Shown here piece by piece: positions 1 to 64,000 of a DNA stretch of 64,000 nt. The translations under genes and the position numbers were made by a program. The stretch is from Dimorphilus gyrociliatus (Eukaryota > Animalia > Annelida). The stretch is taken from positions 1,728,916-1,792,915 of the forward strand of contig CAJFCJ010000020.1 in NCBI GenBank assembly GCA_904063045.1, given 5' to 3'. The first letter of the stretch is position 1; each line of letters starts with the position of its first letter. The notes under the pieces were generated by a model that was not told the origin of the DNA, did no database searches, and was given only the letters and a program-made list of their open reading frames with translations.

Positions 1-897
1 CCAATCCATCTTGACTCGGCTCCTTCGACTTGCAAGCAATTTCTATAACATTTCTTTGCTCCCTAAAGGCATCGGCTACGCGCCTAGAAATTTGGTCAAC
101 ATCTCCACCAATGGTACTACTTAAATCTTGATATTCTCTCAAAAGAGGAACAATTTCAGCATCATAGACTTGAACATTAACAGCAACAACAATTTCTTTC
201 GCTGCTGTACAAAAAAGAGAAAAGTACAAAGTTCAAATTAAAAAGATTAAATAACAACTTTAGGCTTAATTCAATATAAAATTACGACCTTAAAAGGAGA
301 TAATACTCTTTTAACACTTACTTATATGGAAAAATGGTATAATAAAGCGTAAAACTGCTATATTACCTATTTATACTACGACTTTCCCAAAAGGATAAAA
401 ACTAGTGTTTAAAAGAATTACAATATATTAATAAATAATAAAAATAAACTCAATAAAATGTAAAATATGTTGTTTATACGCTTTTTTTTCTTAATATGCC
501 TAATTGCTTAAAGCTATTACCGCCCCCACTCGATAGAAAGAAAGATATTATTACCTTCTTGAACAGATGAGCTTGCTGAGGGAAAATTTAATTTTTCTAA
601 TCGATTCGTAACTTTTTCTAAACGATCAACTAAATCTTCTAGACGATTTGCCATTTCTTCGTTGTATTCCGATTCAAGAGCTGTAGAAGTACGATTTATT
701 TCATTTATCAAATCTTTAGACTCTTTCAAATTGAGTTGAATTTTTTCAGCGGTAATTATCTCCTCTGTTTCTTTATTATCCAATTTTTTTACACTCTCAC
801 AATTTTCAGCCACTTCCTTATTTACTTTTCCGTTTTTATGTGCTACTACTTCTTCTACAGGAGATGGCTGTCTTGGCCTATTACAGCAACAGGACAT
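1..897 (-). CDS. CAP: Adenylyl cyclase-associated protein (CAP/Srv2), 5' part; gene continues off the left edge
   Basis: Exon 897-555 contains the CAP RLE motif (MANRLEDLVDRLEKVTNRLEKL). Phase-1 GT-AG intron 554-205 joins to exon 204-1, encoding VQVYDAEIVPLLREYQDLSSTIGGDVDQISRRVADAFREQRNVIEIACKSKEP, which matches the CAP helical folded domain. Confidence 0.9.
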
Positions 898-1883
898 AGC
901 CAATTTTGGCAAGGCCTAACCGATCTGTACTGCCCAAAAATATCCTAAATTTTACTTTAATTTGTTTTAACTTATTTCTTTAGTAAAAAATTGTTAAGAT
1001 TGTTAAGAAATCGTTGCTAATTTCAACTATAAGAAGATGTAAGGATAAAGAAGAAAAATCTAAAAGAAAAACTACTAATCTATAAGAGCAATAGTAATAA
1101 AAAAGAAAAAATAAATAGTAGTAGGGATTGAAACAAAAACCCAGGGCAAAAACAGATTGCTTAGACCTCTTTCTTATGTCTAATAAGTAATTTGCACACG
1201 CACGCAAAACACATTCATACGCTTGTATTCTATGCATACGCACGCAAATATATATTGTATGTATAAAAAATATATAAGTGTATACAGCATAAAAACGCTG
1301 AAACCGTTAAAAAATAGAAAAGATGCAGATTAAAGGCCTATTAATTTCAAAATTAATCATGCAAAGGTAAATACTTGTATCTGACATAAAATTCTGTCAA
1401 TTATCATGCGAGTATGCTGTCTTAATCAAGTTTATCTCAAGGTTAGCGTATATTTTTGGTGATGATGTACGAATGACTCACTCTTCCTAAATAAGGGAAA
1501 ATCAATGAGTAGGAGGCTCTGAGTTTATGATTCATCCACTTTATATGAAGTAATCGTATAGAATTAATAAAGTTATTAAAATTTAAGTTCGCTCTTAGTG
1601 TCAGTAGGATAGTAAATTGTTTTACTATTTCCAACTAATAAGAGACGCAGTCAACCAAAGCAGGAAATTTATATGTATTTATGCTTTATTGTTCATTAAG
1701 TGTTGAAATGCTATATGTAGATGTTGAAAATTAGCAAATAGAGTATTTTACTTGATTAAAACAGCTTGTCTAACAGAAAGCGTTCTAAAAGCATGAAAAT
1801 TATTTTAAAATAATTATATTTACCTCTTGGCTAGCTTTTTCACCACTCCCAATATAGCGCGATCACAGAGTAAATTCCGGATA

Positions 1884-1950
1884 CGGAAGTCCTTTTTTTC
1901 CTTTTTGTAACGCGTTTATATACCGGTTTTCTAGCTGCGCTGCGCATGCG
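1884..1950. promoter_or_regulatory. ETS-like (CGGAAGT, 1884-1890) and NRF1-like (TGCGCATGCG, 1941-1950) motifs upstream of the MZB1-like gene
   Basis: Motifs read directly, about 90-150 nt 5' of the ATG at 2038 in a CpG-richer patch. Function is inferred. Confidence 0.45.
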
Positions 1951-2037
1951 TTGAGACAAACTAACAGAAAGTGACACGCGTTTGTTAGTCGTTGGTGCTC
2001 TCGAATTTGAATAAGCGTGACGCTGCAGTCATTCAGC

Positions 2038-2765
2038 ATGGAGATATTGCCGAGACTACTAGTTGCATTCTTTGCCTTTTGCTTTATTTATAACATTAAT
2101 TGTGAAGATGAAAAATTTGAACCGCCCCCCGGGACAACTGCTATGAAGTTCACAGTACCTCAAATGGATGACGAAGAATCGCATAGCAACTTTTTACCAA
2201 CAAAAAATGTCGCTATAAAATGTGACGCTTGCAAAGTCATAACATTTAAGGTATGTCTTATGCTAATGAATAATTAATAACATTGAACTGTCACATCGAT
2301 AACAACTACAGTTGCACGAGGGCTTTGAAAAAACGAATAAAAAGTTTACTAAGTTGAAGTATAACATACCGGAGTCGGAAATTTTGGAGATTTTTGAAAA
2401 AGTATGCGTTGTCGATACATTTAACAAGTAAATATTTCATTATCTACTTATAAATAGGGTTTCCCAAAATTTATTAATATATTCATTGTTTTCTTGTCAG
2501 CTATGGTATAAAAGAAATAAATAAAGTTAAACGTCTTTCTGGGCCTGGAACTGATGCAGCTGATTCACCAGGTGTTATGCAAGGAGGAGGTAAATGGCCA
2601 GGTAGAATAGCTGAAATGTGTAATAGATTTGTTGATGAAATGGGTGAAGTAGAAATTTATAAAATATGGAAAAAGGATCCAAAATCACTTAAGAAATTAC
2701 AAAAAGAAATGTGTTATGGCTCTGGAATCAGAGGGCATTGTAAACAAGGAAAGGATGAACTCTAG
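2038..2765 (+). CDS. MZB1: MZB1/pERp1-like ER-luminal saposin-like (Canopy family) protein
   Basis: Exons 2038-2250, 2312-2427, 2501-2765. Signal peptide, PQMDDEE...KCDACK (CxxC), YGIKEINKVKRLSGPG...GGGKWPGRIAEMC and C-terminal KDEL, colinear with vertebrate MZB1 as recalled. Confidence 0.88.
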
Positions 2766-2995
2766 AATGTAATTTTTGCAAGAGTTCTCTAGCTGGTTAT
2801 ATCAAAGTAATTGTGCGTGTCTTTCTAGTCACCTCAGTATTCGTATTTTTGGTCACACATCGAACTTTTCTACAAAATTTTTTCAAATGTTTCTAAATGT
2901 TACAACAAAAAACTGTTGAGTTTCTAAATTTTAATAATACAGCTTCTCTTTCTCCTTAAATATATTTGTTTACATTTTCACAAACAAGCTAACGA

Positions 2996-4046
2996 CTAGT
3001 CCGAAGTTTTCGGCTTTTCTTCTTCATTTATCTCTTCCTTGGGAGGAATTTCTTTCTTTTCTTCTTCTTTTTCTTCTTCTTCTTCTTCTTCTTCTTCACT
3101 TTCTTCTACGGAAGAACTAGGAAAATGGAAAATAAATTTAAGTATTCGTGTCATAATCGCTATTCTTACTATGATGGCGGCAAATCATAATCTCTATTTG
3201 AGATTGCGTTCTTCCTCTCATCATCCAAAAATTTCTCTTGAGCTTTGATAACCTGTTCGCTATTGGGACAACCAGCATATAAATCTAATAGTTCTTCATT
3301 CAGAGAAAGAAATCCGTGACCCCATTTAAATTTATGCAATAGTTCTTCGGCTGAATCTTTAAATCCTGCAAAAGGTAAATACAATTAATGAAAATTACTC
3401 TAAATAAACGTTAGTGTACATTATGTACCTATTATATACAAACAAGCTGCTAGTGCTTCAGCACAAGATAGTTGATATGGTTTTCCATAATTTATAGGGT
3501 TGGCGGCAACGAGATAAGGTAAAAGTCGTGGATGATTTGACCTCATTTTTGAAAAAGGAGTTTCCTCAAGTTTAGCCCATGAACAATCAATTACAGCTAA
3601 TCCATAGTTTAGGATAATCTCTCTACAATAATTTTTATTATCTGTAGTATCTTTAGAACGTGGGATTTAGTATTCTTACTTGTCTTCCGGAGAAACGCAT
3701 TTACTGCCAACTGGAGACAGTACTATACCATTAAATCTTTGATTTAAGGATAAGCATGTCACATAGCCTAGTCGCGCTAGTTTTCTTCCAGAACACTTTC
3801 GGGGATCGCAATGTTGCAAATCCCACATGGCTAGAGTACATGGAAATGTTGCTGTTTCTTCATCATCCTCACCACTCTCATCTATAATTTTATTTTAAGG
3901 CTTATTTTATTAAAGATTCTGTAATAGATTGATTTCTTACCATCACTAGCTTCTCTTAATTTCTCTGTACTATATTTTTCATCTCTTTTCTTTTGTCTTT
4001 GTCTGAATTTGTCAAACTTTTTATCTTGCTTCTTATGTCTTGGCAT
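2996..4046 (-). CDS. TSR3: 18S rRNA aminocarboxypropyltransferase TSR3
   Basis: Spliced reading gives [56 protein letters not shown] and an acidic tail. ATG 4046, stop 2996-2998. Confidence 0.95.
3061..3097. repeat. (TTC)n tract encoding the poly-Glu tail of TSR3
   Basis: Trinucleotide run inside the last TSR3 exon. Confidence 0.85.
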
Positions 4047-4224
4047 TATAATTCGCAATTTATCTATTTCCTTAAATTACCAATGTTATCAAAAGAATAA
4101 ATTTTAGATTTATTAAATTATAATAAACAATTATTTAACAAACACTAATTAATCTATGAAATATAACAACTTGTAATTGATGATTTAAGATAAACGTGCT
4201 TTCACTTCGTCGTTGTCGTCTGCT

Positions 4225-4238
4225 TGATCACGTGATCA
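4225..4238. promoter_or_regulatory. 14-bp perfect palindrome TGATCACGTGATCA with a CACGTG E-box core, upstream of TSR3
   Basis: Seen directly about 180 nt 5' of the TSR3 ATG. bHLH-ZIP binding is inferred. Confidence 0.45.
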
Positions 4239-4745
4239 CAAATTTGAAACTTGCGCTACCTAACTCTAGACAAGCAGTAGTAATTTTGTTGATGAAATAA
4301 GAGGGCAAGCAATCGTTGATTAGGATGCATTAAATCTATTAGCAAAGGAAGCAATTAAGTGAAAGCATTGTCATTATTTCTTCAGACACTGATCTGTATA
4401 TAAGAAGAACAGAAGGAGTAGTTTTAGAGTGTAAGCTGATGATATCGCTTTATTTATCATTATGATATAAAGAAGTCAGTAAAGAAGAGAAAAAGTAGCT
4501 TGAGTATTGACTAAAGAAGTCTTAAAAATTGACTAAACAATCAAAAAAGTGATTGCTGCTTTGGCATTCAATGATAACGACTGGAGTTTGTTTTGAACAC
4601 AAAAAATTCGTTGTCTTTATGCATGTTTTTGTTGTTGCTTGATTTCTGGTTTTAACTTAGTTAAATGTATCAACAAACAAAAAATATGTTGATTTATATG
4701 TCAACTAATGAAAGATATAAAAGAGGAAAGAATAGTGATTAATAG

Positions 4746-5716
4746 TTAATTCGTTAAGTCATCACTTTTATCTTCGTTTTCATCAGCATCTGGTTGATCT
4801 TTTAATTTTAAGCTGGCTGTTTCTTTCAATAGTCTTAGCCATTTTGGTTTACCACTTCCTTTCCTGCGACCATATCCTTCGTACGGCAATTCGTAGAGAT
4901 TTTCTTGACTTTGTTTACTATCGTGTTTAGTTGCTCCATGATCAATTTGAAATTGACAAAGAGCATCTAATGGTCTAGTTAGTTCTTCGTAAATCTTTGG
5001 CTCATTTTGCAGAATTGATAGAGTTAAGGCACCAGTTTCAAGAGTTGAGAAACAATTATCGGAAGGTTGGGTTCTAATCAAGTATTTACTCAATTTATCA
5101 CTGCTTACTTGAACTTTTCTTATATTTCGGAAACAATCTTCATGACTTTTATATAATGATCGAGCTTGAAACCAAGTTCCGTCTATAAGTATGATATTGT
5201 AAGGTACATCTTTATCAAGTTCAGATACATCGATAGAATCTGGAGATGGCCAAAGTAGAATTGTATTAGGACTTTCAAGAATTTCGCGTACTTTTGGGAA
5301 TTTTCCTTCGCTTAAATGACGACCTATCCATATGTGACATTTCGATGGACCAAGTCCTTCTTTGAGCATGGGGGTAGTACTTAAAGGTCTTTTTTGCTGC
5401 GAAATTAAAGTCTTTTAAAAGATAAATCAAATGAAAAGTTTAGCCTACTTCGTACGGATGCTGCCAAACATAAACAGTTGACTTGGTTTCTAATCTCGGA
5501 TCTGGTAAGAATGAACACCAACACACAGAAGTGGGACGTCTAAAATTGACAACTATCTATATATTATCGCTCAGAATAGAATATATAGTTGTTATGATAA
5601 AAGAGAAAGTCACTATTTCATTCCACTTACTTGCATCTATCGCATACTTTTCTTTTCGGTTTTTGTTCCTGGACTTCAGGTAAATGCTTTAAACTGTCGA
5701 ACATTTCATCATCCAT
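4746..5716 (-). CDS. DTWD2: tRNA-uridine aminocarboxypropyltransferase (DTW domain), DTWD2 type
   Basis: ATG 5716 (MDDEMFDSL...RKVCDRCK/RPTSVCWCSFLP...WQHPYE), then a long last exon with the DxTW motif IILIDGTW, YLIRTQP, STLE and LCQFQIDHGA. Confidence 0.92.
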
Positions 5717-5948
5717 GCCTCAGAATAACTTCCGAATGTAAGTGCCATCTGTTGTTCAAGATAGAAGTAGACAAACGATACTAAAGCAGACAACAGTGTA
5801 CGTAAAATAATATCGTCTTAAATAGTTACTAACTGCAATTCCAATGTCTTAAAAGTATAACATCGATGCTTACTAATAATTAATATCGAGGAAAATTTAT
5901 ATTTGATAAAATACAAATATCGATAATTAATTAATTTTCTAAACAAAG

Positions 5949-7229
5949 ATGGATTTATCATTTTTGAGGAATAATTCTCGATTAATTAGGAATTTAGTCA
6001 GTTTTTGGATATTTGGATTATGCAATAATTTTGCCTATGTGATAATGCTTAGCGCAGCTCATGATATTTTGGAATCGAAAGAGAATTCAACTGATGCAAT
6101 TGACACAAATTCAACCAATACAAATACAAGCTACCATCTTGTCTGTAATCCAATATCAACTGGAGCTATTCTCTTGGCAGATATCCTTCCAACTGTAATA
6201 ATAAAGTTGACAGCACCATTTTACATGCAAAAAATTCCCTATAATATACGAGTGCGGCTTGTATGTTTATTCGCAGCTGGTTCATTCATCATCGTTGCTC
6301 TCTCTAAAAACTTAGGATTAAGTCTATTCGGTGTTGTTTGTGCTAGTTTAAGCAGTGGATTCGGTGAAATAACATTCCTTAGCATGACATCTTTTTATAA
6401 TAAAAAAGTGGTTTCAACCTGGAGTTCAGGAACGGGAATGGCAGGCTTAGCAGGAGCCCTTAGCTACGTAGGACTGCTTTCGGCTGGTCTAACACCTAAG
6501 AATACATTATTGCTTATGCTGGTTGTGCCCGCTATATTCCTATTAACTTATGAATTGCTTTTATATAAATTACATAACGTTTCGAGATATCGTGCAGAAA
6601 GTTCATTAATATTACCAACTGAGGAAAATGCTGCTGAAAACTCTCCATTCCTCTTCGATGATGACATTGATAATGATATAAGACAAGAAAGAAAATCTCA
6701 TGAAAATATTGTTTCGTTATTTTGTACAAATGCTCGTCTTATTAAAGGCTTAATTCTACCTTATATGTTACCATTGGCAATAGTCTACTTTGCAGAATAT
6801 TTCATAAATCAAGCCCTATTTGAATTACTTCAGTTTCATTCAAAGTTAACTTTCAGCGAGCAATATCGATGGTATCAAGCTCTCTATCAAGCTGGCGTTT
6901 TTATATCAAGGTCTTCTGTAAACTTGATAAGAATCCGATACTTGTGGCTAATGCCTGTTTTGCAAACTGTTAATCTTGTCTTGTTGTTATGCCAAACGTT
7001 TTTCCATTTTATACCAAGCGTATGGATAGTTATGATTCTAATAGCTTACGAAGGACTTTTAGGTGGTGCAGCCTACGTTAACACATTCTATTCAATGACT
7101 GAAGAAGTACCGGAAGAGAATCTTGAATTCTGCTTAGGTGTTGCTACCGTATCTGATTCTCTAGGAATAACTATTGCCGGTTTTGTCTCATTGCCTGTTC
7201 ATAATGCAATATGCTCTAGATTGCGTTAA
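5949..7229 (+). CDS. CLN3: Battenin (CLN3), lysosomal multipass membrane protein, intronless
   Basis: 426-aa ORF with FWIFGLCNNFAYVIMLSAAHDIL, ILLADILP, WSSGTGMAG, AEYFINQ, YEGLLGGAAYVNTF. Confidence 0.96.
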   Translation: MDLSFLRNNSRLIRNLVSFWIFGLCNNFAYVIMLSAAHDILESKENSTDAIDTNSTNTNTSYHLVCNPISTGAILLADILPTVIIKLTAPFYMQKIPYNIRVRLVCLFAAGSFIIVALSKNLGLSLFGVVCASLSSGFGEITFLSMTSFYNKKVVSTWSSGTGMAGLAGALSYVGLLSAGLTPKNTLLLMLVVPAIFLLTYELLLYKLHNVSRYRAESSLILPTEENAAENSPFLFDDDIDNDIRQERKSHENIVSLFCTNARLIKGLILPYMLPLAIVYFAEYFINQALFELLQFHSKLTFSEQYRWYQALYQAGVFISRSSVNLIRIRYLWLMPVLQTVNLVLLLCQTFFHFIPSVWIVMILIAYEGLLGGAAYVNTFYSMTEEVPEENLEFCLGVATVSDSLGITIAGFVSLPVHNAICSRLR

Positions 7230-7395
7230 CTTGATTTTTTATCTTTTTTCAAGTATTGATAATTAACAAAGCTTTCATTTTATACGTATATAAATATGCT
7301 GTATCTATACATATATATATATAAGGTATGTTTTGCCATTAATACAGATCATCTAATCAATTGGGAAATAGTGTTTTATACATCGAAACTTAAGT

Positions 7396-8834
7396 ATGAA
7401 GATTTGTATTGTTGGAGCAGGAGTAATTGGCCTATCAACAGGACTTTGTATAAAAAATTTACTACCAGCCGCACGATTAACAATAATTGCTGACACTTTT
7501 AATCCTGATACAACTTCTGATGTTGCCGGAGGTGTATGGGAACCTCATTTTGTAACCTATCCAGATAAACAGGAATTATCGTTAGTTCTTAATAAAGAAA
7601 GATATCTATATATAAATTAGTACATACATACAGTAGATACATATGTATAATAATATTAATTTCTTTTAATTATACCAGTAAATGGCAGAAAACGACCTTC
7701 AACTATATATTCGACCTGAGTGTTAGGCCTAATGCACATGAGTATGGTGCATTTATGTGTCCCTCGCTGATCTTAGAGTCTGACAAAGTTGAAGTAATAG
7801 AGTTAAAAACTTATTAAATCACTTATTATTATAGATATACTACTTTCAATAGAAGCCTGATTGGAGTGACATTGTAGTTGGATTCAACATTCTAAGTAAG
7901 GACGAAATTAAGAGAAGAACTGGAGTAGAATACGAAACTGGATGGACTTTCAATACCTTGGTTTTGGAGGGATCTAAATATTTGCCTTACTTAACAAACG
8001 AGTATTTATCGCATGATGGAACTCATTTTCTGTGATCCCATATTAAGATATATTTCTTTTAACAACGTTTAGATTGAGAAAACAGGGAGTTAATTTTGAG
8101 AAGAGAAAACTTAATAGTCTAGAAGAGGTTAGTTTCCCCTTGTTTCCATTGGTTTCAAATCCTCTCTTCCTCCCATCCTTCATTGCTTTGAATTATGCAA
8201 AAATCTTATGAAATCTTTGCCTTTTTTTGCCCAAAAAGTTAACCAACTACGATGTTATAGTGCATTGTACAGGATACGGTGCTAGAAAATTGGTTGGAGA
8301 TGATAACGTTGTTGGCTACAGTGGCCAAGTGATAAAAGTTGATGCTCTTCATATGAAATACTTTATAACCTCCCCTACAGCTTACGTTATACCAAGGTAA
8401 TGCATCTTTAATATTATTGTTTAACTGACAAAACATGTACACAATTTTAAAGGAGCGACGGATTAATAATGGGTGGTACCCTAATTGAAGGTGACGAATC
8501 TAGAATTCCAGACGAACAACATACAAAGATGATTTACGAAGATTGCTGTAAACTCTTACCCCAACTACATGGATGTAAAATTCTAAAGGTTTTAAAAGGA
8601 ATTAGACCTTATAGAAAGAACGGTGTTAGACTTGAAAAAGAAGTTAAAATTATCGGATCAAAAAAGCTTAATGTTTGTTATAGAATTATTTAAAAATATA
8701 AAAAACTATAGATATAAATCTTTTTATAGATCGTACACAATTATGGTCATGGTGGAAATGGCGTAACTCTTCACTGGGGTTGTGCTCTACGTGCTGCCAG
8801 TTTAGTAAAAGAATTTCAACAGGAAAACTTATGA
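7396..8834 (+). CDS. D-amino-acid/D-aspartate oxidase family flavoenzyme
   Basis: Multi-exon. FAD motif [39 protein letters not shown] and the signature [17 protein letters not shown]. Stop 8832-8834. Confidence 0.92.
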
Positions 8835-9082
8835 TTCTATATTAAATGAATAGAGTTTTAGAACAAGATTCTAATTAAAGAATCAAATTTAAAAATTCAA
8901 ATATAAAAAAATATGAAAATATAAAAAAAAAACGTCTCTTTTTTAATTATGCGCATAAAGATTATCGTTGAAGGTCACCAGCCAACGAAAAATAGTGTAT
9001 TTCAAGCTTTTTTGTATAATAAAAAAAAACGATTAAATTATCAAAATATAATGGATATAGTTCGTTAATACGTATTTTTTTT

Positions 9083-10376
9083 TTAACGAATCTTTGGAGG
9101 ATCAAGGTAACCAAAACCTGAAGATCCATCTCCCGTTCGTTCTTTTCTTCTTTTAATCATTTCGGGGCTGATTTTCTTCATTCCGTATGCTTGTCCAATG
9201 AGAGCACAAAAGTCGATAAAAGCAGTTGTAATATTTCTTCCCCAGCCGTATTCGGAGGCTGAATAGTCTTGAGGGAAAGTATGATGGTAATTATGATAAC
9301 CTTCACCCATTGCGGCGACGACAACACCCAAAGTCTCAACGGGATTGATATCCTTGTCGTATGGTTTGTTACCAAACAAATGAGCAACCGAATTAACGGC
9401 CCAGGTAGCATTTACAACACAAGTATATTTCAATATGCCAACAGTGAAAAAGGCAGTCCACCAATTTTCACCCCAAAAGTACCAGGCTACGAGGGCTGGG
9501 AAGAAAAAGCAGAGAAATATCATGGCAGGTACGTAAAACCTGACAAATAGATTGATATTAGTATTAAGATTTAGCTGTAAAGAGATATTTGCAGAATGTA
9601 ACTTACTTTCTTTGCAGTCTTAGGAGAGGATCTGCAAGTAAGTCATCCATGTTGATTTTCTTTCCTTTTTCTTTGACTTCAGGATGTTTCCTAACAAGTA
9701 GCCATCCAACGTGAGAAAAGAAAAAGCCTCTCTTGGCGTTATGAGGATCGGCATTTGTTTCAGAATATTTGTGATGAGCTCTATGATCACGAGACCATTC
9801 AATAATGTCATTTTGGAATGCCATTGTATTCCAAATAACTAAGATGATTCTTAAGGGTAGTTTAGCCTTATAAGATCTGTGTGACCATAATCTATGAGCT
9901 CCAGCAGTAATTCCTAAACCTGACATGGCATACGTTGCAGCAACTGAAAGAGATAAAAAAAAGGATGTATTCATAATAATCTAATTGAAAACGTGCAAAA
10001 AAGATTACAAGTATGTTAGTGATGATAAAAAATCCTTAAACAGAATAATCAATTTCTAATCGCTATCAGATAGGAAAGTTTTAAACACGCAATAAGTGTT
10101 TTTAGAGTTCATTACCGAGATTAATTTTAAAAATAAGGGAAAGGAAGGAGTTGACAACTTACACCAAATCCATGTTTGCCATTTCACATAAAACATTGCA
10201 TAAGCTCCATACACAGCTGCCAAATGAAGGTAGATCATCCAGATGACATTCCTCCATACAATCTGCATTGGAGGTGCTTCCTGACTTTTTTTCTGATCGG
10301 TTGTCACAGCTTCTAACTCATCTTTATCATCATCCTCAGTTACTACATTGTACTTGTTTAAATTCCTTGGAGGCAT
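9083..10376 (-). CDS. SCD: Acyl-CoA delta-9 desaturase (stearoyl-CoA desaturase family)
   Basis: Three exons with three His boxes: TAGAHRLWSH, DHRAHHKYSE, GEGYHNYHH. Confidence 0.95.
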
Positions 10377-11160
10377 TTTCTCTCTCTCTGCTATAAAAAA
10401 AATTAACCGCCATTGTTTATTTTTATATGGAAAACTTTTCTATATTGTTGTTTTATTTACATAGATTAACGGAAATTATTTGAAAAAAATTGCGTAAAGT
10501 ATTAAATTTAATAAAATATATACTTGCTGCTCGACTTTGGTAGATATCCAAGTGAAATCAACTAGTTAAAAAGTCCATATATATAATACAGTCGTCCGAC
10601 ACAAGAAAAGGTCAAGTACCATTTCTTAATAGGAAGGCCTATAGTACTTACATTAGAAAATAAAAATGTATTGCGTTTAAAATATTAATATCCGCCATTT
10701 TTAAAATTTGATAACTATTTAATATAGTTAAATATTTCTTTAGTTCAAAGAAGTTGATTGGTACAGTTTAAAGGTTGTCGCGTTAAATTGCGCGCTTCTA
10801 ACGAATGATCTTTGTAACTTTCATCAGACAATTGATTAAAAATAATGTATACAAAAAGTCAAAACTCTTGAGGTTAAAGATCGAAGCATCACGTGCGTGA
10901 CATTCTCTCTATTACGTAAATTAATAGGATCATCTATTCAGGACACGGTATATTTGATACAGTTTATTTAGTTTATGTACGTGAGAAGATTAAAAATTTT
11001 ATTCCCAAAAGCTAAGGTGTATTGTTGAATGAACCAATAAAAAAAAATGAGAGAAAAGATTGAAAAGTAATGTTCTATTTTCTCATATCGTTTCTTGTTT
11101 GTTATTATTATTTTATTGTTGTGCATGTTTTTCTTTTAAAATGATATTCTTTGTCATAGG

Positions 11161-14107
11161 TTAAGCCACTGTATCTAAACCATGCGTATTGTGTCTTCCA
11201 ATAGTTCCTGTAGATAGGACGACTGCCCCTCTCTTTTTCGGCCTTGACAATGTATCTTGTTTCATGTTTACAAAGGTATTCTAGAGATAAGGTAAAATAT
11301 ATAGGTTAAGAATATAATTTCAATTTTAACCGTACTTACCAAAAACTCATCTGGAGGTCTTTCTAAAGATGGTATAACGTAAACAGAATCAAAGGGAAAA
11401 CATCCTTTAACTTTTGTCTTTTCGTTAATTCCAACACTCCAATGCTCTCTTTGCGAATCTTCATCTACCAGTTGGATAACGTCTCCTTGGCTAAAACTGA
11501 ATTTACTCTGTTTCGTCTCGAGAATAAAATCTTGTAGGCCAACAGCGTATTTAGATCTCCTTCTAAGACCATCCAGAAATGTTGATATAAGTTTCGTAAT
11601 TGTTTGTGAATTTGGTGATATAAATGTCCATTCATCTCCTTTGATTGTAATTAGAGTAAAACTTTGTCCTCTGACCTTTCCAGCTCTACTTGCAAATACT
11701 TCAACGATGTTATAATAATATAGAACTGCTTTGATTTTATATGGTTCGTCCAATATATAAAAACCGTTTGCAGCTACAGCAACAATTACATCATTTTTTG
11801 TCAATTTTGGTCCTCCAATTCTAAATGCCTCGAATAGACCTGCAAATTGTAAAACCCATTTTTTTGGGGCTTCAGTCACAATCTCCTGCTTGAATTGTCC
11901 TGTATCCTTTCCCTCTTGACAGACTTCGTGAAAAGAAGATGTGATAGCCTGAGTCCAACCTTCCTGTGTTCTTCCCCATTTTAGGCAATTCTCTGAAAGG
12001 TACTTTGATAAACTTTTTGACAATTTAGCCTCATCCAATTCACATCCATTGTCTATAAAATAATGAATAGCAGCGTAGCGAGCCAACTCTTCTTCAGATC
12101 TAACTTTATACTCCTCCAATCTTATTCCTTTCATTATTTGTACAAATATTAACTCGGTAGCAATGAGATCGTAGGAAGGATCATGCCAAGGACTAAACAT
12201 TTCTTTTCTGAAAAAGATTTTCCAAGGTGCATCTTCAGTCTTTTGTCCCCTTCCAAAAACGACCTGCTCACATTCAGAAATTGCATCCATAACGTGATCC
12301 ATTCCGCTACCCAGACTTGAGATTTTATCATACACTCGGATAAATATTGAAAATCCAAAGAAATCCTTTAAACCAATTTTATTAGCCAAACGATTGCATA
12401 ACTCGGCTGAAGTGGTAGCTGAATCTCCTTCTATAGATTCCAATCTTCCATCAGCGAATGTAATTGGTAGTACGATGTACTGTCTTGCCAACGATGTTTG
12501 ATATTCCAACCAATTCGGTGGATGATATCTCATACCGTTTGCAGCCGTTCTACTTATTATTTTTCTTGTATATTTGGAATAATCATGATACTCTTTTGGA
12601 GCGTCTCTTAAAAAACATCGAATATATCGAAAGAGACGTCCTGATGGGACAACACATCCAGAAATCAAGGATAATAGTACCCATCCTTTTTTGCAGCTAT
12701 CAGCCTTTTTATTATTTGTCAACTGTTTACAAACTTGACAAAACAATTCATCTCTGTTATATTATTAAGATTACTAATTGGACACTAAATAAATAATGTC
12801 TTAATACAAACCTTATATCTTTTCTTAATATGGCATGTCCAATAATAAAATGCAGTATTTCCATTTCAGTAGCAGGCAGGTTGGCAATAACCCCTGCAGG
12901 TCCGGAGTCGTAAAGGTAGTCGGTCGGTTCATTGTCAAACTACACAGACCAAAACATAGCAGAATGTTTTTGAGATGAATAAATATTGTAGGTAAATTTA
13001 CCTTCTCTCTTAAAAGTTTCTCTTTCTTCTTAGCTTTTTCTTCTCTATCATCCGTATTACTCGATTGTCTTGTGAACTTTTTTAAGAAAGAATTCCTTTT
13101 CTTTAATTTATACGACAAATACTCCTTCTATGTGATAATAAGAGAGATAAAAAAGCAAAATATCAAAATGAGAAAAGATACATACAGATTCTTTATTGTT
13201 GTTAGTTGGGTTTTGTACACTAGCCCTTCTTGATACTTTAATGGCTCTTTCCAAAGACCTATAGACTTTGGTCATTATTGGCACACGATCATTAGTCTAA
13301 ATTCGTAACAGGGTCACTGATTAGAAATAACGATTCTTCAATAATAAGATAACAAGGATCTACATACATTTTTATTAGGTCTTGTTAGAACAACATCGCC
13401 CATAAATTTTTGAATTGCAACAAATATGGCCACAGAAATCTGTAGACGAAAAAAAGAAAAACAGACTGATGGATTAACATCTAAAAAATCTTTATCTCTA
13501 CTTCAAAGAAATGACAGAATTTCACTATTCAAAATATTTCTTAATAATATAAAAACAAAGATTACGTACAGTTTTGTCCAGTTCATGCTTTTTCTCTATT
13601 AGTGGTTGTTTTATGGCATTTTCAGTGAAACTGCCATTATTTGCAGTAGAAAAATTAGTTTTAACATACTATAATAATAAAATAAATATAATTAATCATT
13701 AATTAATTAGTTAATTAACTAATAAGGCAATAGTAACATCTGAAAAATGTAATTTAGCTAGTGTTTCTTCCTTTTCTTGATCAATCTGAAGAAAAATTTC
13801 GGTTATTTCATTCTGTTCTTCTTCTACTAATCCAATGTTAGCTTCAAATTCCGGTGTAAGCCCTTCTTCGCAATCCTAAGCGTGTTGAAGAAAAAGCTTA
13901 AATCGTTTACATTAAGGAAGTAAACTACGTACGACGGAAGATATGCCACAATCAATTCTTAAAGACGGATTTAACTCGCTATTACCCTATAGAGAAATAG
14001 TTTTTTAATTGTAGGTGTAAGATCAAAGAGTCAAAGAAACTGCTAACCCCTTCTCTGTTCAATTCTGGAGGATTGTTCGTACTAGCGCTTCTTCTCTTGG
14101 ACGACAT
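11161..14107 (-). CDS. Motor-less myosin-VII-like protein (MyTH4-FERM-SH3), about 770 aa
   Basis: Ten exons chain in frame from ATG 14107 (MSSKRRSAS) to TAA 11161. Colinear with the first MyTH4-FERM-SH3 unit of myosin VII (KQPL, AIQKFMGD, PIMTKVY, LHFIIGHAILR, RDELFCQ, PPNWLE, SSLGSGMDHVMDAISECEQ, FFRKEMFSPWH, TIKGDEWTF, RSKYAVGLQD). No motor or IQ region found. Confidence 0.85.
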
Positions 14108-14286
14108 TACAGAAAAATTGCAAAAATAGCTTAACAAATTGACAAGGGTGGTGCACAATATTGCCCCATAGAATTTCTTGGCCTATTTTATTGACAGGAA
14201 TATGCCAATAATATTCATTCTTAAAGGCGGTGCTGGTTTCGCTTTTGTTCACAAATAAATATATTTATATATTAGTATATATAGAG

Positions 14287-14320
<34 letters not shown>
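14287..14320. repeat. Compound (TA)n(GA)n microsatellite
   Basis: Direct reading. Confidence 0.9.
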
Positions 14321-14553
14321 AGCAAGATAGTATTCTAATTTTTATTTATATACGTTATACAGTACACCGTTTACCCTTGTACAATCACTTTATAAGCAAA
14401 GAAAGGAATGATGGAAATTGTGAATGAACTTTTTAAAGGAAAAATCTCTTCTCCAAAACTTTTTAATATTCTTTTATTCAATCTTTTCATACAAAATACA
14501 AAAAACTTTCATTTATTAAAAACTCTTGAACAGAGTTTTTTTTTCATCTTTAT

Positions 14554-14572
14554 TCTCTCTCTCTCTCTCTCT
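14554..14572. repeat. (TC)n microsatellite
   Basis: Direct reading. Confidence 0.85.
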
Positions 14573-14900
14573 TTTTTTTAGTGCATTCATATGCTAATGT
14601 GCAAGCACTACAATTTTACTCTTATCGTTTTGAAGCTTTTTTTAGCATATGACGTTCATTTATAAAATATATGTTCAAGTGTATTTTTAAATTGAAATTA
14701 CGATACTATCAGTCTACTTATAAGATACTACTAATCAATTTTTTGTACGATATAGATAAGACTTATTTAAGGTTATATTATTTGTTTTTTAATACGACTT
14801 ATGGTCTTTTGTTTATGAGTAAGAATCACATGTAGACAAAAATTAAGCAATAATTTTATATCTTTAAATATTTTTTTATAATAACATAGTTTATTTCTGT

Positions 14901-14946
14901 AGAGAGAGAGAGAGAGAGAGAAAGAGAAAGAGAAAGAGAGAGAGAG
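14901..14946. repeat. (AG)n / (AGAAAG)n purine tract
   Basis: Direct reading. Confidence 0.9.
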
Positions 14947-15160
14947 CGAGAAATATGAAAATACTTTATATAACTAAATATGAAGGTTACATGCGAATGA
15001 GATGAAGGATGGATGAAAATAAAAGGAGAGAGGGAGAGAAAGATATAGAGGAGTTGTGAGAATTTTCGCCTGTAAACTATTATTAGAGCGCAAAGATAAA
15101 TTACACCAGCGCTAAATCCCATAATACGATATATAGAATCGCCGGCAAGTGTTTTGAGTA

Positions 15161-15170
15161 GTCACGTGAC
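15161..15170. promoter_or_regulatory. Palindromic E-box GTCACGTGAC upstream of the light-chain gene
   Basis: 10-bp perfect palindrome about 180 nt 5' of ATG 15353. Function is inferred. Confidence 0.45.
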
Positions 15171-15352
15171 GATACTCTCCAGTTTGCCTGCACAGTTTAG
15201 TCTGAGGAGTTGGTCCAGCAGACAGACCACTGTCTTTCAACTTAACTTAATCTTCTTTTTCTGTGAGGTATTTTCTCAAATTTTCATTTCTTTTTCTTGC
15301 AATATCTTATATTATTCTATTTTTTCAGACAACAAACTTTTCAACTGCAATA

Positions 15353-16583
15353 ATGGGTGAAGAAAAGGTAAGAAAGCTATTCCTTTTTCTCATATCTTTT
15401 CATTGTTTCACATTTCTTCCATTAGTGTTAGATAAATTTTTTGACTGTACCAGATTAATAAACAAATTCATAATTGTAAAATGTGCGCAAGTTCTGTCAA
15501 GTTATTTTAATAGCAAATAATATTGCTAATCTGTAAAACTGCAATACGTTTATCTTCAATATTTTTGCATAGCATAACCTATTCTGTGGCACTCTAAAAC
15601 TTTGCAGCTGCCAAGCCTGTTGACCTAAATATGTAATTTATATTAAACTGCACATACACCTGCCATAGTTGCGTGTATATTTATAGCATTAGTTCTTTTC
15701 CATTCCCATTTTTTTGTATATGAATATTTTATTAATTTCTAATTTTTGGTTCAATTTTTAAATATTTAACAGAAAGAGAAGAAGAAGAAGAAGAAGGAAA
15801 AGAAAGAAGAATCTGAGATCGAAGAACATTCTGGAGATGAGAAAAAAGAAGCTAAGCCAGCAAAGAGAGGAACATCAAACGTTTTTGCCCTCTTTAATCA
15901 GGCACAGATTCAAGAATTCAAAGAGGTAAAATGCATATGAAAGTGTTTCAAACTTGACAAATGTAAACCTTTTTTCAGGCCTTTACCATGATGGATCAGA
16001 ACAGAGATGGTGTAATCGATATGGACGATCTAAATTCGATTCACCAACAATTGGGTAGAGAGCCAGATACGAAAACGTTGAAGGCCATGCTGGAGGAGAG
16101 TCCTGGTCAATTAAACTTCACTCATTTTCTAACTCTATTTGGTGAACATTTGCACGGTACCGATCCCGAATCAACCTTGAGGGACGCCTTTATCATGTTT
16201 GACGAGGGAAATACTGGAAAATTATCTGAAGAATAGTTAGTATATCATAAAAAAAAGTTATACTTAGAACAGGGCGAAAAATTCCGCCCATAGATAGCGC
16301 TGCATAATAAACAATGTATTGCGGTATATTTATATACCGTTAGATTTATGTTAGCTTAAAAACCCCTGGAGAATTGCAGCTAGGATCTGAATTAGTATAG
16401 TATAATTCTAAACAAACTTTTTCTATTTTGTCAAATAGCTTTAAAGACTTACTCATGAATGTTGGAGATCTGTTCAGCAAGGACGAAATTAAGCAAACCT
16501 TCAAAGAAGCACCAATCGAGGGAGGTCAACTCGATTATTTGGCGTTCGTTCGTCTCATAAAGAGAGGAAACCAAGAAGAGTAG
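15353..16583 (+). CDS. Myosin regulatory light chain with a Lys/Glu-rich N-terminal extension
   Basis: Four exons (first 15353-15367, second from 15773). [39 protein letters not shown] (phospho-site plus EF-hand I), LNFTHFLTLFGE, GTDPE; ends KRGNQEE. Confidence 0.95.
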
Positions 16584-17249
16584 ATTCTTAGTTTACCTAG
16601 TTTTTTTTTCTGCCATAATTTATACCGTTGGTTTGCTTTTTTTCTTCTTTATTTTGTCTTTTTTTTCACAATGAGCAAACTAGAGAGAAAACATTTCTAC
16701 CCAAAAACAAAAGAAAAAACAAAATAAAACCTAATAATTATTATCTGTAAAGAAAACAAAAAGACCCTCTTTTTCGGAAAATAATACAAGATTTGATGAA
16801 AGAAACTCATTGTTCTATCCTTCTTTCTCTATGCATGGTTCAAACCCTTTTCCGAGAAAATTATTCTCTTTTTTATTTATGATTCGGAAAATTGTACGTC
16901 GCTTTAAAATAAAATACGGGCAAGCTGAATATTTGATCATAAACGTTGGCAAGTCTTATTTAATATACCAATGTATGAAATAATTCTAAAACCGCCAAAT
17001 ATGGACATCGTAAAATTTGACGATGCTTTGTTAAGAGAACACTGTTTGATCATGCTTTATCAACATTCGGTTATATTAGGGATATAAAATAGCTCTATCT
17101 AAAGCTACAAAGCTTTACTGTACGTGATTTAAGTGGTGAATCTCAGTTGTAATTTTACTAAAGAGATATTTTCAGTATTTTATTTATATATCTTCCTTCA
17201 AACTGTTACTAAAGTTTATCTGTAACCATTTTATCACTCGGAGTTGAAT

Positions 17250-19921
17250 ATGCTCTTTCATGATATTACCTTAATAGCAATCACCATCTTATGCTTTGGC
17301 GTAAGCTATAATGGAGATTTGGTGTTTGATGATAGCGAAGCAATACTGGGCAATAAAGATGTTCTACCATCTTCAAGTTTTATTGATATTTTCCACCACG
17401 ACTTTTGGGGTTCGAATATGAGCTCAAAGAGAAGTCATAAATCGTATAGACCCCTAACAGTATTAACCTATAGGTTTCTATTCAAAAGATATTTTTCACT
17501 TTTTTCTTATTAGAAACATCTTTTGATAAATCTTATTTGAAACAGGTGGTCGTATTTTTTCGGTAACGGTTACCAGAAGATACATTTTCATCTACCAAAC
17601 ATACTACTTCAAGCGATCATTTGCTTACTAACCTATAGATTATACCAGAGATTAACAAACAACAACTTAGTTTCAAAATTGGCCTCAATATACTTCGCCG
17701 TCCATGCAGTGCACTCTGAGAATGTAAGGAAAAAAACACAGCATTTTTCAACTGTTGCAGATGAAAATCTGCAGATATAATTAATTTTTTTTTTTAAATT
17801 TTATTCCAGATTGCTGCTGTTGTAGGTAGAGCCGATCTATTATGTTCAATGTTCTATCTGATATCATTACTCCTTTATATAAAAAGTTAGTATACATTTA
17901 TAGCGTTTAAATTAATTTAAGTGTTATTTCTTTTTAATATAATCCAGGTTGGACAAACAACGTATTTATTATACCTGTGATAATTTCAACTGTTTTATCT
18001 GTACTAGCAAAAGAACAAGGTATAACTTCACTGGTAAGTATTATTATTGTTGTTATTAATAGTAACAAACTAAATATTTCTTCGTACCATGTATTCCCCT
18101 CAGGCTGTTTGCTTTGCTATGGAATTTATTTATGTTTATAAATGTAATTACAAACTTTTGAAGAATCTCAACAATGCAACGTTAATTAGATCTATAGTAT
18201 TAATTGCCTCTACAATTCTAATTTTATACTTAAGATTAAGAATTATGAATTATCAACCTCCCACTTTTCAATATCATGATAATCCTCACTCATTTGTGAA
18301 TGGAACGCTGCTAAGAGTTGGTATCATTTCTATTTAGGTAAATAGAATTATTATTTTAATAGTTGCGACTTTTTTCTTCAATAGATATTTAATTACAACT
18401 ATATTTACGCTATGAATATTTGGTTATTGTTAAATCCTTCTTGGTTGTGTTTCGATTGGTCAATGGGATGTATACCAATTCTCAATTGGGCTGATAATAG
18501 ACTTATAATAGTTTGCATATTTTGGGCTGTTGTTGGACTTTATTCTATTAAAATTTTAAGAAAATTGCCAAAGTAATATACAAACAATAATAACTTAAAA
18601 TAGGTCGAGAAGATTTTTTATAGTAATTTTTTTTCTCCTTTGCAATAGAATTGAAGTAGTAAGTCTCACTTTAATGATAATACCATTCTTGCCATCTTCC
18701 AACATACTTTTTCGCGTTGGATTTGTCATTGCTGAAAGAAATTTATACATTCCGTCCATTGGATTTTGTTTATTAAGCATAAATTCATTCATCAAATTGA
18801 TTAATTTTAAAAAAATTGATAAAAGATTTACTAAATTATGTTGGTTTGCCTTAAGTTTATTTATTCTATCCAATGGAATTAAAAGTTTCTCAAGAGCTAT
18901 CATATGGAAAACTGAAAAATCACTATTTGAGAGTGGAAAATACGTTTGCCCTAAAAATGCTAAAGTTCATTATAATATTGCTAAAATTCACGGTGATTCT
19001 GGTAATTTAACGTTCGCAATTTCAGAATATAGATTAGCAATAAGGTAGTTTCAATGTTAATACTATATTATATCTAATATGAATATTTATTCTGCTTTAG
19101 GCTTTATAAGAATTATGAACAAGCGATGAATAATCTTGCAAATATTCTTAAGGATAAAGGAGAATTTATAGAGGCTGAAAGTCTTTTGTCAAAGGCTGTT
19201 ACCATTAAGTACGGTCATTTATTAATTAGATATATTTATTAAACGTTTAAACTTTTACTTGCACTATTAAATAGTTCAGAGTTTGCGGCTGCTTGGATGA
19301 ATTTGGGTATCGTTAAAATGAATCTTAAAAAGTATAAAGAAAGCGAATTTTCCTTCGGCAATGCTCTGAGACACAGAAAGTACTATCCCGATTGTTATTA
19401 CAATTTAGGAAATCTCGTTAGTTGATTTGTTTTATTTTATATATTGCAATTGATAAGTTATACTCAATTAAACTTTTTATATACAGTATGCCGAAACAAA
19501 GCATCACCAATCAGCTCTGGCTGCTTGGGGAAATGCTACACAACAAAAACCTTCTCATTTGAATGCCTGGTTTAATATAATAGTTCTTTATGATAATTTA
19601 AAAAATTTTGAAAGAGGTGAAGCTGTTGTTAAAGAGGCCCTAAAGCATATTCCAAATTCTGATGTTATTTATTTTCAATACTCTATTATGCTTGGCAAGA
19701 GTGAAAAATTTGAAGAAGGAGAAACACAAATGCTAAAAGCCATATCTCTTAATCCTTCCGCTAAATATTATGGAAATTTGGGTATTCTTTATCATAGGTG
19801 GAAAAAATACCATAAGGCTGAAAACGCATACAAGAAATCGCTACTCCTAGAGCCAAACAATATTGAAATGAAAAAGAATTATGAAATGCTTAAAATATCA
19901 ATGAATAAAAGAAAGATATGA
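17250..19921 (+). CDS. TMTC4: Protein O-mannosyltransferase TMTC4 (TM region plus TPR repeats)
   Basis: VFDDSEAI, HHDFWG...SHKSYRPLTVLTY, LCFDWSMGCIP, PFLPSSNILFRVGFVIAERNLYIPS, NAKVHYNIA and C-terminal TPRs. Exact start codon less certain. Confidence 0.88.
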
Positions 19922-20059
19922 AGTTATTCCTTTAAAAATTCAAGTGTTAAGAAAATATGAAATGATTCATATGAATAGAAACGATAAAAATAGTGCTATA
20001 TTTTTTCTTACATTTATATAAAAAGAAACAAAAACGATGTTGTTCTTTCAATAGACAAT

Positions 20060-24089
<4,030 letters not shown>

Positions 24090-25979
24090 CTTCTTAAAGT
24101 CACAAAATACTCAATATTACTTTCTTGCGCAATTTGAAAAAAAATCACAAATAGTCAAATTGTGATGTAAAAAAAAAATAACTATGTAAAGGTAACAAGT
24201 TGTCAAAGATAATGTATAAAATATGTATATATTATGAGAAACCGCATGTTATGGTGCAGCCGAAATTATGATTGTCAAGGTCAAAGTAAGGTACCGTTCA
24301 AAATGTTGAAATATCTTTAAAAAATTCTAAAAGGACCACGAACCTTATTATAAAATAGAAAAAGAACAAAATTGATAAGTTCTTTCCAGAACTAACACTA
24401 AAATTAAAAGAAAAGTAATTTTTATGTTCTATAACAAATTACTTTAAAGTATTAGTTGACTAGAGCTTTTTCAAGTTAACAGGCTTTGAAATATTGAAAA
24501 TGAATTAAAGAAAAATGAAACGGTGTAAAGATTGTTCGAAAGATCATTTCTAAATGGAATAAAATAAGCAAGTCTAATGTAAGTTTATCATATTTGATTC
24601 TCCGCTAAATTCAACTGACATTTCAATTTTCTATCTAGTGCATTTCTATATATAACGCTTTGAGGAGATAGGTAGCTTACTTGGGTTCATTTATTGGCTA
24701 TTACAGCACAGAAATTGTATATTAATTTATAAATAGCTTACTTTAGCAATAATTTATAAAATTAGATCTGTAGAAAATTGGCTATAGTTATAAAAGAACA
24801 AAAGGAAAGATGTGAATATATTTTAAATGTAAGTTCTTTAAAATTTCTCTACACTCAGAACATTCTATTCTTATATTTGTATTAATATAAAGAGTATGAA
24901 ATTGATTTCTTTCTATTCCATAGCAAACACTAAGCTAGTTATTATTACGTTTAAACTTTTATGTGAAGATTAAAGCTTAATATTTAAGGGAAAGGGTAAA
25001 ACTGAGTAAGATTTACTCACTTAATCTCTTAATGAATAGAAAGACTTGGGTATATAAAATAAAAGTGAATGTACTTATTAGGTACAGTTATTATTTTTTC
25101 TATAAGCCAAATATAATCCCGCACGTCACCAACTCATTTTCAGCTGGCTTAAACAACTTAGACATCCAATTACAACTTGTAAATTTGTCATTTATTTTAT
25201 CGATATTGCCCTATGAAGCAATAAACTGTACTATCTGTCAAAAAGATTCGTGTTGTATAATCTACGAATTTTTTGACGTCATCTTGTAATTTGACATAAA
25301 AAATTGTCAGACGCAGGTGCTTTTATTTTTATAAATATATGAATATTTGTTTGTGTAATAGAATTTTCATTGTAGCAAGTTTATTTTCGTTAGTCCTAAT
25401 GAATTTTTACATAATTAATTAAGAAAGAGTGTATTATGATTAGTCCTTCCTTTTTATGTTTAAAATGAAAGAGGAGCAACCTTCAGATCAAAAATATATA
25501 TGTAAACATATTTATTAATAAGAACTCAAAAGACCTGTAACTTGCAGATGTTTTATTTAAAAAAAATCCATTGCATATTAGCAGAAAAAAATGTGTTTGC
25601 ACTAAATATTTTGAGGACAAATAGACTCAAAATTAGCTTGATTTTTTAGATATAATTATAATTATTATTGTTCACCTCAATATATATTTTCTACGTAGTG
25701 AATACAACAAATTATGTTGCGCATATTCATATTAATAACAGACTTTTTTATCATTAAAAATGAACTAGAAAAAGTACAAATAAAAATTAATTACATCTTA
25801 TTTAGACATTTGGAATATTTTGGTACAAAAATTATTTATTAGCATATTTTTAAAATAGATATACGATTTTCGAATAACTTTCATCCTTTCATGAATAATT
25901 AATCTGCACGCGATGACAGCGCTCTCTGTGGTCGTAACGCAAATTATTCATCATGGCAGTAACCACGTGAAGAAAAAAC

Positions 25980-27987
25980 ATGGGAAATTCTTTCACGAAA
26001 AAGGATTGCAGCCAGGGAAATGAGGAAACTTCATCAGATAATTCAACATCAGAATCTAATCAGAAAGAATGGACCATGTTAGCTTCCGATAGCGTAGAAA
26101 CATGGAAATTTAGCAGTGTTTTGTATGGTTTTGAACCAAGAATTGATTATACTTCCGATATAAAGGGACGATTGCAACCGTGGTGTACATTTGGTAGATA
26201 TTTTTCAGTAAAGTATGATTCAACAGAAAAGGTTTGATTCTTTCATTTTAACATAAAAACTGAATTAATTTAAAAAAATGGGTGTGTCTACTTCTAAAAA
26301 GTCTCCTACTTTTTTTTATATACGTATTATAATGTCAATAATTCTTGTTTCAATATAATATATGCTATTTTAAAACAATGGAAGAAGAACCTAAATGATT
26401 CTATTGCTTTTTATATAAAGATATATCGCCATAAAATATTCCGAAATGGTATTATAGAATATCATGTTCGTCAAACCACGTGATGAAATTCTTAAACTAG
26501 AAAATTGTTTTATATTAAAATATTAATAAGTTTATTACACAATATGAAATACTAATATATAAAATCCAAGCTTTAATTTTGATAAATACAATCGACATGG
26601 GAAACATATAATTGAAAATATATTAGACGCCTTTTATGTTAAAACTTTTAAAAGTGTTATAATATTTTTGAAGTCACAATCGAGCAACATACCTATAAAA
26701 AAATAAATAATTCTTTACAAGACGACTAATGATATTACGAATATGAAAAGATTAACATCTTAATCGAAATTTGTAGAAGTTGAGAGAAAAATTAATTATA
26801 AAAAAAAAATCTTTTTTATTCATAAGAGAATAAGATTTTGTATTTATGAATTCCTTTTCTGAGAAAAGTAATATTGAATTACTTAAATACAGTCTATTGT
26901 ATATTGTATCTATTAACAGGAGCATATTGTATAAATTGTCAATATTTATATATATTCTAAAAATTCTTTTCAGGTCTTGGATAGACATTATATGAAAATT
27001 GTAATCTCAGAAGGATGTTTCCATTCTACTCAAATTCGCCTTCCACGAAGTTTTTATTCCAGACTACATTCAGTACCGGAACCGGCTTCCCATTTTCTTA
27101 AACCTATTCAAGTTGTGGGATATCGTGGAGGAGTATGCATTCTACAAGTGAACTGCAAAGACTATTTTATTGAATTTCTAGTCATACATATGAAGACTGG
27201 TACGGTTTTAGGGACTCATAAAGAGAACATTCAAGGTTATAAACATTACTTATGCGACTGTCTTATTAGTCCAGATTTATCTTCTTTCATTCTCAAACCA
27301 AACGCTATGTACGTCTTGAATTTTGCGCGGGATACATTTAATAGTTCTATGAAAGTTGTATCTTGCAAAGGAAATCCTATGCCTGTTATTAGGGAGAATT
27401 TGTTTAGTAATGTTTCTGTGAGAGCTTTTATAGCATATGATCCAAGGTATACTTGGAGAAGAATTGCTATTGGAAATTATTGCAAACACGGGAAGGACAC
27501 TGTAATCATCTTTGATTTGAAATCTGATAAAATTATACAATCAAGCGATCCTTATTCTCACTATCAAACTACGCACAATATATCTTGGTCACCAGATGGA
27601 GCTTACATATCATCAATGGTTCTAGGCAGAACTATTAAAGATGGGTTTTTTAATTTTCCAAAAGTATTGATATACGAATCAACAGATTTAGCAATTATTC
27701 AATCAATTAGGACTAATTATCTTTCCGAAGTGCCAACACTATCACCGACTGGAATTTTTCCAGTTTTCAATAACACTGGAACAATTATAGCAATTCCTTA
27801 TGGAGAACATGGAACTTATTTTCAACAAGTTGCAGGAGTAAAAGTTTATAAAGCACCAAACGTTTTAGATCTTCAAAGTTTGTGTCGATTGTGTATTAGA
27901 CAATATTTTGAAACCTATGACGTTGATAGACTCCCTCTACCAAACAAATTAAAAGACTATTTGAAATTTAAACCATTTTGGGAATAA
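25980..27987 (+). CDS. Uncharacterised N-myristoylation-motif / beta-propeller-like / C-terminal SOCS-box protein, about 420 aa
   Basis: Exon 25980-26231 (MGNSFTKK...) joins in phase 0 via AAG/GTTTGA and TTTCAG/GTC to exon 26974-27987. Blade-like turns ISPDL, AYDPR, SWSPDG, FNNTG; SOCS box VLDLQSLCRLCIRQ...LPLPNKLKDYL. Confidence 0.75.
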
Positions 27988-28689
27988 TAGAATATTGAAT
28001 AAATGAATAAATAACGGTAAAGAGAACACTTTTAACTGTCTTGAATAATAAATCATAATATCTTTATGTTTTTTTTTTTTTTATAAAAACACATTATGAA
28101 TTAATTAATGTCTTTATTATTTAAACTCATAAAACACTACAGAAAGTACTGCTGAATTAGCTTAAATAAAGAAAACAAAATAGCTTTCCGCAAACAAGGT
28201 CATTTCCTACGGGGTAGTGCTCTCAGCGTATAGAAGCTGTTCATGTTTTTTTTTATATCAAAATACTGGGGCAATTGGAATTTTTTAAGTTCCTTTGTAA
28301 ATTTATTTATACAAAATATTAAAGACGTACGACGTAGGGGGAGGGCGAGTTGTAAAGAGTTGAATACTAAAAGGATTTTCATCGATTAGTGATTTAAACT
28401 AATTAATTAAGATTTTTATAGGAGGATTTGAAAATCTAATAAGCATGTTATACTTCTTTCTAACCGGAGGGTTATTCGTTAAAATCAACTTTTTTTGTTA
28501 ATTACAATTACTCTTCCCATGTAAAATTCGATAATATTTTCGTATTTCCCTCCAATTGTTCGCTGGCGTATTAAATCCCCTTTCGCTTCAATTTTTCTTT
28601 TAGCGCCATCTATAGGAACTACTTCCTAGCAGATATATACATAAACATTGATGTAGCAGTTCTTTTCAGTAAATAAGCTGCGGTTAGCC

Positions 28690-33470
<4,781 letters not shown>

Positions 33471-34265
33471 AAACGCTTCATATTTGATCTCGATGTCACT
33501 AATCTTTATCTTCTGATGCTGAAATATATTGAAATTCTGCAGATATCTTGTCGTTTCATGTGGTCCATACATTTCTTGTTCAGTTTAAAAGAAATAACGC
33601 CTAACCAAGAATTTCTAGTCTTAGCCGTATGCATAGTTTGTCAATATTGTGTTAATTGATCATTTAAGAAGATTGAGTCTTCGTAATCATCATAATCATA
33701 AGAGTATTTTTGTATTGCAGTATTTAGAAGAGAAACATATTTGTAGTTCACTTGACCTTGCAAATGATGAAATGTTCCTTCTCATTTGACATTTTCTAGC
33801 AATAAACATGTTTTGAAGAGAATATTGACTATTTTCTACAGACTGATGAAGGAAAGAAAATTTCCGTTGCGTATAGAAACTATCAATACTTAATTATAAA
33901 GTATTATAGAGTATACAAACAGTATATGTATAAATCACTAATAGATTATAAATATCCCTTTTTCCCTTTTTAAAACTCGGGACGACAGCTTGTTAAACTC
34001 TAGAGAGGGTTTTATTAGAACAAATAAGCACTGTTAAACATAAAAGTCTACTATAACGACTCTTTCTCAAAAATAAAGTAGTATTCCAGCATTCACGAAA
34101 CAAATCTGTTCACAATTCTTGATGTGTGCATAGAACATATAATACTTTCTTTTCTTACCAAAAAATATCCCTAAATTACCAACAACAAGCACAATAAAGT
34201 AACGATAAATCAACTATACGATAAAAAATGAGATCTTTTTTTTTCCAGTTGACACACGCTTTAGA

Positions 34266-37008
34266 TTACCAATATTGGGAATCGTTGTAGGATTTATTGG
34301 CAGGTCGTCGGCTGTTATATCCTATAATAATAATAATAAAATGCAATAAATTGTGATATTTTAAAGGAATTAAAGAGCTTGATAAACTACCTCTACCAAA
34401 TCCTTGTTCTGGAATTGCACCGTTTGTTTCGTAAGCTCCAACAGTTGAATATCCGTAGTTTGGATTAGAATAGTTAGATATGGCAGGGTGACTGTTGTGG
34501 AAAATTAGCTAATAAACTTGATAAACTAGAAAGAAAAAGACTCGTACTTGCTTGGGTAGCTGTCTCTGCTTTGGTAAAAACCGCTGGTTGATCTTGGTTG
34601 ACCCCAATTTGAACGCTGCTTGAAACCACCAATAGATGGTGTTCTACCCCGATGATTTCTATTTCGTTTGTTAATAACATTTTTCGATTCGCTATTCGAT
34701 TTCTGCCAGGTATTGCTTTTAAGATTTTTATTAGATGTTGCTATTTTAGGTTTAGCAACTTCGGTTTTTTTTTTATTGCCCCTTTTAGTATTTGACCAAG
34801 TTCCCATATTCATCTTTAAAGCTTTATCCAATAACAGCTTTTGTTGAAGTTTACCTAATTTCTAATAAGAAAAAAATATTACGAAAAGGATTTTTAATCT
34901 ATTCCTTCACAGACTTTTTTTGTTGAGGAAATTGTTTCGTCGTTTTTTTTGCCTTGAATTTCTTTTAATTTTCCATGAAGGTTTCGTACCATTTGCTCCA
35001 TTTTAGCTCTTCTTTTTTCAGATAACAATTCTGGATGAGGAAGCATTTCTAAAAGAAAACTATTTATACTTCGTGTTTGAGAGCTTCAACAAGTTTTTAA
35101 TTAACTTTTTTCCATTTTATTTTATTATTATTTGTTTTTTTTTTTTTGTAGCAAAAACAGACCTCCTGCTGCAGAGAACGATGATGGAATATCATCTGTG
35201 TTTACATCATCACCAGAAACTTTCAATTCAAATGTTTGATCATCTAATATAATAACGCCATCTATTAAAGTTGCCTAATAAAAGAGAAAATTAAATAGCC
35301 TTTATTTGCTTGTACAATATTCAATATCACCTTAAGTTGAACATCATCCAACAAAATATCATTTTTACTTATGGTTTCATATAAGGCACTCGCTGCTTTA
35401 GAGGAATCAAATGATACATATAAATAGCTGAAAAGAAAGACAAGCTTAGTTAAATACATCTCTGTAGATTAAATATATATATATATATATACTGTATATA
35501 CACTTCTATAACGATTTAGTAATGTATATAATATTTATAGCTAACTATATCTATAACAATGAAATTAACTAGAGAGTTAAATGGCAGCTTTATTTATATC
35601 AATAAAATTTAACTGTCATCTATGTATAAAAGACCTTTTAACAATTATAAATAATTAATAAAAAAATAGAATCATCTATTTTAGCTGTTAAATTGGTTTT
35701 TAATGAAAAAAAAAACAAAAATTAAGGTCACTTGAATATTGAACAATGCGATAGATAGGTATAAACATACATACACTATATGTAGTATATACTTGGCTAT
35801 ATATATATATGTATGTGTGTAATAGCCTATTTTAAAGGCTTTTAAAAGTAAAACAAAGGATCGCTAATTTACCCTTTTGGTCGCCTGTCGGCGTTTCTAG
35901 GCAAATATATTGAAAACGGTGTTTGAAGATTAAGCGCTTTCGCGATTGTTTCTTCGCTAATATTCTCAATATTTTGGTTGCAATAGAGAACAACCGTTCT
36001 GATAGCAGCATCCTCTGTAAATAGTTTTTCAAAAAGTTATGACTTCAATTGTATAAAGAACCGCCTTATTTAAGAAACTATTAAAAGTTTCTAAAGAACG
36101 GACTTAAGTCATAATGATAATAGCAATCATTATAATATTATTAAAAAATATGAAAAATATTCTTTCAAAATTATAAAATACAAAAGAAAATCCTACCAGA
36201 CTGTTTAATTCTTTTTGCATAACTTTCTGGGTGAACGCTTTTTTCAGTTTCGTCTGTCAAATATTACTCTAATAGTTACTTAAGCCTTTCTCACCAATAA
36301 ATATTTAAACTTACACTGATTATCCCAATAACGCATTACTCCTTTTGTTGACGATTTTAAATGTTTAACTGTAACACCAAAGAGGCTCTTTGTCAAACCT
36401 TTCGAAGTTGTTTCTGCTTCGAGAAACGTTCTAAATCTTAGCTCAGCAATCCTGTTTTGTTAAATAATTGAATTGATACAAGTTAATTGATCAATAGATG
36501 GAATTAGTAGTCTATTTGTTTACCCTTTTTTGTCGGCTGACTGCTCGTATTCTGACGTTCCTGGTTCGGCTGGACAAAATCGTAATATAAAACTTTCTGA
36601 GAGAGAAAATACTTCTTGTAAAGCTGGATCTTTTAGCATAGAGCTAGTTATGGGGAAGAGTCTCACAGTTCGAGATTTCTCTGAAGATATTAAATCAGTT
36701 GCAAATTGCAATCGAGTTGGACGCTTTATTTCTTCACCATCTTCTTTCGTCTCAATAACAAAGTCTCCTTCGTGCTCTTCCTCGTCTGATTCTTCATCGC
36801 TTACTATTTCCATGCGCTGAAAATTCTCGTCTAAGCATTCAGGACCATGTTTATTAACGTAGTCTAGTAGCCGTAATATTAAGGTAAGTTTGTTCCCCTC
36901 AGGGGATAATCCAAGGGTAGTTAGTCGGCTCTGAAGCTTTTCAATAGTCCACGCGTCCCAATCAATTTCTGTTCCATTGTCCACACAAGCCTTGATCTGT
37001 TGCTCCAT
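34266..37008 (-). CDS. Uncharacterised SAP-domain protein with two degenerate RRM-like domains and a low-complexity tail
   Basis: SAP pattern WTIEKLQSRLTTLGLSPEGNKLTLILRL, acidic stretch, RNP1-like KKGIAELRF and KGYLYVSF, coiled segment, and an N/S/G/Y/R-rich tail. Ten exons chain in frame to TAA 34266; the 3' splices are less certain. Confidence 0.7.
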
Positions 37009-37052
37009 TTCAGAATTTACTTTATATTTATTGCACTAGTATCACGGATACA

Positions 37053-37061
37053 ACCGGAAGT
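37053..37061. promoter_or_regulatory. ETS consensus ACCGGAAGT in the 136-bp bidirectional spacer between the SAP-RRM gene and ZCCHC8
   Basis: Perfect motif seen between ATGs 37008 (-) and 37145 (+). Confidence 0.5.
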
Positions 37062-37144
37062 TTCGGCTCGATAATAACGGGTAGAGCAGGTCCGCGGAAA
37101 ACTGTTCTGTTGTGCCTATGTGATGGAATAATACCTTATTATCG

Positions 37145-38530
37145 ATGGATGAACAAATTGATAATTCATTGAAAGAAGCTGCGAGAGAACAGTATGTATA
37201 TATTGCTTACATATCTTAGAAAAAATTCTTTCAGATCTATAATTTCAGCGAAAATAAAAGTTCAGAAAACCCTATTTTAGAAGCAAAAAAATTATTGTGA
37301 GTATTTGAATTTCGTTGTTCACGCGATTTTTAGGATTTCATGACATAAAAAATGATTCTGTAGACACAAAAACTTAAAAAGTTCCCCACTTTGTTCTATT
37401 CTGTTTGGAGCTTCTATACCAAGGTAAAATGCTAAATTTTTAGTCATATATCTTTAAGTTAATAACTAGTACTTTTATAACGAAATAGTTCACTACGAGA
37501 AGAAATTGATTCGGCAATATCTACGATTCTAGCGAGGGAAACAATAAATATATCTGGAAACGAATCTCAAAAAGTTTATGTCACTAATCATTATGGCTTT
37601 TATAATACGCAATCTTCGGCTGGAAAGGATGATATAGAAGAACTTAATGATTCATTGAACTGTGTGGAAGATGGGCGTTCTAATGGTAATTTTCTATCAC
37701 CTCTCGGAGATGGAAGAGTCGCAGAGGAGACTACAAGAAGAAGAAAAAGTTTGCAATTACGTCAAAGGAGTTCGTCCTCTAAGACTCGCTTCTACGAATC
37801 AGGAGAAAAACATAGACCAAAGCCTGGAGTGGTAAGCGAAGAGTTACGATGTGCATTAGGGCTTCGATCTGATGAGCTACCTATGTGGATTTATCGCATG
37901 CGTATATTTGGTTATCCCCCAGGTTATGTGGAGGAAGCAAAGCATATTTCTAACGAATTAATTATGCATAATGAACCTGATACACCCACAATTCGACCAA
38001 CAATTTCATACGATCATGACGAATTTATTAATTACCCTGGTTTTAATACGCCGCCGCCAAGCAGAACAAGAGATGAGTTCAGACGCTATGACTCTCCCCA
38101 ATACAATAATAGGTTTTCATTAAAGAATACATTCCCTCAGGAATTATTTCCTCAAGCCAAGAAGCAAGTTAAACCGAAAAGAGCTCGAAAAACATCTTTA
38201 GAAGACTTAGAAGCAAGGAGAGAGGAGTTGGAAAGGGAATTAAATGAATATAAATCTGACGAAGATATTGAAGCTGGCCAAGCTGTTGAAGAAATGGAAA
38301 CTATTGAACCTCAAAAGGCATTAAATGTAGAGTCGAAGACATACTATATTCCAGCTCTCAATGAAAATAAGCCTAGTGTCTCATCATTCGCAAAAAATAT
38401 TACTCCATACGAGCATACTTTAGAATTGGAAGAACCTCCCAAAGAAAGAAATATAATGAGCGTGATCTCAGAGATCAATAAAAACTATCAGGAAAGGTAT
38501 TTTAATGAAGTGGATAATGATTCAAGTTGA
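37145..38530 (+). CDS. ZCCHC8: ZCCHC8-like NEXT-complex scaffold (PSP domain), lacking the zinc knuckle
   Basis: Four exons (last 37489-38530). PSP motif KPGVVSEELRCALG...LPMWIYRMRIFGYPPGY, INYPGFN, and C-terminal SSFAKNITPYE resembling the MTR4-binding tail. Confidence 0.85.
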
Positions 38531-38620
38531 TTATAATTTTTAGCATGTTTTATGTATCTTGTTAATAATGATAACCAAAATTATGTTTACCTTAATAAAT
38601 GAGAATTCTTGTTTTCAAAT

Positions 38621-41423
38621 TTACAAATAAAACAAAGTATGACTCATACATTCCTTAGGAAGAGCACGTAGATTCTGTCCTACCATAGCTGCCAGCTTAT
38701 GAGCATTTTGACAAGGAGCAGGTACTCTAACTGTTCCTGGCCAATTGTAATAGCAGTGAGTCATTTTGTACGCTAATTGCTGTTGTTGATCAGGACTTAA
38801 ATTTGTAGTGTCCTCTAGCACTATGTAATGTGTTGGACTGACGGTTCCTTGGCGAACGTTTTGGCTTACCAAGAAGAAATCATAATAATCCTTTCTTGTG
38901 ACGGTATGATCGATTACTGTACCAGGAACAGGATTTTCAAATTTACTTCTAGATTCGTATAAAAGAAATCTCTGATTTATTCGCTTCTGAACAACAATAA
39001 ATGCAAACTGGGGATCATAACCAGGGAATGATTTGAATGCACGTCGTAATTGAGATATTTCGTGTTCAGCAACGGTTCTGAGGGCTCCATCTCCAACCCC
39101 ATCTCTATAAATGATAATTCTTGTAGGTAAAGAGTTAGTCTTGTTATGAAAGTTCTTAATAGCATCCTCTAGACAATTTCGAAGTTGATCCATAATTTCT
39201 TGACCATGAGCTTGCATGCAAGCCTTGCTCCACCAGCTGGTTGCGTCAAGGCTACTTGAAGCGACAAAACCAGCAACAGATCGTTTTTGAGCATCGTGAA
39301 AGACGTCAATACCGCAATACATACTTCCTTTCATTTTTCTCAAGTTTACCGCCCATAATTCTCCATTTAACTTGACATTCATTTGCATAAGGATTTTTTG
39401 AGTTACGGATCTTACTTTTCTTTGATCACTGACCGTTCTGGCATTTAAACATTGTGAAGGAATGCCTCTTTCACAATAGCAAATTTTTTTGATAGCATTA
39501 TAGCGATCGTCTCTTGAATTCGGAAATATGGTCATAATCATTTGAGTATCTTTATAATCTTCTAAGCATTGACGTATGTTCTCTACGTATTCCGACGTAC
39601 GATCAGACTTTAGTTTCATAAGTTTTGGCTGGGCAATACTCATAGCTAAGTTTTTACATTCGGATTTTATCGTGCTCAAAAACTGCATTGCAGCACCCTC
39701 ATCTCTCTGCGTAACTAATAATACCCAAACATTTAATGCCACCGGTTTAAGCATAGGCAATCGAGTGATTTCTCTGCTCCAATCTGCTACAGGTCCTGCT
39801 GTAATAACTTTGCGGTCACCAACCATAAGTTTCTCCTCCGGCAATCTTCTTCCTTCCAACTCCAAAGGTTTATGGTCGAAATGCATATGCCAGTCCCGTA
39901 GTTCTTGCATAGCTTTTTCGTTTTTGTAAACATTCGAAATAAATACTTGCATTGTTTCATAGCGACGAGTTGGTGATAAACGTGTATGCTCGGCCAGACG
40001 TTTCATTAGCTTGAAGTCAGTTCTCTGTCTGTCGGTAAGGCCTGTAATATGGCAGAGTTCTGGTACAAGCAAAATTGTTTCTGGAGGATTTGGGTCATTT
40101 TTACTCTTCTTAGGTATATGTGTTAGTAAAGGTTGACCAAGATCTTTGATTTTAATATCATAATGCTCGTCATAGTACTGCACAAACGAAATTGGCTTGC
40201 CATGCGACTCAAAAGTACTCTCTGGCGTCATATCAAAATTAATATCATCTATTCTATACGTTTTGTAATTGTATCTTGTCATAACTACTTGGCCCAATAG
40301 AGCTCTAGTAATTTCCTCACGAGCGTTTTTACTTCTCTCTCCCGTGACTGACTTTAATAGGTCTTGAATGACGTTGTATACTGTGTCAATCCTTAGTACT
40401 TTATGCGATACGTCCAAGATTAGAAAGACACCGTCCTCTTCTTCATGAACAGCAGCAACCAACCCAGGCCATATCTCTAATTTTTCTTCTTTTAAGTATG
40501 CAGCCTTGTCAACGCTGAAGTAACGCCTATTGATGTTAGTGTACTGCAAATGATTCGTAACTCTTTGCATAACCAGCCTATATACCTGAATGCATTCATG
40601 CGCTCTTAAACATTTAGTTTTTCGTATGCGCACGTCACATTTGGAGCCATCTTTAAAGTTGGATACAAGATTTATTTCCTGCAAAATTATTAATAATAAA
40701 AAACCAGTTAACAAAGAGAAAAATTTGAGATTGTTATACTTTATCAAGTTCATGAGGTAAGAATAAAATGGTGCCGTCAAATATCATACACTGTCCAAGT
40801 TGCTGTTGGTGTTGAGATATTCCATAGTATCTCTTTCGTTTTGATGGAATATCAACAGAGAATGACACGTGATATTGATAGATACTATAATCCTGAACTT
40901 TTATACGCACATGATTACTGATAATCTTGGCACTATAAATAATGAAAGCAATTATTCAGTTTTTAAATTATGCAATTGTCATTTAAACTTACCTCGTTCC
41001 AATTGAACCATGGTGTTTTGTTGACCCTCCTTCGATCTTCGGTTCATATCGACGATTTATCTCTTTGTCATCCTTATCCTTTATATCTTCCCTGTTTTTG
41101 CTATCCCCTTTGTCATCTCTCTCTATTTTTTTCTCAAATTTTTCGTCGCTTCTTTCTATGTTTTGTTTTTCTTTGAAAACTTTTCCTACTGCCGATTCCT
41201 CTTTTAATTCGGTTAGTCTAATTCTTCCATCAGAGTCTAATAACGTAATTAATATAGCAATATTTAGTTCTATAAAAGAAATAAACTTACGTTCCGAACT
41301 TCTATCTAGCTTCAGATTTGCAATGCCCCGTATAAGTCCTCTGCCTCCAATTGGAGGTTGGCATTTTGCGGCAGCTTCTAAGAGAGCTCCCCTACCGCCT
41401 CTGCCTATTCCACGACTAGCCAT
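38621..41423 (-). CDS. Piwi: PIWI-clade Argonaute
   Basis: Exons 41423-41291, 41236-40993, 40932-40740, 40678-38621. N-terminal RG motifs, PAZ (TRYNYKTYRIDDI, LVPELC), MID and PIWI domains with the D-E-D-H tetrad (GIDVFH, QEIMD, YRDGVGDG, AHKL); ends LFYL. Confidence 0.97.
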
Positions 41424-41850
41424 TTTGTCAACCACTGAAAAAAATGGCGGATTAACTTAAATTGTCATTACGTAAGGCGTGCTAATTTCACATAAAAACA
41501 ACTTTGGTTTACAAACAGTTTCTTTTTTGGGAAACTAAAAAGTTTTTAACAAAACAATGAAAAGCAAAGAAATGTTTGCAATAGCAATGTTGTTAAAGCT
41601 TGAGTTTTTCATAAAAATATACGCCACGAGGTTTCTGGTAGTTTTTGTAGTTTGAACTTCCGAAATACCTTAGCTTTCTTAATAACTTAAGCTTTTTCTA
41701 CCTAAAACTTTATAACTCGGCTTATCTTGGAAGCTTATTTATTTAAATGAGCAATGAATATTTTATTACAAAAAAGTTCTTGAGTAAAGTCTATTACAGA
41801 CTGAGCAATACAATTAAAGAAAAATTGGTTTAACGGAACTGACGAAATAT

Positions 41851-41860
41851 TGCGCATGCG
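41851..41860. promoter_or_regulatory. NRF1-like TGCGCATGCG motif in the Piwi/small-ORF divergent spacer
   Basis: Same 10-mer as at 1941, at a similar distance (about 110 nt) from a downstream ATG. Confidence 0.45.
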
Positions 41861-41961
41861 TAAATTGTATTTTCCAAGTTGGACTCTTATTTCTTTTGTG
41901 TTTTTTTAATATATTTAATGTATGATTTTTTATCATATAGAAAAAATAAAGATACATTTTA

Positions 41962-42155
41962 ATGGCGTCGAAGGATTTCAATGAATGGTTTAATAGAACA
42001 AAGATGAAAGAAGAAATTTTTTTAGCAGAGTCGTTTCGAAGTTTAGAAGTTGGTTATTGGACTGAAACTGAAACTATGTAAAAAAAAACAGTCATTTTCT
42101 ATTCTCGTAGGAGGAGTGGAGACGGTTTACTTGCTGTACCAAAGATATTTTCTAA
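41962..42155 (+). CDS. Candidate two-exon 43-aa micropeptide (MASKDFNEWFNRTKMKEEIFLAESFRSLE/EEWRRFTCCTKDIF)
   Basis: Exon 41962-42048, a 62-nt phase-0 GT-AG intron with pyrimidine tract (42049-42110), exon 42111-42155. Missed by the ORF track; no homolog recognised. Confidence 0.45.
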
Positions 42156-42664
42156 TCTAATTTGTATATATTTTATGTTTAATGGTTTTTGAAATTCTCA
42201 TTGCCCTTAATTCACAAAAGTCAAAATATTATACTTTTTTATTCTTTAGTATATAGTTATAGTAAAAACTAAATAACTAAATCATCATAGAGCACACATT
42301 TATAGAATAACTAAGCAAAAGTTAAGCATGGATTAATAAAATAATGAGGAAATAGAGAAAAGAAAATTACTCTTTATCTCCTCATCTTTCTTTTTTAAAT
42401 CTCAAGAGATGAAAGGATATTTGGATGGAATTAATGGATTGAGTAAAATAAATCGTGATATTTTAACCAAATTATTGCCTTTAAGTTATAAGGGAATCTA
42501 CAATGTCCCAAATGGTTCCATCCACTAAGTAGTCTGAAATTCTATTACGGAGAGATAGCTATGTGAAATACATTAAAAATTTACTTGATGGTTAGGTAAT
42601 TCCATAAATAAAATTTGCTTAATTGATTCTATTAACACAATATAATTAGTGATTGATAAATGCT

Positions 42665-45413
42665 TTAATTCTTTAAACTAATTGCTTTTCCCCTTAAATC
42701 TTCTAGCTCTTGTCCCATATTATTTACCTTTTCATCTTCTCCTTTGTCGTGGTTCTTTAACTTTCTACTTTGAAAGAAGTAGACGAGGAAAACGAATATT
42801 ACTCCAAGCGAAATGAAACCTATTGTTACACTATGGAGCAGATATCGGAATTTCTTGGAATCATATTTTAAGCAGAAACCTCCCGATTCATTACAGTCTG
42901 ACGACAAAAGCTTGCAAGTAGAATCTATAATACGACCATAAATTATTGGAGCCGGCATTGTCGCCCCTAAAGTCGTAGCTATATTGTTTAAACCTAGAGC
43001 CAACGATTTTTGATTTTCGCCCACGGATCTGTTAAGAGTGATAACAATGACATTTATCATAGAAGATATATCTATTTACCTTATTATCATAGAGGTTATC
43101 GGTGAACCTGCTAAGTTTACAGAAAATGTTGAAATAAAGATAACAATTGCATACGGTATTAACATTGGACACTTTCTTTTACATAAGCCGCTCTTCAATT
43201 CTTTTACAGTGTCACCAACACACGAGCAGTTGCTATAGACCTATGAGGGGTAACTTTTTATATGTAAAGAGAATATAATTAATTATACGTTGCACTAACA
43301 ACATTCACTTTGTCATCTGCTTCAATATAACTGCTAATATTCGTACAGCCTGCGTAGCATGGAGAATAATACATCGTTGAATCATCTTGTGTGCAAACCG
43401 GTTGAAAGTCTTGACTGCAGGAACAGTTAGCGTGACAAATGTCATACGGTTTCATCGTTCTGAAGGCAATAAAAACCTTGTTTAAAAAATCTTTAATAAA
43501 AAATATGCTATTAGAATTACGTACAAATCTTTTCTCGGTGTGTTACCCAATTCTGAAGGAGTACAGCCCATAAACATTGATATGAACAAGCATACAACTC
43601 CAATAATGCAACCGGTAATAATAAGCTTCGAAGAGCCTAAAGTATCCAATTGTTTAGCTGCTGCAATCCAGCCTCCAACAAATGTTCCCGCCGCTACTGA
43701 ACTAGCCATAGCAATTGCTGGATGACGAACACATTTTAGATAGATAATATGAAAGATGACAGGAAATTTATTTAAATTTTTTTACAAGTTATGATGTTAG
43801 CCATATTGGGTCCAAGACCAAATTGATCCTCTATATAGGCTGGCAGAAAAGTCATTACTCCAGCGGCTAGGTAAGACACACATACCATACCCATCGTTGC
43901 ACAAAAATAAGTACCTATGTAATATAAAATGTAATAAATTGTGTCTAGTTCTTTTAATGAGTAATTATTTTACCATTTTTATATAATGGAATAGTCACTT
44001 TTCTATTTAATTCTTTTATGAAAAGGGAAAATTTTTAATCTTATTAGTTGAATTGATTATTTAAGAAAGGGAAAATAGCTAAAACCTTTGTCTGTCATCA
44101 GACTAAATTGCCTTTGAAGTGATTTACGCATTCTTCTCATTACACTATTGCTTCTTTGAAATTTCTTTTCTTTTTTAGAGTGGTGGCTAGTTTTTCTCTT
44201 AAGATGCCTGGGAAAGAAGAGGAGCGGAAGTGAAAAGATTATCATAAACCCTTGTAGAACTAGTGAGCCCAGCCAATAGGCACCTATCCATTCTGGATCG
44301 CTTGGCTTTAAATGAGTAGCTGTTGTAAATATGTTTATCGGCATTATTGTTTGATAATTAAGAGATCAACTTACGGCCCAGATCAACGTATAAGCTGGTG
44401 AATAAGGAACCTATAAGGAAACCGGCTATGCCTCCAAGAGACGATACACTCATAACCAGTCCAATTAGAATACAAGAAATTTGTGGTTCTGTGTTATCGT
44501 CGATGTAGGTGAAAGCAATTGTAACAAACGGTGCCAAGCCGGCACCAATCATACACTGGGAAAGCACAAAAAATATAAATGGTCCCATTGATTCAACAGC
44601 TGATTCATTAGTTATTCCTGTTTCATTTCCTCCCATGCAGGTAGATGAATTAAAATTTAGTTCCCTATTGCAAACGCCTAAATGTTGCAAACTTGGTATC
44701 GTTGCGGATATATTTAATGATTCTGGTTGATGCGGTTTTGGTCCCGGTCCGTAAATAAAATGGGGCAAAGCCCAAAGTACTGCTGATGCTGCCGAAGCAA
44801 GGCAACCAAGAAATAGAGCTCGGGGAATATGAATCTTTCCTCCGAGAATGGAGATGACAATTAATAAAATACAGTGGCCTACTTCGCAACTGGATATAAT
44901 TAAACCATTATAAACCGTTTTGAAAGCGAACCTCTTTTGTAAAGTCGTTAAGAGTGAGAAACGAATAGTGAAATCCGTTATTATAATGAATCCAAGTATT
45001 ATAGTTATTATGACATAATGCTTAATCGTAATATATTTACGAATACCAGTTGGTTCTTTATCGTAATCAGTTTCGTGTTCAGTGTCCTCTAATGGAAGAT
45101 TAGGGGTCTCAACTTCATTATTATCATTTAAACTGGTTGTACGATGTCTCCTAAAAAATTTCACAAGTGAAAAAACGTTATAATATGAAAGAAACTAGTA
45201 TTTTTTTAAAAGTATTGATCAAGAATTTTGACCGGTAAGATATGCAGCATGCGCAAATCTTATCGCCTTAAAAACAAGTAAAAACAATAGCGCTGAAGGC
45301 TTTTTTTCTTAAATAAGCGCTTTAATTTGTTAAAACGGTTATCCATAATTAGTATTATCTTACTGATTTTCCCGGAATAAGGCGAGACGTTCCTTAACTG
45401 AGGGAGAATGCAT
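42665..45413 (-). CDS. SLCO: Solute carrier organic anion transporter (OATP/SLCO)
   Basis: First exon 45413-45364 (MHSPSVKE...) splices in phase 2 to RHRTTS. LTTLQKRF, SSCEVG, YIDDN, DPEWIGAYWLG, Kazal-like CSCSQDFQPVC...YYSPCYAGC, RSVGENQKSLALG, PAPIIYGRIIDSTC. Confidence 0.92.
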
Positions 45414-45878
45414 TGTTTTTTCTTTTTTATCGATCTACCAACAGGTTAATAGTAAAGAATAAGATGTCAAATTCATTATCAAAAACTAAAATACAAAGAT
45501 AAGAATTGTTTAGTAGACCTATAAAGTATAATAATCAGTCTGAACATATATTTTCGGTATTGACATTATTGAACTAAGCCAAGTTTATTCAAAACTTTCG
45601 ATACTATAAATATAGTTATTAATTATGGAAGAAGTCATAGTATATTAAGTTTACCTGATAAACATTCACGCCACCTACCGAATAATTATAAACTAATAAT
45701 TTAACTTTATGAACTTGTGAATTAAACTTAAAGGATAGGGAAAAATCAATCAAAAGATTATAAACATTCAAATTTTTATTCATAAAAAAAATGATATTTA
45801 GTGAATAGCAAAACATTATAAATAATTAATAAGTATTAAAAAAGTTTTATGAACGAAAAGTTTAGGAAAATACTCGTT

Positions 45879-48800
45879 CTACTTGGCGAAAAATGTTGCA
45901 GATGAACCTCCTCCGTAACCATAATTACCATTTACTTGGCTGACACTTCGGAAATCTTGCATGTCGAACATATCTCTAGAATCTCTTTCCTCATAATACA
46001 TATAAGGAGGATTACCTGTTAATATAATAAAAATCAAGGTTTGATATACTGTATGTACATATGCTGTTTATCGAACTTACTTTGTGTCATATTAACTAAA
46101 GTGGCAGATGGGGTACCAGCTCTGTTGGTCGGTGCACCCCCTACACCCATAGGACTATAGACGCCTGGCTGAGCCACCATCATTGTTTGAGGAGTAGTGA
46201 TAGGAAGAGGTTTTTTATCACTGGTATCGTTTGCATCGTTCATATTTTGTTTGAGAGGTTTGTGCGAGAATTTATGATAACGACAAAGACCCAAAACAGC
46301 CAAAACAGCTAGAACTATAAAAAGTATCCCAGCAACTCCTCCAATAGTACCTCCAATAATGTAACTTACTGTGTTATCTTCCTTTATATCTTGACATGTT
46401 GAACCTTTATAATCGGCCTCGCAGATGCAAGTAGGTGGCTTCCACCCACCAGAATCTTCTGGCGGATTGCATTTACCTTGGTTCTTACAATATCCCGCAC
46501 CTAGAATGAGGCAAGCTTGATGGCATCCATGTCTATCTTCTTCATTGCTAGGTTTCATCTTCGTGCTTCCGCTTCCTTTCGTTGTATAGCCCTCCGGACA
46601 TTTCTCACAATTTCTCTTCGTCTTATTACTTTTGAAATAACCAACTTTGCATTTTGAACACGAATTATTTTCTTCACCTAAATCACATTCTCTAAAACAA
46701 GCTCCACTCCCAGTTGCAGCTGGTCCTTCCGTAATCTGTTTACCTATAGTATTTAAGTCCTCACACTTGTCGCATTTGTCCATAATGTTTGCATTTGCTT
46801 TATATTCTCCAATTCCACAATCAACACAGTCTGAAGTTCCTATTCTCCTTTTACCTGGTGGACATATTTTTAGACAAACCTCATCATGTTTGCCCGCAGT
46901 TTTATCTTTTATTGTATCGAATTGATCGTTACATTTTATGCAAGTATCAGGAGACTCAGGAGGCTGATAAGTTCCCTTTGGACAATCATAACAACCGTCA
47001 TCAAATGATAAACCTTGTCCTTGGTCACATTTTTCTGTTGACTCCCTAGGAAGTATAGATGCCGTTTTTAGTTGGTTTGAATTTTCTGGGTTTTTTAAGA
47101 TTTCATCAACTTTAAGCTTGAGATCATCTTCACGAGGTGGTGATTTGGTGGTATCAAAATAAGTCGCAGTAAAAGCCGCTGTACTTCCCTCCTCAAATCT
47201 AATAATGTTTGTAAACATAAAAGAATTGAACGAAGATAGGGCGGGTTTCAGCATATTGATAACTCTTAATTCGAAATTTTTGAAGTCAGAAGAAGATCGA
47301 TTTGTTAATTGACTATTAAATGTGTCAGAAAATACGACATTGAAGATAAATTTTTTCGAACTAGCAACAGTATTGCAGTCACTAGAAGACTTTGCTCCAG
47401 TAGATGGTGTAGTGAAAAATTTTGGACAATCTAAACATTTCTTTTGCCATTTTTTGCTTTGGTATTTTCCTTTGGGACATACTTTGCATTGGTTTACGTC
47501 CGTATCTAAATACTCTCCTGGTTTACAGGGTGGTACAGTACATGCACCCCTAGTCTTGGAAGCCTCTTCTGGTGTTATCATGCCATTGTCACATTCCGTA
47601 CAGTTACTAAAAGGATTCATGAAAGTTTTTGGTTCATTTTCTTCAATAGTATTATCTTTATATTTTCCAATTGGGCATTTCATACATATGAAATTAGTTT
47701 GGCTGATATCTCGTTGATATCCACTTTCACAAACGCTCTCGCAATCCTCTTTTGCTGAAGATCCTAGTTTCTTAGTTGTCTTATCGGTAGGACATTTTAT
47801 GCATTCATTATTTCCGGGTGAAAAATCTTCATAGGGTTGATATGTTCCTAGTGGACATATTTTGCATTCCTTTCTATCTGGATGCAATACTAAACTATAG
47901 CCCTTTGTACAATTTCCATATCTACATTGGTCTCTTGATGTTGCGCCTACATATGCAGTGTCAGGCTTGTTGCCTGGACAGTTTGTACAAGTTTCAGAAA
48001 ATGGTTCATTTTCGGTTTTGAACATTCCAAGAGGACATGGTTCGCATGATGTTTCATTTTTATTATTAATGATTTGGTATTTAAGTCTCTTTCCAGCAGG
48101 ACAGAAGAATTTGCAAAACATCTCATTTATAGTAGCCTCTTGTTCTGTGGTTTTTTTGTCTGGACATTTAACACATTCGGTATCTTTCGTTTCATCCGAT
48201 CTGTATTCGCCTACAGGACAAGCTTTGCAGACGCCAGGATTATCACCCTCTCGAATGTAACCCAGTTCACATTTTACTCGGTTACAGTCAGCCGTACTCT
48301 TTGCACCTTCTTCTTTCGATGTTGTTCCAGATGGACATTGCTGGCATGAAAGCTCTTTACTTGCTTTATTTCTATAGGTACCAATTGGACATTTCTTGCA
48401 GGTTCCATCAGATTGTAACGCCTCTCCGCTTTCACATTGATCAATACAATCGGTTTCTTTTGACTTTCCGTCACCGTTGGTTGTCTTTCCCAGAACACAA
48501 GGTAGACAATAAGTTTTACCACTGTCCTCTTGATAATAACCTTTTTCACATTGTCTACAACGTCTATCAGATAGTGAGTAATATTGGCCAGGTGAACAAG
48601 ATAAAATACAATTATTCTTATTTGATGTACCCTTCGTTGCTGTTGTTTGTCCAGTTCCGCATCTTGAACAAGAGGAGCTACCGTCAGATTCACTATATTC
48701 TCCAATATCACAGGCCTTGCAACTCTTATCACTTTCATCATACATATATCCTTTTGTGCACTGGACACATTCATCGTCAACTTTGTGGTAAAATTGAGGG

Positions 48801-51800
48801 CAAGAAATGACTATTTCAGTTTTAAAAGAGCTAGTTATGATTTTGTTTCCTCCTGCAACATTATCAGTTATAAAGAGACCATCTTGCATTGCTGCTTTGT
48901 TTAAAGTTATGGTTGTTCTCGTACTGCCAATATATCTTAGCGAATTTTTAATGCTAATATCAGCATCAGCCCTATTACCGCTACATGTGACAGTTACAAC
49001 TGCATTTCCGCAATTGTTATCGGCATTACATAAACCTTGTCCTGTCTGGCCTTTTTGGTTGGTATGTAAAGTTCTTATATCCTCGATAATTTTTGATTTT
49101 AATCCATTTGTAGCCGTTGATTGGCAGCTTGTTAGATCGTAGCCCCATGAAGCAGTTAATGTAAACGATTTTACGCCGATTCTACCGCAAGGTGGGAATT
49201 TAAATTCATGCCATGGATCCTTCAGATTGAAGGTACCGATTGGACCACAAGTGTAGAATATTGGTGAAGGTAAGAGAGGATAATAAGATGCTGAACATGA
49301 CGGTTGACTGTTGACATAGAGGTTTTTGTATGTAGTACGAGTTGGTGTAATACCGTTAAGAGGAGCAGAGGGATTGTTACAATCGTCTCTTCTTATGAAA
49401 ATCTTGAACTTACAGATGGCTACATTATTCAACTTATCTCTCGCAACATATATAACTTGATAAACTCCAGCAGTGAATACTTGTCCATTTACGTAATTAA
49501 ATGATTTTTCCGTGTTTTTATTAAACGTTGGTTCAGTCCAAGTAACACTAATTAGACGAGATGAACCTGTTTTAACAATATTTGATGGACAGCTAACGAC
49601 ATTAGGACCTATTTTATCATTATTTTGGCTACAATCGTTTCCTATCTTATCAGAGGGGCAAATCTTTATTTTTCGTACTGATGGAATTATTCTTGTAGCA
49701 CCACTTTCGGTATTCATCAAAGACCAATCAAGGGTAATTTCATTTATCAATGATGCTGGATTATCGTTGCCTAATTTTTGAGCTTCATCAATTTCATTCG
49801 TACTTAATTCTCTATTCCAGAATTGTACTAAGCTTACGTAACCTAATAATCCCTCATTTTTAACGGAAGCCTTTTTATTCATATCGTATTTATCTCCTAT
49901 ACGGATTATACCATACTTCGGTAGTTCGTAATCTGGTTTATAACTTGACAATATGTTTGCCTGAGCTCCATCCACAAACAATTTTGCTACAGCCTTATTT
50001 GAATCGAAGGTGATAACTACATAATGCCATTGTCCATCGTTAACTCTATGATTAGCACCAAAAGGTAAAAATCTATCACCCCCATCAAAGAATAAGGTTA
50101 CTCCAGTATGATCAATATGAAGTAATTTCTCATCTATTTCCTTAGTTGTTTCTGATTCGGATGAGAAGAGAGTTAAGAACAAACCAGTATCAGCTTGGGA
50201 TAGATAACGAACGAAAACGCCCAAAGACATCATTCGCTTTTCCATTTTAAAGGGAACTGGAGAAACTGCACTACTGTCCTTTGTTGCCCTTAAGAAAGCT
50301 ATATCAAAGTTTCTATCAATTAATTTGCCACAATTTGATCCCACAACACCATTAGTACAACGACAGAAGTATTCATTAACACCATCTATGCATTGACCTC
50401 CATTACACTGTACATTCCTACAATCGTCTATGTTAGTCTCGCAATTTGTCCCCATAAATCCACTAGGACATTCACAATTGTATCCGTTATTTGTTAATGA
50501 ACATGTTCCTCCATTCTGACAAATACTATTTGCTCCACAATAATCTTTTTCTTTTTCGCAACCATCACCAGTAAAAGCTGGGGGACATTTACATACAGCT
50601 CGACCATCCTTTATAGAGCATGTTCCACCATTTAAACAAGGATTTGCATTTTCACATAATTTTGGCCCATCAGAACAGATAGCATTAAAAGTACCTGGTT
50701 TACAGGCACAATAGAATGTATTAAATACGTTGAAGCATTTAGCATCTCGTTTACATGTATCGTCGTTGCAGTTATTTTTCATTTTTTCACAATTTAAACC
50801 ATCGTAGCCCGAAGGGCAGTTACACTTATAACCGCTTCCTTCCTTTTCTTCGCATGGGGCATCATTTAGACAAGGATTGCTGTCACATTCTTTTATCTCT
50901 TCAGTACAGTTTTTGCCCTGATATCCACCTCTGCAAACGCATTCATAATCATTTACTGAATTCTTACACTCTTGAGTCCACTCTGCCTTGCAAGGATTTG
51001 GTTGACATAAATTTTTCTGCCTTTCACAGTTGAAACCCTCATATCCGCTTGGGCATTCGCACATGTACCCTCCAGTTTTATCAATACACTTCCCGCCATT
51101 AATGCATGGTTCGACATCGCATTCATTCTGTTCGTGTTGACATTTTGCTCCAAAGAAGCCGGTTGGACAGCCGCAAATGTAGGGAGGGTTTTCTCCCGGT
51201 CTGGGTCTACACGTTCCTCTTTCACATGGATCATCAACACAAGCGTCATCAACAACGCAATCTGATATACCATTTCTAACAGCTAATAGAGAGCATTTGT
51301 AACGAACTTCATAGTTGCTGCAAGTTCTATTGTTCGTTTGATTGGAGTTCAGACAAACAAGACCTCCATCAAGCTCACATGGAACAATTAAAACATCTCC
51401 AGTTTCTGACCACGTCTTCTTTGATTTAGCGTCTCTGCATCTAATTTCAAGAGGTTTTGTTCCCGAGCACACGTTATTAGCTACATAATGTTCGTCATCA
51501 TCGTCATTGGTGTCGGGTTTATCTGTATCTTGCCACTCCATCCAGAAATAATCAGATCTGTATCCCTCGCTACATAGACATTTTGTAGCGCTATTCTCGT
51601 AATCCTCGATGCATCGTCCTCTACCACTACAAGAAACCCCATTACATGGATTAGTTTTTCTCTTTTCGCATCGCTCTCCTTCAAAGTAGCGACTATTACA
51701 ATCGCAGACAAAGCGATTTAAGAGATTCCTGCAAGTTCCACCGTTCATACATGGGTTTGAAGCGCACTCGTCAACATTGGTTTCACAATCTTTCCCAATA

Positions 51801-54800
51801 AATCCGTCTACACAGAGACATTTACGGCGGAAACTACTAAGCTTTTCGCATGTTCCTCCATTCTGACAAGGTGAACGGGCACATATATCTTGACTCTGTT
51901 CACAAAATTGTCCAGAAAAGATTGATGTTGTAAGACAGAGACATTTATAATTGCCATCCAAATCTTGACACATGCCACCGTTCGCACATTGATTATTCAA
52001 ACAATCGTTTGCCTCAATTTCACATCTCTTTCCAGAATAAGCGTCAGACTCGGTTTGTTTTTTAATAAATAGTAGACTATTAGGATAAGGTACGAAGGAT
52101 GTTCCTTCACCTTTAAATAAGATACATCTCGAATCTAGAGTCTGATAAAGGGCATTTGTACAAGACGAATCTTCTTTACATGTCTGCATACATCCTTCTC
52201 GCGTTGCTCCTTGGTTGCTAGAATATGCAAGAACATTTCCATCCGAAGGAGCTTGATTTGATTTTTCTTCAAAGCTAATTTTTATTCGTTTCTTACATTC
52301 GCATTCAAAATCGTTTACCTTATCTGTGCATTTACCATCGTAGAAACAAGGATTTGAAGCACATTCATCAATATTTTGATCGCATAAATCGCCAGTCCAA
52401 CCAGCCTGACAGTTGCAAATAGCTCTGTGATTTTTCACATTACAATTTCCATTCAAGCACGGACTCGGCTGGCATACTCTTGAGGAGATGCAGAGAGATG
52501 CATCATCAGCTCCTTCTGATGCTGTTGTTTCATCAGATTGACATTCTTTGCATGTTGTACTCCCGTCCAAATTCTGATAGAACCCTTTGGGGCATTTTCG
52601 GCATGGAGCTCTTCCAGTTACAGAAAATTCACCAGGTTTACACCTTGCTCGACATTCTTCCAGACTCTTTGCTCCTGTTCTACCTTCAGTTTCTGTTCCT
52701 GTAGGACAAGCTTGACATTTCTCAGGACTAATCCAATAAGTATCAACAGGACACTGTCTACACGGAGGCAATTTAGAACTTGATATCATTCCCCTTTCAC
52801 AAACGGGTTTACAATCATCCCGTGATAGAGATCCAGAGTTATAGGTAAAAGTGTTATTTGGACACATTGTGCACTCATCTTTATTTATAGACTCTTGGAA
52901 AGTTCCCTTGGGACATTCCTGGCATTCACCAGCAACAGAATGATACCCAGGAGAACATGGAACTGAAATAGAACAATAATTATAATTCGTAATTGAACTT
53001 GCAATTATAATTGTAATGCTGAATATCAGCTTTATTACTTACTGCATAGGTCTTCTTTAGCTTTACCCACAGGACAAACATATCCATGACTTTCCTGGAA
53101 TTGACTGAAAAATTAAATAGACAACTTAGTTAAATAATATTTTTCCATGAAAAAGAAACAAATACGTACTTTCCCGTCTGAAGCAGTAATCTTAAGCATC
53201 CTGATGTTGAGCTGGGAACAATTTCAAATAAATGCTCAGCAAAACCTTTTTCTCCCTTGACTAATGTCTGAAGGAAGGCTGTGGTTAGTGACGCGCATCT
53301 GTCCTTTCGACTCTTGACCGTCTCAAAAGGTGTTATCGACCATGAGAGAGTGACGTAGAAGTTAGAAACTACAGATCTACCCTTTATTGCCTCATCAACC
53401 GAATCTGGCATTTTAACATTTACAATACTACAATGATCTTGCTCATCGGCTGTTTTCTCAATCAGTGCTTTTTTACTTCTAATCACACTTAAATATTCTG
53501 CTGCACAATTTTCGCTTATAAGGGAGAATGTAGAAGCTTTGTAAATCAATTGAATTTCTTGAAGATAAGTAGCTTCTTTCGGTTCTATTGTGTATAGAGT
53601 ATAAGATAAGAATTAAAAAAAAAGCTAAAAAGGAAAAGTGCTGATGATACTTACTAACGCAATCGGGAACTTCATTTCCAATATCCCAATCATTACCACT
53701 TTGACAGGAATAGACGCGAGTTGTTTTACCATCAGGAAAAACATAACCACTCTCACATGTCATAGTACAAACTGTTCCTCCAGGTGCTATTGCGCAGTTT
53801 TTGTTACCATTTTTAGGTTCTCTTAAAGACCATTCTACGCATTTTCCACTTTCAATTAAGTATTGATATTTACATTCAGCCATATTTTCCGACTCATCCC
53901 AAGCTTTTATGGTAACAGTGAAAACTTTACCAATATTTTTATAATTGACGTCAATTAAGTTTGGCTCCTTAGATTGTTTTACCGCGCCTATGATTGAATT
54001 TGCACCTTTTGTAGTCACTTGTCTATCTTCATTCTTTGATACGACAGTTTCAGTCTGATGATCTGGGCAACCAGATATGCTGACAACACTTCGTTCTATA
54101 TTGATATTAAAGAAAAACGCCTATTAGAAGGTTTGCCATGAAAGAAAACTCTATTTCACCTCTAATTTTTATTTTAACGTTGCACTCGGCCGCATTTCCT
54201 TCGTAATCTTCAGCAACCCATGTAATGTCGCTGTCCGCTTTAATTGGGGCATTAATATCAATGCTTCCAGCTTTAATGGTAACCGATTTTACTGCTCCAG
54301 AGTTATCGGTTACATGAGGTTTACTCAACGACAAAGTATCCAGTCTATTAATAATTACTATCTTATCATTTACGCAGTCAGTAAATTTAGGCGCTTCTCC
54401 ATCTTTTTAAAGTAGAATATATTATTAAAATGTCAGCTAAGCTTTACAATATGATACTTACCCTCGCAAACAACACTTGTTGCATCATCCCAGGTTGGTG
54501 TACCGCCATTAAATACGCATTTCAGTTGGCTTGGCTTTGGATTATAACCGGGTCTGTTACAAGTATACGTAACAACTTGACCCTCTTCGTATGAAACGGA
54601 ATGTTGAACAGCTTCAGGAGGAGTTCCAGGATCAGTACAAGTAGGTCCAGAGCACTTTAAATCATTGAGACCCCAATGACCATCCTTTTCACAGGCTACG
54701 ATATCGTTACCTTTGCTACTAGTTCCAGTTTTCTGATAGCCAGCTTTGCAAGCAAACCTAAACTCTTGAAGATATTCTGTATTGGAGGGTTTGGTACCGC

Positions 54801-57800
54801 TAAATCCAATAAGAACTCCAGGATCACCACAATCCAAAATACCGCACTCGAGATCATCACCCACTAGTCTATATGCTTGTTTAGTTTTGTCACCGTTTGC
54901 AGTGTCCCATAAACAAGTTCTGGACTTTTCAATAAACTTGCCCTTCTCTCCCTTTCTTGAAAGATCGCATTTCCAAGTGACTTTCATTCCAAATTCAACA
55001 GATGAGCCAGTACTAACTTCAGATGGTCTATTAATTACCGAAGACGGAATAGAAAGAGAATCACATCTAGCTCTAACGCATGTAGGTGTATTTCCACTCC
55101 ATTTTCCATCTTCTCCACAAGTTCTTTTTGTCCTAATGTTATTACCAGCACCAGACAGTTGATATCCAAGGCTACATTCATACTCTACTTCATCTCCAAA
55201 ATAGTATCTAGACTTTGTATTGAGAATAGCTCCGTTAGCAATAGTGTTGCCAATGTCTTCCTTGCATTCATTAGCTGTAATAAAACCAGAAAATATTAAT
55301 AAATAGTTTATTTCTAGATTAGAAGCATAGAAAAGGAAAGAGAAAAAGACTCACGTATACAAGTATGGTTATAATGATATAGATCGCCGCGTTGAGTACC
55401 AGTTTCTGAGGGATGTTTTGTAAAGCCACTTTGTCCATTTGTTGTAAATAAACTGTAGCCTGACGAGCATGAGCAAGCATAAGAACCTTGTGGATCGTCG
55501 GTACATATTTGACTACATCCTCCTTTATCACCTATGGCACATTCGTCAATATTAGAGCAAGTTTTGCCATCGTTTGCACTTAGTTTAAAGCCATCTCTGC
55601 ATTTGCAAATATAAGAACCAATTGAATTTTCACATTTATGTTGACATCCATGAGAACCCAAACATTCATTTTTATCTTGACAGTATGGCAGACTTCCAAG
55701 AGTTTGATCAGCTTTACACGCAAGTGAGGCAGTACCATTAATTTCGAAGCCCTCCTTACAAGTATATGTAATAACGTCCTCGAATTCGATAAATGCTGTT
55801 TGTTTATTAGAACTGGCGTTTGGTATCTGGGTTACAGGACATTTCTTTTCTATAAATAGACAAAAAGAAAATGTTAATATCGCTTATTTAATTTATTAAA
55901 AAATTTTCATACTTCTACAAGTAGCTAATTCTCCAGACCACTCTCCTCCATTCTTACAATAAATCACATGATTTCCTTTATAGTATTCAAACCCTTCATT
56001 GCACTGTGTAGTAAGAACTGTACCATATTCGAACCCTTCGCCGTGTACTCTACTCAGAACAGAGTTTGGAGGGGGACCTCTTGGTGGACAATTTTGACCT
56101 TTTTTTGAAAATATAAAAGTATATATAGTATTTATCTTAAAAGTTGGAAATGTCTTTTTTACTTACTTTCACATTTAGGAGAGGAACTCCATTTGCCATC
56201 TGCTTGACAATTAACATTACCATTTGGCGATATGGAAAAACCGGGAAAACACTTAAATGTTGCTGTTTGTCCTAATACAACTCCAGTTGTTTTCTCTATA
56301 TATCCATTATTAACATCCGGTACATGACCACAATAGCGTTTTACACATTGCGGTAAACGATTATAGTTCCATTTACCTCCAATTTCGCATCTTAACTCTA
56401 CTGCACTCTTTTCAAAGAATTCCTCAGCTGAAAAATAATATCCGGCGTTTAAGCAGGATACTGTAAACTTTGAACCAAAGTTTGCTGAATAAGTTCCTGA
56501 TGTAATAGATGTATCCACGTTTCTTTGATAGTCTGGACAATCTACAAAAAAACAGTTTAATTAGGCCTATTCATTTGAGAATAATTAGTAATATTTACCT
56601 ATAGAATATTTAGCACTAAAGCCTGTTGACTCTATATTAGCATCACTAGTGAATTTAATTAAGAGCTGTCCATTATTCACTTGTAGTTTAGTTGGAGCAT
56701 TTAAGCCGGAAAAGCCACTGCCTGAATGCACAGGTTGTGTTTGATCGGTAATTCCTCTAAAAATCTACATAAAAACAAACGATTTAAAAATGGAAACAAT
56801 ATACTCTTATTAGAAAGATGATTAACCTGTAAGAAGTCTCCAGTTCCCAGACGAAAGTCTGCTGAGGGAAATTTGACTGTTATAGGGCTATCAGTCTTTA
56901 TTAGCCATTTACAAGTCTGCAAAGCTGGATAATCTTCAATACCAAAACCTGGGGTTTGTATTGAACCAGATTTTCCGGTCAACTCAACATCACAACCTAG
57001 CAAAACAGAAATATTTCCATTAACTTTATTCATTTAGATTAAACAACAAAAAAACAGAGAGGAGAACAGTTTTTACCTATCTTATATCTTATTTGAAATC
57101 CAACGTTCGTTTTTTCGGATTTAGAATCAAGATAAATGTAAGCCGAATTAACAGTTGTAATAATAATTAGATCATTTGCTTTGGATGTGGCATCTAAAGT
57201 TGCTAGTACTTTAGAACTATCACTGTCTCCATTCTTTACAACGAGTTGATCTTTTTCGCCAAGCTTCACATCAAGAACCTAAATATTGATTTGCAAGGAA
57301 ATAGAAACATTTATTAATATCATATATATCTTATTATTAAATAAGAGAGCTTATTCGTTTACTTGAATAGTAATTAATGAGAATTGGGAAGCCTTTATTA
57401 GCCAATCTATTTTTATGTTACTAGGATAATTGAGCGGATAAAAAGGTGACATGATATATTGCCATTCGTCAGTCGCCGTGGGAACATCGCCATTACCTCC
57501 GGGTAAATACTCAAGGCCTAAAAAATTGGATAAGTCTGATGTAATTTCTTAGAATTTTAAAGAAATATTATATGAAAATTCAATATCATACTTGTTTGAG
57601 TTGTAGGAACGCCAGGACAAGTTTTCACCCAAAAAGAGGTTATATCATTAGATTTATTTGGTATAGGCTTAACAATCTTTGAATGTTGAATGCACCGCCC
57701 CTTTGTTGTGTAGAATGTGAACGCATGACAATTAATTTTACTTTCACAGCTAGTAATACAACTATTTTCGTCAGATCCTTCCAAAGTAATTAGGTCTTCG

Positions 57801-59310
57801 CCAGTTTGCATATAGTTCTCCTTTTTTCTCATTTCGCATTTATAAGCTATTTCGTATGGAAAATATTGGAGAAATATTAAGGTATTTACCAATATTATAT
57901 AGAACAGAAGAAACTGTTACATACTTGACGTCCATGTTCCACTGAAACCTTTGTTACCAATTGAACCATCGGTAGAGAATCGAATAATCATGAAATTGTT
58001 CTCAGAAATAAAAGTTGGTACTTGTCCCACACTTTTAACTCCTGATAATGACGCAGCAAACCGTGACTTTTCAAATGTATTACCATTTAACCAAATATCG
58101 ATGACGTCAAAACCACTTTCAGTTTGTAAATCGTTAAACTATTAATTAAAAGTTCAATAATTAATTCCAGTGGCTTAACAGCGCGTTATAAGAATGTAAA
58201 TTTCGTCTATTTTACCTTAAATTGAACTCTTCTTCCTGGTGGAGCTTCGATTATCCAAATACATTCTTTATACGAAGCATAAGACGTTGGAAAACCTTCG
58301 GAAACAATATTACCACTTTCGGTACCTTTCTTATAAAAGACGCATCTATCGGCTATAAAGAATATAATAAAGATAAATTGATATTCAACAAGAGAATTGA
58401 TAATTATTTACAGCATTTTTGATTATCTAACAATTCGTCAGACCTATCGCCACAGTCGTCAAAGCCGTCGCAGAGATATTCATTCTTGATGCATTTACCC
58501 GTTTTCTCACAGTAAAACTGATCTAGAAAGTATAAATAGTAAATTGGATTGAACTTGTTGTATACAAATGAATTAGATCTTTACCCGAAACACAGGCTGG
58601 TTTCATACATATGAATGGCAGTTTCTCGCCACACCAAGCAAAATTCCAGAAGGGAAATTTGTTTTCATATGTAATTTTTACACATTCTCCCTTATTAATA
58701 TTCGGTTGACCCGGTCCCCAATATCCGATAGACGTCTCCGTTTGTTTACCGGATACGTGAAATGCTTTTTTTGGTGTAGACGAGTCGACATTTTGACGGT
58801 TGTATCCTATCCAGTAGTTTACTATATTACTGTCTTTCTTACGAATTAGTTCCGAAATGAACTCGTTCGATGTAGCACCATCAATGGACGTCAAGTGTCC
58901 TCCTCCACTTTCGCAGATCACCTCCGCCTCGTCGAACGTCAATTTAGTAGTAAACACTTTATAGCAATCTGCACCCCGCTTTTCATAATCTTGAGGGCAC
59001 GTTAACTTGTCTTTTACTTCTTTAAGCTCTTCATAATTGAAAGGGAACGCTTGTGACGCCTAAGCATAAAATATTGAAAAAGACACCATAAAAAAGGGAA
59101 AATCAGATAGAAAAGAAAATTATCAAATAGAGAATTGTGGCAAAAAATATTATCGTGCGTAATAGAAAAAGAAGGGCAGAAAGGGTGGCGTGCCAAAAAT
59201 ACGGAAATCTTCAGTAATAACTTTATAACTAGACTAAAATATAACGTCACCTCTTGACATTTAATTGAGGCGTTTAATCCAAACACAAACAATAAACTTA
59301 TAATCTTCAT
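45879..59310 (-). CDS. Giant single-pass receptor (about 4,000 aa), uninflatable/SVEP1-like: SP-CTL-LDLa-CUB-PAN-CUB-CUB-sushi-EGF-HYR-GCC2/3-EGF-PAN-WxxW-EGF-LamG-HYR-GCC2/3-SEA-EGF-TM
   Basis: Signal peptide at 59310. C-type lectin exon from 59060, LDLa 58522-58412, CUB, sushi and EGF exons, a 6,882-nt exon 52962-46081, [28 protein letters not shown], and a final exon with NPPY ending at TAG 45879. Confidence 0.88.
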
Positions 59311-59825
59311 CTCTGGTATTCCCGCCGAATGAAATTAACAATACGTAACAGCTCGTGTCCTGATCCGACCGGCGGATTCAGCAGAGTCCGAGGGTGTTGG
59401 TGAAGGGTGCGGTTATTCAATACGCTTCTTGTAATGCTTCAATGGCTTTGAATATTCTTAATACGCAGGCTCGTATCTATCTAGCCCGGCACAATATAAT
59501 GACTAAGCTCTGAACTCTTCGACTTATGCATATGATATTTAAATAAATGAAAAGGATAGAAGAGTGTTTATACGTGAATGTTTCAATGTTTCCCTCCTTT
59601 ACATATCTATCATTCATTTAAAAATATACCCAAGTGGATAGCGTGATAGGAAAAAATAGAAAGTTTGATTGAAATCGATAAATCTTTTGCTGATTTTATG
59701 CTTTTATATTCAATTTATTAAACATACCTTTAAATCTTTGTATTCATACGTATCTGTTTTAATATACTATTGTATTAGGGGAAGATATGGGTATGGTATA
59801 TCAATATATGTGTATATATAGCTTT

Positions 59826-59860
59826 CTCTTCTCTTCTCTTCTCTTCTCTTCTCTTCTCTT
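59826..59860. repeat. (CTCTT)7 pentanucleotide repeat
   Basis: Direct reading. Confidence 0.9.
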
Positions 59861-60069
59861 CCTTTTTTCTCTCCTTCTCTAAATATTTGTATATCTATCT
59901 ATCTATAAAATCTACTACCTATTAAATCTATCTCTTCCCTTTCTGGATATGATAAAAAGGAAAAGAAATTAATAATTTAAAAGGTCGATTATCTATGTTC
60001 TTCTGCTAAATTAGGTTTTAAGGAGAAAAGAGAAGGCAAAGTGGGAGGGATAAAAAATCAATGGAATGA

Positions 60070-60755
60070 CTAACGTTTCGTATAGACACGAATTTCTTTG
60101 TAACCATTACTACCGTATGTATAAACGGACGACACTGCCAAACTTATCCAGGAAGAATAGACAACTCTCAAATCAAATTCCTGCCAATTATTTCCATCAG
60201 TGTCTCCCAGCATATTTTCAAGAACTACCTGAAGAAATACTTATTCATTTTAAGACGAAAACAAAAAAGAGATATTAGGCCTAATAATATCGAAAAAATT
60301 TTTCTCCTTTCAAACCTCTTGGGTAGACTCATCGCTAAATTCCAATCGTAACTTTTTATTTAGATCGTTCTTCGTTGATCGAGGCATAATACCAAGTTTA
60401 TATAGAGTATAAACAGTTTTAAACTGTATTTTTATCCAAGCACCTAAGTTTTGACCATTCGGTACCCAATCTGTTATCAATCTTCCATCTATCGCTTTAT
60501 CGCAGCCGTAATCAACTTGATCTATAACAGATGAACAGAAGGCTGTAGCACCATTATCCCCACCAGCAACATTTTCATAAATTTCTATAATAAATGAAAA
60601 ACAAACGGATATAAACAAACTTTTTGCCTTAAATTTAACTGTTTCCTTTATGTTATTTAGAAATAAATGCTTTTGATGAGTAGTAAAATACCGTAAGCGT
60701 AAGTTGTACTAGTCATTAAAGTAAGGTAAAGCACAGGAAGAAGATTAAAGGACAT
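60070..60755 (-). CDS. Small secreted discoidin/F5-8 type C (galactose-binding-like) domain protein, about 160 aa
   Basis: Signal-peptide exon 60755-60692, exon 60584-60316 (NVAGGDNGATAFCSS...CDKAIDG...W...GAWIKIQF), exon 60228 onward (WQEF...YKEIRVY), stop TAG 60070 if unspliced. Confidence 0.75.
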
Positions 60756-60845
60756 TATTATCACTTGAAGGGATTGTTCAGCTGTATTCGAAAGTTCTAC
60801 CCGAGATAAAAAAAAAATGGTATACGTTTAGAAAGAAGAAAGACG

Positions 60846-60853
60846 TGACGTCA
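60846..60853. promoter_or_regulatory. CRE palindrome TGACGTCA upstream of the discoidin gene
   Basis: Seen about 90 nt 5' of ATG 60755. Function is inferred. Confidence 0.35.
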
Positions 60854-61005
60854 TCTAATTGGATATAGAATTTCTGTTCCAGTCTTATTCCATATATACT
60901 TAGAATGTATAAGGTACAGCATATTAGATATATTTATACTACGTCACGCAATCGAATTAGTTGCATAGTTTCTATTATTTATTATTGGTGTTTATAGTGA
61001 CGCCC

Positions 61006-61010
<5 letters not shown>

Positions 61011-61044
<34 letters not shown>
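61011..61044. repeat. (CT)17 microsatellite
   Basis: Direct reading. Confidence 0.9.
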
Positions 61045-61046
<2 letters not shown>

Positions 61047-61108
61047 CCCACCTATTTACCCTCACTTTCATTTACATAGAATAAGGGAAGTCTATTAGTC
61101 GGTTTACA

Positions 61109-61717
61109 TCAGGTCACTGTCCATTTTCCAGTTTCCAATTGAGTGTCAGAATCGGGTTTAGGTAGCTTTCGAGAGCTTTCTATTCCCACTGCATTTGATA
61201 TTTCTTGGTCAGAATTGGGTGGACTAGGAAGTGTTACGTCACTCGTTATCAAATCTTCGCAATTAGTTATCTCCTGATACTTTTGAATATCATCAAAGAG
61301 TGTAAGCGATACATTGGAATTATCTAGATGATTATCTAGAGTCTTTGAACTATTTTTGTATAACCATATTCTACAATCCTTCTTAAAGCGAGTATTTATA
61401 CCGCAAGAGCGAAACACACAAGCAATCTCTTCCGATTCATTTACCCATATCTTTCTTTCATCATCGAAAGTAGATACAAAATAAGGAATAATTGACGAGA
61501 GTATATTGTGCAAAGATTGTTTAGAAAAGGCTCTCGCTAACGATTTTCTATCTATCTTTCTAATTTTCAAATGTAAACTCTTAGCTATTTCAGAATTCTC
61601 TTGAAACTCTTTTTCTAATTCATCATATCTTTTCCTAGTCATTCCTTCAATGGAGCTTTCTAATATTTTATCATCCCTTAATTCACTGTTGCCATATTTC
61701 TCTCTATAACCCTTCAT
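61109..61717 (-). CDS. Orphan intronless 202-aa hypothetical protein
   Basis: 609-nt ATG-started ORF in very AT-rich DNA, not antisense to another gene, with protein-like composition. No domain recognised. Confidence 0.55.
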   Translation of the reverse strand: MKGYREKYGNSELRDDKILESSIEGMTRKRYDELEKEFQENSEIAKSLHLKIRKIDRKSLARAFSKQSLHNILSSIIPYFVSTFDDERKIWVNESEEIACVFRSCGINTRFKKDCRIWLYKNSSKTLDNHLDNSNVSLTLFDDIQKYQEITNCEDLITSDVTLPSPPNSDQEISNAVGIESSRKLPKPDSDTQLETGKWTVT

Positions 61718-61831
61718 AATAAATTTGAATATTTAAAAACATGTCTTTTATTTAATTTCAATTTTATTCTGCATATTTTCTTAATAATCTTATATATTGC
61801 AAAAGTTTGTCTGTGTTAAAAGATGGACTAG

Positions 61832-61835
<4 letters not shown>

Positions 61836-61865
<30 letters not shown>
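61836..61865. repeat. (TA)n microsatellite
   Basis: Direct reading. Confidence 0.9.
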
Positions 61866-61868
<3 letters not shown>

Positions 61869-62657
61869 TGTCAACAACGAACATTTTAACAGCAATGACA
61901 ATGATCGGACAAAATAAAAGATGCAAGAAAATAAAAATATCAAAGAGACATCATCTTCTTCATTTTCCTATACACATGTTTCGTTGTTTACAACGAAAAA
62001 AAAAAGAATTGTTCATAACATAATACAACTTAATATACAGCATATATATATACAATATATATATATACCATGTATAAACATTCAATTAGCAATACTAATT
62101 CATGGCAAAAAGCAAATTTGTTATCATTATTATGTATTAATATTTCAGTTTCTTAAACATTTTAATACTGTGTTTATTTTTAAAGGTTTTTTTTTCACAT
62201 TTATAGTCTTTTCTTTTCCTTTTTTTGTGTTTTTTGTGTTTTTTTTTTTGGGTCTTGTTGTAACCAAAATAAATAAGGAGGGGGCAGTGAGAATTAATTA
62301 AAATAAACAAAAAGAATTTTTTAATTTTATAGCAGGAACGAAATAGTAAAATTATGAAATAAATATAAAATAAAAAAGAAAATTTGACTTGAGGGAGGGA
62401 GAAGGCGAGCTTGGGAGAGAAATAGGAGAAAGGGGAGCAGGTGATAAAGTGTGGTTACAAGGGTGATGGGTAAAATGTGGTAAGAAATATATTAAGTAAA
62501 CTAAATCAACATTTGTTTTTATTTGACTTAGACATACACTTCAAAAATCATCTTCTATCGCTCGTCCAAGTGTATAAGGCAATATTGTAACGAGACAGCA
62601 CCATCTTATATTTTTTGTTTTTTAAAACTTTCGTCGTAGTTGGATTAAATACTTTCA

Positions 62658-63650
62658 CTAAATAAAATGTGGCGTTTCTTGACCAGTTAATAGCCTAAAT
62701 ATTGAGGTTGGCATCGTTTTCATATGTATCTGTATAGGTGGTTTGTGATAGATGGATAAGGAGTTTGGAAAGAAAGGAAAAAGAAGATAATTAATTTTAC
62801 TAAGACTCTAACAAAGTCTACTACCTCCCCAACGGACGTGGCCAGCATATTAACAATTTTTTCATGAGGTACGGCAACGACACTTGTGCTATTTATTTCA
62901 ATTATTCTATGACCGACGCGAACGCCTCCCCTCTCGGCAATTCCACCTCGTAGTAAGCTGCATATCTGCAAATCACATTAATAATCAGCCGCTGTATATA
63001 TTTTCAATCCATCATATTTTTTTATTCAAAGGGATATTTACCACTCCATTTTGGACGCTAAAACCAAGCTGATATTTAACATCGGGACGTTTTATACACA
63101 CTTCAACGACAGGTGGACAAGAAACAACCGTTAATTTCACTGCTGTTTGCGTTTTTGTAGCCTAAAGAAATTTAATCAAATTAGGTAAGTCAAATTTTAG
63201 AATAGCCACATCATTTTTTTTCTTCACTATGCGAACACTATTCGAAAAACTCACTTTTATATAATTTTGGGCTGAACTTATAGGTAAACCGACTAAAGAG
63301 ACGCCATTTACCGATATAATTTGATCGCCAATATTTAAAAGGCCACAACGCGAAGCCGGCCCACCTGGGAGCATATTTGCTAGAACAACCGTAGGAACCA
63401 TCGATCCCCAGCCTGATTCAACTATTACCACACCGAGACATTCTCCTTTACCCTTAGGGACTATTACTTCCTTCTGCATATCCTTATTGGCAAACATGTA
63501 TAGTTCTTCTCCAAAAATTTCTTGCTGATTTAAGACTTCTTGATAGTCCATCTCCTTCATTAGACTAGTATCTTCTATTCCGTTTGCTTTTAAAAATTCC
63601 ATATAGGCTACTTGAAAAGCTTGTCCGATAGACTGTGCTATTAACTGGGC
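62658..63650 (-). CDS. APBA: Mint/X11/LIN-10 adaptor, 3' part (end of PTB plus PDZ1 and PDZ2)
   Basis: [104 protein letters not shown]. The 5' exons are not resolved in the window. Confidence 0.95.
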
Positions 63651-64000
63651 CTGTAAAAAATAACAAACTAATGTGGCGCCCATAATTTTTAATGAAGGCA
63701 GAATATTTTCGAACACGTTCTCCTAACGCTTTGCAACCAACTGCGCATACGTAATACTGGGCATCAAGCACAAATCAAATAAACGAGAAAAATTTGGCGA
63801 CAGCGACCAGGAATCGATCATTCGCTAATCAATCGATTCCACATGTCAGAAGCAATCAGCTGTACACCGTAAAAAAGAGAAGAGAGCCGTAATTGATGGT
63901 AAGACACGATATCTTTGGCGTCGACTAATATAAGCAAGTTTAAGAGAATGCAAAAAAAAGTTTATGAATTTTACTACAATTAAAGTTAGTTAGCAACCTT

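What the first reader, a model, noticed from the sequence alone, without database searches (positions are those of the whole stretch)
11161..14107. Headless, half-tailed myosin-VII paralog (MyTH4-FERM-SH3 only)
Seen: ten exons join in frame from an ATG at 14107 to a stop at 11161, giving about 770 aa. The protein starts just before the region matching the myosin-VII MyTH4 and ends 39 aa after the SH3. Only about 1.2 kb, largely microsatellite, separates this ATG from the opposite-strand light-chain gene, too little for a motor domain. Known: myosin VII has motor, IQ motifs and two MyTH4-FERM units, and headless isoforms are known for myosin X. Inference: a dedicated motor-less gene could act as a cargo/microtubule/membrane adaptor or dominant-negative regulator of the full motor in microvilli or sensory cells.
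Basis: partly seen in the sequence, partly recalled or inferred. Interest (0 to 1): 0.75.

Follow-up and report, generated by a model that had tools for sequence, protein, structure and literature searches.

The report
Motor-less myosin VII tail gene, annelid-wide
This annelid genome has a separate, expressed and conserved gene that encodes only the first cargo-binding half of the myosin VII tail, with no motor, so it most likely acts as a passive adaptor rather than a transporter.

Summary
The window is from Dimorphilus gyrociliatus, an annelid. On the minus strand, ten GT-AG exons run from the ATG at 14107 to the stop at 11161 and encode 773 aa. A 2,400-nt spliced transcript contig matches all nine introns exactly. 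The protein consists of the myosin VII post-SAH linker, then MyTH4-FERM-SH3, then a 39-aa tail. The closest solved structure is 3PVL (E 4e-139).

No motor domain and no second MyTH4-FERM occur anywhere in the 64 kb. An in-frame stop lies 26 codons upstream of the ATG. The divergent light-chain gene starts less than 0.9 kb away. An independent assembly of a related dinophilid has the same ten exons, the same start and the same neighbours. Non-synonymous divergence is about 0.12 while synonymous sites are saturated.

Orthologues exist in Capitella, Helobdella, Ridgeia, Paralvinella and in several complete transcripts. They share the same headless start region and the same C-terminal tail, which ends [S/T]-x-[A/I]. 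Capitella also has a canonical 2,165-aa myosin VII on another scaffold, and the two genes share six intron positions and phases. This points to an old partial DNA duplication.

I found no description of this family in the literature. Its function as a non-motor adaptor is inferred, not shown. The scan had not noted this family on other DNA.

The parts
14048..14107 (-). Exon 1. ATG at 14107-14105, 20 codons (starts MSSKRRSAS), donor GTTAGC.
   Evidence: The transcript contig covers 14093-14048. The start MSSKRRSAS is conserved in the relative at L005:1577.
14183..14185 (-). In-frame TAG, 26 codons upstream of the ATG, with no ATG between.
   Evidence: The relative has an in-frame TAG 11 codons upstream of its ATG.
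13933..13986 (-). Exon 2, 54 nt, 18 codons. First copy of the short N-terminal motif.
   Evidence: Joints 13985/14047 and 13874/13932. Frame. 82% aa identity in L005.
13738..13875 (-). Exon 3, 46 codons. Second N-terminal motif (EEGLTPEFEANIGL) and the stretch homologous to the pre-MyTH4 'KF.KF' region.
   Evidence: Homology to the N-termini of Helobdella, Paralvinella and the transcript orthologues.
13570..13668 (-). Exon 4, 33 codons. Start of the N-terminal extension of the MyTH4 domain.
   Evidence: Implied by the contig arithmetic.
13368..13439 (-). Exon 5, 24 codons. The public annotation (DgyrCDS12693, 644 aa) starts at the internal Met of this exon.
13186..13296 (-). Exon 6, 37 codons.
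13002..13127 (-). Exon 7, 42 codons. Basic, low-complexity loop of the extended MyTH4.
12812..12939 (-). Exon 8, 128 nt. Start of the Pfam MyTH4 core. It ends in a phase-2 intron at 'LR|DE' that is shared by all headless genes examined.
11340..12753 (-). Exon 9, 1,414 nt. Rest of MyTH4, FERM F1-F3 and SH3.
   Evidence: Pfam. 3PVL E 4e-139. Transcript contig.
11161..11280 (-). Exon 10. 39-aa conserved tail ending T-V-A, then TAA at 11163-11161.
   Evidence: The tail is conserved in Ridgeia, Capitella, Helobdella and the transcript orthologues.
11069..11160 (-). 3' UTR, as far as the transcript contig reaches. AATAAA at 11117-11112.
   Evidence: Sequence read.
14108..14959 (.). Intergenic, bidirectional-promoter region between this gene and the divergent myosin regulatory light-chain gene. 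It holds four short microsatellites and has no RNA contig on 14249-14839.
14960..15262 (+). First (5' UTR) exon of the neighbouring myosin regulatory light-chain gene. It bounds the headless gene upstream.
   Evidence: Contig X2 record 7 and joints 15262/15329 and 15265/15327. 90% identical to L005:1-210.

Best explanation
This is a stand-alone, expressed, protein-coding gene of Dimorphilus gyrociliatus. It encodes a 773-aa motor-less derivative of myosin VII made of four parts:
- the acidic linker that follows the SAH in canonical myosin VII;
- the first (N-terminally extended) MyTH4-FERM;
- the SH3;
- a 39-aa conserved tail that ends in a class-I PDZ-ligand-like [S/T]-x-[A/I]-COOH.

It belongs to a gene family conserved across annelids. 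The family arose by a partial, intron-containing DNA duplication of the myosin VII gene, running from after the SAH to the SH3-MF2 linker. It then evolved several-fold faster than the parent while staying under purifying selection.

These points are shown: the gene structure, the expression, the absence of motor and MF2, the conservation, the paralogy with canonical myosin VII in Capitella, the shared introns, and the fold.

This part is inferred, at about 40%: the protein has no actin-based motor, IQ or SAH region, so it cannot move or bear force. It most likely works as a soluble or cortical adaptor. Its MyTH4-FERM groove would bind one partner and its free, disordered C-terminal PDZ ligand would bind a PDZ scaffold. 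That would assemble, or buffer, a myosin VII-type adhesion or sensory complex without the motor.
For: Gene model and RNA:
- Ten GT-AG exons encode 773 aa.
- A 2,400-nt spliced contig matches them exactly, and a second study shows two of the same joints.

No motor:
- tblastn with myosin VII fragments, including a complete N-terminal half (P0062 1-1037) and MF2-bearing tails, hits only 11337-13017 in the 64-kb window.
- Upstream lie the light-chain (+), TMTC (+) and alanyl-tRNA synthetase (-) genes. Downstream lies a desaturase.
- An in-frame stop lies upstream of the ATG.

Independent assembly:
- The relative's contig L005 has all ten exons, the same start and the same synteny.
- pN is about 0.12 against saturated pS of 0.7-0.8. 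This holds separately in exons 1-8 (exon 6 not scored), exon 9 and exon 10.

Family:
- Members are found in Capitella, Ridgeia, Paralvinella, Helobdella and several transcript-sized contigs. They have the same N-terminal motifs and the same C-tail.
- Transcripts L001 and L007 carry in-frame stops upstream of their ATGs.
- Replicate assemblies give the same 772- and 713-aa ORFs.
- No motor match lies within about 8-15 kb upstream in four annelid genomes.
- The family is a clade with 100/100 and 99/100 support and a long stem of about 0.8.

Paralogy:
- Capitella has a canonical 2,165-aa myosin VII on a different scaffold.
- Six intron positions and phases are shared between that gene and the headless genes.

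Fold:
- 3PVL E 4e-139 and 5F3Y E 9e-109 by sequence.
- AF2 model of orthologue P0007: pLDDT 79.8, folded core about 80-750, disordered termini. Foldseek top hits are 3PVL (target TM 0.81) and 5F3Y (target TM 0.87).

C-termini: all 10 complete family C-termini end [S/T]-x-[A/I].
Against: - The transcript contig starts 14 nt downstream of the ATG. The 5' end and the transcription start are therefore not directly seen, and one run's contigs cannot exclude a rare longer isoform.
- I could not find out whether Dimorphilus itself keeps a canonical myosin VII. It was not among the 120 listed hits. 'Paralogue' is therefore shown in Capitella, not in this genome.
- The placement of the clade relative to canonical myosin VII is unstable. 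It is nested and sister to all bilaterian copies, so the age of the duplication is not fixed.
- No binding partner has been tested.
- Alanine is a weak PDZ C-terminal residue.
- The CEN2-binding pocket residues of canonical MF1 are not conserved, so the partner cannot simply be assumed to be a SANS/ANKS4B-like protein.
Confidence: 0.85

Rival explanations
1. It is the middle part of an ordinary full-length myosin VII gene. The motor exons and the MF2 exons would lie outside the window or be lost in an assembly error, so the 'headless' gene would be an annotation or assembly artefact.
For: The RNA contig does not reach the ATG. Gene models of this family are fragmentary in several genomes.
Against: - No motor or MF2 match anywhere in the 64 kb.
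- At least three unrelated genes fill the 10 kb upstream, in a genome whose introns here are 57-130 nt.
- An in-frame stop lies upstream of the ATG.
- A conserved stop follows a conserved tail in at least eight species or transcripts.
- An independent assembly has the same arrangement.
- Transcripts of orthologues carry stops on both sides of a 713-848-aa ORF.
- Capitella has both genes, on different scaffolds.
Confidence: 0.03
2. It is a decaying partial duplicate, a transcribed pseudogene or a young lineage-specific fragment without function.
For: Partial motor-less duplicates of myosin VII do occur. The scallop protein P0041 differs from the full-length copy by scattered substitutions at otherwise invariant residues. 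The headless clade evolves fast.
Against: - The frame is open over 773 codons.
- pN is about 0.12 with saturated pS between two dinophilids, in every exon scored.
- Orthologues occur in annelid lineages that split hundreds of millions of years ago, by established annelid phylogeny.
- The termini and the intron structure are conserved.
Confidence: 0.02
3. The gene is real, but it works mainly as a natural dominant-negative. It would compete with canonical myosin VII for the MF1 cargo (a SANS/ANKS4B-type CEN peptide) and so uncouple cargo from the motor.
For: The supramodule is the same as in 3PVL and 5F3Y. Canonical myosin VII coexists with it in Capitella. Headless Myo10 is a known precedent for a motor-less MyTH4-FERM product (PMC6345916).
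Against: - A triple mutation of A1128/R1129/K1192 in the MyTH4 pocket abolishes SANS/ANKS4B binding (PMC5493754). These residues are invariant in 13 of 14 canonical sequences.
- In the headless clade they are variable. Dimorphilus has K, K and L at these three positions.
- The family has its own conserved N- and C-terminal motifs, which suggests partners of its own.
- The long stem branch fits a change of function.
Confidence: 0.2

Closest known systems
Myosin VIIa/VIIb N-terminal MyTH4-FERM-SH3 (MF1-SH3; PDB 3PVL, 5F3Y)
   Same: Same domain order and fold. It is 42-45% identical over about 480 aa to canonical myosin VII MF1-SH3 sequences. E is 4e-139 to 3PVL, and the target TM-scores are 0.81-0.87. 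It shares the extended N-terminal MyTH4 helices and six intron positions with canonical annelid myosin VII.
   Different: No motor, IQ, SAH or MF2. It is a separate locus. It ends 39 aa after the SH3 in a family-specific tail. The CEN2-binding pocket residues are not conserved. It evolves several-fold faster than the canonical gene.
Headless myosin X (Hdl-Myo10), the brain isoform of MYO10
   Same: A motor-less product that keeps a MyTH4-FERM cargo module and cannot induce or travel along actin protrusions (PMC6345916).
   Different: Hdl-Myo10 is an alternative-promoter isoform of the motor gene itself and keeps the whole tail. The annelid protein is encoded by its own gene, keeps only half of the tail, and derives from class VII.
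Non-myosin MyTH4-FERM proteins (PLEKHH/MAX-1 family; plant KCBP kinesin-14)
   Same: They use a MyTH4-FERM supramodule outside a myosin (KCBP: PMC4574192; PLEKHH from my own knowledge).
   Different: They have different partner domains (PH domains, a kinesin motor) and no SH3 after the FERM. They are not nested in, or sister to, myosin VII MF1 in sequence.
Recent motor-less myosin VII-like copy in the scallop Argopecten irradians (P0041, 1,316 aa)
   Same: It is also a myosin VII tail without a motor in a lophotrochozoan. It begins after the SAH region.
   Different: It keeps both MF1 and MF2. It is 86% identical to the full-length copy, so it is young, and it lacks the annelid N- and C-terminal motifs. 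Its status (gene, allele or decaying copy) was not examined.

Membership tests
Class VII myosin (as a myosin) | Myosin motor (head) domain | tested here: not met
   No tblastn match to myosin VII motor sequence anywhere in the 64-kb window. None within 8-15 kb upstream of the orthologues in four annelid genomes. No PF00063 in any family member.
Class VII myosin (as a myosin) | IQ motifs and SAH lever extension | tested here: not met
   No PF00612 hit. The N-terminus aligns only with the post-SAH acidic linker of canonical tails.
Class VII myosin (as a myosin) | First MyTH4-FERM followed by SH3 | tested here: met
   Pfam MyTH4, RA_2 and FERM_C1_MyoVII. 3PVL E 4e-139 over residues 108-605 of P0001. 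Fold match. The SH3 Pfam scores are just under threshold.
Class VII myosin (as a myosin) | Second MyTH4-FERM (MF2) | tested here: not met
   A stop follows 39 aa after the SH3 exon. MF2 queries hit only the MF1 locus, weakly. The same stop and tail occur in the orthologues.
MyTH4-FERM supramodule proteins | Contiguous MyTH4 plus three-lobed FERM folding as one unit | tested here: met
   AF2 model of orthologue P0007 has pLDDT mostly above 85 over residues 220-650. Foldseek places it with the myosin VII, Dictyostelium Myo7 and Myo10 MF structures.
Headless isoform of a myosin gene (Hdl-Myo10 type) | Produced from an internal promoter of the motor-bearing gene | tested here: not met
   It is a separate locus. 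In Capitella the headless gene is on KB303545.1 and canonical myosin VII is on KB306898.1. In the window no motor exons exist.
SANS/ANKS4B-binding MF1 (Usher-type tripartite complex) | Basic MyTH4 pocket that binds CEN2 (Myo7b A1128, R1129, K1192) | tested here: not met
   Canonical sequences have A-R...K in 13 of 14. Dimorphilus has K-K...L, and the other headless proteins vary. The functional importance of these residues comes from PMC5493754.
SANS/ANKS4B-binding MF1 (Usher-type tripartite complex) | FERM central groove that binds CEN1 | not tested
   I had no residue list or coordinates to map.
Class-I PDZ ligands | Free C-terminus [S/T]-x-hydrophobic | tested here: met
   The family termini are TVA, TIA (L005 exon 10), SAA, TSA, SAI, SSA, SLI and TFI. 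The tail is disordered in the AF2 model. Actual PDZ binding cannot be tested with these tools.

The most novel reading that the evidence does not exclude
Annelids carry an old, dedicated 'free MF1' protein. It would couple a FERM/MyTH4-bound membrane or adhesion partner to a PDZ scaffold of the harmonin/whirlin type through its C-terminal ligand. In that way it would build, or gate, a myosin VII-like adhesion or mechanosensory complex without any motor. It would be a natural separation of the cargo-scaffolding and force-generating roles of myosin VII.
Probability: 0.25. Interest if true: 0.65.

Novelty: new variant of a known kind. Interest (0 to 1): 0.5.

Why it matters
Surveys of myosin evolution search with the motor domain. 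They therefore miss motor-less descendants. Neither of the two large surveys I read mentions a headless class VII gene.

This family shows that half of the myosin VII tail has been kept as an independent gene, under selection, across annelids and alongside the full motor. That gives a natural experiment for asking what MF1-SH3 does on its own. It is relevant to how Usher-type and brush-border complexes are assembled.

It also corrects several gene models: Dimorphilus DgyrCDS12693, Capitella CAPTEDRAFT_175577 and the Paralvinella model.

This is a moderate result, not a major one. The domains are well known, and no function has been shown.

Tried and rejected
- Motor or MF2 exons elsewhere in the window: none.
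- Assembly break at 14.1-15.1 kb: rejected. An independent contig of a relative spans the same junction, and the stretch has no Ns.
- Retrocopy origin: rejected, because introns are shared with the parent gene.
- Family members outside annelids: three searches found only annelid or unnamed members (word searches; full HMM search of 1.84 billion representatives). Short hits such as P0085, P0095, P0097 and Mercenaria P0059 proved to be fragments of canonical myosin VII. This absence is weak evidence, because the unnamed transcripts could not be assigned to a taxon.
- Dating the duplication by phylogeny: inconclusive. The position is unstable. AU tests reject neither an annelid origin (p 0.13) nor a spiralian origin (p 0.09).
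- Locating a canonical myosin VII in Dimorphilus: not achieved. It was not in the 120 listed rows, and no tool searches this genome as a whole. Earlier scan notes on this genome did not help.
- dN/dS as a ratio: not quotable, because synonymous sites are saturated. Only pN much lower than pS can be stated.
- Pfam on the N-terminal exons: no family.
Full report
**What is in the window**

The window is from the annelid Dimorphilus gyrociliatus. The large open exon at 11268-12746 (minus strand) is 99% identical to the database protein DgyrCDS12693.

Reading the minus strand and checking frames by script gives ten exons:
- 14107-14048
- 13986-13933
- 13875-13738
- 13668-13570
- 13439-13368
- 13296-13186
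- 13127-13002
- 12939-12812
- 12753-11340
- 11280-11161

All introns are GT..AG and 57-130 nt long. The exons sum to 2,322 nt and encode 773 aa.

Pfam finds MyTH4, RA_2 (the FERM F1 lobe) and FERM_C1_MyoVII well above threshold. It finds SH3 models just under threshold.

The annotated protein matches the solved myosin VIIa MyTH4-FERM-SH3 structure 3PVL at E 4e-139 and myosin VIIb 5F3Y at E 9e-109. The second MyTH4-FERM structures score only about 1e-19. The module is therefore specifically MF1-SH3.

**Expression and exon structure**

Two public runs hold the stretch. I laid them on window:10900-16800, which is 5,901 letters and so within the operators' limit.

One run (X2) has a 2,400-nt contig lying on 11069-14093. 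Its piece boundaries (record positions 238, 647, 774/775 and 2188/2189) equal the running sum of the exon lengths above. The contig is therefore the spliced mRNA and confirms all nine introns. This includes the intron in the AT-rich stretch whose row the tool dropped.

A second study (X1), a coral metatranscriptome, shows the joints at 12753/12812 and 13874/13932, with a few base differences. This suggests that a close relative is expressed there.

The contig starts 14 nt inside the ATG, so the 5' end is not seen directly. There is no RNA contig on 14249-14839. From about 14960 the divergent myosin regulatory light-chain gene's 5' exon begins on the plus strand. The gap between the two genes is at most about 850 nt. 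Only about 140 nt of it is microsatellite.

**Is it really headless and half-tailed?**

Five lines of evidence bear on this.

- tblastn with myosin VII fragments hits only 11337-13017 in the whole 64 kb. The queries included a complete N-terminal half (P0062, residues 1-1037) and several MF1-SH3-MF2 tails.
- The ORF survey places other genes all around it. Upstream are the light-chain, TMTC and alanyl-tRNA synthetase genes. Downstream are desaturase, CLN3 and DTW-domain genes.
- An in-frame TAG lies 26 codons upstream of the ATG, with no other ATG between.
- A genomic contig of a related dinophilid (L005, about 80% aa identity) comes from a different data set. It carries all ten exons in order, the same MSSKRRSAS start and an upstream in-frame stop. 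It also has the light-chain 5' exon at its end and the same downstream genes. This rules out an assembly break.
- Between the two species pN is about 0.12, while pS is 0.7-0.8 and therefore saturated. This holds separately for the N-terminal exons, the big exon and the tail exon. Exon 6 was not scored. All parts, including the new start and the new end, are under purifying selection.

**A conserved annelid family**

Word-based searches found short relatives:
- Ridgeia piscesae, 633 aa
- Capitella teleta, 548 aa
- Paralvinella palmiformis, 627 aa
- Helobdella robusta, 771 aa
- Several unnamed transcript-sized contigs encoding 704-848 aa

The complete members share three features:
- a short, variable N-terminus;
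- two copies of a short motif of the type 'LTAEFRHRLGL';
- the pre-MyTH4 region, MF1-SH3, and a tail '...TLPRKRG.VVL...TIGRH..HG..[S/T]-x-[A/I]' that ends the protein.

Window exons 3 and 4 align with these N-termini.

Two of the transcript contigs (L001, L007) have in-frame stops upstream of their ATGs. Replicate assemblies give identical 772-aa and 713-aa ORFs on 2.5-kb contigs.

No motor sequence lies within 8-15 kb upstream of the gene in Ridgeia, Capitella, Paralvinella or Helobdella. In Capitella, unannotated N-terminal exons lie at L003:9195-9538.

A full HMM search of 1.84 billion representatives found only three representatives of this type. Everything else was canonical myosin VII or fragments of it.

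**Origin**

Capitella has a canonical 2,165-aa myosin VII with motor, IQ, MF1, SH3 and MF2 on a different scaffold. Owenia has one as well.

I mapped introns on the gene models. Six intron positions, with the same phases, are shared between the Capitella canonical gene and the headless genes of Capitella, Ridgeia and Helobdella. The last of these, a phase-0 intron just after the SH3, is the Dimorphilus intron at 11281-11339. Two further introns are specific to the headless genes.

The family therefore arose by a partial DNA-level duplication, not by retroposition. Dimorphilus has since lost most of the introns in the MF1 region.

The tail exon is homologous to the canonical exon encoding the SH3-MF2 linker, cut short by a stop (sequences).

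In trees of the MF1-SH3 region the headless proteins form one clade, with 100/100 and 99/100 support. The clade sits on a stem of about 0.8 substitutions per site, and its branches are several-fold longer than canonical ones. Its position differs between data sets. It is nested among bilaterian copies and sister to all of them. The latter is probably a long-branch effect. AU tests do not reject an annelid origin (p 0.13) or a spiralian origin (p 0.09).

The distribution I found includes Dimorphilus and Pleistoannelida. I saw no member from Owenia or from other phyla. This fits an origin early in annelids, but that rests on weak negative evidence.

**How it probably works**

Shown: the protein has the complete MF1-SH3 supramodule. 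The AF2 model of orthologue P0007 has pLDDT 79.8 and pTM 0.77, with a confident core from about residue 80 to 750. Its N-terminal 72 residues and C-terminal 18 residues are disordered. The best structural matches are 3PVL and 5F3Y.

Shown: it has no motor, IQ, SAH or MF2.

From established knowledge (PMC5493754), MF1 of myosin VIIa/b binds the CEN1 and CEN2 peptides of SANS/ANKS4B, and MF2 binds harmonin. Mutating the MyTH4 pocket residues A1128, R1129 and K1192 abolishes CEN binding.

Those residues are invariant in 13 of 14 canonical sequences I aligned. They are variable in the headless clade. Dimorphilus has K, K and L. Simple competition with the motor for the same cargo is therefore less likely than a changed partner.

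All complete family members end in [S/T]-x-[A/I] on a disordered tail. That is the form of a class-I PDZ ligand.

My inference is that this is a non-motor adaptor that bridges a MyTH4-FERM-bound partner and a PDZ scaffold. Because it lacks MF2, it cannot take part in the MF2-dependent autoinhibition described for myosin VII (from my own knowledge). None of this has been tested by binding assays.

**Comparison with known systems, and novelty**

The nearest precedent in function is headless myosin X. That is an isoform of the motor gene and keeps the whole tail (PMC6345916).

Two motor-based surveys of myosin evolution do not mention a headless class VII gene. Text searches for motorless or headless MyTH4-FERM proteins in annelids found nothing.

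I rate it a new variant of a known kind: a gene-encoded, half-tail, motor-less derivative of myosin VII, conserved across annelids.

Following the operators' binding note, I did not hand the joined 773-aa spliced model to any search or folding tool. I used instead:
- the exons by reference;
- the database protein P0001, which covers part of exon 5 and exons 6-10;
- natural full-length orthologues.

Scripts computed exon lengths, phases, per-exon translations and per-exon substitution counts only.

Noticed in passing
window 13368-14107 (-): The public protein model DgyrCDS12693 (P0001, 644 aa) starts at an internal Met in exon 5. The transcript-supported and conserved model adds 129 aa at the N-terminus (exons 1-4 and the first half of exon 5).
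   Followed up: yes
L003:9195-9538 (Capitella teleta KB303545.1): The Capitella model CAPTEDRAFT_175577 (548 aa) lacks N-terminal exons. These match the family's N-terminal motifs just upstream of its annotated start.
   Followed up: partly
L004:1-1662 (-) (Paralvinella palmiformis): Upstream of the Paralvinella headless gene lies a 417-aa gene model on the opposite strand that also carries MyTH4 and RA_2. It did not match my myosin VII queries in the part held. Its identity is unknown.
   Followed up: no
P0041 vs P0238 (Argopecten irradians). Also P0254 (Mya arenaria, 1,413 aa): A 1,316-aa motor-less 'myosin-VIIa-like isoform X2' keeps both MF1 and MF2. It differs from the 2,175-aa copy by substitutions scattered along its length (86% identity), some at otherwise invariant residues. 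It looks like a recent partial duplicate or a divergent allele rather than a splice isoform.
   Followed up: partly
window 15061-15269 (+) and joints 15262/15329, 15265/15327: The light-chain gene's 5' UTR exon is 90% identical between the two dinophilids, against about 70% for the neighbouring coding region. It uses two alternative donors 3 nt apart.
   Followed up: no
run X1 (coral metatranscriptome) on window 11102-16698: A coral metatranscriptome holds spliced transcripts 97-99% identical to this gene and to the light-chain gene. A Dimorphilus-like worm was therefore present in that sample.
   Followed up: no
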